Assembly (NCBI GenBank): GCA_017630405.1 | Contig: JAGBVH010000009.1 | Coordinates: 14,149-78,148, forward strand | From: Alphaproteobacteria bacterium | GTDB lineage: Bacteria; Pseudomonadota; Alphaproteobacteria; Rs-D84 | Reading direction: 5' to 3' | DNA: 64,000 nt | Shown: piece by piece, positions 1 through 64,000 of the stretch | Layout: every line of letters begins with the position of its first letter | Numbering within the stretch: position 1 is the stretch's first letter | Position numbers and translations under genes: made by a program | The notes under the pieces: model-generated | Databases searched by the model: none | What the model was told of the DNA's origin: nothing | The model's input: only the letters and a program-made list of their open reading frames with translations

Positions 1-618
1 CGCAGGCAACGATATCTTGGTCTGGCGGCAAAAATCATTTAACGAAACCGCACCAATTGACGCAGACGACCAGTTAATCATACTGCTGTCACCATGTTCA
101 CCCAATACATATGCGTTAATTGACTGGGTCGATACTGACAACTGGCGCGACAATATCGCACGCAGGCGCGCAGAATCCAACATTGTACCTGTACCAATCA
201 CACGCGATGCTGGCAACTTGGATAATTGCTGAGCAAACATAACCATAACATCCAGCGGATTTGTGACAATAATTAACTTTACATTTTTTGAATCCACATT
301 TGCCATTACACGTGGAACAATATCGTTTATAACTGCAACATTGGCCTGAAGTAAATCAGTTCTGGTTTCGCCAACCTTCTGATTCGCACCAGCCGCGATG
401 ATAACAATATCACTGCCACGAATTGCACGATAATTATTTACTGCTGTAATTTTTACATCGTACGAAAAAGCAGATGCATGTCCCAAGTCTTCGGCCGCCG
501 CGCGGGCACGAATAGCATTACGATCGAACAATACAAGTTCATGTACCAATCCTGTATTTTTTACCGCGGTCGCAACAGCAGCACCAACCGAACCAATACC
601 AATAATTGAAACTTTCAT
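1..618 (-). CDS. ldh: L-lactate dehydrogenase (3' part runs off the window)
   Basis: Manual translation: MKVSIIGIGSVG Rossmann motif, AGANQKVGETRTDL loop with the LDH-type Gln, VTNPLD, GTMLDSAR, LGEHGDS. Confidence 0.92.
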   Translation of the reverse strand, partial: MKVSIIGIGSVGAAVATAVKNTGLVHELVLFDRNAIRARAAAEDLGHASAFSYDVKITAVNNYRAIRGSDIVIIAAGANQKVGETRTDLLQANVAVINDIVPRVMANVDSKNVKLIIVTNPLDVMVMFAQQLSKLPASRVIGTGTMLDSARLRAILSRQLSVSTQSINAYVLGEHGDSSMINWSSASIGAVSLNDFCRQTKISLPA

Positions 619-715
619 AATCTCTCCCTGAATATATAGTATTTGTATTATATCATAAAAAAACACAATGTGGTATGGGATTATAAAAACACCGGCAAAT
701 TGCCGGTGTAATTTA

Positions 716-2698
716 TTACCAAAGTTTTACACGTTTGTCCGGTAATATGTACATAGCATCTGTTGGCTTGATACCAAACGCATCGTACCACGCATTAATA
801 TGTGGCAGAATTCCGTTTACACGATTCTTGCCAAGAGAATGTTCATCAACCTTGGTCAGGCGTAAGGCCTCGTCTGCACGAATATTCTGGGCCCATACAC
901 CAGCATACGCGACAAAGAATCGCATATCAGATGTCAGGTTCGCAGCCGTTCCTGTTGGTGTGCCAAAATTTTTATACGCATCAAATGCAATTGTCACCCC
1001 ACCATAGTCCGCCAAGTTTTCACCCAGTGTAAATGTACCGTTTGCGTTTACTTCATCATTAATTTTTATGTTATCAAAATATTCTTTCATAACATTTGCG
1101 CGTTCTTCGAATCCGCGCGCATCCGCTTCGGTCCACCAATCCTTCATATTGCCATCGCGGTCAAAATGACGACCCGAATCGTCAAAGCCATGTGTCATTT
1201 CATGACCAATAACTGCACCAATCGCACCATAGTTAAACGCATCATCAGACGACATATCAAAGAACGGATACTGTAATATGCCCGCAGGGAAGCAAATCTC
1301 GTTCGTGGATGGATCATAGTATGCATTTACTTCGTGTGCATTCATATACCAAATTGCTGGATCTTTTTTCTGGCCGATTTTTTCAATCCAGAACGCATCT
1401 TCGAATTTAGAAACGCGAACCATATTTTCCCACAAGGAATCATTTTTTATTTCCAACTTCGAATAGTCGCGCCATTTATCTGGATATCCAATCTTGGCCT
1501 TGAAAGTTGAAAGTTTTTCGATTGCTTTTTCCTTGGTTTCATCAGACATCCAATCCAAGCCCTGAATTCGATTGGCATATGCGCGTTGCAGATTCTTGAC
1601 CAATGTTTGCATACGCTTTTTCGCATCAGATGAAAAATATTTTTCAACATACAGACGACCAATTTCTTCACCCAAAGAATCGTCCAGCATATAAACCGCA
1701 CGCTTCCAACGCGGCTTTGGTTCTTTTTGTCCCGCCATTGTGCGATTATAAAAATCAAATGCTATGTCATAAGTTTTGTCGTCCAGTAATCCTGTTGCAG
1801 AATTTACCAAACGATATTTCAAATAGTTCTTAAGCAATTCAAAATCTGTATCGTTCGTTATAGCAATCGATTCCTGTATCGCTTCAGGCTGAGCAACATT
1901 TACAAAGCGTGCGGCTGATGCACCACGCGATTTCAAATAAGCATTCCAATCAAAGCCCGCAAATTTTTCACGCAACTGTTCAACCGACATTTTGTGATAG
2001 TTCGCATGCGGATCGCGCAATTTTTCTTTGGTATAAAATGATTTTGCCATACGCTCTTCAAGCGCGTACAGTTTTTTCACATCAACATCAATACCAAAGT
2101 TTTTCATTATTGCCGCAATATAAGACTGATACTTTTTGCGTATCTCGACAGATTTGGCATCGGTATCAAAATAATAATCACGCGACAGACCAATACCTGA
2201 CTGTCCCAGATTATACAAGTAATGATCGCTGTCCATTTCATCCAGCGCAACACCTTCGCCAAAAAACGCAGACGAAAACGCGTGCATACGACCCAGATAT
2301 TCTTCCAAGTCCGCGCGCGATAAATTATCAATTTCTTCCAAGTATGGTTTAAGCGGAGATACGCCATCTGTATTTAATTTTTCAGCATCCATCGCGATTG
2401 AATACAGAAGGCCAATTTTGCCAGAATCATTTTCCGCAATTTCACGTGTGCGCTCTAGGTTAGTGTTGCGCAAGACATCAAATGCGCCATAACGCGAATA
2501 GTCATCTGGAATTGGATTCGCCCTGCGCCAACCCAATGTCGCATAATCATAAAAATTATCGCCAATGCTGACTGTTGTATCCAGATTTTCTAATTTTATT
2601 CCTGCGTTCACGATTTTCTCCCTTGGTAAATAACGCGCACAGACAATAGTGCCAATAACAGCAATAATGCCAACTATGTTCCAAAACTTACTTTCCAT
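716..2698 (-). CDS. M13 family zinc endopeptidase (PepO/neprilysin-like)
   Basis: VNAYY, GHEMTHGFD (HExxH) and TLGENLAD motifs; N-terminal anchor. Confidence 0.95.
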   Translation of the reverse strand: MESKFWNIVGIIAVIGTIVCARYLPREKIVNAGIKLENLDTTVSIGDNFYDYATLGWRRANPIPDDYSRYGAFDVLRNTNLERTREIAENDSGKIGLLYSIAMDAEKLNTDGVSPLKPYLEEIDNLSRADLEEYLGRMHAFSSAFFGEGVALDEMDSDHYLYNLGQSGIGLSRDYYFDTDAKSVEIRKKYQSYIAAIMKNFGIDVDVKKLYALEERMAKSFYTKEKLRDPHANYHKMSVEQLREKFAGFDWNAYLKSRGASAARFVNVAQPEAIQESIAITNDTDFELLKNYLKYRLVNSATGLLDDKTYDIAFDFYNRTMAGQKEPKPRWKRAVYMLDDSLGEEIGRLYVEKYFSSDAKKRMQTLVKNLQRAYANRIQGLDWMSDETKEKAIEKLSTFKAKIGYPDKWRDYSKLEIKNDSLWENMVRVSKFEDAFWIEKIGQKKDPAIWYMNAHEVNAYYDPSTNEICFPAGILQYPFFDMSSDDAFNYGAIGAVIGHEMTHGFDDSGRHFDRDGNMKDWWTEADARGFEERANVMKEYFDNIKINDEVNANGTFTLGENLADYGGVTIAFDAYKNFGTPTGTAANLTSDMRFFVAYAGVWAQNIRADEALRLTKVDEHSLGKNRVNGILPHINAWYDAFGIKPTDAMYILPDKRVKLW

Positions 2699-2699
2699 T

Positions 2700-3758
2700 T
2701 CATTTCACCAAATTTACAAGAACATCGTCCAGAACCAGCATACCATCAGCAGTGGTTGCAATACGATTGTCTTGAACCGTTATTAATTCTGGATGCATGT
2801 GCACCCAGTCCATATCAATAACCTTTTTTACAGAATCTGTCAACAGGCATCCACGGACAGTGCGTAAACCTGTTATTACACACTCGGTCGCACGAACAGA
2901 ATCGGATATGGGCGAATATGTTTCAAAATTGCCCGTCTGTTCAAACCAGGTGTTATTTGTAAAGACACGACCCGCCGCACCTGCGCCCACCCCAATATAG
3001 GGCGCGCCACCCCAAATGTTCAGATTATGTTTACACTCGTTATCAGGTGCACAATAATTTGAAACTTCGTATCGCGACAGTTTCAGGTATTCATCGATCG
3101 CGGTGTACATCGCGGCCATTGTTTCGTTATCTGGCATAGTCAGGTTCATTTTGCCAAATGGCGTATTTGGTTCAATCGTTAATTCATACAAAGAACAATG
3201 CTTCAGCCCCAGCGTGTTAATTTCACCGCAAAGACGCACAACATCCGATACCGTTTCATCCGGCAGGCCATATATAAAATCCGCCGACACGCGCAAACCC
3301 AAGTTATGCGCTGCATCCAACAGGTGCAACGCATCCGATGCACTGTGACGGCGCCCCATAAACTTTAACTTGTCATCGTCCAGACTTTGCACACCAACCG
3401 ACAAACGATTTACGCCATGTGACATAAATTCACGCAGGCGCATCGCATCCAATGTTCCTGGGTTGGATTCAAGTGTCACTTCGGCATCGGACAACAAATT
3501 AAAGTTTTTGCGAACACACCCCATTATTTCCGCGAAAGTATCAGTCGGCATCAATGACGGTGTTCCCCCACCAAAAAATACAGTTGGCACATCAATTCGA
3601 CCAAGTGTGCGTGCCCAATGTTCCAGCTCGGCACAAATATCACGCGAATACCCCACCCAATCTGGCGCAGAACAAGCGCGCGAAAAGAACGCGCAATAAT
3701 TGCACTTGGACATACAAAATGGAACATGGATATAAATATTGTGTGCCGGATTATTCAT
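2700..3758 (-). CDS. hemW: Radical SAM heme chaperone HemW (HemN-like)
   Basis: YIHVPFCxxKCxYC, FFGGGTPS, YEVSNY, HNxxxW. Confidence 0.9.
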   Translation of the reverse strand: MNNPAHNIYIHVPFCMSKCNYCAFFSRACSAPDWVGYSRDICAELEHWARTLGRIDVPTVFFGGGTPSLMPTDTFAEIMGCVRKNFNLLSDAEVTLESNPGTLDAMRLREFMSHGVNRLSVGVQSLDDDKLKFMGRRHSASDALHLLDAAHNLGLRVSADFIYGLPDETVSDVVRLCGEINTLGLKHCSLYELTIEPNTPFGKMNLTMPDNETMAAMYTAIDEYLKLSRYEVSNYCAPDNECKHNLNIWGGAPYIGVGAGAAGRVFTNNTWFEQTGNFETYSPISDSVRATECVITGLRTVRGCLLTDSVKKVIDMDWVHMHPELITVQDNRIATTADGMLVLDDVLVNLVK

Positions 3759-3851
3759 TTGCGAATATTTTATAACTCTTTTTTAAGTCTGCAAGGTAAA
3801 ATCGCTTTTATGACACGAAAATTTATGATATAATAACAGCACGGAAGGTTT

Positions 3852-5375
3852 ATGAAAAAGAATTATATTTCTATTTTGTCGCTGCTTTTTGCGCCTTTGA
3901 TGGCTTTTGCCGCAAACGAAGGGGTGCCGTCATATTATCAAACACAGCAGCCACAAAATGCTAATCAGGCTTCTTTTGAACGTTATCAGAAACAGGGTTA
4001 TACAAAATATGTGGGTCAAAATACCAACAAGCAGGTAATTGGCCAACGAACATATACATATCAGCAACCACGCGCGATGCAGCCTACTTTTGCCGGCACC
4101 ATGACCGCGAACGGGATTGCGATGCCAGCGGAAAGCGAAAAAGGCACATCTATTTATGCAGGATACGCGCGCAGATTTGCGGACTTTGAATTTGAAACCG
4201 GTGTAAATTCAATCCTTGAATGGGATGATATGATCTGGGATGAAATTCGTGTTGGCGCGCGCCATAATTTCAGCCTGCGCGATTTCGATTTATCTGTATA
4301 TGGGGAATATGCGTACGGTAATATGTCACATGGTGGTCTGTCTATGGACTATGACCTTAAACCATATGATTCAGCATACCCAGAATACGGAATTTTTACA
4401 ATTTCTATGGGTGACCAAAGTGGGCGCAGCAACTATTTCCGTTTCGGACTGTCCGCGCACCATGTGTGGGATATTGCTGGATGGAAACTGTCACCAACAA
4501 TTGGCTATGAAATTTTCAAGCACAATCTTGAAATGTCCAACCATTATTATCCGAACCCTGGGATTTATCTGCCCTTGATGACACAAGGTGGACAATATGT
4601 ATTCGGTGACGAATTAGGCAACTATTATTCCGTTCCAGTTGGAATGGAGGCACCAGAAAACTGGTATCAGGTCTGTATGGGCCCAGAGGATATCAAGGTT
4701 GTCACAAATCCTTCATCAGGTTATTATGAAGGCTTTGAGATTCTTGGTAACGATTTGTATACCGGCGACTATGAGTTATCTATGGGCGATGTTCCATGGG
4801 GTGTTTCGGGTGGCGAATGCGTCATCATTGGCGGCGATGGTCCAGTCGTGGTCGAAGGCACAACACATATCTATAACACAACATGGTCTGGATTCTATAT
4901 CGGATTAGAAGTTGAAAAACAAATGACGCTAAAGGACAAATTGCGCCTTTATATGCAGGTTGGCCTGCCAAAATATTCATCCGAAGGTATATGGCCAAAT
5001 CGTACAGACTGGCAGCAGAACCCAAGTTTCTTGGACGAAGGTAGCAATGGCGCATATTCTTATTCCGCAGAAATGGAATATAACTATAAAGTTTCCGATC
5101 GTATGCAGTTGGCATTAAAGGTGGACACAAATCTGTTCCATGTCGGCAATATCCCAGGAAAATTGTATATTGCGGAATATACAGACTATGTAATTGATGA
5201 AAATGGTCAATATGTGACACAAAAAGTGACCGAAGTAATTAATGGGGTGACATACGAATATCTGGTACCAGTTCTGGAAACGATACCAGCATCCACACAA
5301 CATGTAAGTGATTCACTGAAACGCGCAACTTGGCAGTCGTTTGGGATTCATATCGGTTTGAAATACGCATTTTAA
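3852..5375 (+). CDS. Outer-membrane beta-barrel protein, possibly omptin-related
   Basis: Signal peptide, Gln-rich N-terminus, amphipathic strands, C-terminal GLKYAF barrel signal, SILEWDD resembling the omptin SQLDW strand. Confidence 0.6.
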   Translation: MKKNYISILSLLFAPLMAFAANEGVPSYYQTQQPQNANQASFERYQKQGYTKYVGQNTNKQVIGQRTYTYQQPRAMQPTFAGTMTANGIAMPAESEKGTSIYAGYARRFADFEFETGVNSILEWDDMIWDEIRVGARHNFSLRDFDLSVYGEYAYGNMSHGGLSMDYDLKPYDSAYPEYGIFTISMGDQSGRSNYFRFGLSAHHVWDIAGWKLSPTIGYEIFKHNLEMSNHYYPNPGIYLPLMTQGGQYVFGDELGNYYSVPVGMEAPENWYQVCMGPEDIKVVTNPSSGYYEGFEILGNDLYTGDYELSMGDVPWGVSGGECVIIGGDGPVVVEGTTHIYNTTWSGFYIGLEVEKQMTLKDKLRLYMQVGLPKYSSEGIWPNRTDWQQNPSFLDEGSNGAYSYSAEMEYNYKVSDRMQLALKVDTNLFHVGNIPGKLYIAEYTDYVIDENGQYVTQKVTEVINGVTYEYLVPVLETIPASTQHVSDSLKRATWQSFGIHIGLKYAF

Positions 5376-5389
5376 TCAAAGGATGACGG

Positions 5390-6439
5390 ATGAAGGTTAT
5401 GTCAAAATTACGGTTATTGACCGCTCTTGCGTTTATTCCAACAATGGCAAATGCCACAACTGGCGCGTTCGACATAGACCGCTGGTATTCGATGATGGAA
5501 AATGTGCGCGCGCGTGCCACCAGCGAAAATATTTCCGAAGAAACTATCAAGCAAACACTGCGCAGCCCCGCCTTTATCCCTTCTATTGTAAAAAGCGACA
5601 AAAACCAAGCAGAATTTAAATTAACATTAGATGACTACTTGGCGCGTACCGTTAGTGATAAACGAATTATCCAAGGCAAAAAGATGCGCGCAAAATATCC
5701 AACTATGCTGGGGCGCGTGGAAAGCAAATACGGATTGCCACCACATGTTATTTTGGCATTTTGGGGCATGGAATCCAACTATGGCGAGGTCAAGGCCAGA
5801 CATAAATTGGTCGATGCTTTTTTAACATTGATATATGACGGCCGTCGTGAAACTTTTTTCACAAACCAACTTATTGCACTGATGAAAGTTGCCGATAAAA
5901 ACAAGCAAGACATAAATGCCATTGGCGGCTCTTGGGCGGGCGCGATGGGGCACTTTCAATTCATACCAACAACGCTGACACAATATGGCGTGGATGGAAA
6001 CAGTGACGGACGCATTGATATTATCAACAGCGTTGGGGATGCCATGTTCAGTGCTGGTAATTACTTAAACAAGTTAGGCTGGAACAAAAATGAACGCATC
6101 GCGCGTCGGGTCGTGTTGCCCGCAGATTTTGATATAGGTATGCTGGACGGAAAAACAAAACTGACACTGCCACAATGGGCGGCATTTGGTGTCACAAATC
6201 CAGATGGTTCGCCAATCCCAAGTAATGATATGCTGGCCGGTTTGGTCGCGGATATCACCGCAATTCAAAGTGCACGCGATAATGCCACAACCCCAGAAAA
6301 CGCGATTGATGCCGATATTGCGCCTATGCCTGTGATTAACGCATATCTGACATATCCAAACTTTTATCGAATCAAGAAGTGGAACAATTCAAACTGGTAT
6401 GCGATTGCAATATCTGAATTGGCCGACCAATTAAAATAA
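5390..6439 (+). CDS. Lytic murein transglycosylase (MltB/SLT_2 family)
   Basis: WGMESNYG, GSWAGAMGHFQFIP, DGNSDGRID, WNNSNWYA. Confidence 0.92.
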   Translation: MKVMSKLRLLTALAFIPTMANATTGAFDIDRWYSMMENVRARATSENISEETIKQTLRSPAFIPSIVKSDKNQAEFKLTLDDYLARTVSDKRIIQGKKMRAKYPTMLGRVESKYGLPPHVILAFWGMESNYGEVKARHKLVDAFLTLIYDGRRETFFTNQLIALMKVADKNKQDINAIGGSWAGAMGHFQFIPTTLTQYGVDGNSDGRIDIINSVGDAMFSAGNYLNKLGWNKNERIARRVVLPADFDIGMLDGKTKLTLPQWAAFGVTNPDGSPIPSNDMLAGLVADITAIQSARDNATTPENAIDADIAPMPVINAYLTYPNFYRIKKWNNSNWYAIAISELADQLK

Positions 6440-6504
6440 AATCATTGATAATGGCACATTTCTTTGATATTCTTCCCAGTATAGATATTATAAAGGATTA
6501 ATTT

Positions 6505-7464
6505 ATGGCTATTAAAGTCCGCGACTTTGAAGTGCGTTTAACGCGAAACAAAGAAGAAAGAAAACAGGTTCGCCAACTGCGATATAAAGTATTCGTAGAA
6601 GAAGAAGGCGCAGGCGTAACCGAAGAACAAAAAGCACTGGGCGAAGAATACGATTCTTATGACAGATACGCCGAATACATGGCTGTATTCCACCAAGGGC
6701 GCGTTGTCGGCACATACCGCATCATTGACAGAAATGCTGCCGAAAAAATGGGCGGATTTTATACCGAAAACGAATTTAATATTTCCAAGATAAAAAAATT
6801 CCATGGCAATATCGCTGAAATGTCACGCGCATGCGTTGATCCTGCGTATCGTGAAAACGCGTTGGTTATGCGCTTGCTGTGGGCAGGACTGGGCGAAATG
6901 ATTATGCGCCGCAAAATCGAGATTTTATTCGGGGTCGCTTCGTGGGTCGGCACAAAACCTGCCAAGTCCGCACAGGCGATTTCATATCTGTACTATAACC
7001 ACCTGACACCGATGCGCTTGCGCGCGACTGTGTTACCTGAAAAATTCGCAGAAGGTGTTAATCCAAAATTGTCACGCATGAATATCTTGCCGCGCGAATT
7101 TATTGATGAAGCAGATGCAAAGCAGGAAATGACCCCACTGATTAAGGGATATTTGCGACTGGGCGCAACATTTGGCAAAGGCGTATTCGTTGACACTCCG
7201 TTTAACTCGTACGATGTGTTTGTTATGATTGAAACCCGCAAGATGAGTGCCACATACCAGAAACACTTCTTGGGTCGCGAAAATGCATTGGGCGCACCAG
7301 AAGACGAAAAAGACAATATCATCAAGACAGTCGGTAAAATTATAACCTTGCCGGTGGTCGGTCCCTTCAAGGTTGTACGCGCGTTTGTAGATTTCTTGCT
7401 GCGCGAAGATGCCGATGACGCGGAATATATCGAAGATGCAGAAAAAGCAGAAAGCGAAGAGTAA
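6505..7464 (+). CDS. olsB: GNAT ornithine N-acyltransferase (OlsB-like)
   Basis: QLRYKVF, VGTYR, EMSRACVDPAYR, PLIKGYLRLGA; followed by an acyltransferase. Confidence 0.8.
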   Translation: MAIKVRDFEVRLTRNKEERKQVRQLRYKVFVEEEGAGVTEEQKALGEEYDSYDRYAEYMAVFHQGRVVGTYRIIDRNAAEKMGGFYTENEFNISKIKKFHGNIAEMSRACVDPAYRENALVMRLLWAGLGEMIMRRKIEILFGVASWVGTKPAKSAQAISYLYYNHLTPMRLRATVLPEKFAEGVNPKLSRMNILPREFIDEADAKQEMTPLIKGYLRLGATFGKGVFVDTPFNSYDVFVMIETRKMSATYQKHFLGRENALGAPEDEKDNIIKTVGKIITLPVVGPFKVVRAFVDFLLREDADDAEYIEDAEKAESEE

Positions 7465-7468
7465 AAAA

Positions 7469-8296
7469 ATGGCCAAGTTGCGCAAACAAAATATTTTTAA
7501 TACAACAATGGCTGCGATTAAATTTACGCTGTTCTGGATGGCTGTTGTTATTCAGATACCAATTATCGCATTTATGCCACGCCGTTGGGCGGTTAATTAT
7601 ATGCCTGTATTTATGTGGTTTTTGGTAAAACTGGGCGGAATTAAAATTGTTGTACATGGTAAACTGACCGACAAACGACCACTGATGGTTGTATCAAATC
7701 ATATTTCTGTTTTTGAAATCGCAACTTTTCCATTTGCATTTCGTGGTAGCTTTATTGCCAAAAAAGAAATGGAGAATTGGCCACTAGTTGGATGGGTCGC
7801 AAAAAAATTCGGTGTGATATTTGTTGACCGCCGTCCTTCACACGCACGCGATGCGTTGGCAGTCGTACAAAAGACCGTTCAAAATGTTAAGTATCCAATG
7901 ATTCTGTTCCCAGAAGGCACAACAACAAACGGCGCATATGTAAAACCTTTTAAAAGCACATTGTTCAACTTTGTTGAAAATTCCAATGTGACTGTACAGC
8001 CTATGGCGATGCATTATAGATATCGCGACGGCAGCGTTATTGACGAACAAACAATGGCGGACCACTTTGCATACTTTGATAACAAAAAAATGGACAAAGG
8101 GCCATTGTGCAAAATTGAACGCAGTGCGTTTGGTCAAGTTTTTCATATCATGATGCTGGGCGGATTTACAGTCGAAATCACATTGTTGCCGCCGCCCCCC
8201 CTGGAGGGTATGGACAGAAAGCAGATTGCCGAGGTGCTGCAACAAATAGTCTCGGATAAATATATGGAATTAAAAGATAAAGAATTAAAAAAGTAA
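7469..8296 (+). CDS. Lysophospholipid/lyso-ornithine lipid acyltransferase (OlsA/PlsC family)
   Basis: SNHIS, FIAK, FVDR, LFPEGTT; directly downstream of the olsB-like gene. Confidence 0.85.
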   Translation: MAKLRKQNIFNTTMAAIKFTLFWMAVVIQIPIIAFMPRRWAVNYMPVFMWFLVKLGGIKIVVHGKLTDKRPLMVVSNHISVFEIATFPFAFRGSFIAKKEMENWPLVGWVAKKFGVIFVDRRPSHARDALAVVQKTVQNVKYPMILFPEGTTTNGAYVKPFKSTLFNFVENSNVTVQPMAMHYRYRDGSVIDEQTMADHFAYFDNKKMDKGPLCKIERSAFGQVFHIMMLGGFTVEITLLPPPPLEGMDRKQIAEVLQQIVSDKYMELKDKELKK

Positions 8297-8308
8297 GAGT
8301 TTTAAATT

Positions 8309-9586
8309 ATGAGAATTGAAAATTTATGCGTAAAACGCCTGATTGGGGAAGCCGCTGGCGCAACAACACACGGACACAAAATCGCGTTAAAAGGTGGATA
8401 CATTTATCAAACTTTCCAAGGTGGATATACATTGTCACCTTTGGGATGGCGCGTTGTCCGAAACATCGAAAATATCATTCGTCAGGAAATGGATGCCATT
8501 GACGGTCAGGAAATATTGATGCCTGTTGTATCTGGGGCAGACATTTGGCGCGAAAGTGGTCGCTATGACACAGTGGATGTGTTGGCAAAATTTAAGGGCC
8601 GTTCGGGTACGGACTATGTATTGAACCCAACACACGAAGAAGTTGTTGTGGACTTTGTTAAATCTGTTCTGGAAACATATCGCCAGATGCCATTTATGGT
8701 TTATCAAATCCAGACCAAGTTCCGCGATGAATTGCGCGCACGCGCCGGTCTTATTCGTACACGCGAATTTATTATGAAAGACGCTTATTCTTTCCATGAA
8801 ACATACGAAGATTTGGAAACGTACTATAACCGCTGTCTGGAAGCATATAAAACAATCTTTGCGCGTTGCGGTATGAAAAATGTTGTACACGTGCTGTCTT
8901 CGACTGGCGATATGGGTGGCAGTGTTGCTCACGAATTCCAACTGATTAACGATATGGGCGAAGACACAATTTACCTGTGCGATTGCGGATTTAACACAAA
9001 CAAAGAATTGATTGATGACGAAAGCGAAACTTGCCCAAAGTGCGGTGCAAAAATGCACAAGGTTCGCGGTATTGAAATTGGTAATATTTTCCAGTTGGGC
9101 ACAAAATATTCTGATTCAATGAATCTGACATATACTGCACCAGACGGCGAAAGCAAACATCCAATCATGGGTTGTTATGGCATCGGCGTTGGTCGCACAA
9201 TGGCTGCAATCTTGGAAGAAAGCGCGGACGAAAAAGGCCCAATCTGGAACATGGAAACTGCACCTTTTGCGGTCGAAGTTATCGGATTGTCTGACAAAGA
9301 AGGCAAGACCTTGCCTATGGCGGAAAAAATCTATACCGATTTGAAAGCCGCAGGTATTGAAGTCATTTTGGACAATCGCGATGCGCGTGCGGGCGAAAAG
9401 TTTGCGGATGCAGACTTGGTCGCTGCGCCAATTCGACTGATTGTATCGGCCAAGAATTTGGCGAATAATGCAATCGAAGTTAAATATCGTGTTAATGATA
9501 AAGACACAACAAATATGCCAACCTCATTTGGTTTGGAAACATATTTGGCGGATACACAAAATGCGATTTCTGAATTGTTAAAATAA
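8309..9586 (+). CDS. proS: Proline--tRNA ligase, short form without the INS editing domain
   Basis: PTHEE, QTKFRDE, REFIMKDAYSF, GIEIGNIFQLG, MGCYGIGVGR. Confidence 0.95.
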   Translation: MRIENLCVKRLIGEAAGATTHGHKIALKGGYIYQTFQGGYTLSPLGWRVVRNIENIIRQEMDAIDGQEILMPVVSGADIWRESGRYDTVDVLAKFKGRSGTDYVLNPTHEEVVVDFVKSVLETYRQMPFMVYQIQTKFRDELRARAGLIRTREFIMKDAYSFHETYEDLETYYNRCLEAYKTIFARCGMKNVVHVLSSTGDMGGSVAHEFQLINDMGEDTIYLCDCGFNTNKELIDDESETCPKCGAKMHKVRGIEIGNIFQLGTKYSDSMNLTYTAPDGESKHPIMGCYGIGVGRTMAAILEESADEKGPIWNMETAPFAVEVIGLSDKEGKTLPMAEKIYTDLKAAGIEVILDNRDARAGEKFADADLVAAPIRLIVSAKNLANNAIEVKYRVNDKDTTNMPTSFGLETYLADTQNAISELLK

Positions 9587-9587
9587 A

Positions 9588-9612
9588 AGACTGGGCAAAA
9601 GCCCAGTTTTTT
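9588..9612. terminator. Intrinsic terminator between convergent genes
   Basis: GACTGGGC-aaaa-GCCCAGTT followed by a T-run. Confidence 0.75.
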
Positions 9613-10106
9613 TATCTCTGATTCATTTTTAGCGCGTATCTGGCCAGTTTTAATTTCTTTAATACTTCTTCATACTCATACATATTGCGTCCCATTTTAT
9701 ATTCGGGTGAATCTTTGCTGGGATATCCATCCTTGTAGGCGCTTATTAAAATATACGCTGCAAAAGCCTCGTTACTGTGTGCCTCGTCTGGATACAGGTC
9801 ATTTATAATGCCAGCACCCTTAACAATCTCTGATGCAAAATAAGCAGAATCCTGAATCAGTTTTGGCATTTCCGACTTAATATCATTGATATCGCGTCTG
9901 CAGGCGCGCCGAAGCTGATATTCCCTGATATCATGAAACGAGCAATTATTACAATAACGCAATAAAAAGTTTGAAAAATCGCGAGCACGAACACTAGCAC
10001 GCGCGGCTGTTTCAGTTTCTTTTGAAGTCTGTGCGCCAGCACTCACCATCGGCATTGATAATGCCAACGCGCATAAAAGTGCTAAAAATCCCTTTTTACG
10101 TTCCAT
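9612..10106 (-). CDS. Hypothetical exported protein
   Basis: Sec-type signal peptide, CxxC, C-terminus KMNQR. Confidence 0.75.
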   Translation of the reverse strand: MERKKGFLALLCALALSMPMVSAGAQTSKETETAARASVRARDFSNFLLRYCNNCSFHDIREYQLRRACRRDINDIKSEMPKLIQDSAYFASEIVKGAGIINDLYPDEAHSNEAFAAYILISAYKDGYPSKDSPEYKMGRNMYEYEEVLKKLKLARYALKMNQR

Positions 10107-10112
10107 TTTTCC

Positions 10113-10442
10113 CTATTGATGTGACATCAGGTGCAAAACCAAACTGATAATAAACAACACCGTAATAACGCATAAAATGACTTTCTGGGTGCGATGCGAG
10201 TTTTTACCACCACAACTTTCGCAATCACAGCCACAGTCGCGGCCAATCAAGTACCACGACGACAACAGCATCAGGCCAGAAAACACAAACAACCATGGTT
10301 CCAGCCAATGAGGCAGCAGATGAAAATGAGCCGCATCCGGCGCAACCAGCCCCACAATCGCCAAAAGCATAGGCAACCCACAACAAAATATATGTGGAAC
10401 AATAGATGCAATTATACCGATTTTAACCGCTTTATTTTTCAT
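10113..10442 (-). CDS. Small Cys/His-containing membrane protein (MerC/MerT-like)
   Basis: Three TM helices, HIFCCGLP in TM1, CGCDCESC loop. Confidence 0.6.
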   Translation of the reverse strand: MKNKAVKIGIIASIVPHIFCCGLPMLLAIVGLVAPDAAHFHLLPHWLEPWLFVFSGLMLLSSWYLIGRDCGCDCESCGGKNSHRTQKVILCVITVLFIISLVLHLMSHQ

Positions 10443-10519
10443 ATTTCCCTCTTTTGTGGGGGCATATTATACCGCTTTTTTTCATATTGTAAACAACAAA
10501 AGCGAAGTGCAAAATCTTA

Positions 10520-10547
10520 TTGACAATATTTTTATTTGTGTTAATAT
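10520..10547 (+). promoter_or_regulatory. sigma70-type promoter, probably giving a leaderless transcript
   Basis: TTGACA-16 nt-TAATAT with upstream TG, 7 nt before ATG 10555; no SD. Confidence 0.55.
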
Positions 10548-10554
10548 CTTGACC

Positions 10555-11481
10555 ATGTTAGATTCAATCAAGACATATTTAGCATTAAAAGACGGCCCAA
10601 ATATCAGCTGCGCATACAGCTGGAATTCGCCAGTTTTTCTGTTTTCAAATGAAAACATTCAGCCATATTTGGCCAACCTGACAGATATGACAGGCAAAAA
10701 GGTGCTGACCGTTGCGGCAGCAGGTGACCATGCATTTGAAGCACTGTTGGCTGGGGCAAAACATGTGGATACATTTGATATAAACTATCTGCAAAAGCAT
10801 ATTATGGAACTAAAGTCAAAAATGATTAAGCACCTGCCCTATGGTGAATTTATGAAGTTCTTTTTTGACAAGAATCACTTCTTTGACAGAAGCATTATCA
10901 AGCCTATATGGAAAACATTCTCGCGCGAGTTGCGTATATTCTTGCTGATGTATTATCATCATCACCAGCACAACAGTCGCCTATTCAGATATAATGGTGC
11001 ACAACACAATGAATATATGCCTGACATGATTTCATATGTATCGGACGAATTGGCATTTAAAGAACTGAAGCAAATTATGCCCGACAAAATCAGTTTCAAA
11101 GAAACAAATGTACTGGAACTTTCAACCAAGTTTGATACAGAATACGATGTTATTTTAATGTCCAATATATTTGAATATCTGTACACAGATACAACCGATA
11201 TTGCTTCAAGACTTAAGGTCTTTCACGCAAATGTATTGACCCCAATCGCCGAAAATATCCTGTCCAAGGACGGTGGCAAGGCTTGTTTCCATTACAGCTG
11301 GAATACTAATGTAGAATTGTGGAACCAAGGCCTTAAAAGTTTTGAACGACACACGCAGTATTCCATCGACAATTTTAACGAAACCAAGTACTCGTTTGAT
11401 GCTATTGGTGTGAAATCTATTTGTTCGCTGGCACCAAACGGACAAGACGCGATGCTATATATGACCCAGAACCAAAGATAA
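10555..11481 (+). CDS. DUF3419/BtaA-like SAM-dependent transferase, paralog 1
   Basis: FLFSNEN, VLTVAAAGDH, GAKHVDTFDIN, YDVILMSNI. Confidence 0.75.
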   Translation: MLDSIKTYLALKDGPNISCAYSWNSPVFLFSNENIQPYLANLTDMTGKKVLTVAAAGDHAFEALLAGAKHVDTFDINYLQKHIMELKSKMIKHLPYGEFMKFFFDKNHFFDRSIIKPIWKTFSRELRIFLLMYYHHHQHNSRLFRYNGAQHNEYMPDMISYVSDELAFKELKQIMPDKISFKETNVLELSTKFDTEYDVILMSNIFEYLYTDTTDIASRLKVFHANVLTPIAENILSKDGGKACFHYSWNTNVELWNQGLKSFERHTQYSIDNFNETKYSFDAIGVKSICSLAPNGQDAMLYMTQNQR

Positions 11482-11485
11482 AAAT

Positions 11486-12400
11486 ATGTTTACAAAACTG
11501 CCTGATTTTAATAAAGAAACGGTTTGTTCCAGTGACGGTTATCACAAGGAACTGCCTGCGTTTTTGTTCAGCAACGAAAATGTCGCAGGATATATCAGTC
11601 AGTTTGACATGAAAGGAAAAACAGTTTTGACCGTTGGCGCATCGGGCGATCATTTGTTCGAGTGTTATGCACATGGGGCAAAGCACGTGGATACATTCGA
11701 TATAAACTATCGCCAAAAACCAATTATGGAACTAAAAAATCTTATGATTCAGCATGTACCATATGAAGATTTTCTGGAATTCTTTTTTGATGACGCAAAC
11801 TTTTTCAATCCACAGATAATCGAACCAATTATACCAATGTTTTCGATGTCGTTGCGTATGTTTATGGACCTTTATTACAGTATGGGCAGCGCCGGTCGCA
11901 AACTCTTCGTATATAACGGCAAATCTAATTTTTTGGCACAGTACGACAACAAATATTATTCCAATCAATTTAAATATGATGCGTTGGGTATAGAACTGCC
12001 AAAAAAGATTAGTTTTACACACACAGATATCACAGGCATCAGTGCGCACTTTACACGCAAATACGACTATATCTTTCTGTCGAATATTTTTGATTTCCAG
12101 CATCACGAAATCACCGACAGTTATCAGGCGTTGGAGCATTTTTATCATCATACAATTTTGCCACTGGCTGCAAATAATCTAGCAACAGAAAACGGTACAA
12201 TTGTAATGGAATATCTGTGGGGAAACAGTGCATCAACACGCGGCGGCATGTGGAACGCCTGGGAAGAATTTTCCGACAAGCACAACAACAAAACCCACGC
12301 CACAGGTATACAAATGCGCAACATGTTTCTTAAGGCAATGCTAAGCCTTACGAATCGCGACAATGTTCTTTATATGACACAAAACATCAAGACAAAGTAA
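11486..12400 (+). CDS. DUF3419/BtaA-like SAM-dependent transferase, paralog 2
   Basis: FLFSNEN, VLTVGASGDH, GAKHVDTFDIN, YDYIFLSNI. Confidence 0.75.
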   Translation: MFTKLPDFNKETVCSSDGYHKELPAFLFSNENVAGYISQFDMKGKTVLTVGASGDHLFECYAHGAKHVDTFDINYRQKPIMELKNLMIQHVPYEDFLEFFFDDANFFNPQIIEPIIPMFSMSLRMFMDLYYSMGSAGRKLFVYNGKSNFLAQYDNKYYSNQFKYDALGIELPKKISFTHTDITGISAHFTRKYDYIFLSNIFDFQHHEITDSYQALEHFYHHTILPLAANNLATENGTIVMEYLWGNSASTRGGMWNAWEEFSDKHNNKTHATGIQMRNMFLKAMLSLTNRDNVLYMTQNIKTK

Positions 12401-12401
12401 C

Positions 12402-13271
12402 ATGACCAAGCAACCAGAAACTTTTATCGAACCAACATACGCGTTTCAGGACAAAGGTGCTGTGTATCTGTTTACCAATGAAAATATTTCTGGGTACATT
12501 GACAGGTCTGGCGATATTTCTGGGGCAAATATTTTGACCGTTGGCGCATCGGGCGACCATGCGTTTGAATCGTATCTGATGGGCGCAAAACATGTGGATA
12601 CATTTGATATAAATTCATGGCAGAAAAATGTTATCGAACTTAAAACACATATGATTCATCATTTGAAATATTCTGACTTTATGGATTTCTTTTTCGAAAA
12701 ACAAAACTTCTTTGGCACAAAAATAATAGAACCATTAAAGCCGCTATTTTCTGACGACTTAAAAACTTTTGTTTCATCATACAACACCAATAACAAACAG
12801 ATGTTTAAATATCTGGGGCCATGCGCACCTGATTTTATCATAGATCGCCTTAGATACATCAACAGCGAACAAAACTATGAAGCGTTGCGTAATGTGTTGC
12901 CGGACAAAATCGAGTTCAGACACTGCAATATTACACATATAGCCAACTATATGGACAAAGAATACAAGTTGGTTATGCTGTCCAACATATTTGAATATAT
13001 GTACAGATTTTTAAGCACCAACGACAGACGCGTCAATGAATTCAGCAACAACATCCTTGACAATATTGAAGAACATATAACACAGGATGGTCGCATATAT
13101 TTTCACTATGCGTGGGGTAGCAACGCGGCATCTTGGAACAATTTTCTGGCGTTTACGCAACAGCGTTTTAATCTGCCCAAGAACTTGACAGCAATCAGCA
13201 TACCATCGGCATTTAAAAACAATAAAACCGATGCTGTGATATACGCATTTAAAAGCCAGAATATTAAATAA
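12402..13271 (+). CDS. DUF3419/BtaA-like SAM-dependent transferase, paralog 3
   Basis: YLFTNEN, ILTVGASGDH, GAKHVDTFDIN, YKLVMLSNI. Confidence 0.75.
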   Translation: MTKQPETFIEPTYAFQDKGAVYLFTNENISGYIDRSGDISGANILTVGASGDHAFESYLMGAKHVDTFDINSWQKNVIELKTHMIHHLKYSDFMDFFFEKQNFFGTKIIEPLKPLFSDDLKTFVSSYNTNNKQMFKYLGPCAPDFIIDRLRYINSEQNYEALRNVLPDKIEFRHCNITHIANYMDKEYKLVMLSNIFEYMYRFLSTNDRRVNEFSNNILDNIEEHITQDGRIYFHYAWGSNAASWNNFLAFTQQRFNLPKNLTAISIPSAFKNNKTDAVIYAFKSQNIK

Positions 13272-13281
13272 TACTATAAGT

Positions 13282-13470
13282 CTGTATGGACTGGCATCCC
13301 CAGCAGGACTGTCTGATTCCCATATTCGCTTTCGCTCTATGGGCCCCTTTCGCTACGTAGGGTTCAAACTTCGTTTACACTCGTTTTCACCAACTGACGC
13401 CCCGAACCTGGCGCAACTTTGTTGCTTAATCGGTTCTCGCCCTGTGTGGACTGGCGTCCCCAGCAGGACT
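13282..13470 (-). repeat. tRNA-linked direct repeat: 29-bp copies (last 19 nt of tRNA-Arg plus 10 nt of trailer) with a 160-bp period
   Basis: ctgtatggactggcatccccagcaggact (13282-13310) versus ctgtgtggactggcgtccccagcaggact (13442-13470), 2 mismatches. Confidence 0.9.
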
Positions 13471-13527
13471 CGAACCTGCATCTAATTCTTAGGAGGAATT
13501 TGTTCTATCCTGTTGAACTATGGGGAC
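13452..13527 (-). tRNA. tRNA-Arg(CCT)
   Basis: Cloverleaf GTCCCCA...AATTC-CTCCTAA-GAATT...GGTTCGAGTCC...TGGGGACG-CCA. Confidence 0.97.
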
Positions 13528-13632
13528 AAGACTGCGATATTCTAAAGCATTTTTGCCATTTTTTCAATACTTTTATGCATCACACGGTTGACAAACCGCG
13601 CGTTTGTGTTATATTTATATGAACAAGAGGTT

Positions 13633-15447
13633 ATGTCAATGGCAAGAACAAAGACAAAATATAGTGCGACTTTTATAAAGAACGAAGAAACCATAGTGAC
13701 AGATGTCATTATGACGGCTTTGCCGTATGGCGAATTTGGCCCCCAAAACCCATTGCTTATAATAGACAATGTGGATATGGGAAAAGGTAAAAAGACCCCG
13801 CTGCCGGATTTTTCACATGTTATTATTGATGGGACATTTGACTGTTCGGACTATACCATAAACGAAACAAGCGTTCTGCCAACTGGTATTACAGAATTAA
13901 TATGTTTATATTCTATCAACAGTTTGTCCGCTTTGATTGGCAAATTACCACAAAGCGTTATGCAGGTGACTGTGCGCCCCGCTATATTGAACGCGATTAA
14001 AAAGAACCTTGACGAACACAAGGAAGTCGTTAACCAATTTATTGAACAATATCCCGATGTCATCACCACCGATGGTAAGCAAACTTTGACAGAAATTTTA
14101 ATGCTTAACGAACTGTCCAAGCCCGCACAAAAAACAACAACTATGGCAGAACAGCAAACAAACAAGCCAACCACACCAATCAAAACAAGCGATTGGTTAT
14201 CGACAGACGAGGTTATTAATATATGCACAGATTTGTCGGAAGAGCTGGCCGCACTGACACAGCAAGAATTGACACGTTATGTACAAATGGCACGTTCATC
14301 TAAATCAAACCTTAATCTTAGATGCCAGAAAATGCTGCGCGATGACGGTGTTGAGATTACCTGTATTCACAACAACGAAATAAGCAAAGTAATCGATTTT
14401 ATTAGCGCTAAAGTCGCAGAAGCACAAGAACAAAAAATCGAAAAACCAAAAGAAAAAAAGATAGAAAAAGAACAACCTAAACAAACCAACATTCCAGAAA
14501 AGACTCAGCCTGCGACACAGGAATTACAGGTAATCAAAATCAATAAATTTATTACTAAGGCTGCATGGAAAAAAATACGCGCAAAATGGAAAAACAATGT
14601 TGGTGCAATGTTAAGTGCACTTAGGGACATAGAAGTCATCAATGTAAACCCGACCGATACACAGGGCGGAAAAGTTCAATATGTTGAAGACGGGGTGATT
14701 AAAACATCTGCAAATATCGTATTAAAAAACAGCAACTATCTGGCACAAGAATTCGGCATACTGGACAATAACAATGCACGAATCATATGGACAATATATG
14801 GTAATACTTTTGTTTGTCAGCACTTCTTAAAAACGCATATGGATCCGAAAAGCAATTCTAAATATAAACAGATAATAAGAAGCAAACCCGTCGAACTATC
14901 GGATCAAGAATACGCAAAACTTCTTAGCGTGACTGAACTTATCAAAGAGTTAGAAGACGGTCGTGGGGATGCAACCCCGCCTTTGGATGAACTTGATGAA
15001 GATAACGAAGACGACCACGACGATATCGATACAACAGAAGCGCCAAAGGAAACAAATGCATCAGTCGATGCAATGGTTGATATGGACGCCCAGAAAGCTA
15101 CTACAGAAGCCATCACGCCAGAAACGCCTGTGGTTGATATTACACCAGTAAAACCAACAACCGAAAAAGCAACAAAAAAAGCAAAAAATCCTGTCGCGCA
15201 ACAAAAAACATGGCAAGCGTTGTATTCTATGCACGCGGAATTTACCACAACAATTGAAAATATAGATCTGCGCCAGAAACAAATCGCAGCCGAATTGATG
15301 ATTACAGAAACAGAAACATCAATCAAACTGACCGAAGAGTTGCAACAGTTGTTGGCCAAGAAACTTGCATACGAAGAAGGATTGAAAAAATTCCGCGAGG
15401 CCGCAACATATATGCACGAAATCCAACAACAGTTCAAAACAAAATAA
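13633..15447 (+). CDS. Large hypothetical multidomain protein (central RelE-like segment, acidic linker, C-terminal coiled coil)
   Basis: Long ORF with GAGG SD, upstream TTGACA-16-TATATT and a downstream terminator. Confidence 0.8.
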   Translation: MSMARTKTKYSATFIKNEETIVTDVIMTALPYGEFGPQNPLLIIDNVDMGKGKKTPLPDFSHVIIDGTFDCSDYTINETSVLPTGITELICLYSINSLSALIGKLPQSVMQVTVRPAILNAIKKNLDEHKEVVNQFIEQYPDVITTDGKQTLTEILMLNELSKPAQKTTTMAEQQTNKPTTPIKTSDWLSTDEVINICTDLSEELAALTQQELTRYVQMARSSKSNLNLRCQKMLRDDGVEITCIHNNEISKVIDFISAKVAEAQEQKIEKPKEKKIEKEQPKQTNIPEKTQPATQELQVIKINKFITKAAWKKIRAKWKNNVGAMLSALRDIEVINVNPTDTQGGKVQYVEDGVIKTSANIVLKNSNYLAQEFGILDNNNARIIWTIYGNTFVCQHFLKTHMDPKSNSKYKQIIRSKPVELSDQEYAKLLSVTELIKELEDGRGDATPPLDELDEDNEDDHDDIDTTEAPKETNASVDAMVDMDAQKATTEAITPETPVVDITPVKPTTEKATKKAKNPVAQQKTWQALYSMHAEFTTTIENIDLRQKQIAAELMITETETSIKLTEELQQLLAKKLAYEEGLKKFREAATYMHEIQQQFKTK

Positions 15448-15548
15448 AAAGTGGGACAATCGTCCCATTTTTTATTTTATTTTGATATTGCAAGCCACCA
15501 ATTCGACCTGTATAATACCTTGGCAAAAAAGTAAGGAACTTATCAAAA

Positions 15549-16487
15549 ATGGGAAACAGACTGATTGGGTACGGCTCTTATCTGCCGGAACGCGTGATGA
15601 CCAATCAAGATTTTGAAAAAATTATGGACACTTCGGACGAGTGGATTGTTTCCCGCACCGGCATGCGCGAACGACACATGGCACGCGACGATGAAACCGT
15701 TGTCGACATGGCAGCAATTGCCGCACAGCGCGCGTTGGATAACGCAAAACTGACCATAGATGATATTGATTTAATCATTGTGGCAAATGTTAGCGCCGAA
15801 TTAGACTTTCCGTCCGTTGGGTGCCAAATTTTGGGCAAACTGGGCGCGACCAAAAACATACCTGCCTTTGATGTTCGTGGGGCATGTACAGGCTATATAT
15901 ACGCCCTGCACTGCGCACGCGCGTTCTTTACTGCCGGCATCCATAACCGCATTATGATTATCGGTGCGGAAAAGATGTCACGCTTTATCGACTGGTCCGA
16001 CCGCAGTACCGCTGTATTATTTGGCGATGGCGCAGGCGCGATGATATTCGAACATTCCACATCCAGTTATTCTGGCATAATCGATACAGTGATTATGAGC
16101 GATGGCAACGAATTTAATATGCTGCATGGCTCAACCGACCACAGAATAATTATGAACGGCCCAGAAACCTATAAAAAGGCCGTACAACTGATGCCAGATG
16201 CCGCACGATACATCATGAGCCATGCTGGCATCACTGCAGACAATGTGGACTGGATTATTCCACATCAGGCAAATTTGCGCATCATTCAAAGTTGCGCAGA
16301 AAAACTGGATTTTCCGATGGAGAAAATTCTGGTAACAGTAGATAAGCATGCAAATACCAGTGGTGCATCTGGTGTTTTAGCATTGTCTTATGCGTTTGAT
16401 AATGATATTATTAAACGTGGTCAATTAATTTTGTATCCCGCGTTCGGCAGTGGACTGACCTGGGGCGCGGCTTTAATTAGGGTGTAA
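15549..16487 (+). CDS. fabH: 3-oxoacyl-ACP synthase III
   Basis: DTSDEWI, GACTG, LFGDGAGA, PHQAN, HANTS, GSGLTWG. Confidence 0.96.
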   Translation: MGNRLIGYGSYLPERVMTNQDFEKIMDTSDEWIVSRTGMRERHMARDDETVVDMAAIAAQRALDNAKLTIDDIDLIIVANVSAELDFPSVGCQILGKLGATKNIPAFDVRGACTGYIYALHCARAFFTAGIHNRIMIIGAEKMSRFIDWSDRSTAVLFGDGAGAMIFEHSTSSYSGIIDTVIMSDGNEFNMLHGSTDHRIIMNGPETYKKAVQLMPDAARYIMSHAGITADNVDWIIPHQANLRIIQSCAEKLDFPMEKILVTVDKHANTSGASGVLALSYAFDNDIIKRGQLILYPAFGSGLTWGAALIRV

Positions 16488-16490
16488 AAA

Positions 16491-16778
16491 ATGGCAACAA
16501 TAACAAGAAGTGACTTTGCAGACAGACTGCGTGAACGTTTTGGCCTGACCACAGCGGACGCATATAAAATGATTGATGTTATATTCGATGAAATACGCGA
16601 ATCTTTGGTAAATGGCGAAGAAGTTAAATTTGCTGGATTCGGCACATTCAAGATACTTGAAAAAAATGCCCGTATGGGCCGCAACCCCAAAACAGGCGAA
16701 GCCGCGGTTATTTCCGCACGACGCGTTGCCACATTCAGACCAAGTAACGAATTTCGTGAACGGGTCGCCAAGAAATAA
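16491..16778 (+). CDS. ihfA: Integration host factor alpha / HU-family protein
   Basis: GFGTF, GRNPKTG, RRVATFRPS; follows fabH as in Alphaproteobacteria. Confidence 0.85.
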   Translation: MATITRSDFADRLRERFGLTTADAYKMIDVIFDEIRESLVNGEEVKFAGFGTFKILEKNARMGRNPKTGEAAVISARRVATFRPSNEFRERVAKK

Positions 16779-16780
16779 GA

Positions 16781-16806
16781 AAAAACCGCCAGTCGGCGGT
16801 TTTTTT
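16781..16806. terminator. Bidirectional intrinsic terminator
   Basis: aaaaACCGCC-agtc-GGCGGTtttttt. Confidence 0.8.
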
Positions 16807-16826
16807 AGACAAGAAAGAAACTTTTT

Positions 16827-17276
16827 TTATTCAGCAATCCGTAAATTTGGACGCGCAGCGCGCAGATTCTGCATCGATTTTTCCTGGGCTGCACGAAATG
16901 ATTCTGGGTTCCAGATTTGAAAACTGTTACCACGACCAACAAAAACAGCAGTATCTGCAATCCCCGCATGCGCCAACAGGTCGGACGGAATAACTATACG
17001 CCCCGTCACATCAAATGCTAATGGGCGTGCATCCGCAAATAACAGCGCAGTCAAATCGTCAAGTTCGCTGTCAAAAATACCCATTTTATCGGTGGCGGCC
17101 GCCATCTTTTCCATACGAGACATCGAAAAACCTTCGATACAATTGTTAGTAAAAGAACGATATAAAACAACACCAGCAAAGTCTTCACCAGCAACCGAAG
17201 CACGAAAAGAGGCCGGAACAGAAATACGTCCCTTTGTATCCAAACGATTTTCATAAGATGAGAGAAACAATGACAT
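16827..17276 (-). CDS. mraZ: Transcriptional regulator MraZ
   Basis: Two AbrB-like motifs, LDTKGRISVP and FDVTGRIVIP; FQIW; start taken at MSLFLS. Confidence 0.93.
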   Translation of the reverse strand: MSLFLSSYENRLDTKGRISVPASFRASVAGEDFAGVVLYRSFTNNCIEGFSMSRMEKMAAATDKMGIFDSELDDLTALLFADARPLAFDVTGRIVIPSDLLAHAGIADTAVFVGRGNSFQIWNPESFRAAQEKSMQNLRAARPNLRIAE

Positions 17277-17336
17277 TACTTTCTTATGCTCTTTTTTTGG
17301 GCGGATTCCCGCGACCTCTTTGTACTTCAAGAAAGA

Positions 17337-17400
17337 ATGTAGCACGGCATTTTATGGTTGTCAATGACATTTTATAGTTTTTCTATGGTATTTTATGGTT
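17337..17400 (-). promoter_or_regulatory. mraZ promoter with four direct repeats (putative MraZ operator)
   Basis: Minus strand TTGACA-17-TACATT overlapped by ACCATAAAAT-like repeats in about 10-bp phase. Confidence 0.7.
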
Positions 17401-17660
17401 TAAATAACAAAAATTAAAAAAATTAAAATATTTTTAAAATAAATGCATTTTGTGCTTGACCTCCGATTCGTTTTTGTTCTAAGATGTTTGTATAGACAAG
17501 GAAGAAAGAAAGAAAAGCCCCAGATTTCTGCCAAGTCTGCAGATTTCTGGGGATTTCAAAAAAGGATTCAAAAAAAATTTTTAATTTTTGTAAATACCGA
17601 AGTATTTACATAAATTATAAGATTTTTTAACAAAAACACCCAGAAAGGAGGGGAACCGCT

Positions 17661-18002
17661 ATGACAAAAAACATTAAAGAAATTATGATTGCTCTGAACA
17701 AAGTCCTGACCACAACAGTTTGGGTTAACGAAGATCGTCAGATTATCTCTTTGGCAGACGAATTACAGATTGGCGTAAACAACACACCACGTTCTATTGA
17801 AGATTTACCACGCGCTTCTTTGGTTGGCGCATATGTATCCCTGCAGATTCGCACAGACAACTTTGAAACATCTGCGGAAAGTATGGATACAAAAACTTTG
17901 GCTTTGCGCGTAAAAGAAATGGTTTTCGCAGAAGCCAAGAAAGCCATGGACAGCGCAGACAACGCAACAACGTCCAACGAACAAGTTGCTATGGCCGCAT
18001 AA
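17661..18002 (+). CDS. Hypothetical 113-aa protein with C-terminal VAMAA
   Basis: Strong SD (AAGGAGG), own promoter and terminator, host-like codon usage. Confidence 0.85.
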   Translation: MTKNIKEIMIALNKVLTTTVWVNEDRQIISLADELQIGVNNTPRSIEDLPRASLVGAYVSLQIRTDNFETSAESMDTKTLALRVKEMVFAEAKKAMDSADNATTSNEQVAMAA

Positions 18003-18060
18003 TACCGGTCACAAGCGGTTCAAAGGACAAAAAGTTTCCGTTTATCGGAAGGAAGGGAGC

Positions 18061-18097
18061 AGCCGTCGTCAAGTAATTGCCGACGGTTCTTTTTTTG
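18061..18097 (+). terminator. Intrinsic terminator
   Basis: AGCCGTCG...CGACGGTT followed by a T-run. Confidence 0.7.
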
Positions 18098-18150
18098 CCA
18101 TTAAAAAATCCCCATTTTTGGGGATTTTTTTTAATTCAAAGCATACTGTT

Positions 18151-19038
18151 TTAATATTTCAGCGCACCTTCGCACGCGTCTGCAACTGTTGATGCGCGTT
18201 TGATTACGCTTATCTGGGTTGCATTAAATATTGTTGCTGCACCACTGGCAACAGTCGCCGTACCTGCCAGTACATTTGATGCAGTATTTAAATTCTTTTC
18301 CTTTTGATTATTTGCCATACGCATTTCATCGGTATTCGACAATGCGGACGTGATTGTACCCGCCGCACCGGTCGCCGCACCAACCACACTGGATGCAAAC
18401 GCGCCGGTCGCACGATTGTCAATCTTGCTTAAATCAACTGTTGACCATTCGTCACATACGCGTACGATGGTTTCAATACGACCCAAATCTTCTTCGGATG
18501 CTGTGCGTGATATACGCGCCTGACCATATGCCGCGGACAATTCCTTGACCGATGCAAGACAATCGGACACTTGTTCCGTCAGGCTGCCGCGGGCCTTTTT
18601 CATATTCACACCACCAACGGCCGCACCCGCGATATTGGTCGCAGTCGTTGCCGCCAATGTGCCTGTACGAATATTGCCCAGTGTTTCGGATTTTTTTGCC
18701 AATTCATCATATTCGTTGGAACCTTGCTCTGGCGCTTCATTATCAACTTCTACACACGCAACTACACAAAATTCTTCACCAGGAGGGCATGAAGCACATT
18801 CAAGTTTTTTATCAATTTTCGCCTTGGCAATACCGGTTCCCAATGCGACACCACCGGCCACAGTACCAACCGCCGATACCGCTGTACCAACACCAGCCAT
18901 GGTCTTCATTGTATTCAATTCTTCGGAAATACCGCCACAAGCAGCACGAGCCTTATTAAGTGCCGTTTCTATATCGACCGCTGCTTGTGCCGATGACATA
19001 ATTCCTAATAATGCAAAAACAGATAATGCCGTACGCAT
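18151..19038 (-). CDS. Exported hypothetical protein with four Gly/Ala/Thr-rich hydrophobic helices
   Basis: Signal peptide, internal two-fold repeat, spaced Cys residues. Confidence 0.8.
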   Translation of the reverse strand: MRTALSVFALLGIMSSAQAAVDIETALNKARAACGGISEELNTMKTMAGVGTAVSAVGTVAGGVALGTGIAKAKIDKKLECASCPPGEEFCVVACVEVDNEAPEQGSNEYDELAKKSETLGNIRTGTLAATTATNIAGAAVGGVNMKKARGSLTEQVSDCLASVKELSAAYGQARISRTASEEDLGRIETIVRVCDEWSTVDLSKIDNRATGAFASSVVGAATGAAGTITSALSNTDEMRMANNQKEKNLNTASNVLAGTATVASGAATIFNATQISVIKRASTVADACEGALKY

Positions 19039-19089
19039 TTACCCCCCCTTTATGTTATATTTATCCCTATTATATCACGAAGCACGCAA

Positions 19090-20190
19090 CTACGCAACTT
19101 TCTTAATATCAGATTTAATACTGCGCACATATTTACGCAATTCATCAATCGCAACCAATGAACCATCGCGTTTTTCAGCCGACCAATAGTCCCAGCCATT
19201 AAAACTGACACTGCGCTGCAGTTTTGCCGCCATAACATGAATAGAAGCCTTGCCATACAACGGATGCGTCAATTGACCATCACGCGTTATCATCACACGT
19301 TCGCCACGCGGACTGACCAATGTTTGACCAACATACAACAGGCCGCCATCAATCAATTCTTTGAACGCAACACGAACTTCATCGCGCTTTGGCTTAGCAA
19401 CTTCAATATCCGACAAATCAATTGATGTCACAGAATTTACACGCGCACGCGCCGCCAGCGCATAGGACTCTTCGCGTTCAATACCGATAAATTGACGGCC
19501 CAGTTCCTTGGCCACAGCCGCGGTTGTGCCACTGCCCACAAATGGGTCAAGAATAATATCGCCAGCCTTGGTCGAAGATAAAATCACACGACGCAATAAA
19601 TCCATTGGCTTTTGCGTATTATGTAAACTTTTGCCCGCCGCATCTTTGACACGCTCTTCGCCCAGACAAATATTGATATCCCAGTCCGAGCGCATCTGTT
19701 TGCCGCCATTGAATTTCTTCATCGTTTCATAATTAAAAGTATATTTACCGGTCTTGGTCGGCGTGGCCCAGATTAATGTTTCATGCGCATTGGTAAAGCG
19801 CGTACCACGAAAATTCGGCATAGGATTTGTTTTTACCCAAACAATGTCATTTAAAATCCAAAAGCCCAAATCCTGTAATATTGCGCCAACGCGAAAGATA
19901 TTGTGATAACTGCCGATTGTCCACATTGCGCCATTTGGTTTTAGAACGCGTTTACATTCTGCCAACCAAGCGCGCGTAAATTCATCATAGGCCGCAGATG
20001 ATTCAAAGGAATCCCATTCGTCACGAACCGCGCGGGCCGCCGTTTGATCTTCGGGTCTATATAATGTTTTAGCACCCAATTGCAAATTGTATGGAGGATC
20101 TGCGAAGACAGCATCGACTGAGCCATCCGGAATACGGCGCATCATCTCGATACAGTCACCTAATAAAATTTGATTTAAGAAGCGTTCCAT
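19090..20190 (-). CDS. ccrM: Cell-cycle adenine DNA methyltransferase CcrM (GANTC)
   Basis: FADPPYNLQL, GSYHNIFRVG, NPMPNFRGTRFTNAHETLIW, DPFVGSGTT, C-terminal SIH...NGWDYW domain; no cognate nuclease nearby. Confidence 0.93.
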   Translation of the reverse strand: MERFLNQILLGDCIEMMRRIPDGSVDAVFADPPYNLQLGAKTLYRPEDQTAARAVRDEWDSFESSAAYDEFTRAWLAECKRVLKPNGAMWTIGSYHNIFRVGAILQDLGFWILNDIVWVKTNPMPNFRGTRFTNAHETLIWATPTKTGKYTFNYETMKKFNGGKQMRSDWDINICLGEERVKDAAGKSLHNTQKPMDLLRRVILSSTKAGDIILDPFVGSGTTAAVAKELGRQFIGIEREESYALAARARVNSVTSIDLSDIEVAKPKRDEVRVAFKELIDGGLLYVGQTLVSPRGERVMITRDGQLTHPLYGKASIHVMAAKLQRSVSFNGWDYWSAEKRDGSLVAIDELRKYVRSIKSDIKKVA

Positions 20191-20358
20191 CTCTCTCGCA
20201 CATCCCTGTAAAGACATTTTATCACATTTTGGTAATTATTTTTTTGCACCCGATTCGTTTTTTTTAAATAAAAGGCTTGATTTTTATAAAAATGTCATTT
20301 TTTGTTGAAAATAAATTCTGCTTGCCAACAAGGGATTTGATTGCTACCGTATATAACT

Positions 20359-20859
20359 ATGAGATGCCCATACTGCAATTCTACAGAAAGTCGCGTGACG
20401 GATTCTCGTCCAGACACAGAAGACGCTATTATTCGCCGCCGCCGCGTGTGCGAACAGTGCGGCGCTAAATTCACAACGGTTGAACGCATACAAATGCGCG
20501 ATTTGATGGTGCGCAAAAATAGCGGAAAGCTAGAGGCTTTTGACCGCGAAAAATTGCGTCGTAGCATCAAATTGGCGTGCCGAAATCGCGATGTAGGTGA
20601 CGAACAAATTGAAAAGTTGGTCACTTCAATTCATCGCCGTCTAGAAACAGAAACCACAGATGATGCAGTCACCAGTGTTATGGTTGGGCAAATGGTGTCG
20701 GATTCTTTGTTAAATCTTGACCCTATCGCATTCGTTCGCTTTGCATCTGTTTATCGCAAATTTTCGCGCATTGCGGACTTTAAAAAAATCATTGATCAAA
20801 TCCCAGAAGATGACGAAGGGGCGGTGGTTTGCAAACTGCCGAAAACATCGCTGTTCTAG
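20359..20859 (+). CDS. nrdR: Transcriptional repressor NrdR
   Basis: MRCPYC, DSR, IRRRRVCEQC, ATP-cone, AFVRFASVY. Confidence 0.96.
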   Translation: MRCPYCNSTESRVTDSRPDTEDAIIRRRRVCEQCGAKFTTVERIQMRDLMVRKNSGKLEAFDREKLRRSIKLACRNRDVGDEQIEKLVTSIHRRLETETTDDAVTSVMVGQMVSDSLLNLDPIAFVRFASVYRKFSRIADFKKIIDQIPEDDEGAVVCKLPKTSLF

Positions 20860-20863
20860 AAAC

Positions 20864-22588
20864 ATGAAAAAAATTCATACATTTTTTACGACAATGTTTC
20901 TGTCGCTGCCGGTGTGGGCGGCTGATTTGCCTATGGTTCTGACGGATTTTGATGCCAGCCTGTACGAACAAATTTTTATATTGCAGGACAAAGAAAAAAT
21001 TAACACCGCAATCAAGGTTCAACAACAGATTGCAGACCCATTGTTGATGAACGAGGTTTTATACCAACGATATATTTCAAAAACATATCACACACGTGGC
21101 AAGGAAATCGCAGACTGGCAAAGTAAATACTATAATATGCCAGGTGCACAGCGTATGGAAAAACTGGCCAAGATAAAACAGGCAACTGTGCGCAAGGCGG
21201 CGGTTCCAAATATTATTACAGGCCGTGAATCAATCGAAACAGCGCAGTCTGAAACATGGACCGCAAAAAAATACACAGGCAGTACAGACAAGAAAATATC
21301 CGAATTCAAACGCGCAATCCGCAGTGGCAGCACCAAGACCGCACGCAATATTCTTGAAGACAGAGCATTTAAGAAAAAATTAACAGAATCCGACTATGGT
21401 CGTTTGGCGGGCCGCCTGTCATATATATACTATACGAACGGCGAATTCGAATTATCAAAAAAATGGGGTTTTGTTGCTTCGGACGCAAATTCTGAATACG
21501 GATTGTGGTCAATGGGCTTATTGTACTTCAAGGAAGAAAATTATGCCGAATCCCAGAAATATTTCAGCCGCATCTTGGAACTTGAACAAATAAATAACGC
21601 CAGAAAGACCGAGGCCGCATTCTGGGCCGGTCGCGCCGCTGATTTCAAGGGCGACCGCACAACCGCGCAGAAATACTGGACGGTTGCCGCGACACATCCT
21701 ATGTCGTTCTATGGCGCATTGTCGGCAACCATGCTGGGGCGCACACCAGAATACGAATTCTTTGAACAAGATGCAACCGACGAAGATATGCAAGAACTGT
21801 TGCAAACAAAATACGGCAAAATGGCATTGGCGTTGATGCAGGTTGGCCGCAAAGACAGGGCCGAAGAATACCTTAAATACCTGATAACGCCCAAGGCGTC
21901 GGACCGTTTGTTGCATGCTATCAATTCTGTGGCCACAGAGTACAGCATGCCACGCTTGTCCATACAATCCGCCAGCGTAATCAAGGACCGCGGTATTTTG
22001 GAAATCGATGACGATATTATTTATTCCGCACAATATCCGTTGCCGGACTGGGAACCAATGGGTGGCTGGTCAATTGACCGCGCATTGTTGCTGGCCATTA
22101 CAAAACAGGAAAGCAATTTCCGTGTGGGTGCAAAATCCGGCGTGGGTGCCAATGGCCTTATGCAGATTATGCCAAGCACCGCCAAACGCGTTGCGCGCGC
22201 AAATAAACTGGATATTTCACAAATGGATATGAGCAACCCGGAACACAATATGTTCCTTGGACAGCAGTATATCGTTGACCTGTTGGGACATCAGAATATC
22301 GAAAACAATATTATCAAGATGCTGGCGGCATATAACGCAGGTATGGGAACGTTGGTTAAATTTGAAAAATCATTCTACACATACGATCCATTGTTATATA
22401 TCGAAAGTTTCCCAGCATATGAAACACGCAGTTATATTAAACGCGTAATGTCCAACCTGTGGTTGTATCGTGCACGTCTTGACCAGCCACTGACCGCACT
22501 GGAAGAACTGGCAAACGGCAACTGGCCATTGTACAACAGTCAAGACGAATATGTTCAGCAACAAATCGCAGAACGTATGACGATTTAA
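20864..22588 (+). CDS. Soluble lytic transglycosylase (Slt family, TPR plus SLT domain)
   Basis: KQESNF, GANGLMQIMPSTA, AAYNAG, ETRSYIKRV. Confidence 0.92.
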   Translation: MKKIHTFFTTMFLSLPVWAADLPMVLTDFDASLYEQIFILQDKEKINTAIKVQQQIADPLLMNEVLYQRYISKTYHTRGKEIADWQSKYYNMPGAQRMEKLAKIKQATVRKAAVPNIITGRESIETAQSETWTAKKYTGSTDKKISEFKRAIRSGSTKTARNILEDRAFKKKLTESDYGRLAGRLSYIYYTNGEFELSKKWGFVASDANSEYGLWSMGLLYFKEENYAESQKYFSRILELEQINNARKTEAAFWAGRAADFKGDRTTAQKYWTVAATHPMSFYGALSATMLGRTPEYEFFEQDATDEDMQELLQTKYGKMALALMQVGRKDRAEEYLKYLITPKASDRLLHAINSVATEYSMPRLSIQSASVIKDRGILEIDDDIIYSAQYPLPDWEPMGGWSIDRALLLAITKQESNFRVGAKSGVGANGLMQIMPSTAKRVARANKLDISQMDMSNPEHNMFLGQQYIVDLLGHQNIENNIIKMLAAYNAGMGTLVKFEKSFYTYDPLLYIESFPAYETRSYIKRVMSNLWLYRARLDQPLTALEELANGNWPLYNSQDEYVQQQIAERMTI

Positions 22589-22630
22589 AAAGCCCCGCGT
22601 ATGCGGGATTTTTTTGTGGGACACAAGATA

Positions 22631-22795
22631 AGAGTTACAAAAGAAATAATGACCTTGGGTCCAAGGTTATAAAATCCCTAATCTGTGCGTGTATGCGCAA
22701 AACCTAGGTTCTGGGCTCAAGGTTATCGTTCCGCTATACTAAACAAACTCTCTGACCAGCCCGCCCGTTGGGCACACCCAACGGAGAGGAACTCT
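22631..22795 (-). ncRNA. Candidate structured non-coding RNA (6S-like size, family unassigned)
   Basis: GC-richer intergenic block bounded by two terminators, several perfect hairpins, complementary ends; strand is tentative. Confidence 0.45.
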
Positions 22796-22834
22796 ACTTT
22801 GTCACTCTTGCGTAGGAAAGGCAATTTTTACATA

Positions 22835-22862
22835 AAAAATCCCCCAGATGGGGGATTTTTTA
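22835..22862. terminator. Intrinsic terminator
   Basis: aaaaATCCCCC-agat-GGGGGATtttt. Confidence 0.8.
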
Positions 22863-25088
22863 TTCTGTTGTTGCATCTTCGCACTGAAGTATTATTTCCA
22901 AAGTATCATACAGACTCGAGATAGAGGAAGCGCTTGTTACTTCATCACCATTTTTGTCCAGATACTTCCAACCACTGAATGTTTTGCCTTCTGCCATTTT
23001 CAGATCAGATTCTGCTGGGAATGTTAATGTTACATTCAGTTCAGCATATGGATTTGGTTCATTTTCCCAACCTGTCGCACAACCGTTAAAGTCGTATGTA
23101 ACAGCCACCCATTTACTGCCGGACGCTTCCTTCATCGCAGCGTCTATAACTTCCTGCTTGGCTGCACCAGATACACTTGCGCAGGTATCGATATATGATC
23201 TACATGCCTTTTGTGCAGCGGTCTGATTTACCGAAACACCATTAGCAGACAAGCATGTTGAAACATTTTCGATACAGTCTTCTGCGTAATCCGCCAGAAC
23301 TTCGTCCTGTGCGACTTTTATCTTTATCATTGTACGCTTCAGATATTCTTCTACAACCTTGTTAGATTTGTTGTATGCGCTTTTCTTGTTCTTGGTTGTG
23401 TATGTATATTGCTGACACTGATTCAGAACACCCGAGCACATACCATACGCTTTACCCTCTTCGATATAGCCAATCTTTTCCTGAAGGAATGCAGCCATTA
23501 CACCCCTGTTACTGGAGTTGTAGTCTTTGCCCAGATATGTCGCCACATATTCATCAACATTACCGTCCTTGGACCATGGACTTATAGAATTATATTTCCA
23601 TGTTTCATAAATGCCTGTTGTACCAACGCTGCCGCTTGTGCCCGGCGTCGAGCCCGCAACAACATTACCACTGGCGATATATTTACCCGTTGGATCCAAA
23701 CATTCTTCATAGTCAGAACCGCAAACAAATTCATCCTGCATACATTTATCCAATTCCTGGATACATTCCAACAGATTGAACTGATTCTTTTGCTGGTCAA
23801 CCAACAAACGAGCACGTTGCAGAACACTGCGCGCATTACGTACGGTGTTGGTCATATTGTCATTTGCTTCTTCCAGAGAGCGTTCATAGATTAAGCACTG
23901 TTTATCAATTTCCAAATCGTATGAATTTGTAATAACCGACACATCCACGCCCTGGGCAGAACATGTGTCCAGAACAGATGCTTTGCAACGCGCACTTGCA
24001 GTCTTATAAAGCGTTTCGCCGCGTTGATTATTGATACTGGATGTATTAGTACCACCCCCCAACAAAACCGAGAAGTCAACAATTCCACCACTAAAATTCA
24101 CACCGTCCAACAGACCCGCAAAGTCCATTGTCAAACCATTTGTGCCAACATTTGCGGTACCAGATTTAACCTCTACCAATCCGTCACCGATTTTCATAAT
24201 CATATTCTTTAATTGGGTATTGTCGGTGTTGGACTGCATTGCGGATTCAGCCTCGGTCTGAGAGAACAATGTTTCAATTTGATCGCCCGTCAAACCAATA
24301 TATTGAATCTGTTGCGCAACTTCCTGTAAAGCCTGAGTCGCGGACTTCAATGCCTCTTCTGTTTTTTCATAGTTCTTTAAATTCTTGGAGCAACTACAAC
24401 GGCCCTGATTTTCATCCAGAACATCACAATAGTTATCCATACACTGGGTGTATTGAGCCTTGCAATAATCAGTCAGCTGTGCCATTTCGTCAGCATTCGA
24501 AACCATAGTTGCCGCGTCCGTTGCCGCGATTGTTGCATTGGATATAGTTGCAACCGGCATACGGGCACGCAAAGTCGAGGAACGGGTCGAAGCACCAACA
24601 CGACCTGAATACAAAGACTGGTTCACAGTATCTGTTTGAACGATTGACGCACGCGCAGCAACCGCAGGTTTAGCAGTTGTAGTTGCGGCACTGCGTGCAG
24701 TAACAGTTTTTCCTGCGATAGCGGATTTTATCTTGCGTGTTGCGCGGGATTTAGCAGCACGAGCAACCGTAGCAGGATCCCTTGCTGGGCGCGCAGTCGT
24801 TGTACGCGAAGCAACACCACGTCCAGACGCACTGCGAGTTGTAACGTTAGACTGACCAGTTGGTACCGCACGCGAAGCAATACGTCCAGACGCACGCGCA
24901 GATGGAGCAGAAGCAACAACAGGCTTTTCAACAACCTTTGTTTCGGCAACTTCGTCCACAACAGCGTCATCAGACGGCATTATTTCCGCATCTGAATATT
25001 CCATTATTTCATCGTAGTATACGGGCGCAACCTCAGCAAATGCGGGCAACACCAGCAATCCACTTAATACGACAACCAGTCTTTTCAT
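22860..25088 (-). CDS. Large exported Cys-rich protein with Arg/Ala/Thr-rich N-terminus and an InlB-B/Flg_new-like C-terminal repeat
   Basis: Signal peptide, CxxxYxxCMDxxC motifs, C-terminal VTYDFNG...GKTFSGW. Confidence 0.8.
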   Translation of the reverse strand: MKRLVVVLSGLLVLPAFAEVAPVYYDEIMEYSDAEIMPSDDAVVDEVAETKVVEKPVVASAPSARASGRIASRAVPTGQSNVTTRSASGRGVASRTTTARPARDPATVARAAKSRATRKIKSAIAGKTVTARSAATTTAKPAVAARASIVQTDTVNQSLYSGRVGASTRSSTLRARMPVATISNATIAATDAATMVSNADEMAQLTDYCKAQYTQCMDNYCDVLDENQGRCSCSKNLKNYEKTEEALKSATQALQEVAQQIQYIGLTGDQIETLFSQTEAESAMQSNTDNTQLKNMIMKIGDGLVEVKSGTANVGTNGLTMDFAGLLDGVNFSGGIVDFSVLLGGGTNTSSINNQRGETLYKTASARCKASVLDTCSAQGVDVSVITNSYDLEIDKQCLIYERSLEEANDNMTNTVRNARSVLQRARLLVDQQKNQFNLLECIQELDKCMQDEFVCGSDYEECLDPTGKYIASGNVVAGSTPGTSGSVGTTGIYETWKYNSISPWSKDGNVDEYVATYLGKDYNSSNRGVMAAFLQEKIGYIEEGKAYGMCSGVLNQCQQYTYTTKNKKSAYNKSNKVVEEYLKRTMIKIKVAQDEVLADYAEDCIENVSTCLSANGVSVNQTAAQKACRSYIDTCASVSGAAKQEVIDAAMKEASGSKWVAVTYDFNGCATGWENEPNPYAELNVTLTFPAESDLKMAEGKTFSGWKYLDKNGDEVTSASSISSLYDTLEIILQCEDATTE

Positions 25089-25264
25089 AGCTAAACCTTT
25101 CCCTCTTTTATAATAATTTTAACATAACGGTAAATTTATAGCAAACAAAAAAACACATAAAATCTTTTGTTTTTTCCGAAAAGATTCCTAATTCATTAAA
25201 AAATATAATGAATTTTGCTTGCCAGTATGATATCCTTCTACTATAATTGCTTTTAACACAAAGG

Positions 25265-26863
25265 ATGATTAAATTGTCACTGGTAAAAAAAGTTTCTGCA
25301 TGCGTTTTAGCACTACCATTGATTGGATGCACAACGGTCCCAACCAGCACTTTTGATGCGCGATTGAACGGATATCAGCCCAAGGTAACATCGGCAGATT
25401 TTGACTATGACCCATACGAAACACCAATCGCACAATGCTATGCATCGGAACTGGCCGCAAACAGTGACATATCCGGCGCAACACTAATCGAGGATGGATT
25501 GTCCGCATTTGTTGTGCGCGCCGCTTTCGCACGCATGGCAACAAAAACAATCGACCTGCAGACATATATTTACAGTAACGACTTTTCGTCCAAGGTACTG
25601 ATTGGCGAATTAAAAAAAGCCGCGGACCGCGGGGTCAAGGTACGCATTTTATTGGACGACTATGGCACCAAATCCGACATCGTTGATGTTATGCTGTTGA
25701 ACCAACATCCTAATATCGAGGTCAAGGTTTTCAACACCGTACGCAACCGTTCCAAGATTTTATATTACCCACAGTTTTTGACGGACTTTAACCGCCTTAA
25801 TTCGCGTATGCACAACAAACTGTTTATCGTGGACAATGTCGCATACATTACCGGTGGCCGAAATGTGGGCAGCAATTATTTCTATCCCGAAACAGCATCA
25901 AACTTTTCTGACACCGATGTTTTGTTTATCGGCGATATGACCAGATACGCAACACAAAGTTTTAACGAATACTGGCAGCATCACTTGTCGATTCCTGCGG
26001 ATGTTTTTCCAAAAGCAAAATCAAAATCTGCTTTGCGGAAACTGGAACGCGACTTCCAAGAAATCCAACGCGAAAGCGCCGATGGAATCAAACAATACAA
26101 CAATATCATTATGTTGGCACAGGACGAATATAAACACAAAAAATTCGACTTTAGTTGGGGACGCGGCAAATTCTTGGCCGATCCACCAGAAAAGGTGGAA
26201 ATGTCCATGGATGAAAAAGAACAATATCGCGGCGATATAATCAAGGCACTGCAACACCTGTGGAATAAAACCACAGATTCTGTGTATATGTCTGCGGCAT
26301 ACTTTGTACCAGGCCAAGGTGGGTTGGAGCATATTCTGCGCGAAGAAGATTCCGGCGTACATATGACAATCGTGACAAATTCATTGGCATCAACCAATGC
26401 ACCAACTGTATATGCCAAGTGGGAAAAATATCGCGAGCAGTTAATTAAATCAGGCGCGGATGTCTATGAATTTATGGTGTCGGCGGAAAATCTGCGTGGC
26501 AAAGTACATGACCGCGAAAGAAAACAATCAAGTTTTTCTGTACTGCACAGCAAAACCATGGTGTTTGATGACGATATTTCTTGGATTGGCAGTTTTAACC
26601 TGGATCCACGCAGCGCATATTACAACACCGAAAATGTTGCAATATTCGAAAGTCGTGACTTTGCAAAAAAACTGCGCGATATGATTATCAGCGACACAAA
26701 AACCTCTTGGCGCGTGACGCTTGATAAAAACAACAATCCAGTCTGGACCGGCATGCGCCCCGGGGACACCAAACCACGCACACACAAATGTGCGCCAGAT
26801 ACCAGCCTGATGCGCAGATTGTGGAAATCGATATGTAATCTGGTCCCAGAAAAGTTTGTGTAA
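25265..26863 (+). CDS. Phospholipase D family lipoprotein (cardiolipin synthase ClsC-like)
   Basis: Two HKD motifs (HNKLFIVD, HSKTMVFD), GSFNLDPRS, lipobox LIGC. Confidence 0.9.
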   Translation: MIKLSLVKKVSACVLALPLIGCTTVPTSTFDARLNGYQPKVTSADFDYDPYETPIAQCYASELAANSDISGATLIEDGLSAFVVRAAFARMATKTIDLQTYIYSNDFSSKVLIGELKKAADRGVKVRILLDDYGTKSDIVDVMLLNQHPNIEVKVFNTVRNRSKILYYPQFLTDFNRLNSRMHNKLFIVDNVAYITGGRNVGSNYFYPETASNFSDTDVLFIGDMTRYATQSFNEYWQHHLSIPADVFPKAKSKSALRKLERDFQEIQRESADGIKQYNNIIMLAQDEYKHKKFDFSWGRGKFLADPPEKVEMSMDEKEQYRGDIIKALQHLWNKTTDSVYMSAAYFVPGQGGLEHILREEDSGVHMTIVTNSLASTNAPTVYAKWEKYREQLIKSGADVYEFMVSAENLRGKVHDRERKQSSFSVLHSKTMVFDDDISWIGSFNLDPRSAYYNTENVAIFESRDFAKKLRDMIISDTKTSWRVTLDKNNNPVWTGMRPGDTKPRTHKCAPDTSLMRRLWKSICNLVPEKFV

Positions 26864-26879
26864 CACAAAGACTCTATGC

Positions 26880-26915
26880 CCTGGGTCCTGGGGTGGGGCC
26901 CCAGGATGACAAAAA
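26880..26915. repeat. REP-like palindrome (GTCA-type), copy 1
   Basis: TCCTGGGG-tgggg-CCCCAGGA-TGAC. Confidence 0.7.
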
Positions 26916-26994
26916 ATTTTCAATTTTTGTTAAAACGGTTTTGGTTTAATAAACATATAAAAACCCCGCTGACGCGGGGATTTTTAAGAAACGA

Positions 26995-28071
26995 TTATGA
27001 TATTGGGGTAACAACTCCTCCAATCTCTGTATCCCCCGGGTTAACAACAATCCCAGAATCATCATCTTCATAATAACAATCCTCGACAAAACCTTTGTTA
27101 CCTGTTTCATCACCAACCGTAAATGTACCAGCCGGCACAAAACAGCTTCCTATGCCAGCTGCCGGCGCAACCGATGTTGCATACTCGTTACCGGTTTTTT
27201 CGGCACAGGATAGACAAGATGTAGCACCAGACGCAGCGTTCGTATAACTGCCATCCGGACACGCGGTACATGACATTGCACTCGCTTCTGACGAATAATA
27301 GCCAGCCGAACATTTGGTACAATTAAGTTGGACTTCTAATCCTACCTTACTAAGGGTACCATAATATCCAGCCACACATCTATATTCTGTGTTCGTTGTA
27401 CAACTCCCACTGGAGCACTTAGGCACCGTTCTGGACTGCTTACCCATTAAAGCAAGCCCCCAAGCTGACGCTGTACCACAGTCAGCGTCAGAACTACAAA
27501 CGATGGTATCATCTAACTCGCCAGAAAAACTTTTGCAACCTTGATATGTCATCGTGCAACCACTTGGTGCGGTTACTGTTACGGACCCAACAGTAGGTGT
27601 AGTACCATCCAAATTCGTAAGACAGGTACCACAATCGGCCACACAGTACTTAGGGGTACCGGATGTACATCTATACGAGGTGTCCGCACGCATACAACTT
27701 GAGTCCGCATCGGAAGCAACTAAATGCTGCGCATCGCTAGGAAGCTGTATGTAAGTCGTGGTGTAACATTCTTGACCTCCAGTTGACGCATCAAGAAGAC
27801 AAGAATAATAGCTAATTGTACAGCCAGATGAATCAGTATAAACTTGTTGTGTGCGGGTATATCCAGATGAGCAAGCACTACAATTCTTAATACAGTTACC
27901 ATTATAATATATATCGGTATAAGATGTACACCCTAGAGTCCCCCCCACAGGACTAGTATCCACCGAGCAAGCGAGATTAGAGTTATAAGCACACGTTGCG
28001 GCGGATGCGCTTGATGTAAATGTTGCGATTGTTAAAACAGCCAATAAAGACAGAAAAAACTTGGATTTCAT
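26995..28071 (-). CDS. Exported very Cys-rich protein with GCC2/GCC3 (ephrin-receptor-like) repeats
   Basis: Signal peptide; CxAGYYG, CTKCSAGYYS and CTACPDGSYT modules. Confidence 0.85.
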   Translation of the reverse strand: MKSKFFLSLLAVLTIATFTSSASAATCAYNSNLACSVDTSPVGGTLGCTSYTDIYYNGNCIKNCSACSSGYTRTQQVYTDSSGCTISYYSCLLDASTGGQECYTTTYIQLPSDAQHLVASDADSSCMRADTSYRCTSGTPKYCVADCGTCLTNLDGTTPTVGSVTVTAPSGCTMTYQGCKSFSGELDDTIVCSSDADCGTASAWGLALMGKQSRTVPKCSSGSCTTNTEYRCVAGYYGTLSKVGLEVQLNCTKCSAGYYSSEASAMSCTACPDGSYTNAASGATSCLSCAEKTGNEYATSVAPAAGIGSCFVPAGTFTVGDETGNKGFVEDCYYEDDDSGIVVNPGDTEIGGVVTPIS

Positions 28072-28205
28072 ATTATCCCACCCTTCCCTTTTTTATTATT
28101 ACAAAGTGATTCTAGCACAGTGAAAAAATTATGACAATCGAAAAATTTATATTTTTGTTTATATTAAAACAATTTAATATTTTGTTTTTGTGTGCGGATT
28201 GATAA

Positions 28206-28278
28206 CCTGAATCCTGGGGTTCTTACTTCGCCAAGGCTTCGTATGACAGGCTGGCCACAGGATGACAAAAACTGTCAT
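28206..28278. repeat. REP-like palindrome, copy 2, with an inserted hairpin in its loop
   Basis: TCCTGGGG-[tacttcgccaaggcttcgta...]-CCACAGGA-TGACaaaaa. Confidence 0.65.
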
Positions 28279-28324
28279 TTTTGTTTTAGGAAAATCAAAA
28301 TAAAAATCCCCCAAGGGGGGATTG

Positions 28325-29386
28325 TTATTCTTGTTTTAACTCTTCCCTGATTGGTGACATTTCGTGGGCGCGTGCCTCAATCAAATCACTGAAATTCGCG
28401 TCCGCTAAATCGGCCGTAAATTTAATCGAGTTCGCAAAGGCCAGCGCATCACTGTTACCATGGGTTTTAACAGAAAATCCACGCAGTCCCAAGAAAGTCG
28501 CGCCCGCATATGAACGCGGATCAATTTTATGCTTAAGACGCTTGAAAACGTGGACCAAGAAAAACGCGCCAATCATCGCGAATACGGATTTCTTGAAGTT
28601 TTCAACAATTACGCGCTTAATCAATTTTGCCGTACCTTCGACAGTCTTTAACACGATGTTGCCCGTAAAGCCGTCAGTCACAACAACCTGAACATTACCG
28701 GCACTGATATCGTTCGCTTCGACAAAGCCCAGATATTCGTATGGCAATTCGTCTTTGTGCGCGGTTAAAACCTTGTTCAAATGCTGCAGAGTTTCGTTAC
28801 CCTTGGTTTCTTCGGAACCAATGTTTAACACACCCAATTTAGGCTTGGCCATATGACCAATTACTTCGGCATAAACACTGCCCAGTACGGTAAAATCAAA
28901 CAAGACCGTTTCATCACACTGAACATTTGCACCTAAATCCAAAACGACCACACGACTGTCACCGCCGCCCGATGGCAACATTGTTGTAATCGCAGGACGC
29001 GCGATGCCGTCCAATGTCTTTAATGCCAATTTTGACAGCGACATAAATACGCCCGTATTACCGGCACTGATAACCGCGGCCGATTTACCTTCGCGGACAT
29101 CCTTAATCGCCATATACATGGATGTATCCTGTGCGTGGCGCAGAACCTCCATAACTTTGTCGGTGCCCTTGATTACATTTGGTGCGTGAATGATTTCGCA
29201 ATTACGCGCAACACGTGGATATTTTTCCAACATTTTGCGCAGACGCTTTTCATCACCAAAAACACGAAAGAACACACCACTTTCGCCGTTCTGATACAGG
29301 AACTGATTCATTCCGCCCAAAACGGCCTTGGGACCTTTGTCCCCACTCATGGCATCGATGGATATAACTTTTTTTGTATCTGACAT
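28325..29386 (-). CDS. plsX: Phosphate acyltransferase PlsX
   Basis: IDAMSGD, SAGNTG, LDLGAN, LNIGSEETKG, VTDGFTGN, KTHG. Confidence 0.96.
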   Translation of the reverse strand: MSDTKKVISIDAMSGDKGPKAVLGGMNQFLYQNGESGVFFRVFGDEKRLRKMLEKYPRVARNCEIIHAPNVIKGTDKVMEVLRHAQDTSMYMAIKDVREGKSAAVISAGNTGVFMSLSKLALKTLDGIARPAITTMLPSGGGDSRVVVLDLGANVQCDETVLFDFTVLGSVYAEVIGHMAKPKLGVLNIGSEETKGNETLQHLNKVLTAHKDELPYEYLGFVEANDISAGNVQVVVTDGFTGNIVLKTVEGTAKLIKRVIVENFKKSVFAMIGAFFLVHVFKRLKHKIDPRSYAGATFLGLRGFSVKTHGNSDALAFANSIKFTADLADANFSDLIEARAHEMSPIREELKQE

Positions 29387-29461
29387 GGTATAATATTAAA
29401 AAAGCAGAAAAGGCACAATAGTTTGCGCCCTGCTTTCTGCCTTTATCCGATATTGGTTAGA

Positions 29462-29611
29462 TTATTTTGCACCACATGCAGGACATACATGATGTGGACG
29501 TTTCTTTTCGCCACATGTTTTGCATACACCGCATGGCATTACAGACAAACCGTCATGTGAACGACGCTGTGCAGAACGTGCTTTACTTGTTTTACTTCTT
29601 GGCGTTGCCAT
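29462..29611 (-). CDS. rpmF: 50S ribosomal protein L32 (49 aa, zinc-ribbon form; absent from the ORF track)
   Basis: Manual translation MATPRSKTSKARSAQRRSH...CKTCGEKKRPHHVCPACGAK, upstream of plsX. Confidence 0.93.
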   Translation of the reverse strand: MATPRSKTSKARSAQRRSHDGLSVMPCGVCKTCGEKKRPHHVCPACGAK

Positions 29612-29713
29612 TTTTTATCCTTTTTATTTATAACTGTCCTATTTTATTCAAATCATTACGATTTGCAAGGAAAACTTTATCATTGGGGGAATTTTATCCC
29701 CCAATAACATTTT

Positions 29714-32700
29714 TTAGATATCCAACAACTGCTGCTGACCGTTGCCTTCGCGTGCCAATTTTTCTGCCTTTTCTTCTTCTTTGGCAATTTCACGCACACG
29801 ACGGACATACGCACCAGTACCAATTGGTATCAAACGACCAACAATCAAGTTTTCGTTAATACCAACTAATTTGTCGGTTGAACCACTGATAGCCGCATCA
29901 ACCAATACTTTAGTTGTCTGTTGGAACGACGCGTTCGAGATAAATGAACGTGATGTCAAGGATGCGCGGGTCAAACCAACCAAAACCTGAGAGGCTTCGG
30001 CCACACGACCACCATCACGCGCAACACGTGCATTTTCTTCTTCGAAATCAACACGGTCAACGACCTGGCCCATCAAGAAGCCTGTGTCACCTGGATTTGT
30101 GATTTCAACACGACGTGTCATTTCACGTATCAAGATTTCAATGTGCTTGTCGTTGATTACCACGCCCTGCAGACGATAAACCTGCTGAATCTGATCAACC
30201 ATAAAGGTCGCCAAGGCCTTCTGGCCCAAGATACGCAAGATATCCTGAGGTACTGGATCACCGTCAACCAACTTTTCAGCCTTGCGCACTGTGTCGCCAC
30301 TGCGTACCAACAGGTTTGTACCCTTTGGAACAGTGTATTCAACAGGCGCTGTGCCATCTGTTGGTTCAATACGAATAATAATCTTGGACTTCGCATCTTC
30401 CAGTTCGACTGTACCGTCAACTTCCGCCAACAATGCTGGGTTGGTTGGACGACGAACTTCCAACAATTCGTTAACACGTGGCAGACCACCAGTAATGTCG
30501 CCTGTACGCTTGGTCTGGACAGGAATACGAGCCAAAATATCACCAGCAACTACTTTGTCGCCATTGGCAACATTCAATACTGAATAGATTGGCAACAGAT
30601 ATTCCGCAATCTTTTTGCCACCAACAGAAATTACATTGCCCTTGTCGTCAACCAATGTGACCGCAGGTTTCAATGCCTTTTTGGTGTTTGTTTTCCAGTT
30701 AATAACCTTGCGCGAGACGATACCTGTCATGGAATCTACTTCTTCCTGATAAGATACGTTTTCAACCAAGTCATTAAAGTTTACAATACCGTCTTTTTCA
30801 GCGATGATTGTATTTGAGTATGGATCCCATTCTGCAACCTTGGCACCCTTTTCAACCTTGTCGCCTTCGTTAACAATCAACATAGATGCGTATGGCAAGT
30901 TGCTGCTGAACAATTCTTTGCCTTCGTCATCAACAACCAGCAATTTACCATTGCGTGACAGAACAACAATACGGCCTGAACTGTTCTTAATTGTGTTAAC
31001 ACCCGACAGTTTGATTGTACCGGATACAGGAACTTCGATAAAGTGACTTTCCGCACCACCAGCAGCAACACCACCAATGTGGAAAGTACGCAATGTCAAC
31101 TGTGTACCTGGTTCACCAATCGACTGACCTGCGATAACACCAACCGCTTCGCCAACGTGTACCAACGCATTACGCGACAAGTCCATACCATAACATTTTG
31201 CACACAGACCGTCACTGCAACATGTCAGAACGCTGCGAACATCAACGCTTGGCAGACCGGATTCGTTAATTGCCTTGGATGCAGCCTTGGTAATCAATTC
31301 GCCCGCTGGAACAATAACTTCTTTGGTGATTGGATGGATAATGTCATGTGCCGCTGTGCGACCCAATACTACATCACCCAGCGCAACAGACAATGTCGAG
31401 CCCTGATATACAGGTTTCGCTGTGATGAATTCTGTTGTACCACAGTCGTGTTCTGTAATAACTGTGTTCTGGGCCAATTCAACCAAACGACGTGTCAAGT
31501 AACCAGCGTCAGCTGTCTTCAAAGCCGTGTCAGACATACCTTTACGCGCACCGTGGGTGGATGTAAAGTATTCCGCCATGGTCAAACCTTCTTTAAAGTT
31601 CGATACAATTGGAACTTCAATAATAGAACCGTCTGGTTTCGCCATCATACCACGCATACCAGCCAACTGCTGAATCTGACGCTTGGAACCACGAGCACCT
31701 GACAACGCCATCATATAAACTGAATTCCAGTTGTCGCCTGTGGATTTACCCAATGCAGCATATGCCATATCACCCAGTTTGTCGGTTGTTTTCTGCCACA
31801 TATCGACCAGTTTGTTATAACGTTCGCCGCCAGACAGCAAACCGTTCTGATACTGTTCTTCGATTTCCTGTGCAGCCGCTTCGGATTCTGCGATAATAGC
31901 TTTCTTTTCTTCTGGAATAACGATGTCGTCATAACCAATGGAAATACCACTGCGTGCCGCCTGTTCGAAACCTGTGTCCTTCAAAGCGTCAGCCAACAGA
32001 ATCATCGCTTTGTCACCGCAACGTTCGTATGTTGTAGCCAACAATGCCTTGATTTCTTTCACTGGCATTACTTTGTTAACCAAGTCGAAGTCCATTTTGT
32101 CAGACTTTGGCAACAATTCACCCAAAATCATACGACCCGCTGTTGTCTGGTATGTTTTACCATTGATACGGGCAACAATTGGTGTGTGCAGTGTGATTGT
32201 CTTGTTTTCCAAGGCCAATTTAACTTCGTCCATGTTCGCAAAACGTGGTGATTTTTCATCGTGTTCACCGTTAATCAACGAAATGTAGTAAACACCCAAT
32301 ACCATGTCTTGGGATGGAACAATCATTGGCGCACCGTTCGCAGGTGACAATACGTTGTTCGATGACAACATCAATGTGCGCGCTTCCAATTGTGCTTCCA
32401 ACGAGATTGGAACGTGAACGGACATCTGGTCACCGTCAAAGTCAGCGTTGAATCCAGCGCATACCAATGGGTGCAGACGGATTGCCTTGCCTTCAATCAG
32501 AACTGGTTCAAATGCCAGCAATGACAGACGGTGCAAAGTTGGCGCACGGTTCAACAATACTGGATGTTCGTGGATAACCTTTTCCAAAATTTCCCATACA
32601 ACATCTTCGCCGTTTTCAACCATCTTGCGGGCTGTTTTAATTGTGTTTGCATAATCGCCAGCCATCAAACGCGCAAATACAAATGGTTTGAACAATTCCA

Positions 32701-33823
32701 ATGCCATTGTCTTGGGCAGACCAACCTGATGCAATTTCAATGTTGGACCAGATACAATAACCGAACGACCGGAATAGTCTACACGTTTACCCAACATGTT
32801 CATACGGAAACGACCAGACTTACCGCGCAAAGAGTCAGACAATGACTTTAATGGACGACGGTTCTGGGATACCATTGGACGCGCCTTGTGGCCGTTATCG
32901 AACAATGAATCAACCGCTTCCTGCAGCATGCGCTTTTCATTGCGAACGATGATTTCTGGGGCGTGCATTTCCATAAAGCGTTTCAAACGGTTATTACGGA
33001 TGATAACACGACGATACAAATCGTTCAGGTCAGATGCCGCAACATGGCCCGCATCCAATGTGACCAATGGACGCATATCTGGTGGAATTACTGGGATAAT
33101 GTCAGGCATCATCCAGGCAGGTTCTGTTTTGGAATCCAAGAACGCTTCAACCAATTTCAACTGTTTAATCAGGGCTTTGCGTTTTGCTTCGGATTTTGTT
33201 TCGCTTAATTCTGCGCGCAAACGTGTGCGTTCATCGCCCATATCCAGATTTGCGATGATGGAACGTACACCTTCGGCACCAATGCCAACATGGAACGCAT
33301 CCGCACCAAATTCTTCAACTGCGGCCTGATATTCATCTTCGCTGATGACATCGTATTGTTTCAAGTTGGTCAAACCTGGTTCAATAACAATGTATGCATC
33401 GTATGAGATAACCTGTTCCAATTTCTTTTGTGGCAAATTGTTCAACAGAGTTGCAATTTTACCTTCGCGCAGGAACCATGTGTGCGCAACAGGCATTGCC
33501 AATTTAATGTGTCCCATGCGTTCGCGACGAACAGAAGAAGAGCCAACTTCGACCCCACAACGTTCACAAACAACGCCACGGAACTTGATTCTTTTATATT
33601 TACCACAGGCACATTCGTAATCCTTGACAGGTCCGAAAATCTGCTGGCAGAACAAACCCTCTGCTTCTGGTTTCATCGAGTGATAGTTAATTGTTTCTGG
33701 TTTTTTAACTTCACCATGTGACCAGGACAAGATTTCTTCTGGGGATGCAATTGTAATGCGCAAGGCATCAAACTGTTCCTTGGTTTCAATTTGTCCAAAT
33801 ATCTTTTGCAACATATTGCTCAT
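29714..33823 (-). CDS. rpoC: RNA polymerase beta' subunit
   Basis: NADFDGDQM, zinc finger, TQLTLRTFH. Confidence 0.99.
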   Translation of the reverse strand: MSNMLQKIFGQIETKEQFDALRITIASPEEILSWSHGEVKKPETINYHSMKPEAEGLFCQQIFGPVKDYECACGKYKRIKFRGVVCERCGVEVGSSSVRRERMGHIKLAMPVAHTWFLREGKIATLLNNLPQKKLEQVISYDAYIVIEPGLTNLKQYDVISEDEYQAAVEEFGADAFHVGIGAEGVRSIIANLDMGDERTRLRAELSETKSEAKRKALIKQLKLVEAFLDSKTEPAWMMPDIIPVIPPDMRPLVTLDAGHVAASDLNDLYRRVIIRNNRLKRFMEMHAPEIIVRNEKRMLQEAVDSLFDNGHKARPMVSQNRRPLKSLSDSLRGKSGRFRMNMLGKRVDYSGRSVIVSGPTLKLHQVGLPKTMALELFKPFVFARLMAGDYANTIKTARKMVENGEDVVWEILEKVIHEHPVLLNRAPTLHRLSLLAFEPVLIEGKAIRLHPLVCAGFNADFDGDQMSVHVPISLEAQLEARTLMLSSNNVLSPANGAPMIVPSQDMVLGVYYISLINGEHDEKSPRFANMDEVKLALENKTITLHTPIVARINGKTYQTTAGRMILGELLPKSDKMDFDLVNKVMPVKEIKALLATTYERCGDKAMILLADALKDTGFEQAARSGISIGYDDIVIPEEKKAIIAESEAAAQEIEEQYQNGLLSGGERYNKLVDMWQKTTDKLGDMAYAALGKSTGDNWNSVYMMALSGARGSKRQIQQLAGMRGMMAKPDGSIIEVPIVSNFKEGLTMAEYFTSTHGARKGMSDTALKTADAGYLTRRLVELAQNTVITEHDCGTTEFITAKPVYQGSTLSVALGDVVLGRTAAHDIIHPITKEVIVPAGELITKAASKAINESGLPSVDVRSVLTCCSDGLCAKCYGMDLSRNALVHVGEAVGVIAGQSIGEPGTQLTLRTFHIGGVAAGGAESHFIEVPVSGTIKLSGVNTIKNSSGRIVVLSRNGKLLVVDDEGKELFSSNLPYASMLIVNEGDKVEKGAKVAEWDPYSNTIIAEKDGIVNFNDLVENVSYQEEVDSMTGIVSRKVINWKTNTKKALKPAVTLVDDKGNVISVGGKKIAEYLLPIYSVLNVANGDKVVAGDILARIPVQTKRTGDITGGLPRVNELLEVRRPTNPALLAEVDGTVELEDAKSKIIIRIEPTDGTAPVEYTVPKGTNLLVRSGDTVRKAEKLVDGDPVPQDILRILGQKALATFMVDQIQQVYRLQGVVINDKHIEILIREMTRRVEITNPGDTGFLMGQVVDRVDFEEENARVARDGGRVAEASQVLVGLTRASLTSRSFISNASFQQTTKVLVDAAISGSTDKLVGINENLIVGRLIPIGTGAYVRRVREIAKEEEKAEKLAREGNGQQQLLDI

Positions 33824-33912
33824 TATATTTCGCTCCTTATAAGATAGTTTTTAGTTGTTAGTGTGGCTAGTGGTTAGGGTGTGGGGTGTGTGCCCCACAC
33901 CAATGCTAACAA

Positions 33913-36900
33913 CTAATCTACTTTCTTGGGTGTCATTGCCAGACCCAATCCACGCAATTCGCGTACGAATACGTTGAATGCTTCTGGTGTGCCAGTTTGG
34001 ATATCGTCACTGCCCGAAATGATGGATTCATACATCTTGTTTCGGCCCGCGATATCGTCAGACTTGACAGTTAACATTTCACGCAGCAAGTGTGCGGCAC
34101 CGTGTGCTTCCAGCGCCCATACTTCCATTTCACCCAGACGCTGACCACCCATGTGGGCCTTACCAGACAATGGCTGTTGAGTGACCAGAGAATAACTGCC
34201 GGTGGAACGTGCGTGAATCTTGTCATCAACAAAGTGATGCAGTTTCATCATGTACATAACACCAACTGTTACAGGACGAGCAAACTTTTCGCCGGTCATA
34301 CCGTCGTATAAGTCGAACTGACCTGTTTCTGGCAATTTAGCCAATTTCAACATGCTGCGAATGTCTTCTGGGGTCGCACCGTCAAATGTTGGTGTTGCCA
34401 TTGGAACACCGTCACGCAACAAGGCGGCTTCGGCACGAATATCTGTATCTGTCATTTTATCCAGCTTTTCAGATGTTTCTTTGCCATAGATTTTGCCCAT
34501 TACATTACGCAAATCGTCTGTGACTGCACGTTTTGCTTTGACCTCGTCCAGAACCGCACCAATCTGGGCACCCAATGTGCGGGCAGCCATACCAAGGTGA
34601 GTTTCCAAAATCTGGCCAATGTTCATACGTGAAGGCACACCCAATGGATTCAATACCAAGTCAACTGGTGTACCGTCCGCCAAGTGTGGCATATCTTCGA
34701 CAGGAACAACCTTGGATACAATACCCTTGTTTCCGTGACGACCCGCCATTTTATCACCCGGCTGCAATTTCATTTTGTGTGCGATGTATACTTTTACTTC
34801 TTTCAATACACCAGCATTCAAAGAATTGCTTTCTGTTGCTTTGGCAATTTCCGCATCCGCTTTTTCATTCAGTGCCTTTAATTTGATTGTATGCTGTTCA
34901 CGCAATTCATCAATCTTGGCCTGTGCTTCTTTGTTCGCAACGACCAATTTCTTGACATCTGATGGACGGATACCTTCGAATACTTCGCCAGTCAATTTTT
35001 TACCAACAAATGGTTTCAAACTGCCTGTGCCCGCTTCGATAACCATATTTTCTGCGATCTGGAAAATCTGATCAGCAAAGCCTTTTTCGATAATAGCGAT
35101 TTCTTCTTCGCGGTCTTTGTTAATCTTTTCAATCTTTTCCAATTCAATCATCTGGGTACGTTCGTCTTTTTTAACACCATGACGTGTCAAGACATTAACA
35201 CCGATAACTGTACCTTCTTCGTTTGGTCCAACGCGCAAGGATGTATCCTTAACATTCAATGCCTTTTCACCAAAGATGTTACGCAACAGTGCTTCTTCTG
35301 GGGTCAACAATGTTTCTGATTTTGGAGAAACACGACCAACCAAGATGTCGCCCTGTTTTACGCGTGCACCAACATAGATGATACCGGATTCGTCCAGATT
35401 CTTTAAGGCTTCTTCGCTGACGTTTGGAATATCACGTGTCAAAGATTCTGGGCCCAACTGGGTGTCGCGCACCTTGAATTCTTTTTCAACGATTTTCACA
35501 GATGTGAATACGTCATCGCGTGAAATGCGTTCGGAAATAACGATAGAGTCTTCGTAGTTATATCCGCGCCATGGCATAAAGGCAACCAATACGTTGCGGC
35601 CCAATGCCAATTCGCCATAGTTCATCGAAGAACCGTCAGCAATAATGTCGCCCGCAGAAATGCGATCGCCAACCTTGACCAATGGTTTCTGGTGAATCAA
35701 TGTTTCACTGTTAGAACGTTCAAATTTTTCCAAGTTATAAATATCTACACCCGTCACAACGTTGCGGCTGTTCATACATTTAACCACGATACGATTTGCG
35801 TCCACAGATTCTACGATACCACTGTGTTTAGCAACCTTACCTGTGCGGGAATCACGCGCAACTTCGCGTTCGATACCTGTACCGACCAATGGTGCCTGAA
35901 CGCGCAGCAAAGGAACACCCTGACGCTGCATGTTCGAACCCATCAACGCACGGTTCGCGTCGTCGTTTTCAACGAATGGAATCAAACCAGTTGCAATAGA
36001 TACTACCTGACGTGGTTCTACGTCGATTAAGTCAACTTCGTCCTTGGATACCATAGTAAATTCACCGTCAACACGGGCTGTGACCATTTCTTCGGCCAAC
36101 TGACCATCTTTTGTTGTTGGTGTGTTACCCTGGGCAATTTTGTGACCCAATTCTTCGTCAGCAGTCAGATATACCATCTTGTCTGTGATGCGGCTGTTTT
36201 CTACTACATAGTATGGTGTTTCGATAAAGCCATATGGATTTACGCGTGCGTATGTTGACAAGTGGTTAATCAAACCAATGTTCGCACCTTCTGGGGTGTG
36301 AATTGGACACAGACGACCATAGTGTGTTGGGTGAACGTCACGAACATCGATACCAGCACGTTCGCGGTTCAAACCACCAGGACCCAAAGCAGAAATCAAA
36401 CGTTTGTGTTCCAATTCCGCCAATGGGTTATATGCGTCCATAAACTGTGACAACTGAGATGTGCCCAAGAATTCAGATACCAATGACATCAATGGTTTTA
36501 CATTGATAACATCCTGAGGCTGCATATTCGCAATGTTTGGGGATGACAGGCTTTCGCGTACCAAACGTTCGATACGAACCATACCAGTACGGAAGTTCTG
36601 TTCCAACAATTCGCCAACTGTACGAACACGACGATTAGACAAGTTGTCGATATCATCAACTGTATCTTTGCGGTCGATGATGTTTGTTAATGTTTTCAAT
36701 ACCGCCAAGAAGTCGGCCTTGGTCAACAAGCGTTCATCTTCTGGTTTTTTGCCAGAATCAATCTTTAAGCGTTTGTTCATCTTGAAACGACCAACAGCAG
36801 ACAAATCATAGTATGCAGGTTCAAAACCCTGACGCATAAACAGGTTGATTGCCGCTTCCAGTGTTGGACGTTCGCCTGGGCGGATAATGTTATAGATTTC

Positions 36901-38049
36901 AATCAATGCTTCTTCGCGATTTGTGGTCTTGTCAGCCATCAAAGTATTGCGCATATGTGCAGAGATTGTGTTGTTGTCGATGGAAATCAGGCTGATTTCT
37001 TTGACATTCATTTTATCCAAATCGTTCAAAACTTCTTCGGTAATTTCTGTACCCGCTGGGAATACAACTTCTTCGCCAGACATAACTGGGTCAAACAGAT
37101 ATTCGCCGACCAAAGATTCTGGCAACATACCAAACTTTTTGGATGCGTCCATCATCTTTTTCAAACGTTTTGCGTTCAAACGGTCACCCTTGGATGCCAG
37201 TTCTTTTTTGTCTTTTGGATTGAACAAATCATAATTCAAACGATATTTATCCAAGCCTTCGAAACTGGCTGTTTCGCCAACCCAGAATTTACCATCAAAG
37301 GCAACAGGGATGCGTTTGTAGAATGCGGACAGAATTTCTGTATCAGACATACCACGAATAGATGGTTTGCGTGGTTCAGCCAACCATTTCTTTTCGTCTT
37401 CGGCCGCTGGCAAGCAACGCAACAGAACTGTTGCAGGAATCTTGCGGCGACGATCGATACGAACATAAATTACGCCCTTGGATTCTTCAAAGTCAATCCA
37501 TGAACCATGTTCTGGGATAATACGCGCAGTGTATGTGATTGGGTTTCCAGCAACCTTTGCTTCTTTTGTTGTCGCAAACACAACACCCTGGGCACGATGC
37601 ATTTGTGAAACAATTACGCGTTCCACACCTGATGCGATAAAGCTGCCGCGTTCAGTCATTAACGGCACTTCGCCCATAAATATTTCTTGTTCCTTGATAT
37701 CGCGCAAAGTCTTTTTGCCATCTTCGGCGATGTCCCATAAAATCAATCTCAGCTTCAATTTCAACTTGCTGGAGTATGTCATGTTACGCAACATGCATTC
37801 TTTTACATTGTATACAGGTTTGTCCAATGTATATTCCACAAATTCCAAGTCGGCAATGCCGGCATAATCTTTGATTGGGAACATAGAAGAGAATACATTT
37901 TGCAACCCCTTGTTTTTGCGATTTTGGGGTTCAACATCTGCCTGCAAGAAATCCTTGTAGGAATCATATTGTATTTCAACTAAATCAGGAAGCGGAGTTT
38001 GCAAAAAACTTTTACCAAAAGATTTTCTAAGTTTCTGGATAACTGCCAT
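33913..38049 (-). CDS. rpoB: RNA polymerase beta subunit
   Basis: GDKMAGRHGNKG, RALMGSNMQRQ, GGQRLGEME. Confidence 0.99.
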   Translation of the reverse strand: MAVIQKLRKSFGKSFLQTPLPDLVEIQYDSYKDFLQADVEPQNRKNKGLQNVFSSMFPIKDYAGIADLEFVEYTLDKPVYNVKECMLRNMTYSSKLKLKLRLILWDIAEDGKKTLRDIKEQEIFMGEVPLMTERGSFIASGVERVIVSQMHRAQGVVFATTKEAKVAGNPITYTARIIPEHGSWIDFEESKGVIYVRIDRRRKIPATVLLRCLPAAEDEKKWLAEPRKPSIRGMSDTEILSAFYKRIPVAFDGKFWVGETASFEGLDKYRLNYDLFNPKDKKELASKGDRLNAKRLKKMMDASKKFGMLPESLVGEYLFDPVMSGEEVVFPAGTEITEEVLNDLDKMNVKEISLISIDNNTISAHMRNTLMADKTTNREEALIEIYNIIRPGERPTLEAAINLFMRQGFEPAYYDLSAVGRFKMNKRLKIDSGKKPEDERLLTKADFLAVLKTLTNIIDRKDTVDDIDNLSNRRVRTVGELLEQNFRTGMVRIERLVRESLSSPNIANMQPQDVINVKPLMSLVSEFLGTSQLSQFMDAYNPLAELEHKRLISALGPGGLNRERAGIDVRDVHPTHYGRLCPIHTPEGANIGLINHLSTYARVNPYGFIETPYYVVENSRITDKMVYLTADEELGHKIAQGNTPTTKDGQLAEEMVTARVDGEFTMVSKDEVDLIDVEPRQVVSIATGLIPFVENDDANRALMGSNMQRQGVPLLRVQAPLVGTGIEREVARDSRTGKVAKHSGIVESVDANRIVVKCMNSRNVVTGVDIYNLEKFERSNSETLIHQKPLVKVGDRISAGDIIADGSSMNYGELALGRNVLVAFMPWRGYNYEDSIVISERISRDDVFTSVKIVEKEFKVRDTQLGPESLTRDIPNVSEEALKNLDESGIIYVGARVKQGDILVGRVSPKSETLLTPEEALLRNIFGEKALNVKDTSLRVGPNEEGTVIGVNVLTRHGVKKDERTQMIELEKIEKINKDREEEIAIIEKGFADQIFQIAENMVIEAGTGSLKPFVGKKLTGEVFEGIRPSDVKKLVVANKEAQAKIDELREQHTIKLKALNEKADAEIAKATESNSLNAGVLKEVKVYIAHKMKLQPGDKMAGRHGNKGIVSKVVPVEDMPHLADGTPVDLVLNPLGVPSRMNIGQILETHLGMAARTLGAQIGAVLDEVKAKRAVTDDLRNVMGKIYGKETSEKLDKMTDTDIRAEAALLRDGVPMATPTFDGATPEDIRSMLKLAKLPETGQFDLYDGMTGEKFARPVTVGVMYMMKLHHFVDDKIHARSTGSYSLVTQQPLSGKAHMGGQRLGEMEVWALEAHGAAHLLREMLTVKSDDIAGRNKMYESIISGSDDIQTGTPEAFNVFVRELRGLGLAMTPKKVD

Positions 38050-38137
38050 CGGTTTTAATCCTTTTTTTTGTGCGTTTTGCAAACGAAACGATATTGTAAT
38101 ACCGTCTTTATTTTTCTTATGTCTTTTTACGCCTTTG

Positions 38138-38168
38138 TGCCCGCATGGGATTTTCTTCCCACGCGGGC
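38138..38168 (-). terminator. rplL-rpoB intergenic hairpin (attenuator-like)
   Basis: GCCCGCaTGGGA...TCCCAcGCGGGC. Confidence 0.5.
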
Positions 38169-38229
38169 GGCGTTTCGGCCATAATTTCTATGACCTTATT
38201 TTTTAGAACCAATCGGTTCCACGATTGAA

Positions 38230-38595
38230 TTACTTCAATTCAACCTTGGCACCAGCTGCTTCCAATGTTGCCTTCAGCTTTTCAGCTTCGTCTTTTGCAA
38301 CACCTTCTTTGACAGCCTTAGGTGCGGATTCAACCAAAGCTTTCGCTTCGCCCAAACCCAAACCTGTGATGTCTTTTACAGCTTTGATAACAGCCAATTT
38401 GCCTGCGCCTGCATCTACTAAGACAACATCAAAGTCTGTCTTTTCTTCTGCAGCAGCAGCGGCTGGGCCAGCAGCAACAGCAACAGCTGCAGCAGCGCTA
38501 ACGCCCCATGTTTCTTCCAATGCTTTGGACAGTTCAACTGCTTCCAAAACAGTCAATTTTGACAATTCTTCAACTAATTTCTGAATGTCTGCCAT
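38230..38595 (-). CDS. rplL: 50S ribosomal protein L7/L12
   Basis: [20 protein letters not shown]. Confidence 0.98.
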
Positions 38596-38643
38596 TTTAG
38601 TACTCCTATTGGGTAGGTCAGAATAGGCTTTCTATTCTGATGT

Positions 38644-39123
38644 TTATTGTTCTTTTTTTCCATACTCTGCTGAAACACGTGCAAGGCGTGAACCTGGTTC
38701 GACCAAGATACGCGCGATTGTACCACGAATTTCCAACAGGGAAGGAAGCTTGGATAATTGCATAACGCCGTCCGCATTCAGAACGTCTGCATCCATTTTA
38801 CCACCAACGATTGTCAAATTTGGGTGTTCTTCCGCAAATTTTGCCAATACTTTGGTAACCGCCAAACCGTCAGTTGCAACAGCAACAGCAGTTGGACGCT
38901 TTAACATATCAGATACAGGTTCGAATTCGGTGTCTTTCAACGCCAATTTCATCAAACGGTTTTTGACAACTTTGAAAACGGAAACCAATGGGCGTAATTC
39001 ATTACGCAGGCCTTCGAATTCTTTTACAGTCAAACCATGGTTTTCAATAACGAAAACACCGTTTGCTTCTTTCAGGGACGACTGCAACGCTGAAATCAAA
39101 TCTGATTTTTCTTCGCGTCTCAT
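38644..39123 (-). CDS. rplJ: 50S ribosomal protein L10
   Basis: GLTV, VVKNRL, LSKLPS; operon position. Confidence 0.96.
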   Translation of the reverse strand: MRREEKSDLISALQSSLKEANGVFVIENHGLTVKEFEGLRNELRPLVSVFKVVKNRLMKLALKDTEFEPVSDMLKRPTAVAVATDGLAVTKVLAKFAEEHPNLTIVGGKMDADVLNADGVMQLSKLPSLLEIRGTIARILVEPGSRLARVSAEYGKKEQ

Positions 39124-39149
39124 CTATTTTTCCTTCAAGCTTCTGTTTT

Positions 39150-39265
39150 GTTAACTTTCCATCCAAGGTTACCCTTGGGTGGGGCTTCGTTCCTGCCCCA
39201 AAGAATTTTTTCTTTGTCTATGATGGGAATTAAGCAACCTATGTCACACCATCAGTCTTGGACAG
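39150..39265 (-). promoter_or_regulatory. L10 leader (autoregulatory RNA)
   Basis: Minus strand CTGTCCAAGACTGATGG...CTTAAT.CCCATCATAGAC between rplA and rplJ. Confidence 0.7.
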
Positions 39266-39307
39266 AAATCTGTTTTGCGACCAGATTAAAAATCCGGTCG
39301 CAGTCAA

Positions 39308-39982
39308 TTATTTTGCATCTACTTTCAGACCTGGGCCCTGAGTTGTAGCAACAGAGATACCCAAGATATACTGACCCTTGGCGGATGCAGGTTTGATTTT
39401 CTTTAACTGATCAATCAAAGCATTTGCATTTTCAACCAATTTAGCGGTTTCAAATGACATTTTACCAATACCAGCGTGGATAATGCCCTTCTTTTCAGCA
39501 CGGTATTCAATCTGACCAGCCTTGGCAGTCGCAACTGCTTCTGCTACGTTGTTTGTAACAGTGCCCAATTTTGGGTTTGGCATCAGGCCCTTTGGACCCA
39601 AGATGCGTGCAACCTTGGACATTTTTGGCATCATGTCAGGTGTTGCGATAACGCGGTCAAAGTTGATATTGCCCGCCGCAACTGCTTCAATCAATTCTTC
39701 GCCACCAACAACATCGGCACCTGCCTTTTTGGCCTCTTCCTGAGCATTAACTGTGAAAACAGCAACGCGTACGGATTTACCTGTGCCATTTGGCAAAGAC
39801 AACATACCACGAATGTTCTGGTCTGCTTTTGTTACATCGATACCCAAACGGATAGCGATTTCCAATGTTTCATCGAATTTCTTGGACGCATATTCACGCA
39901 ATGTTTCAATTGCTTCGTTCAAAGAATACACTTTTTCTGTATCCAAGTTCTTCCAAGTCTGTTGTTTTTTAGTCAGTTTCAT
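39308..39982 (-). CDS. rplA: 50S ribosomal protein L1
   Basis: KFDET, LGPKGLMPNPKLGT. Confidence 0.98.
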   Translation of the reverse strand: MKLTKKQQTWKNLDTEKVYSLNEAIETLREYASKKFDETLEIAIRLGIDVTKADQNIRGMLSLPNGTGKSVRVAVFTVNAQEEAKKAGADVVGGEELIEAVAAGNINFDRVIATPDMMPKMSKVARILGPKGLMPNPKLGTVTNNVAEAVATAKAGQIEYRAEKKGIIHAGIGKMSFETAKLVENANALIDQLKKIKPASAKGQYILGISVATTQGPGLKVDAK

Positions 39983-39986
39983 GATA

Positions 39987-40418
39987 TTACTCCTCTACCT
40001 TTACGCCCATAGAACGGCACTGACCCGCAACAATGTTCATAGCGGATTCAATGGAAGAGCAATTCAAGTCAGGCATTTTTGCTTCGGCAATTTCTTTAAT
40101 CTGAGCCTTGGATAATGTACCAACAAAGTCACGACCTGGCTTGTGAGAACCGATTTTCAACTTCAATGCTTTTTTGATATAGTACGATACAGGAGGCAAT
40201 TTCATAATAAATTCGAAACTGCGATCTGTGTAAACAGTGATAATGCAAGGAATTGGCATTCCTGGTTCTTTATCAGATGTTCTATCGTTAAACTGTTTGC
40301 AGAATTCTGCAATATTTACACCGTTGGCACCCAACGCCGGACCAATAGGAGGCGCAGGATTAGCCTGTTTTGCAGGAACGACCAATTTGACCATCCCCTT
40401 AACTTCTTTTTTTGCCAT
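39987..40418 (-). CDS. rplK: 50S ribosomal protein L11
   Basis: [18 protein letters not shown]. Confidence 0.98.
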
Positions 40419-40522
40419 TTTTTCACTCCGTTTTTTTTGGTTAGTGTCGTGGTACGATATGGCGTATCTACCACGGGTTGCTGTGATTTTACTGAATATT
40501 TTTCAGAAAACCACAAAAAACT

Positions 40523-41056
40523 TTAGACTTTTTCAACCTGACTGAATTCCAAGTCCATGCTGGTTTCACGTCCAAAGACTAGAACAGTCACTGTCATCTT
40601 TTGTTTTACATTGTCGACTTCGGATGCAATACCGTTAAAGCCAGCGAACGGACCATCGATAACATGAACCTCTTGACCTACTTCGTATTCAACATCTTCC
40701 ATAACAACTGCGCCTTCTTCGACCTGTTTCAACAAGCGACGCGCTTCTTCTTCGCTTACTGCGATAGGTTTATTTTTTGCACCCAAGAACATAACAACCT
40801 GAGGCACCTGTTTCACCAAGGTAAATGTTTCATTATTCATAACCATCTGAACAACAATATAACCTGGGAAAAATTTCTTTTCACTTTTTACACGCTTGCC
40901 AGCCTTGATTTCTGTCACTTCACGTGTTGGAACCAAAATTTCGCCAAACAACGCGTTCAAACGACGCTTGTCAATCTGTTCACGCAGACCGCGCGCTACT
41001 TTATCTTCGCACCCAGTATGAACATTGACGACAAACCACTGCATTTTTTCTTCCAT
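40523..41056 (-). CDS. nusG: Transcription factor NusG
   Basis: KFFPGY, KOW motif DGPFAGFNG, VFGRET. Confidence 0.97.
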   Translation of the reverse strand: MEEKMQWFVVNVHTGCEDKVARGLREQIDKRRLNALFGEILVPTREVTEIKAGKRVKSEKKFFPGYIVVQMVMNNETFTLVKQVPQVVMFLGAKNKPIAVSEEEARRLLKQVEEGAVVMEDVEYEVGQEVHVIDGPFAGFNGIASEVDNVKQKMTVTVLVFGRETSMDLEFSQVEKV

Positions 41057-41080
41057 TTTATGCTTCCTTTGCCCGTTTCC

Positions 41081-41260
41081 TTAGAAAATCCAACCAACAA
41101 TCGCGTTCAGCACACTGTCAACCACAAAAAAGAACAGTGCCGCCGCCGCAGAAAACACCAGAATCGTGATCGTAGCACGAATAACACTGTCGCGTGATGG
41201 CCATACAATCTTAAACCATTCGCTGCGAACCGACTTAAAAAATTCTAGTACTTTCTTCAT
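41081..41260 (-). CDS. secE: Preprotein translocase SecE
   Basis: EWFKIVWPSR plus one TM helix, upstream of nusG. Confidence 0.92.
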   Translation of the reverse strand: MKKVLEFFKSVRSEWFKIVWPSRDSVIRATITILVFSAAAALFFFVVDSVLNAIVGWIF

Positions 41261-41327
41261 AAAACCCATCCACTTTATTTCGGCACACACATCGCCAAAA
41301 TCCGCACGAATCCGCCATTTTTTAAAC

Positions 41328-41401
41328 TGGCAGGGGCAGAAGGAATCGAACCCTCATCCGCGGTTTTGGAGACCGATATTCTACCGTTGAACTATGCCCC
41401 T
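41328..41401 (-). tRNA. tRNA-Trp(CCA)
   Basis: AGGGGCA...CGGT-CTCCAAA-ACCG...GGTTCGATTCC...TGCCCCTG-CCA. Confidence 0.97.
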
Positions 41402-41617
41402 GTGCGTCCGCTAGTATGTCGCGTACCAATACATAGTCTGCGACAGAATAGCATATGAATACAAAAAATCAAGTGGAAATATTATAATACTTTTCGTTTT
41501 TTTGCGCAAGTTTATTTTTACATCTTTATTTTACAACCTCTTTGATTTTCGCAACTTTTTGCTTGCACATGTACGCACTTTTTTTCTACAATCAACTTAA
41601 TTAAGGGGGAGAAAACT

Positions 41618-42307
41618 GTGCAAAACCGCGTAGAACCGCCAATTTTACTATCTAGATTGCTGACATTTATCTTGGCTGTGTCGGTGGTTGTTTTGTTTAC
41701 TTTGGGCATGACATTGAAAAACATGTTCCCTTTGAACAGACCCCAGGTATTCTTTTTGACATCCCAATTGCGCGATAATATCGAGGCGAAAGTGACTGAA
41801 ATGCCCGCAACGGATGAAAATATGGACCGCTATGTTCGCGCCTTTATTCGCGAATACATCCGCGCAAGAAACGAAATCTTTCCAAACGCCAAAATTATGG
41901 AAAAAAAGTGGAGCGCGATGGAAGGACTGGTAAAGAACTGGTCAACAGATAATGTTTATAAAAAGTTTTCAAATACCGCGATGGTTAATGCAATCAGACG
42001 GCATGGTGCAATTAACCTTGATATTTCTTGTCAGGTGGAATATTTGGCAAATCAGCAGAATTCTTCGTCAATTCAATATCTGCAGAACGAAAAAATGTAT
42101 CAGATAAAATTTAGGTATCTTTGTACAAATAATGCTGGACCTTTGCCCCCAAAAGATTATACAATCACTTTGAAATTAGTATCTGGGGAACAGGAAACAA
42201 CCAGATGGAAGGATCGTGTTGAGAACCCACTGGGGCTGCGCGTGTCAGAATACAAAATAACCGCTGGCGGGATTGACCCATTGGACGGTTTTATGGCAAC
42301 TAAATAG
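41618..42307 (+). CDS. virB8: Type IV secretion VirB8-like protein
   Basis: N-terminal TM helix, FIREYIRAR helix, ENPLGLRVSEY motif. Confidence 0.85.
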   Translation: MQNRVEPPILLSRLLTFILAVSVVVLFTLGMTLKNMFPLNRPQVFFLTSQLRDNIEAKVTEMPATDENMDRYVRAFIREYIRARNEIFPNAKIMEKKWSAMEGLVKNWSTDNVYKKFSNTAMVNAIRRHGAINLDISCQVEYLANQQNSSSIQYLQNEKMYQIKFRYLCTNNAGPLPPKDYTITLKLVSGEQETTRWKDRVENPLGLRVSEYKITAGGIDPLDGFMATK

Positions 42308-42323
42308 AAACGGAAGGATTGGT

Positions 42324-43859
42324 ATGACAATGGTTAATTTATTTAAATTCAATGTATTGGTCGCATGTATGGCGACCGTCTTGGCAATTCCTGCATACGC
42401 TGAAGATACTGGCGCATATGGAATACAAGAGGCATGGGATAATCCAACCGCAAATATGGCCGCGGGCAGCATTAAGCCGGGATACGCACAGCTGTCTTGG
42501 TCCGAGGGTGCGGTTCTGCCAATCAAGTTACGCAACGGTATGCTGACTATGATTAACCTGCCAAATGGGGAAAAGATTGCTGATGCCCAGGTTGGTGACA
42601 CAAGTCAATTCGACATCAGCGCAACACAGGGCGAACGCACAATGTTCATATCCCCAAAATCTAACAACCAAGGCTCCGATACAAATATGATTGTTATGGG
42701 TGCATCTGGTAATAAATATATTTTCTATCTGCGCGCAGAACCATCTAACTCAAGCGAGATTACATATTCTCAGGTTGATATTATGCTGGATGGTAATGGC
42801 GCATTGCCTATGGCGATGGGTGGCAAAGCATCTGGTGGCGCATCTTCAATTTTCCAAAAGCCTGCAACAACATCAAATACAGTTGGTGTTGATGGCGAAG
42901 ATTATGGCTGGATAAAATCTATGAAGATCGATCCATCTGAATTCCGTTTTGATTTGGATATCTTTGTTCCAAATCCAGATGACTATGTAATCGCGCCCGA
43001 ACGCGTATGGCGCGACAGAATCTTTACATATATCGACTTTGGCGACAAAGTTATCGCAATGACACAAAGACCGGTTGTATCGCTGTTGGTCGAAGGTGGT
43101 GAATCCCCTGTTGGGTTCCGCACAGATGGCGAAGATGGCCGCTTGTTAATCGTAGAAGCGGTTGGCGATATGGTTCTGCGCAGCGGTCAACGCATTGTTT
43201 GTATCAAGAAACGCGAAAAACCATTCTTGATTGCTGATACTGCATCTGTGATGGCATTGGCCGAAGCAAATGTTGCACAAAGTATGCTGTCTGGTCAGTC
43301 GTTGAATAATATCGCATATACCGCGGATATGGCCGCGATGAGCATGGGCACAAATTATACTGCCACACCTATGTTTATGGGCAACACAGCAACTGTTAAC
43401 CCAGCAACAGGCGCGGGATATTATATGCCAGCGGGCTTTACTGCACCACAGGCGATGCCACAAAGCACAGGCGGCGTTGTAAACATGTTGCCAACTCAGC
43501 GCAATACTGCGGGCGCATATCTACCACAGACAAATATTCCATTGATTTCCAGCAACCAAACAGGTGTTGCGGTAGAATTGAAATCAGATACATCGGTCAA
43601 GGCACTGGAAGACTATTGGACAAGGCTGTTAGCAAAGTTTAGTGGCGATGATGGTCAGGGACTGTTGACACCATACGCAAATAAAGTTTTCTTTGCGGTT
43701 GACGAACAGGGTGTCGGCGATTTGGGCGCGGCTTCGTCTGCTGCACGCCAATACCGTTTGCGCATTGGGCCATTGGCTGATATTGATGCTGCACAAACAC
43801 TGTGCGACAAGTTGCTGAAATTTAACAGCACAAGTTGCAGTGTCGTCAGAATGCAATAA
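42324..43859 (+). CDS. virB9: Type IV secretion VirB9/TrbG-like protein with C-terminal SPOR-like domain
   Basis: Signal peptide, LPNGEKI..GD, TNMIV..KYIFYL, IAPERVWRDRIFTYIDF; tail YRLRIGPL..AQTLC..L..C. Confidence 0.85.
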   Translation: MTMVNLFKFNVLVACMATVLAIPAYAEDTGAYGIQEAWDNPTANMAAGSIKPGYAQLSWSEGAVLPIKLRNGMLTMINLPNGEKIADAQVGDTSQFDISATQGERTMFISPKSNNQGSDTNMIVMGASGNKYIFYLRAEPSNSSEITYSQVDIMLDGNGALPMAMGGKASGGASSIFQKPATTSNTVGVDGEDYGWIKSMKIDPSEFRFDLDIFVPNPDDYVIAPERVWRDRIFTYIDFGDKVIAMTQRPVVSLLVEGGESPVGFRTDGEDGRLLIVEAVGDMVLRSGQRIVCIKKREKPFLIADTASVMALAEANVAQSMLSGQSLNNIAYTADMAAMSMGTNYTATPMFMGNTATVNPATGAGYYMPAGFTAPQAMPQSTGGVVNMLPTQRNTAGAYLPQTNIPLISSNQTGVAVELKSDTSVKALEDYWTRLLAKFSGDDGQGLLTPYANKVFFAVDEQGVGDLGAASSAARQYRLRIGPLADIDAAQTLCDKLLKFNSTSCSVVRMQ

Positions 43860-43894
43860 TTTTCATAGATGTACTTAATTTGTGGGGTCAAGGG

Positions 43895-46279
43895 ATGAAA
43901 AAACTGAAGCAACAAATATCTGAATTGCTGAAAAATACACCCAAACATTTTCAATGGATTTTGTTAGGGATTGCCTTTGTTGTGGTGTTGATTCTGTTGA
44001 CCCTGCTGATTGGTGGCAACAAAGAAAAAACAAAAATAATTGATCCGGTTGAAAATGTGCCGGTGGACATTAAAATTACCCCAAGTATAATTAATTGGGC
44101 AGATACTCTGGTTGGCGACATCAGAGAACAACAGATTGCGGTTACTGCCAATTCGGCAATTAACATTAAATCTTTTAATGTACCAGTTTCTGTCCAAGGA
44201 TTGGATGTAACCAATACATGTGAAGCAGCAGGATTTATTGATACAGAATTAGATTGTTATATAAATTTAATATACGAGCCAACATATGAAATGGCGGCAA
44301 AAACTATACCGCTTGAATTGGAATGGTATTCCGCACAGGCAACCCCGGAAATGAGCGAAATATTCACAATCGAAGTGACGGTTGGTGCAATAGAGTCTGA
44401 ATTTAACGCCCAAAAACCAGTTGTCGTTCCAGAACCAGAGCCAGAGCCAGAACCGGAACCAGAACCGGAACCAGAACTGGAACCGGAACCGGAGCCGGAG
44501 CCAGAACCAGAACTGGAACCTGTAAAAAAGGCCGTTAACACTATTGCGGCAGGTGACCCTTTTGAAAAACCAAAACGCGAAGAAAAATATGCCGAACCTT
44601 GTTCCGAATTCGCATTTGCTGGATATAATCTGTCGGGCACACAAAGCGGCTGGATTAAACCAGAGGATGGCGCATATTATTTCCATCCTTTTTCCGATAC
44701 GGATTGCAGCGATCCAACCGGTATCTATAATCCAGATTCTGGTTTGATTATGGACATTGATAATCGTGGCCGAAAAATCGGTACAGATGCTGAACATATT
44801 GGTTATGTTGCGATATCTGGTGGACGACCACCAGAATTGTCGAACAAACCAGCAGTAAGACCCGTTAATCGCGCACGTCAAAACACCGCACCACGCGAAA
44901 GTGGTGGCAGCAGTTTTGCGGATATAAATAACAACGGAATCATAGTACAACCCGCCAAGGAAACAGATGTTACATACGGCACAACTGGCACCGCGGTTGT
45001 TTCAACCCAGCCATATGACCGCTCGTTTATCTTGCGCCAGTTCAAGCCAATTCCTGCAACAATTGTTTCGGATGTTCGTGCGGATATAAAACTGTTACAA
45101 AGTGAAGGTTCTTTGCCGGTACGCGCGACCGTTGACCGAAATGTCTATGCCGATAATGGTCGCACCGTTATTTTGCCAGCGGGAACATTGATGATGGGAT
45201 ATGTGACCGGTGAAATCCCAGGACCATACAAGGCCATCGGTCGTATGGAAATTAAATGGTATCAGTTTATTCTACCAAATGGTGTTGAATTTAATTTTGC
45301 CGGCGGCGAAGATCCATTCTCGGCCGATGCACAGGGTCGCGTTGGTGTCCCAGGTCGCGGCAGCACCGATTATCTGGAACAGTTCTTTATGCCAATGGTG
45401 ACCGCGTTTGTTCCAGCGGCAATTAACCTGATTAATCCTGTTGCGGATGCGTTTGTGAATCAGATTGATTTAGACAGCAATACAGTTGTTCAAAGCGGAA
45501 CTATGCGTTCATCCGAATTGGCCAAGAATGAAATCATTACAGCTTGGAATCAAGTGGCACAAAAGTTGATGGTTGATATGCTGGATAATACCGTTCCGCC
45601 ATTTACAATTGCCGCAGGTACACGTATTACGGTATATTCGCCTGTTGATTTACAGGTCGCCTGTACAACTAATGACAAGTGCAAATTCGAGGAAAGAGAT
45701 AATAGCAATGCAACCCAACGAAAAACACGTCGTGATTGGGGCAAGGACGGAGATGTTAATAACATGGGGGCTACACCGGCAAATGATGGTTCTTGGATTG
45801 GTCAAACACGCAGTTTCCAAGCTGACCAATATTGTGAACTAGACGACGGTGGTCTATATCGTGTAAAACCAGAATGTTCCGGTGCAGGGACAGGTGAATT
45901 AAACTCATGCGGGGGATATTCGTATGCGACATTGAAACTGTGGTGCGATTCTTTGAATTATCAATCCAAAAAGGCATTGCAGTATGAAGCATATAAAGCA
46001 GATCAAAGCGCACAATATCAACAAAAGATAGAAGATTTGGGCGGAATAGGCAGCCAACAGTACAATGAAGAAATTCTGGGGGTAAAATACGATGCCGAAG
46101 GTCATGTTATGAATCCATATGAATCCGCACCAAAGGCCGAAGCGGGTCTGACATGTGAAGACGGCACTCCACCAGATCAATATGGATGCTGTACCGGTGA
46201 AATATACACCGATATGGGCGAAGATGGGTTTAACTGTTGTCCAGAAACCGGGGGCGACTGTTTCCCACCACTGATATAA
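43895..46279 (+). CDS. virB10: Type IV secretion VirB10/TrbI-like protein with extra domains
   Basis: TM anchor, Pro-rich linker, IPATI..VRATVDRNVYADNGRTVILPAGT, ADAQGRVGVPG, PPFTIAAGTRITV. Confidence 0.88.
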   Translation: MKKLKQQISELLKNTPKHFQWILLGIAFVVVLILLTLLIGGNKEKTKIIDPVENVPVDIKITPSIINWADTLVGDIREQQIAVTANSAINIKSFNVPVSVQGLDVTNTCEAAGFIDTELDCYINLIYEPTYEMAAKTIPLELEWYSAQATPEMSEIFTIEVTVGAIESEFNAQKPVVVPEPEPEPEPEPEPEPELEPEPEPEPEPELEPVKKAVNTIAAGDPFEKPKREEKYAEPCSEFAFAGYNLSGTQSGWIKPEDGAYYFHPFSDTDCSDPTGIYNPDSGLIMDIDNRGRKIGTDAEHIGYVAISGGRPPELSNKPAVRPVNRARQNTAPRESGGSSFADINNNGIIVQPAKETDVTYGTTGTAVVSTQPYDRSFILRQFKPIPATIVSDVRADIKLLQSEGSLPVRATVDRNVYADNGRTVILPAGTLMMGYVTGEIPGPYKAIGRMEIKWYQFILPNGVEFNFAGGEDPFSADAQGRVGVPGRGSTDYLEQFFMPMVTAFVPAAINLINPVADAFVNQIDLDSNTVVQSGTMRSSELAKNEIITAWNQVAQKLMVDMLDNTVPPFTIAAGTRITVYSPVDLQVACTTNDKCKFEERDNSNATQRKTRRDWGKDGDVNNMGATPANDGSWIGQTRSFQADQYCELDDGGLYRVKPECSGAGTGELNSCGGYSYATLKLWCDSLNYQSKKALQYEAYKADQSAQYQQKIEDLGGIGSQQYNEEILGVKYDAEGHVMNPYESAPKAEAGLTCEDGTPPDQYGCCTGEIYTDMGEDGFNCCPETGGDCFPPLI
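44429..44521 (+). repeat. Coding hexanucleotide repeat, (Pro-Glu)n linker of VirB10
   Basis: About 15 degenerate CCRGAR units. Confidence 0.9.
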
Positions 46280-46534
46280 ATAATCCCGCCGATTGGCGGG
46301 TTTATTTTTAAAATGCATATATTAAATTTATCGCGCCACATGGCGCTTTTTTTATTCGGAGAAAAGACATGAAAAAAATAGATTATGGATAAATTATCGA
46401 TTCGCTTTAGGTAATATAAATTCGCAATATGAATCGGATTTTCGATTCGAATTTCAACCAACGGTTGTAATTCTTCACAGGATTCTTTTCTTGTTCTATA
46501 AATAGCAACAGGGCAAAACAAAGGAGAAAGAAAA

Positions 46535-46882
46535 ATGACACAAACTAACACTATCGCAATCAATGTATCAGAAAAATTTCAAAACGCAGAACAAATGTGG
46601 TTCTGGTTTTTATATTCTAAATCCGTCCGCAATAATTTCGGCCATATGCGTGTCAGTCCAACACGCAGGCCATGCGAACTGGTTGACATAGAAACAATGA
46701 TAACAAAACTTTATTTGTCGGGTAAATTAACCGATGAACAGTTGGCGGTGATGAAAAAATTTGGCGACCGCAGGCGCGCACCACATCAATATATCTGGGC
46801 GGAAAATCGTGCTGCCGCACAATGGAACAGCGCGATGAAAACTATTTATGAATCCGCACACAAATTAGGCTGGGTTGAATAA
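46535..46882 (+). CDS. Hypothetical protein resembling a conserved alphaproteobacterial family
   Basis: FxxAEQMWFWF...RPCELVDI...KLY motif, strong SD; family resemblance is from memory. Confidence 0.8.
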   Translation: MTQTNTIAINVSEKFQNAEQMWFWFLYSKSVRNNFGHMRVSPTRRPCELVDIETMITKLYLSGKLTDEQLAVMKKFGDRRRAPHQYIWAENRAAAQWNSAMKTIYESAHKLGWVE

Positions 46883-46936
46883 CGATATATTGGGCGCACA
46901 CCTTATGCGCCCGCAACAAAAACAAAAGGAAAAAAT

Positions 46937-47272
46937 ATGATTATCATCGCGTTTTCAAGAAAAACATCCAAACTTATTCCAAGAATATTTTGTAAAAAAT
47001 ATCGACATGTTGCACCGATTGTTGTGGACGGGGATGAAATGATAATGTTGCAATTTGTGTGCGCAAAAAATATCGCACCAATAAAACTTAGAATGCGCGA
47101 TATAAAAATACTTGCACAACATGGCTGGGATTTTATATATGTGCCATGTGCCCTGCCCCACGATTTTTCTTTGCGAAAAGTTCGCACATGTGTAGAACTG
47201 ACCAAGCGTGCACTTGATATACATGATAGAAAAATACTAACGCCATTTGCTCTGTATAAAAAAATCCGCTGA
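46937..47272 (+). CDS. Hypothetical protein with His and Cys motifs (possible permuted papain-like fold)
   Basis: YRHVAPI, TCVELTKRAL, LTPFALY. Confidence 0.7.
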   Translation: MIIIAFSRKTSKLIPRIFCKKYRHVAPIVVDGDEMIMLQFVCAKNIAPIKLRMRDIKILAQHGWDFIYVPCALPHDFSLRKVRTCVELTKRALDIHDRKILTPFALYKKIR

Positions 47273-47295
47273 TACATATTCAGCGGATTTTATTT

Positions 47296-48861
47296 TTACT
47301 TGGATGTCTTTCTGATTATTTGCATTTGAACAATACCCAATACATTGGATACAGTCCAGTACAAGACCAATCCTGCCGGCATCCACGCAAACATTATCGT
47401 GAACAAAATTGGCATCCAGCGCATCATCTTCTGGGTCTGGGCAATTGTGTCGTTCGCGCCAGTACTTTTGACTGTTTTTGGCGACTGCAAATATTGCTGA
47501 ATCCACATGGTTGCGCCCATCAATATAGGCAAGATAAAGTATGGATCCATAACGGACAAATCAGACATCCACAAGAAGTGCGCATTGCGCATCTGGACCG
47601 ATACCAATAACGCCTTGTACAACGCAAAGAATACCGGTATCTGAATCAACATCGGCAGGCAACCAGCCATAGGCGATGTCTTGTGTGTTTGATACAGTTT
47701 CATCATTTCCATTTGCAGGCGAACCTTGTCGTTTGCGTACAATTTCTGGATTCTTTGCATTTCTGGCTGCATCTTTTGCATTATGGCCATATTTGTATAG
47801 GACTTGCGTGTCAATGGCCATATGCACAAACGCAACAACAATGTCATGATAATAATCGCAACACCATAATTCATAACAATCGAATTAATAGTGTTCAATA
47901 ACCACAACATTGGACGCGCCAAGAACCAAAACCAACCATAGTCTATGGATTCGCCAATGCCCGCAATTTTCGCTTCGGCTGCATCAAGAATCTTTTGTTC
48001 ACGTGGGCCAGCAAAAATATATGAAACAATAGATTTTGTTTCGCCCGCATGCACAGCAACCGCACCAGCCGCCGCGTCCGCAACATAATTGTCACCAGAT
48101 TTTTTAATACGCATAGTTTGATCAGGACTGTCGATTGATACGACTGTTTGCCAGTATTGATCTGCGAAGCCTGTAAAACCGTTTGTTGTTGTGTATGCGT
48201 ATGATTTTTTATCCAGTTTTGACCACGCGCGTGTTTCAATATCAGAATTGGCGTATGTAATCGCACCTGTGTTCACACCGGCAGATGATGCAGGATTTTT
48301 TGCGCGCACAACACGTGCATATGGCGCAAAAGACACATCCTGTTTAGAGCCGTTCTTAATCGTGTCTGTGATTGTAATAATATAACCATCAGCAGTTATC
48401 ATGCGATTAAAGTCAACACCAGATGTGCCACGCCATGAATAATTACCGTCCGCACCCTGCCATACTGTGGTGGCGGTTGGCGCAACAGTACCATTTGCCA
48501 AAAGGCCTACTTCGATATAATTATCATCCGCGCCCAGTAATGATACAGGCGTGCTGTCAGCAGACGATGTCGGATAGTTAGTTAATTTGATATCTGATAT
48601 ACGCAAACCTTGGACAGTTGCATCAACGGTATCAGATGAAACCTGCGCCGTTGGAACAGCCGAAATATCAACTGTTTCGATATCTTCGCTTTGTGTCTGG
48701 GGCTGCTGCTTTGGCCCCATAAATACGCCAACCATCCACCACGCAAGAAAGAACATTCCCAACCACCACAAGAAACTTGAAAAACCAGATTTCTTTTGTG
48801 TGGCCGCGCGATTTGCGTTCCACTGACTAAAACCAGAATTTTTATCCAAAAATTGAACCAT
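47296..48861 (-). CDS. yidC: Membrane protein insertase YidC
   Basis: IDYGWFWFLA, GCLPMLIQIPVFFALY, DPYFILP, PAGLVLYWTVSN. Confidence 0.97.
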   Translation of the reverse strand: MVQFLDKNSGFSQWNANRAATQKKSGFSSFLWWLGMFFLAWWMVGVFMGPKQQPQTQSEDIETVDISAVPTAQVSSDTVDATVQGLRISDIKLTNYPTSSADSTPVSLLGADDNYIEVGLLANGTVAPTATTVWQGADGNYSWRGTSGVDFNRMITADGYIITITDTIKNGSKQDVSFAPYARVVRAKNPASSAGVNTGAITYANSDIETRAWSKLDKKSYAYTTTNGFTGFADQYWQTVVSIDSPDQTMRIKKSGDNYVADAAAGAVAVHAGETKSIVSYIFAGPREQKILDAAEAKIAGIGESIDYGWFWFLARPMLWLLNTINSIVMNYGVAIIIMTLLLRLCIWPLTRKSYTNMAIMQKMQPEMQRIQKLYANDKVRLQMEMMKLYQTHKTSPMAGCLPMLIQIPVFFALYKALLVSVQMRNAHFLWMSDLSVMDPYFILPILMGATMWIQQYLQSPKTVKSTGANDTIAQTQKMMRWMPILFTIMFAWMPAGLVLYWTVSNVLGIVQMQIIRKTSK

Positions 48862-48863
48862 GA

Positions 48864-49400
48864 TTATTTACCACCCTTTACTTGTTTCATACATTTACGA
48901 CGCGCCAGATACAGGTTTAATATATACAAACCAACACCAACAACGATGCAAATATCAGCCACATTAAACGCTGGCCAATGATAGCCACCAATGTGAAAAT
49001 CCAGAAAATCTATGACCGCGCCAAAACGAATACGATCAATCAAATTGCCAATCGCACCACCCGCAATCAATGCTAATGGGACCAGTTCATAACGCTGGGC
49101 GCGCTTGAACAAATAATACAGAATAAAACCAATTATGCCCGATGTCGCAATAACTATGATAATTGGCGTAGATTCACCCAACGCACGAAACAAAGAAAAT
49201 GATGTGCCTGGATTCCAAGTGAATACAAAATTAAAACAGTCTGTCACATTTGCCATCAGATATGGCACCGGTACCACAGACCAAGCATCACCAGACAAGG
49301 GTATGCCGCCTGTAATCAGATATAAAAATATTCCTTTGGATATTTGATCAAAAAATATCACACCGAATATAATCGACAGTAGAATTAAAATCTTTTTCAT
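48864..49400 (-). CDS. lspA: Lipoprotein signal peptidase
   Basis: DQISK, NPGTSFS, GAIGNLIDR, DFLD, FNVAD. Confidence 0.96.
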   Translation of the reverse strand: MKKILILLSIIFGVIFFDQISKGIFLYLITGGIPLSGDAWSVVPVPYLMANVTDCFNFVFTWNPGTSFSLFRALGESTPIIIVIATSGIIGFILYYLFKRAQRYELVPLALIAGGAIGNLIDRIRFGAVIDFLDFHIGGYHWPAFNVADICIVVGVGLYILNLYLARRKCMKQVKGGK

Positions 49401-49502
49401 TTGTTTTACTTCCTTGATTACCAAGTTAGAATATAGCAATATACCACATCAAAAGCAAATAAAATGTCCCCCATTACGGGGGATTTTTTTTACACTGTTT
49501 GC

Positions 49503-51212
49503 TTAATCATTCCAATCAGATATAGGTGTACCAAGTGCTGCATAATTATTTGCGCGCATATCAGTTAACAGACTGTTTATCTTGTTATCCGAAACGCCAA
49601 GGTGACTCATCACACTGTACCCCAAAAAGAACGAAGATTCGATTGTTTCTGGCATCGCTGTTTCAATCTTTTCACGCATTAAAATCTGAGAATCCGCCAA
49701 GGTGCGTGCGCGTGCAAAAATCTTGATACGTGGCGCGATGGACTTGGCCATAACGATTGTCTGGCGCGCGGTCGATGCGTTATCCAGCGCAACAACCAGA
49801 CCACGAACAACACGCGGTTTAAGTCCAAACTTTTTCAACACTTCGCGGCTGGTACAATTACCATAGACAACATTAAAGCCCTGATCGCGCCCCATCATAA
49901 CCGAACTGATATCCAAATCAATTGCGATATATGGAATTTTTTCAGCATCTAGCATTTGGCATATAATCTGGCCAACACGACCAAAACCACATACGATAAC
50001 TTCTGGCTGGATGGATTTATCAGCATCATCAAGTGTGCGTGGAAAACGCTGGGTCAATAACTTGCCACGTCTTTGCAGGTAATCAAATCCACACAACAAT
50101 AACGGTGTTGTCATAATTGATAAAATAATTATTGCCGTTAATATTTCTGCGCCCGCTGATGGAATTGCTGTAATGCCACTGGTCTTTATGGTTTGCAACA
50201 TTAGCAGTGCAAACTCGCCACCTTGAGCCAAAATAAGTGCTGTCATTACAGATTCTGGGACAGAAACACCGCGAACACGCGCCACCATAAATATGGCCAG
50301 AAATTTCAGTGTGACCAAGGATACTACGCCCAACAATATTATATACCAAACATCACCCAACAATGGTAGATTTAACCCCATGCCCAAAGATATAAAGAAC
50401 AACGCCAAGAACATTGTCGCATACGGCGATATGCCCGCGGTTATTTGATGTCTGTAAATCGTTTCGGACATTAACATACCGGCCAAAAATGCCCCCAATC
50501 CTGCTGGCAACCCCAGCAAATCCATCAAAATAGCCCAAACAACTATGTTCAACATTACTGCCAGCAAAAACGCTTCGTTTGATTTTAATTTCGCAACCGC
50601 GCGCAACATTGGTGTCATTACAAAACGCCCAACCAATACAACCGACAAAATCAATGCTACAGATATTACCGCAACATCTATGGCCGCTGCGCCCATACTG
50701 AAGGTTTTGCCTGCAAATGCGGGCAACATTGCCAACAATGGAATTGACAGCAAATCTTGGAACAGTAAAATCGAAAAAGTCTGGCGGCCCATCGCTGTAT
50801 TTAACTGGTTACGTTCCGTCAACAACTGAATATCAACAGAGGTGCTGGACATCGCAAGCATAAGCGCAACCATCACACAGCCCAGAACTGTCCACTGGGT
50901 TAGGCCAAACAGCAACGGAAACATCATTACCGCGACCATCATAACCTGGGTTGCACCAAAACCGAACACCGTTCTTTTCATACGCCACAGACGGCGCATA
51001 TTGATTTCCAATCCGATGTTGAACCACAAAAACATAATACCTAAATCGCCAAGTACGGTCCATGTTTCGGTTAATTCGAACAAGTTAAATACATAAGGAC
51101 CAGTTAAAACACCCGCAAACAGGAATGCCACCAGCGCACCGATTTTTGCCATACGAAAAACCGATACTAATGTAAACATAATCGCAAAGAACAGTAATAG
51201 TGATAAAGACAT
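49503..51212 (-). CDS. CPA2 family cation:proton antiporter (KefB/KefC-like) with TrkA-N domain
   Basis: IGLE, LAMSST, LLFQDL, LAQGGEF, VCGFGRVGQ. Confidence 0.92.
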   Translation of the reverse strand: MSLSLLLFFAIMFTLVSVFRMAKIGALVAFLFAGVLTGPYVFNLFELTETWTVLGDLGIMFLWFNIGLEINMRRLWRMKRTVFGFGATQVMMVAVMMFPLLFGLTQWTVLGCVMVALMLAMSSTSVDIQLLTERNQLNTAMGRQTFSILLFQDLLSIPLLAMLPAFAGKTFSMGAAAIDVAVISVALILSVVLVGRFVMTPMLRAVAKLKSNEAFLLAVMLNIVVWAILMDLLGLPAGLGAFLAGMLMSETIYRHQITAGISPYATMFLALFFISLGMGLNLPLLGDVWYIILLGVVSLVTLKFLAIFMVARVRGVSVPESVMTALILAQGGEFALLMLQTIKTSGITAIPSAGAEILTAIIILSIMTTPLLLCGFDYLQRRGKLLTQRFPRTLDDADKSIQPEVIVCGFGRVGQIICQMLDAEKIPYIAIDLDISSVMMGRDQGFNVVYGNCTSREVLKKFGLKPRVVRGLVVALDNASTARQTIVMAKSIAPRIKIFARARTLADSQILMREKIETAMPETIESSFFLGYSVMSHLGVSDNKINSLLTDMRANNYAALGTPISDWND

Positions 51213-51240
51213 CTCTCGCTAAGCCCCCTGTTATAAATGA

Positions 51241-52065
51241 TTATAACAAACTTTTTGCCAGTTGCGCAAACATTTCTGGCGATAAATTTTCCGCTCGTTC
51301 TGTTCCAGTCAAACCAAATGCTGACCAATCGACATTTGGAATTATTCCGCGTATCATTTTGCGACGCTGGCCAAATAACCTTGCAGTTATTTGTTCAATA
51401 CGATTCAAATCAGATATGCATGCAATTTTTTCTGCGTTTGGAATAATTTGTACAACTGCACTTTGAACCTTGGGACGCGGCACAAATGCCGTATTTGGAA
51501 CTTCAAATAAAATATGTGCATCCGCAAGCAACGAACACAGCACCGCCAGACGACCATAATGCTCGTCCCCAACGCGCGCGGTAATTCTTTGTGCAACTTC
51601 CTTTTGAAACATTAATGTCAGCGACTTTATTTTTTCGCCCTGTGCTATTTTATGCAGCCAGCCAATTAACAATTCAGTCCCAACATTATAAGGCAAATTC
51701 GCACATATCGCATATTCATCTAAACCAAGTTCAGAAAAATTAACATGCAGCGCATCATCAAAAATTACTGATAAACGGCCAGATGCCGCATCAATCACAC
51801 GCGATAAAATCGGCGATGTGGTTTTATCTTTTTCAATCGCAATAACACGTGGCGCACCCGCCATCAATATAGCACGCGTCAGGCCAGCCGGCCCAGGTCC
51901 AACTTCGACCACGGGGGTTGTTGTGATATCTGGTACACTGCGCGCAATACGACCCGTCAGATTCAAATCGAACAAAAAGTTTTGACCAAATTGTTTCTTG
52001 GGTTCCAATCCACAATCGCGCATCATTTCTGATACTGGTGGCAAAGATTCAACTGTGTTGTTCAT
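51241..52065 (-). CDS. rsmA: 16S rRNA adenine dimethyltransferase RsmA/KsgA
   Basis: GQNFL, EVGPGPAGLT, ANLPYNV, MFQKEVA, QRRKM. Confidence 0.97.
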   Translation of the reverse strand: MNNTVESLPPVSEMMRDCGLEPKKQFGQNFLFDLNLTGRIARSVPDITTTPVVEVGPGPAGLTRAILMAGAPRVIAIEKDKTTSPILSRVIDAASGRLSVIFDDALHVNFSELGLDEYAICANLPYNVGTELLIGWLHKIAQGEKIKSLTLMFQKEVAQRITARVGDEHYGRLAVLCSLLADAHILFEVPNTAFVPRPKVQSAVVQIIPNAEKIACISDLNRIEQITARLFGQRRKMIRGIIPNVDWSAFGLTGTERAENLSPEMFAQLAKSLL

Positions 52066-52658
52066 AGTGACTTGCGCCCCCCAAACGCCAAAGTTAAAGT
52101 GCCATCATCCAAATAATCCAAATCACCACCCAATGGCACGCCAGATGCAAGCTCTGAAAATTCGACACCGGCATTATCGCCAAGCGATGACATAATGTAG
52201 TGTTGGGTTGTTTTCCCTTCGACCGTATTAGGCAAGGCAAAAATTATTTCTGATATTTTTTCATCCGCAATTCTTTGCGATAAGTTTGCAATATTTAAAT
52301 CCTGGGGTAATGTTCCAGTCGCACCAGACAACAATCCACCAATAATATGATAACGCCCCTGAAATACCGCAGATTTTTCCAATGTCCAAACATCTGATAA
52401 ATCACGAACTACACACAACTGACCGTTGGCACGCGCATTATCACGACAAAATTCGCATAATGTGCCCTTGTCCGTCAACACACCACAGCGAGCACAAGGC
52501 GCAATATTTTCAGACGCATCCAACAAAGCCGCCGCCAACGCAGCACTGCGCCCCGTTTTATCCTGAAGCAACGCAAGCGCGATACGCTGACCACCACGCG
52601 AACCAACGCGCGGCAATTTCGCAAACAGTTTGATTAACTTTTCTATTTTCGGATTCAT
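52062..52658 (-). CDS. recR: Recombination protein RecR
   Basis: HhH, C4 zinc finger, Toprim, GVPLGGDLDYLD. Confidence 0.96.
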   Translation of the reverse strand: MNPKIEKLIKLFAKLPRVGSRGGQRIALALLQDKTGRSAALAAALLDASENIAPCARCGVLTDKGTLCEFCRDNARANGQLCVVRDLSDVWTLEKSAVFQGRYHIIGGLLSGATGTLPQDLNIANLSQRIADEKISEIIFALPNTVEGKTTQHYIMSSLGDNAGVEFSELASGVPLGGDLDYLDDGTLTLAFGGRKSL

Positions 52659-52673
52659 AATGTTTACACAATA

Positions 52674-53834
52674 CTAATGAAAAACATAACTGTCAATACC
52701 GTTCGCACCAGCAGAAGACTTTAATTTCTGGGCCGCGGATTCAGACAAACCATATACGCGTACACGATACATTCCAGAACCGTTTGGTTCAACCACCGCA
52801 TTTACACCCAATTTATTTTTCACATTATTTACCTGAGTATTTGCAGCAGCAGCGGATGAAAACGCGCCAAACTGAACACCAACCCCACCCTGAGACGATA
52901 CAGGTGCTGGTGCGGTATATTTAGGCGCAGCCGCACTGGTAGCACTATTATACGCACCCGCCAAAGTTGTTTGCTCTGTCCGCTGTACTGGCGCACGTTC
53001 CACAGGCGCGGTGTATGTTGTTTTAGCAATAGGCGCATCGCCATTATTTAACATCGCAAAACCGCGGGTCAGCATCTGTGCTGCAACATTTGCACGCACA
53101 TCTTTGTTTTCCGCCCCCAAAACAACCGACATTAAATGACGACCGTCCCTGTGCGCGGTCGCAACCAATGAATATTTAGACTTCTTGGTGTATCCGGTTT
53201 TCATACCATCGCAACCATTAAACGATGTCAGCAAGCGATTACCGTTGGTGTATGTTTTTCCGTTATATGTCCAAGACTTAATCCCAAAGTAATGCCAATA
53301 TTGTGGATAGTGTTTATAAACCGCCATTGATAGCAATGCAATATCACGTGCGGTTGACATATGGTCATCGTTTGGCAGTCCAGATGAATTTTCAAAATTA
53401 GTATTTGTTAAACCAATTTCACGTGCAACACGCGTCATTAAATCCGCAAAAGATTCTTCCTGACCGCCCTTTAAGTTTTCAGCCAGCACACGCGCAACAT
53501 CGTTCGCACTGTGTACCGCCAAAGCCTTAATCGCATCTTCTACGCGAATTTTAGAACCCGCTGCCAACCCTAGTTTTACAGGTTCTGCATTTGCGGCAGC
53601 CTGTGATACAATCAGATAATCATCCAGCGACAGACGTCCATGTTCCAACGCATCAAAAGTTAAATACAATGTCATTATTTTTGTAAGACTTGCTGGATAA
53701 TTTGCAGCGTTCGCGTTTTCCTGATACAACACGCGCCCCGTATCCATATCCGCAACCAATGCCGCACGATACTGCGCCGCATACGCAGGCACACAAAGCA
53801 AAGCCAATGTTAAAAAGGCAAACATTCTTCTCAT
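52674..53834 (-). CDS. D-alanyl-D-alanine carboxypeptidase (S11) with SPOR domain
   Basis: PASLTK, SAND, GMKTGY; VQFGAFS...YRVRV. Confidence 0.93.
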   Translation of the reverse strand: MRRMFAFLTLALLCVPAYAAQYRAALVADMDTGRVLYQENANAANYPASLTKIMTLYLTFDALEHGRLSLDDYLIVSQAAANAEPVKLGLAAGSKIRVEDAIKALAVHSANDVARVLAENLKGGQEESFADLMTRVAREIGLTNTNFENSSGLPNDDHMSTARDIALLSMAVYKHYPQYWHYFGIKSWTYNGKTYTNGNRLLTSFNGCDGMKTGYTKKSKYSLVATAHRDGRHLMSVVLGAENKDVRANVAAQMLTRGFAMLNNGDAPIAKTTYTAPVERAPVQRTEQTTLAGAYNSATSAAAPKYTAPAPVSSQGGVGVQFGAFSSAAAANTQVNNVKNKLGVNAVVEPNGSGMYRVRVYGLSESAAQKLKSSAGANGIDSYVFH

Positions 53835-53901
53835 ACATCAGATGTTAGTAAAAAACACACAGGTGGGTCAATCATTAAAAAACGCCCAGGCGGGCGTTTT
53901 T

Positions 53902-55272
53902 TTAATCAAGTGTTCGCAGACTGATTTTTTCTTCATCAACGATAACCAGTTTTCCCATATTGATATTAAATCTGCGTGCAGCATTAAATGCATCGCGCAT
54001 ACCAAATAGTTCTGTATCATAAATCGGAAACACACCACGCGCCAAACATAACTGATTCGCAATTGCTGGTTCATTACATACAGCAATAACTGGAATATCA
54101 GGTTTGCGGCATGAAATCTGAGTCGTGGCAATTGTGTCACGCGCAAATACAACAATCGCAGATGCACGATTCAAATACGCCATTGACGCAACAGAACGCG
54201 ACCAATCATTTTCTGGTATATTTTCAACACGCGACCAGTCAAATGGGTTCGCAATCGCATCACAGTCCGCATGACGCAAAATGTTTGCCATTGTTTCAAT
54301 TGCTTTGACTGGATTGATACCGATTGTTGTTTCTTCGGATGTCATTGTTGAATCCGCACGCAAATACGACGCGGTCGCAACATCAGTGATTTCTGCACGG
54401 GTTGGGAATTCGCTGTTTACCATAGAACCCAACATTTGTGTTGCAACGATAACAGGCTTGTTCATTTTGCGGCATTCACGAATGATATAACGAGAAATCG
54501 CAGGCACTTCGGCATACGGCACTTCTACCGCCAGATCGCCGCGCGCAATCATAATTCCATCCGCCGCCGCTGCAATATCTGTGATGCGCTCAACCGCGTT
54601 TGGACGCTCTATCTTGGCGATAATTTTAATTGGGTGTGCAGTGCGCGCGGTTATAAAGTCACGAACCTCGGCAATATCTTCTGGTTTTTGTACAAAGGAT
54701 ATAGCAACCCAATCCGGTTTCTTGGTGATTGCGTATTCTAAATCAGCTCTGTCTTTTTTGGTCAGAACAGATGTGTCGATTTCTGTATCAGGCAAATTAA
54801 ATCCACGACGAGACCAAATTTCATCACCACGCATGACAGTTGTTTCAACACTGTTTGGCGATACGCTTTCGACACGCATTTCAATCTTGCCATCGTTTAA
54901 CAAGATACGATCACCAACTTTTAATGATGCCAACACATCCGAATCAGGCAACTGAACACGCGTGGAATCACCTGGTAATGGATTGGCATCAAATGTAAAT
55001 TTTTGACCGATTAAAAGTGGATACTTTTCTTCGGTCGCAAAGTTACCAATACGATGTTTAGGCCCCTGCAGGTCAATCATTACCGCGACCGGCGTATTTA
55101 ACTCGGCCGAGATTTCACGAATCATATCTATTTTTTGTCCTTGGGTGTCGCCCGTATCATGACTAAAATTCAAACGACAAACATTAACGCCGGCGCGTAT
55201 CATACGGGTAAGAGTTTCTCTATCTTCGCTTTTTGGACCTATTGATGCTGTAATTTTTGTATATTTGTTCAT
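53902..55272 (-). CDS. pyk: Pyruvate kinase
   Basis: RLNFSH, DLQGPK, IAKIE, MIARGDL, ATQML, PTRAE. Confidence 0.96.
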   Translation of the reverse strand: MNKYTKITASIGPKSEDRETLTRMIRAGVNVCRLNFSHDTGDTQGQKIDMIREISAELNTPVAVMIDLQGPKHRIGNFATEEKYPLLIGQKFTFDANPLPGDSTRVQLPDSDVLASLKVGDRILLNDGKIEMRVESVSPNSVETTVMRGDEIWSRRGFNLPDTEIDTSVLTKKDRADLEYAITKKPDWVAISFVQKPEDIAEVRDFITARTAHPIKIIAKIERPNAVERITDIAAAADGIMIARGDLAVEVPYAEVPAISRYIIRECRKMNKPVIVATQMLGSMVNSEFPTRAEITDVATASYLRADSTMTSEETTIGINPVKAIETMANILRHADCDAIANPFDWSRVENIPENDWSRSVASMAYLNRASAIVVFARDTIATTQISCRKPDIPVIAVCNEPAIANQLCLARGVFPIYDTELFGMRDAFNAARRFNINMGKLVIVDEEKISLRTLD

Positions 55273-55351
55273 AAGTTCCCTTCCTGTTTTTCTTGCATTT
55301 TTCGTTTTATGATATATCATATTCCTGACAATTAAACAAGGGGAAAACAGA

Positions 55352-55600
55352 ATGAAACAAGCAAATCATGGCGCAATCGACAACCAGCAACTGGTCAGCA
55401 TTATTGAACGCATCGAAAAATTAAACGAAGATACAGCCGCAATTGCCGCTGATATCAAAGAAATTTATAGTGAGGCAAAATCTGCAGGATTTGATCCAAA
55501 ATATATTCGCCAGATGATACGTCTGCGCAAGTTGGACCCAGACGAATTGGACGAAGCCGATGAATTAACCCAAATGTATCGCAACGCACTGGGCATATAA
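55352..55600 (+). CDS. gapR: Nucleoid-associated protein GapR (DUF2312)
   Basis: LxSIIERIEKL..DIKEIYSEAKSAGFD..Y..ALG. Confidence 0.9.
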   Translation: MKQANHGAIDNQQLVSIIERIEKLNEDTAAIAADIKEIYSEAKSAGFDPKYIRQMIRLRKLDPDELDEADELTQMYRNALGI

Positions 55601-55914
55601 TGAAGGCATTTACAAAAACTGTTGAAGATTTTAACTGCGCCCACTGTGGCGCAGTTGTACATGGTAATGGATACACCAACCATTGCCCAGAATGTCTGTG
55701 GTCGCGACATGTTGATAATAATCCAGGCGACCGCGCTGCAACCTGTGGCGGCATGATGCGACCAATTGCCGCCGAACCAGATGGCGACAAATTTATCATA
55801 ACACATAAATGTGAAATTTGCGGTAAAACAAAGCGTCAAAAAACATCTGACAATGATAACATTGACGCAATTATTGAAATCAGCCGCGATAATTCTTTTA
55901 TTTTTGGAAAATAA
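55600..55914 (+). CDS. RNHCP domain zinc-binding protein
   Basis: FxCAHCG, TNHCPECLWSRHVD..PGDR..CGGMM; TAATG overlap with gapR. Confidence 0.88.
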   Translation: MKAFTKTVEDFNCAHCGAVVHGNGYTNHCPECLWSRHVDNNPGDRAATCGGMMRPIAAEPDGDKFIITHKCEICGKTKRQKTSDNDNIDAIIEISRDNSFIFGK

Positions 55915-55915
55915 A

Positions 55916-56179
55916 TTATTTTTTTGATTTTCGTTTACGCGGATTATCCTTGCCTAGAATATGCATTTGTAGTTCCAGTATCATATTTTCTTTGTCTTGG
56001 ACGCGTTTTAACAGTTCTTCATTTTCAAGTTTGATTTTATTTAATTCTTGTTTACTTAAAACGACCTGATTTGCCATTTTGCGCCGACTTTTGCGGTTAA
56101 GATAAAATCCAAACAGCACACCGCATATCGCGCCAGCAGATGCGCTTAACAAATCAAAAAGTGTTTCTATGATAGCCAT
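55916..56179 (-). CDS. Small membrane-anchored coiled-coil protein
   Basis: One TM helix followed by heptads and a basic tail. Confidence 0.65.
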   Translation of the reverse strand: MAIIETLFDLLSASAGAICGVLFGFYLNRKSRRKMANQVVLSKQELNKIKLENEELLKRVQDKENMILELQMHILGKDNPRKRKSKK

Positions 56180-56213
56180 AGAAACACTTTAACATTTCGA
56201 TATATATTTATCA

Positions 56214-56816
56214 CTAGGCTTGTTTTCGCATACCTGTGCGCTTATCAATCCAGACCTGTTCATCGGCGATTTCCATCATCGGCAAATCGGATTTGCTGTC
56301 AGAATACGCACGAACAACATGCGGTATCATTTTGTTAGCCTTGGCCCATTCGTCCATTTTGTAAACCTTGTTTCGGCCCCAGCACAAGAACTCATAACGC
56401 CAGGGTTTCTTCTTGTCCATAACAGAACAAAATACCGCATCAAATTTCATATCACGAACCAGATATGGCAATAAATAATCCGCACTGGCCGATACCATTA
56501 TAACCTTGCGCCCAGCATCGCGTTCAGATTGAACGCGTTCCTTGGCCCAGCCAAAGCGTTCACGCTTGTGCTGTTTAATAAACGCAGGCGCAAATTTTTT
56601 CACCATTTGCGGTGTCATAAAACGACGAATGTTTTCGCGCCACCAAATGCCATCTGGCTTAAACCAGCGAACAATCCCGCACACCGCCATCAAAGGCAAA
56701 AACAACCATGGACGGAACGAATGGCGAAAACAATATTTCGCAAATTCTACATTAGAATCACGTGCAGACAAAGTGCCGTCAAAATCAAACAAAACAACAT
56801 CTGTTTTTAATAACAT
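56214..56816 (-). CDS. HAD-IB family hydrolase
   Basis: FDFDGTL, VSAS, C.GRNK, YSDSKSDLPM. Confidence 0.92.
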   Translation of the reverse strand: MLLKTDVVLFDFDGTLSARDSNVEFAKYCFRHSFRPWLFLPLMAVCGIVRWFKPDGIWWRENIRRFMTPQMVKKFAPAFIKQHKRERFGWAKERVQSERDAGRKVIMVSASADYLLPYLVRDMKFDAVFCSVMDKKKPWRYEFLCWGRNKVYKMDEWAKANKMIPHVVRAYSDSKSDLPMMEIADEQVWIDKRTGMRKQA

Positions 56817-56914
56817 AGATTTTAATCCTTTTTATAATTCGCGGGAATTATAAACAAGTTTTTTTATATTCGCAAATTATATCTGAATAAAAACCCGCCA
56901 AATGGCGGGTGATT

Positions 56915-59900
56915 TTATTTTTTGCGACTTAACTTTTCACGCGCGCGTTCCACCAACAGGAACAAGGCAGGTGTTAAAGTAAAGGTAAATATCAAACTGG
57001 CCAACATACCACCAATCAATACTGCACCCATCGCAACCTTCATACCGTCCACCGACCATAACTGTGGCACCATACCGGCAATAACTGCAATAGACGTCAT
57101 CAGCACCATATTCTTTTTATCGGTCAATTCGGTCCACAATGCTTCACTTGGTTTTTCTCCACCGCGAATTCGATTGATTGTTGGTTCCAATACCAAAATG
57201 TTATTGTTAACCACCAAACCAACCAACATAACAAACGCCAACATAGCACCAATATTCATTGTCGCGCCTGACAAGAACATTAACGCGAACACGCCTGTAA
57301 AACTGGTCAGAATCGATGTCGCAATCGTAAATGGATGTGCCAAGGAATTCATAATCGCAGCCAGCAACATATATGTCAGAATAGTTGCCAACAAGAACGC
57401 ACGACCAATTTCTGTTCCGGCTTCGGCCTGATATTCAGACGAACCACCGAACTTGGTGTAATATCCAGATTCCCATTCCATTTTATCCAATTCCGTCTGG
57501 ATTTTCGCCTGAACAACACCAACAGTTGACTTACCAATGTTAATGTTAACTTCGGTCAAGCGGCTTTTGTTTTCACGACGAATATCTGGTGTCGCTGGGG
57601 TCTGTTTAATTTCACCCAACGATGACAATGGCACCATACCCTTTTGTGAATTTACATAGACCACATCAAACAAAGATGCATTCTTAAATGGACGCGCAAA
57701 TTCCAAAACGATTGGATATTCTTCGCCTGCTTCTTTGTATTTATAATCATCATTACCATACAAAGCTGTACGCAAAGTTGTTCCCGCGTATGCATTTTGC
57801 ACACCCCAGAAATTCATCTTTTCCTGATTTGGAACAAATTGTGTTTCCAAGGCTGGAACCTGCTGCGCACGAACAGCAGATTGAACTTCTGGTATTTGAT
57901 TTGCAACCTCGATTACACGCGCGGCATACGCTTCGCGTTTTGCATCGTCTGGACCAAAAACATTAAGTACCAAATCCGATGAAACGCCAGACGACAATGC
58001 TTCGCCAGCGCGGATTGTAATTTCTGCATCCGTTATATCCGCCAAGGTTGGCAATATTTTTTGAGCCAACAATTTGTCTGATATATTACGATCCGCAACA
58101 TCAACCAATTCAACTGTGACAGTTGTATTTTGCAGACCACGTTCACCAATCTTGACAGTTGTTGATTTTACTTCCTTGAACTGGACCAAGCGCTGCTCGA
58201 TCTGTTTAGCAATCGCTTCGGACTTTTCATAGGTCGCACCCATAGGCGCACGCGCCGTAATTGTGATTTCATTTGCATCGGTTGATGGTTGAAATTCATT
58301 ACCAACAAACTTCATCAAATATGTAGATGCAAGGAATATTGCAAACACCATACCAATAACGCGCCAAGGATGTACAATCTGGAAATCAAACCAGCGGCGC
58401 AACCATGATGTTGTTGTGGTCGCTTCTTTAACCTTGACCGGTTTTGATTTTACCTTTCTAGACGCCGCAGTCAGGCGCAAAATCTTGGCAATCATCATAG
58501 GTGTCAAAGTGAACGAGAATAACAGTGACAACAATGTCAGATACACAACCGTCAAACCGAACTGAATCATAAACTGACCAACGATACCGTTCATAAACGC
58601 CAATGGCAAGAACACCACGACATTAGTTCCAACACCAGCCAATACAGATACCGCAACCTTTTTCGTGCCGTCAATCGCAGCATCGTCTGGATTTTTACCA
58701 GCATGCATTTCCTGTAATGCGGACTCAATCAAAATAATAGCATTAGAAACCAATGTACCAAGTGCAGACGAATACGCCAACAATGTCATCGCATTGATTG
58801 TAAATCCTGAACCGTCCATAAAGAAGAATCCAGCAATCAATGAAGCAGGAATTACAACACCCGCAATAATTGTTGAGCGCCAGTTGCGTGTAAATGCCAA
58901 CAAAACTAAAACTGTCAGTAAAACACCCAAAACAATACCGTTGATTGTGCTGTCTGTTTCATCAGAAATACTGACAGACGAGTCTGCCACAATCATCATT
59001 TCTGCGCTTGGAAAACGCGACTGCAGGTCCGCCTGAAGTTCTGGCATACGGCCACGAATCGTTTCTGAAATCTTAATCGCGTTACCATCCGAAGATTTAA
59101 CCACAGATGCGATTACAACATCTTCACCATTATAGCGCGCACCATTTTCAATATCCAATGCCGCGTCCGATACCGTTGCCACATCAGACAGTTTGAAATT
59201 CTGACCTTCGACAGTAGTCATACGCAAATTCGCAATTTCATCAACCGATGCAAATTCACCAACAAAGCGTACATTAGAAGAATTCTGACTGGTTTCAATT
59301 TTTCCACCAGGAACATTTAAGTTATGAGAACCAAGTGCAGAAACAATATCCATAATTGTCACACCACGCGCAGCCATTTGATCTGGATTTAACTGAACAC
59401 GTATAGCGCGTTGACGACCACCAAACACAGATACACTTGCCACGCCGTTAATCGCAGTAATTTTATTGGATAAAATATTATCCACATATTCTTCCATTTC
59501 GCGAGAATCGCCACCACGCAAAACGATATCCAATACAGATTCCTGAAGCGGATTCAATTTTTCTACAACTGGTTGTTCCATATCTGTTGGAAATTCTGAC
59601 ATCAGGGCATCAAGTTTTGTCTTAACTTCGGTTGACTTGTCATTAACATTTACACCCAAATTAAATTCCGCCATAACCATACCGCTGTTTTCGTAAACAT
59701 ATGATTTGATGGATTTTAATTCAGCAACTTCTGACATGGCATCTTCGGCCTTTTTAATAACCTGAGATTCAAGTTCCGCAGGTGCGGCACCTGGGTATAT
59801 AAATGTCGCTGTCACCATTGGAAAGTCAACAGATGGGGTGCGTTCTACATTCATATTTGGGAATGAATAGAACCCCAAAACCACCCAGAACAAAACAAAC

Positions 59901-59941
59901 ATAATTGTCGTAATTGGACGACGAACAAAAAACTTTAACAT
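56915..59941 (-). CDS. RND family efflux permease (AcrB-like)
   Basis: 1008 aa, 12-TM/two-periplasmic-loop layout, YPGAAP..E..V. Confidence 0.93.
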   Translation of the reverse strand: MLKFFVRRPITTIMFVLFWVVLGFYSFPNMNVERTPSVDFPMVTATFIYPGAAPAELESQVIKKAEDAMSEVAELKSIKSYVYENSGMVMAEFNLGVNVNDKSTEVKTKLDALMSEFPTDMEQPVVEKLNPLQESVLDIVLRGGDSREMEEYVDNILSNKITAINGVASVSVFGGRQRAIRVQLNPDQMAARGVTIMDIVSALGSHNLNVPGGKIETSQNSSNVRFVGEFASVDEIANLRMTTVEGQNFKLSDVATVSDAALDIENGARYNGEDVVIASVVKSSDGNAIKISETIRGRMPELQADLQSRFPSAEMMIVADSSVSISDETDSTINGIVLGVLLTVLVLLAFTRNWRSTIIAGVVIPASLIAGFFFMDGSGFTINAMTLLAYSSALGTLVSNAIILIESALQEMHAGKNPDDAAIDGTKKVAVSVLAGVGTNVVVFLPLAFMNGIVGQFMIQFGLTVVYLTLLSLLFSFTLTPMMIAKILRLTAASRKVKSKPVKVKEATTTTSWLRRWFDFQIVHPWRVIGMVFAIFLASTYLMKFVGNEFQPSTDANEITITARAPMGATYEKSEAIAKQIEQRLVQFKEVKSTTVKIGERGLQNTTVTVELVDVADRNISDKLLAQKILPTLADITDAEITIRAGEALSSGVSSDLVLNVFGPDDAKREAYAARVIEVANQIPEVQSAVRAQQVPALETQFVPNQEKMNFWGVQNAYAGTTLRTALYGNDDYKYKEAGEEYPIVLEFARPFKNASLFDVVYVNSQKGMVPLSSLGEIKQTPATPDIRRENKSRLTEVNINIGKSTVGVVQAKIQTELDKMEWESGYYTKFGGSSEYQAEAGTEIGRAFLLATILTYMLLAAIMNSLAHPFTIATSILTSFTGVFALMFLSGATMNIGAMLAFVMLVGLVVNNNILVLEPTINRIRGGEKPSEALWTELTDKKNMVLMTSIAVIAGMVPQLWSVDGMKVAMGAVLIGGMLASLIFTFTLTPALFLLVERAREKLSRKK

Positions 59942-59958
59942 CCCCTTGCCCCTTTGTG

Positions 59959-60558
59959 TTATTTTTTGATTTGAACTTTGGTACCGGAATCAACCTTGGA
60001 TAATATCACGATATCGCCATCATTTAATCCAGAAGTAATATACGCATTATTAGAATCCTGACGCGATACTGTGACCGAACGCGCTTCCGCCACACCGTCA
60101 CGAACAACCATAACAGTATCATTATTCACCGCATACACAGGCACAAAGTGACCGCGCGCAGTAAATTCTGCAAAGTGCAAACCATCAGACACGCCACGCG
60201 TACGAACAACAAACATACCTGTATCTAAATCTAAATCGGACGACACAGAAGCTATTTTGCCTTCGCCTACTTTCTGGCCGGCTTTGAATTTATTAACATT
60301 TGCGCCCGCAACATATGCGCGATTGTTGCGAACCGCGATTGGTTCATACAATACGCCATCTGTTTGCGATATTTCAACAACCTGAACAGGGGCACCAACA
60401 TCGGCCGCAACACGCGATGCATTAAATACATAACGCGCATTTTCAGAAGCAACCGCCGCAAAGCGGAATATTACCCAGCCAATCACAATGATGACTGCCG
60501 CACAAAACATAATGTGCTTGAACTTTTTTGTGTTAATTGTTTTCTGTATTTTTTCCAT
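59959..60558 (-). CDS. Shortened RND periplasmic adaptor-like protein
   Basis: TM anchor, DLDTGMF, VPVYAV, ITSGLNDGDIVI; lies between the TolC and RND genes. Confidence 0.7.
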   Translation of the reverse strand: MEKIQKTINTKKFKHIMFCAAVIIVIGWVIFRFAAVASENARYVFNASRVAADVGAPVQVVEISQTDGVLYEPIAVRNNRAYVAGANVNKFKAGQKVGEGKIASVSSDLDLDTGMFVVRTRGVSDGLHFAEFTARGHFVPVYAVNNDTVMVVRDGVAEARSVTVSRQDSNNAYITSGLNDGDIVILSKVDSGTKVQIKK

Positions 60559-60560
60559 TT

Positions 60561-61886
60561 TTATTCACCTAACTTTTTTACCATTTCCGCTGACATTAAT
60601 GCTTTGTACTTAGTATTCAACAGCGCAACATCCAACTGGTATAGCCCCGCCGCAACATCCGCTAATTCAACTGCAGATGTTTGACCAGATGCGAAGCGAC
60701 TTTGTGACAAGTCATATGTTTTTGCCGCTAAATTACGTGCATTTTCCAACGACTTTAAATTGCCACGCAAGTGGTTATATTGCTTGATTGCGTTGTCATA
60801 TTTTTCAGTCGTTATCTTTTTGGATTTATCCAAGTCCTGACGCGCGGCTTCGGCATTCATAGCTTCGACTGTGGCGTTGGCACGGTTAATACCACCCGTA
60901 AAGATTGGTACCTGTAATGCCAAGCCCCAGTTCGCAGACTGAGAACCTTTTTCATCAAACATATGACCGATATCGGACGACATAGAATAGTAATTATACG
61001 ATGCTGTTGCCGCCAATGTTGGATATGCGCCTGCACGCTTGGAACGCGCCAGACGGTCATACATATTTATCTGTTCGTTCAGAATTTCCCACTCTGGCGT
61101 TGACTTTAATTCACCCGCATTCAATTCCACAAATTCGGATGGGAATTCTTCGGTCAGCGTCAATGTTTCGTCCATATTGATACCGGCCATAATCTTCAAC
61201 ATTCTGTGCGCGGTGTCGCGATTAAATTCCGCATCAGACAAATTGATTTCTTTGGTCGCAATATCAGATTCTATTTTCAGCAAATTGCTGCGGTTCGCAC
61301 GACCGGCGGCTGTTAACTTCTTTTTCGCAGCACGCGCGTTGTTCAAATCCTGTTTTGTCAGCTCGACAATTTCATCTGTCATCTTGGCAGTCCAGTATAA
61401 ATCCGCAGCCGCATAGCGCACTTCGCGCGCGGTCATATCACGTGAAGCATCCGCCATTTTAATCGCAGAACGAACAGACTTTACCGCGTTGCCAATTTTG
61501 CCGAATGTGTAAATTGGTTGTGTAATTGTAACACCAGCCATGAAAATATTGTCTGGGATTTCAATGCTGACAGACTGGTCCTTTAATGATTCAGAAATCA
61601 AACCGCCAAGTGCAGGTGGCAAATCCAGAGTCTTGGATTCAGATGGATTTTCAATATTTACCATATTCATATATGATGCCGACCCTTCGATACTGAACCA
61701 GCGATTTGCGTTGGCAGCATCCAATGAAGCCTCGGCCTTTTTAAGGTTTGCATCTGCTTTTTTTACATCTTGGGATTCGCTTTCAATTTTTGCAACAGCA
61801 TCCGCCAGTGATAAATCCAACGCAACAGCAGGCATAGCAAATATCGACGCAACAAGCGCTGCAAAACCAAACTTCAATTTAGTCAT
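60561..61886 (-). CDS. TolC family outer-membrane efflux protein
   Basis: Signal peptide, ITQPIYTFG, LQVPIFTGG, RFASGQTS. Confidence 0.92.
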   Translation of the reverse strand: MTKLKFGFAALVASIFAMPAVALDLSLADAVAKIESESQDVKKADANLKKAEASLDAANANRWFSIEGSASYMNMVNIENPSESKTLDLPPALGGLISESLKDQSVSIEIPDNIFMAGVTITQPIYTFGKIGNAVKSVRSAIKMADASRDMTAREVRYAAADLYWTAKMTDEIVELTKQDLNNARAAKKKLTAAGRANRSNLLKIESDIATKEINLSDAEFNRDTAHRMLKIMAGINMDETLTLTEEFPSEFVELNAGELKSTPEWEILNEQINMYDRLARSKRAGAYPTLAATASYNYYSMSSDIGHMFDEKGSQSANWGLALQVPIFTGGINRANATVEAMNAEAARQDLDKSKKITTEKYDNAIKQYNHLRGNLKSLENARNLAAKTYDLSQSRFASGQTSAVELADVAAGLYQLDVALLNTKYKALMSAEMVKKLGE

Positions 61887-62328
61887 TATTCAACTCCACA
61901 TTTTTTACAATTTCGTGCATTGTACGCAAAGCCTCGGTCAGACGGACTTCGTCTTCACGCGAAATACCCGAAAACACACGTTCGATACCAACGCGGAACA
62001 AATCCATCGCCCGCTTTGCCAACTGGGCACCAGATTCACTGACCGCATACCATGTATTGCGACGATCATCTTCGTCAATGGTACGAATCACCAATCCATC
62101 ATGTTCTAATTTACGAAACGCAGCACACAGATTCGGTGCAGACACATGTTCGCGACGCGCAATATCTTTCAGACGCGCGCGACCACCGTTGTGTAAGCGC
62201 ACCAAAATCGACATTAATTGACGCGGATAACCGGTCGTATCCGCACGTTCCAAGCGCAATTTGTCCGCTATTTTATCCAGCGTCCAAATATTTTCTTCCA
62301 TAAGTCTAACAAATTCCTTGCGCGCCAT
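61879..62328 (-). CDS. MarR family transcriptional regulator
   Basis: wHTH, LEHDGLVIR..DEDDRR. Confidence 0.92.
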   Translation of the reverse strand: MARKEFVRLMEENIWTLDKIADKLRLERADTTGYPRQLMSILVRLHNGGRARLKDIARREHVSAPNLCAAFRKLEHDGLVIRTIDEDDRRNTWYAVSESGAQLAKRAMDLFRVGIERVFSGISREDEVRLTEALRTMHEIVKNVELNND

Positions 62329-62363
62329 TTTTTTCTCCTATATAATGGGTTTGGTTGAGAAAA

Positions 62364-62398
62364 TTGTTAAAAATCTTAATTATTATATATTTTAACAA
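62364..62398. promoter_or_regulatory. Inverted repeat, candidate MarR operator
   Basis: TTGTTAAAA...TTTTAACAA upstream of the marR operon; AT-rich context. Confidence 0.45.
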
Positions 62399-62468
62399 AT
62401 TTATTTCAAGTGTTTTTTAAAATAATTATTGAAAAGAATCTAAATCTGGTTATAATCACTGTCGCTAT

Positions 62469-62542
62469 TGGGGTGTCGTCTAATGGTAGGACAAGAGATT
62501 TTGGTTCTCTTTATCATGGTTCGAATCCGTGCGCCCCAACCA
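62469..62542 (+). tRNA. tRNA-Gln(TTG)
   Basis: TGGGGTG...AGAGA-TTTTGGT-TCTCT...GGTTCGAATCC...CGCCCCAA-CCA; U1-A72 pair. Confidence 0.97.
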
Positions 62543-62624
62543 ATATTCAAACGCCCCGTTTTGGGGCGTTTTAATATTGAACGGGGCCACGGTTCGTAAG
62601 CTGCAATGCCAGTTGGCGGTTTTG

Positions 62625-64000
62625 TTATAAAATATGTCGTTTGTTATTAGCGTCAGGCGCGGAAACAACACCTTCTTGTTCCATACGCTCCATAAATCCG
62701 GCAGCCTTGTTATAACCGATTTGCAGACGGCGTTGGATATATGAAATTGTTGGCTTTTTATCGCGCAGAACACATTCTTTGGCCTGAGTATAAAGGTCGG
62801 CATCTTTCGCCTCTTTCCCAGCGGCAGCAGCCGAAGGCGCACCCGCATCCGCATCGCCACCAACATCACCGTCTGTAACACCATCGGCATATTCTGGTTC
62901 GCCCTGGGCACGCAAGAATCCGCCAATGCGGTTAAGTTCTTCGTCCGCGATAAAGGCACCATGGATACGCACAGGAACACGACCCGCTTCGCTGAACAAC
63001 ATGTCACCACAGGCCAGCAACTGTTCGGCACCACCTTCGCCAAGTGTGGTCGTACTGTCGATACGGCTGCGCGCTTGGAACGAGACACGAGTTGGGAAGT
63101 TAGCCTTGATAACGCCGGTAATTGTTGTTGCGTCTGGACGCTGGGTCGCCATAACAAGGTGGATACCAGCCGCACGCGCCTTTTGCGCAATTCGCTGAAC
63201 ACAGGCTTCGACCTCTTTACGCGCAAGGCTCATAAGGTCGGCAACCTCGTCAATTACGATAACAATGTATGGCATATCCGAGATATCCACTTCCTGGGTT
63301 TCAAACAGCAATTCGCCCGTTTCTTCATCCGTTCCAACTGCAACCTGCTGTGTGACAACTTCGCCATTGGCACGTTTTTGAGCCGCCATTTCGTTATAAC
63401 TTTCGATATTACGCGCGTTCAGAACCTGAAGCTGTTTATATCTGTCTTCCATTTCACGCACCGCCCATTTCAGCGCATTAACCGCGGCCGCTGGGTCAAG
63501 TTTTACAATCGGTGTAATCAAATGTGGAATATCGTCCCAGAACCCAAAGTCAACACCCTTGGGGTCGATAATCATCAGTTTACACTTGTCTGGTGTAAAA
63601 TGATAAACAATCGATGTAATGATTGATTGAACAAATACAGATTTACCAGAACCTGTACGACCTGCGACCAACATATGTGGCATCTTGGCCAAGTCAAAAT
63701 ACATTGGATTCCCGCCGATATCCACACCCAGCGCAAGCGGTATTTTATATTTAGATTCGATAAACATCTGGTTTTCAACCAGTCCGCGAAAACGCACAGT
63801 TTGACGGTTCAAATTCACCATTTCAACACCGATGTAATTCGTGCGTGGAATATGTGCGATACGAATATTTTCAGTCGCCATCGCGCGGGTCATATCCTTG
63901 ACCGTTTCGGTAATTTTTGCGATACGCATACCTGTATCTGGTTCAAACTCGTACAATGTGACTATTGGGCCAGGTTTAATGCCAACAACTTTGCCGTATA
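62625..64000 (-). CDS. ftsK: DNA translocase FtsK (5' part outside the window)
   Basis: AGRTGSGKS, IDEVADLM, ATQRP, gamma domain QRRLQIGYNKA. Confidence 0.97.
   Translation of the reverse strand, partial: YGKVVGIKPGPIVTLYEFEPDTGMRIAKITETVKDMTRAMATENIRIAHIPRTNYIGVEMVNLNRQTVRFRGLVENQMFIESKYKIPLALGVDIGGNPMYFDLAKMPHMLVAGRTGSGKSVFVQSIITSIVYHFTPDKCKLMIIDPKGVDFGFWDDIPHLITPIVKLDPAAAVNALKWAVREMEDRYKQLQVLNARNIESYNEMAAQKRANGEVVTQQVAVGTDEETGELLFETQEVDISDMPYIVIVIDEVADLMSLARKEVEACVQRIAQKARAAGIHLVMATQRPDATTITGVIKANFPTRVSFQARSRIDSTTTLGEGGAEQLLACGDMLFSEAGRVPVRIHGAFIADEELNRIGGFLRAQGEPEYADGVTDGDVGGDADAGAPSAAAAGKEAKDADLYTQAKECVLRDKKPTISYIQRRLQIGYNKAAGFMERMEQEGVVSAPDANNKRHIL

Follow-up and report, generated by a model that had tools for sequence, protein, structure and literature searches.

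Five neighbouring proteins of a gut bacterium end in similar polar, basic tails, and the question is whether these tails form one secretion signal or have several unrelated origins. They lie in a window of 64,000 nt, the whole stretch of DNA analysed here. The initial annotation read the five proteins as an effector islet whose tails address them to a type IV secretion system (T4SS). The host order consists of tiny-genome gut Alphaproteobacteria, and relatives appear in records titled Candidatus Enterousia.

Five similar tails in one locus

All five tails stand at the 3' ends of their reading frames, as first read. The features referred to below are:

9590..9607, minus strand: terminator-like hairpin beginning 4 nt past the stop codon of the 164-aa gene
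9612..10106, minus strand: ORF of a 164-aa lineage-specific protein with a predicted Sec-type N-terminal leader (MERKKGFLALLCALALSMPMVSAGA), a helix-prone C-terminus and the end LKMNQR
10113..10442, minus strand: 109-aa membrane protein with Cys motifs, a neighbour outside the five
10456..11481, plus strand: paralog 1, DUF3419-like class I SAM-dependent enzyme (Pfam PF11899, 48 bits), tail YMTQNQR
11486..12400, plus strand: paralog 2, DUF3419-like (PF11899, 32.6 bits), tail YMTQNIKTK
12402..13271, plus strand: paralog 3, DUF3419-like (PF11899, 47.6 bits), tail FKSQNIK
13282..13310, no strand: 29-nt direct repeat of the tRNA-Arg 3' end (27/29 identical; 0 matches expected by chance)
13452..13527, minus strand: tRNA-Arg(CCT), conserved, between a DUF3419-like gene and the 604-aa gene
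13633..15447, plus strand: 604-aa fast-evolving multidomain protein, tail IQQQFKTK
15434..15485, plus strand: terminator, a 24-nt inverted repeat with arms 92% complementary
41618..46279, plus strand: VirB8, VirB9 and VirB10 homologs (Pfam VirB8 46.6, CagX 85.8 and TrbI 58.1 bits)

The locus is a variable stretch 3' of tRNA-Arg(CCT), with DUF3419-like genes abutting the tRNA. All 12 related loci checked have this tRNA in the same position; on its other side lie the 604-aa gene, fabH and an ihf/hup-like gene. The 29-nt repeat begins 10 nt downstream of the paralog 3 stop, and paralog 2 stops 1 nt upstream of the paralog 3 start. The proposed effector islet is not a unit, since homologs of the 164-aa protein sit elsewhere in other genomes, in a different gene context; a 604-aa homolog adjoins a DUF3419-like gene in 9 of 19 loci of other genomes.

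The 164-aa protein matched no Pfam or NCBIfam family. Homologs of it turned up in 3 of the 61 genomes of the genus; among their tails are HNDNHK and EVNMK. The caveat that one of the five carries a Sec signal concerns this protein: by a crude hydrophobicity measure its N-terminus is leader-like (score 2.57), and the other four proteins have no leader-like N-terminus at their likely starts. The 164-aa gene is an unlinked neighbour of the locus, its product being exported by Sec if the predicted leader is functional. The adjacent 109-aa protein bears a weak likeness to MerT/MerTP, scoring far under the cut-off (26.9 bits, cut-off 180).

Whether the five tails are denser than chance depends on the test. 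The motif proposed for them, [QN]x(0-3) followed by QR, TK or IK and the stop, ends 12 of the 1008 proteins predicted by an in-house ORF scorer. The expectation is 10.8 ± 3.0 when the last 8 tail columns are shuffled among proteins, and 776 of the 2000 shuffles gave at least 12. The cluster supplies 5 of the 12 genome-wide matches, three of them from paralogs that are 37–40% identical; this local density is partly circular, because the pattern was written to fit these very tails. A looser feature (two or more Q/N among the last 7 residues, with K or R as the final one) gives 6 adjacent positive gene pairs against 2.2 expected, a number reached in 95 of 5000 permutations; with the cluster removed, 2 pairs remain against 1.8 expected. 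NQR does recur in the unrelated 164-aa gene and paralog 1, as claimed, but the DNA likeness there is one 16-nt imperfect match made up of the codons themselves and an A run. The simpler form Q[KR]-stop is present in just two of the five tails, and the A content of the five is 40–57%. The tails are similar but are no single shared device; they mostly reflect paralogy and a universal bias towards basic ends.

Descent and structure of the tail-bearing proteins

Three of the tails are alike because they belong to tandem paralogs of one DUF3419-like family, a caveat already raised and now borne out: all three exceed the PF11899 gathering score (28.2 bits). The paralogs resemble DUF3419/BtaA-like transferases in Pfam score, in the modelled Rossmann SAM-binding fold and in the conserved motifs VLTVxASGDH and VDTFDIN; they differ in length (about 290–305 aa) and in matching only part of the profile (positions about 25–114 of 385). 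BtaA of the DUF3419 family is presumably linked to betaine-lipid synthesis. The AlphaFold2 model of paralog 3 (pLDDT 93.7, pTM 0.91) has a Rossmann-type methyltransferase fold. Foldseek relates it to 305 PDB chains at E ≤ 0.001; among the matches listed, all are SAM-dependent transferase folds, with 6ulo, spermine synthase and methyltransferases in the top rows. Paralog 1 probably starts at the ATG at 10555, 3' of a promoter-like site (10520–10547) given by a promoter scan; alignments of its homologs start near residue 22–58.

The family ending is a last β strand (D-x-V-L-x-M/Y) followed by a basic stub of 4–6 residues. In the 289-residue paralog 3 model, the final strand spans 276–283 and the free stub 284–289. 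The putative enzyme family counts 3436 representatives at E ≤ 0.001. Near homologs from the same genus end in K/R in 110 of 119 cases and in Q[KR] in 56 of 119; more distant representatives end in K/R in 78 of 135, typically as DAVLVYKKxR. The endings YKKR, YKKTK and LQKKR occur in homologs whose records are titled Bacilli and Muribaculaceae MAGs.

The tail is kept in the DUF3419-like family but not among orthologs of the 164-aa and 604-aa proteins. The 604-aa family (22 homologs, 30–95% identity) has varying tails: in its alignment, 16 of 23 sequences end in K/R and just one in Q[KR], and endings such as GDYQM, VVQHG and DEFIH occur. The AlphaFold2 model of the 604-aa protein (pLDDT 74.6) suggests an LRR-like N-terminal module, two more folded modules and an acidic linker that is disordered; its C-terminus would be a helical hairpin extending to the very end (helix 560–603 of 604). 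Structural matches to the hairpin, at Z 9.6, are generic. For a possible RelE/YoeB/HigB-type fold of the third module (about 296–445), Foldseek rows name Cami1, YoeB, HigB and RelE at E 0.02–0.7, none at or below 0.001; Pfam and Atlas searches gave nothing above their bars. A promoter-like site (11/12) precedes the gene at 13588–13615. The 164-aa and 604-aa stop codons each lie 4–5 nt ahead of a terminator hairpin, and in the hairpin at 15434..15485 the A-rich left arm encodes the terminal FKTK of the 604-aa protein (four codons) and includes its stop codon.

Gln-Lys/Arg ends in lineage-specific proteins

Genome-wide, predicted proteins were divided into lineage-specific ones (orphans, which gave no tblastn hit at E ≤ 1e-5 against a single genome from a different family) and conserved ones. 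The expectation that the exact motif would be enriched in orphans failed: with the cluster removed, it ends 5/502 orphans and 2/501 conserved proteins (p 0.45). In the simpler form Q[KR]-stop, the same test succeeded (23/507 versus 2/501, p 1.6e-5). Two relatives repeat this contrast: G074 (31/437 versus 5/498, p 1.2e-6) and G040 (10/460 versus 1/500, p 0.0045). Statistically, the frequency of -Gln-Lys/Arg ends in lineage-specific proteins of the order is about ten times that in conserved proteins. Among proteins with a G074 ortholog, the counts are 10/209 orphans versus 2/451, and the ending is kept in 5 of 10 G074 orthologs (baseline 7%).

The looser feature behaves alike: 36/507 orphans and 12/501 conserved proteins carry it (p 5e-4), 31/502 orphans with the cluster removed (p 0.004), and 33/450 versus 12/418 counted by family (p 0.003). 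Measured against each protein's own body composition, it is observed 34 times in orphans for 17.6 expected (z 4.3) and 12 times in conserved proteins for 14.1 expected; at lengths of at least 200 aa it ends 18/261 orphans versus 8/355 conserved proteins. The Q[KR] ends have no synonymous bias in the Gln codon (CAA 14, CAG 11), the downstream context of their genes is no different, and phmmer at E ≤ 0.1 finds no kinship among the 23 proteins. Helix-like C-termini of conserved proteins end in Q[KR] in 0/48 and 0/46 cases.

A basic last residue is a general bacterial preference. Across 1,582 genomes, position −1 is reported to be enriched in Lys (2.32x) and Arg (1.76x), with Thr 2.25x lower, and the Lys/Arg preference to raise protein level via slower degradation (Weber et al. 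2020, PMC7246954). The same Lys enrichment and Thr depletion appear here in both classes: over the last 7 residues, enrichment of K is 2.14x in one class and 2.42x in the other, with T at 0.63x in both and A at 0.67–0.84x. Proteins ending in K make up 28% of the predicted set, and diverged families retain the basic last residue (110/119, 27/31). What is additional here is a Gln at −2 that is restricted to lineage-specific proteins (23/507 versus 2/501); the word "glutamine" has 0 occurrences in the main text of that study (PMC7246954). The DNA ahead of stops is also A-rich: A content reaches 0.45 in the final 6 nt in both classes, and tail codons shift to AAA, AGA, CAA and ACA. Where an orphan ends in Arg, the codon is AGA in 24 of 51 cases; in gene bodies AGA makes up 10% of Arg codons.

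Secretion tag, chance and ordinary causes

A T4SS is encoded in this genome. The core claimed at 41.6–46.3 kb is there as VirB8/9/10, and elsewhere the genome has matches to the VirD4 family (119.8 bits), the VirB4 family (55.8 bits) and a VirB11-like ATPase (78.7 bits); TrbL/VirB6 had no match in the genome. Of the 61 genomes searched for the genus, and likewise of those for the order, 60 yielded VirB10. Substrates of the Agrobacterium VirB/D4 system carry positively charged C-terminal signals, Arg-rich over about 20 unstructured residues. The tails here are likewise short and basic, and a VirD4 coupling protein is present; they differ in being, in the models, either a 6-residue stub past a strand or the end of a helix, and net tail charge is not higher in lineage-specific proteins. 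No unstructured basic C-terminal stretch of about 20 or more residues is seen in the models, where strand reaches 283 of 289 in paralog 3 and helix 603 of 604 in the 604-aa protein. [quoted passage not shown] The X-Tfe effectors, which carry XVIPCD domains and are substrates of bacteria-killing VirB/D4-type T4SS, are described as having Gln-rich tails with an Arg-bearing end that lacks acidic residues, which the tails here resemble; the XVIPCD domain spans about 120 residues, has conserved motifs and bears a tail of mostly 26–42 residues (Oka et al., PMC8740702), whereas the similar part here is 3–7 residues. Neither the whole genome (at E ≤ 1) nor the five proteins (at E ≤ 0.01) gave a match to PF20410 (XVIPCD). 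The initial interpretation thus stands in part: the T4SS genes exist and the simpler Q[KR] test is positive, whereas neither an effector islet nor a secretion signal shared by the five is supported, with Q[KR] in two of five, a SAM-enzyme tail that is a family trait, and 164-aa and 604-aa tails that change.

It is unlikely, in our estimate, that a short polar basic C-terminus (-Q-K/R, KTK and the like) is a recognition tag for the order-wide VirB/D4-type T4SS, with DUF3419-like enzymes, perhaps the 604-aa protein and some 20–30 other lineage-specific proteins per genome as substrates. [quoted passage not shown] Also in its favour, N-terminal hydrophobic segments are rarer in Q[KR] proteins (5/23 versus 161/484; 8/31 versus 177/406), neither comparison being significant alone, but leader-like N-termini still occur on about a quarter of them, and the 164-aa protein, one of only two of the five with a Q[KR] end, has a predicted Sec leader. 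A further point in its favour is that the Q[KR] excess of three genomes is absent (3/199 versus 2/131) from 400 kb of one same-class genome in which VirB10, VirD4 and VirB4 had no match, though that control covers part of a single genome, partitioned in a non-equivalent way. Against it, the DUF3419 stub is 6 residues past a strand and is basic too in the Bacilli and Muribaculaceae homologs, whose genomes gave matches to VirB10 in 0/5 and to VirB4 in 0/5 (coupling-protein family in 5/5). Segments preceding Q[KR] are helix-prone rather than disordered, genome and proteins lack XVIPCD, orphans are no likelier than conserved proteins to carry +3 or more net charge over their last 10 residues (79/507 versus 68/501), and K/R ends are described as universal in bacteria (PMC7246954).

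That there is nothing here past chance and paralogy, with a permissive post hoc pattern and a Q[KR] contrast produced by gene calling or the orphan definition, we consider quite improbable. The pattern was tailored to the data, its count is in line with the tail-composition expectation, and away from the locus positive genes do not cluster spatially; orphans have a shorter median length (203 versus 292 aa) and come from a home-made gene caller, and Q[KR]-stop was chosen after inspecting the lists. Once fixed, however, it held in both other genomes and persisted among orphans with orthologs, the looser feature held at the greater lengths, and start-codon choice has no effect on C-termini.

The reading that we prefer, and hold to be probable, is that the tail similarity is four ordinary causes superimposed. 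Descent accounts for three tails, which come from the tandem DUF3419-like paralogs. The universal Lys/Arg preference, a bias seen in this genome and with a mechanism taken from the literature (PMC7246954), would add basic ends. A-rich DNA ahead of stops would contribute further, the 164-aa and 604-aa stops lying near terminator hairpins with FKTK-stop inside one arm. The order-specific habit of lineage-specific proteins to end in -Gln-Lys/Arg, evident statistically, would be the fourth; we infer that it is an order-specific version of a stability or expression effect and not a secretion tag.

There is only a slim chance that a minimal -Gln-Lys/Arg tag on a few dozen unrelated, mostly small lineage-specific proteins per genome is read by VirD4 for translocation. 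Were it so, the tag would be akin to the XVIPCD tails, with their Gln-rich make-up and Arg end, but far shorter; DUF3419-like enzymes and small cassette proteins wedged between housekeeping genes would be injected effectors; and the effectors of an uncultured, widespread animal-gut bacterial group would become listable. The -Gln-Lys/Arg statistic itself bears on secretion or on C-terminal tuning of protein stability in reduced genomes.

Gene layout around the five tails

The genome under study (G000) comprises 1.05 Mb in 30 contigs, with a G+C content of about 43%; the window covers positions 14149-78148 of its contig C4. Records of close relatives carry the titles Candidatus Enterousia or Alphaproteobacteria MAG, with animal guts as the source; in the part of the source used here, Candidatus Enterousia is assigned to the reduced-genome order Rs-D84 (PMC12306168). 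The initial annotation described five neighbouring proteins with similar C-terminal tails, and the five reading frames and their tails match that account exactly. The genes are arranged as follows:

8309-9586, proS, left flank
9612-10106, minus strand, 164-aa protein, first gene after proS, tail LKMNQR
10113-10442, minus strand, MerT-like membrane protein of 109 aa with CC and CGCDCESCGG motifs; weak match to MerT/MerTP (26.9 bits, cut-off 180); missed by the codon-usage gene caller used here
10456-11481, plus strand, DUF3419-like SAM enzyme, paralog 1, tail YMTQNQR, first of three tandem genes
11486-12400, plus strand, DUF3419-like SAM enzyme, paralog 2, tail YMTQNIKTK
12402-13271, plus strand, DUF3419-like SAM enzyme, paralog 3, tail FKSQNIK
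13452-13527, minus strand, tRNA-Arg(CCT)
13633-15447, plus strand, 604-aa protein (ATG at 13633), tail IQQQFKTK; promoter-like site in front, with 11/12 consensus matches
15549-16487, fabH, right flank

The stop codons of the 164-aa and 604-aa genes lie 4-5 nt ahead of a terminator hairpin, and the FKTK-stop of the latter falls within a 24-nt inverted repeat, in its A-rich arm. The idea that the five 3′ ends share a DNA element is rejected: the sole match, which is 16 nt long, imperfect and inverted, links the 164-aa gene with paralog 1 and consists of the NQR-stop codons and an A run.

The locus is not a unit, and the proposal that these genes form an effector islet is not supported. In 9 of 19 loci of other genomes a DUF3419-like gene adjoins the 604-aa homolog, and fabH and an ihf/hup-like gene usually come next; homologs of the 164-aa protein occur in a different gene context. 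Gene content upstream of the DUF3419-like gene varies among genomes. tRNA-Arg(CCT) lies beside the 604-aa homolog in 12/12 related loci checked, and in loci having a DUF3419-like gene its 3′ end is often a few bases from that gene’s stop. A 29-nt direct repeat (13282-13310 and 13442-13470, 27/29 identical, 160 nt apart) comprises the tRNA-Arg 3′ end plus 10 nt beyond, with its copy 10 nt after the paralog 3 stop. The repeat resembles a scar left by integration or rearrangement at a tRNA hotspot.

Protein families that carry the tails

All three paralogs pass the Pfam DUF3419 gathering score, the matched part being profile positions about 25-114 of 385. The paralog 3 model, built from 61 aligned sequences, is confident (pLDDT 93.7, pTM 0.91) and has a class I SAM-dependent transferase fold; a Foldseek comparison with the PDB returns 305 chains at E ≤ 0.001. 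Its predicted final strand spans residues 276-283, which would leave just six residues (KSQNIK) free. Lys or Arg is the last residue in 110 of the 119 near homologs, and 56 of them end in Gln-Lys/Arg (-Q-K/R), the usual ending being D-x-V-L-x-M-x-Q-x-Q-K/R. At E ≤ 0.001 a profile search for the family yields 3436 representatives; a further 135 were examined, of which 78 have a Lys/Arg end, mostly ..DAVLVYKKxR, and only 4 end in -Q-K/R. Homologs in records titled as Muribaculaceae and Bacilli MAGs (27-32% identity) show the same type of ending. Because Lys/Arg ends are common to near, further and Muribaculaceae/Bacilli homologs, the basic stub is an old family trait; its Gln character is peculiar to this lineage.

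Two further features of this family were observed. A promoter-like site in 10520-10555 (TTGACA, 16 nt, TAATAT, with TG) stops 8 nt short of ATG 10555 of paralog 1, which suggests that the leader is very short or missing; the 341-aa version starting at GTG 10456 is probably overlong. Distant DUF3419-like domains form the C-terminal part of 610-793-aa proteins (P0182, P0204, P0215, P0246 and P0251), and the family therefore has fused forms outside this lineage.

The 604-aa protein has 22 database relatives with 30-95% identity. It evolves fast, since FabH next to it retains 80-84% identity at those loci. The model of the 604-aa protein (pLDDT 74.6) contains an LRR-like N-terminal module, a second and a third folded module, an acidic, disordered linker at 446-526 and, at the C-terminus, a helical hairpin in which the second helix extends to residue 603 of 604. 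In the family alignment the tails include FKTK, QQYK, GDYQM, KDKWR, VVQHG and DEFIH; Lys or Arg is last in 16/23 members, and 1/23 ends in -Q-K/R. The third module (residues 296-445; 14518-14967) gives weak Foldseek rows to RelE/YoeB/HigB toxins and Cami1 (E 0.02-0.7), and K365, Q372, R383, W386, H402 and Y411 are invariant in the family. No domain name rises above the bars in Pfam (E ≤ 10, four pieces) or the ESM Atlas, and the rows of a wide VIA-align search are filled by the generic helical hairpin. The RelE/YoeB likeness is thus a lead only, given the weak Foldseek rows and the absence of Pfam and Atlas matches; the module is a possible RNase-like domain within an LRR-headed protein. The 164-aa protein carries a putative Sec-type leader at its N-terminus, and its homologs end in HNDNHK and EVNMK.

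C-terminal endings across the genome and the order

Basic protein ends are widespread in bacteria. Across 1,582 bacterial genomes, Lys is enriched 2.32-fold and Arg 1.76-fold at the last position and Thr is depleted 2.25-fold, and the last residues alter protein level, probably via degradation (PMC7246954, in the portion drawn on here). This universal bias suffices to account for basic ends as such, and secretion is not needed for them.

The codon-usage scorer called 1018 genes in the genome under study; C-termini are independent of start-codon choice. Core proteins are those with a tblastn match at E ≤ 1e-5 in the whole of G040, which belongs to a different family within the order (n=501), and the rest are orphans (n=507). 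The pattern put forward in the initial annotation, [QN]x(0-3)(QR|TK|IK)-stop, occurs in 12/1008 proteins, with 10.8 ± 3.0 expected from column shuffles. Its enrichment in orphans is present with the cluster included (10/507 vs 2/501, p 0.04) and is lost once the five are removed (5/502, p 0.45).

A looser feature (at least two Gln/Asn in the last seven residues and a Lys/Arg end) is found in 36/507 orphans and 12/501 core proteins (p 5e-4), and in 31/502 orphans without the cluster. Shuffling predicts 24.0 ± 4.0 in orphans, and 36 is reached in 7 of 2000 shuffles. The contrast is also seen when counting by family (33/450 vs 12/418), among proteins of at least 200 aa (18/261 vs 8/355) and in G040 (39/460 vs 16/500). 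Against each protein’s own composition, orphans have 34 with 17.6 expected (z 4.3) and core proteins 12 with 14.1 expected. The tail/body ratios of Gln and Arg are 1.44 and 1.45 in orphans versus 0.93 and 0.90 in core proteins, so that the class difference lies in Gln plus Arg; those of Lys (2.1-2.4-fold) and Thr (0.63-fold) are alike in both.

The -Q-K/R ending was chosen after inspection of the G000 lists, where it occurs in 23/507 orphans and 2/501 core proteins, and was then applied unchanged to two other genomes. The counts are 31/437 vs 5/498 in G074, of the same genus, and 10/460 vs 1/500 in G040. Among orphans with a G074 ortholog the contrast is 10/209 vs 2/451, and the ending is kept in 5/10 of the G074 orthologs (baseline 7%). 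A second family with this ending (31 homologs) has Lys/Arg ends in 27/31 and -Q-K/R in 8/31. Some of these proteins are encoded by small lineage-specific cassette genes, located in G000 between rimM and trmD (C2:21784-22370) and between ileS and the endonuclease III gene nth (C12:123297-123933), with the endings GRQK, KEKQR, QKQK and QKQK.

By our own gene calls, G074 has five adjacent genes (71, 91, 578, 355 and 202 aa; C6:31396-36116) that all end in -Q-K/R, the last of which (C6:35508-36116) is orthologous to G000 C2:17359-17985, and three tandem genes (C11:10900-12152) that end in QQKQR, QEKQR and QQKQR.

Several simple causes of the ending were considered. A-rich synonymous codons do not lie behind the penultimate Gln (CAA 14 vs CAG 11); for terminal Arg this cause is accepted in part (AGA 24/51). 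Terminator A-tracts, a valid cause for the 164-aa and 604-aa genes, fail as a general one (terminator-like context 30% vs 31%), as does the presence of a nearby gene downstream on the same strand (43% vs 35%). Helix-prone segments do precede the tails (p 9e-4 and 0.005), yet a helical C-terminus is not sufficient: where conserved proteins have helix-like ends, -Q-K/R occurs in 0/48 and 0/46. The 23 orphans give no phmmer matches to one another at E ≤ 0.1, and hidden homology is rejected.

Secretion and the origin of the tails

The initial annotation linked the tails to a type IV secretion system (T4SS), and the VirB8/9/10 core it placed in the window is confirmed. VirD4, VirB4 and a VirB11-like ATPase are encoded on other contigs of G000, the VirD4 homolog, which has all-alpha and nucleotide-binding domains, at C12:92672-95038; the TrbL/VirB6 family has no match in this genome. 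The VirB9 homolog (42273-43859, 528 aa; weak SPOR-like C-terminal match, E 0.0018) and the VirB10 homolog (43835-46279, 814 aa; Pro-rich stretch near residues 183-239) are far longer than the Pfam domains inside them.

VirB10 is found in 60/61 genomes of the genus, 60/61 of the order and 57/151 of the class, the last tally including the unpublished genome G143, on which no conclusion depends. The DUF3419-like, 604-aa and 164-aa genes occur in 16/41, 23/61 and 3/61 genomes, the latter two counts being for the genus. As VirB10 is near-universal in the order, co-occurrence of these genes with the T4SS is uninformative and the order offers no T4SS-free comparison. Five Bacilli/Muribaculaceae genomes with basic-tailed homologs, whose completeness is not stated, have VirB10 in 0/5, VirB4 in 0/5 and the coupling-protein family in 5/5; absence of every T4SS therefore cannot be claimed for them. 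In two of the five, the DUF3419-like gene is not beside the coupling-protein gene, the contigs being of different length.

That the -Q-K/R ending is a tag for T4SS substrates is possible but improbable. The nearest precedent from secretion comes from antibacterial T4SS effectors, whose XVIPCD tail is described in the portion of the source used here as Gln-rich, with Arg at -6 to -1, and needed for killing; it is mostly 26-42 residues long, behind a conserved region of roughly 90 residues (PMC8740702). A tag would be consistent with the count of 3/199 vs 2/131, in which the contrast is not seen, for the initial 400 kb of G147 (1.107 Mb in all). G147 belongs to the same class and gives no match to the VirB10, VirD4 or VirB4 families; this control is one partial genome, split by sharing with three genomes of the order and so not equivalent to the orphan/core partition. 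Against a tag, XVIPCD has no match in G000, and the share of proteins whose last ten residues carry a net charge of +3 or more does not differ between orphans and core (79/507 vs 68/501).

The similarity of the five tails is a real observation; as a shared signal, it is better explained by other means. On balance, its probable source is a combination of paralogy, a stub intrinsic to the enzyme family, the universal bias towards basic ends and 3′ ends rich in A. In the portions covered of the literature on Enterousia, on XVIPCD and glutamine-rich tails and on C-terminal bias, which was not aimed at this question, no description of a -Q-K/R terminus in this group was met. The -Q-K/R ending that lineage-specific proteins show across the order is a new, repeatable statistic.
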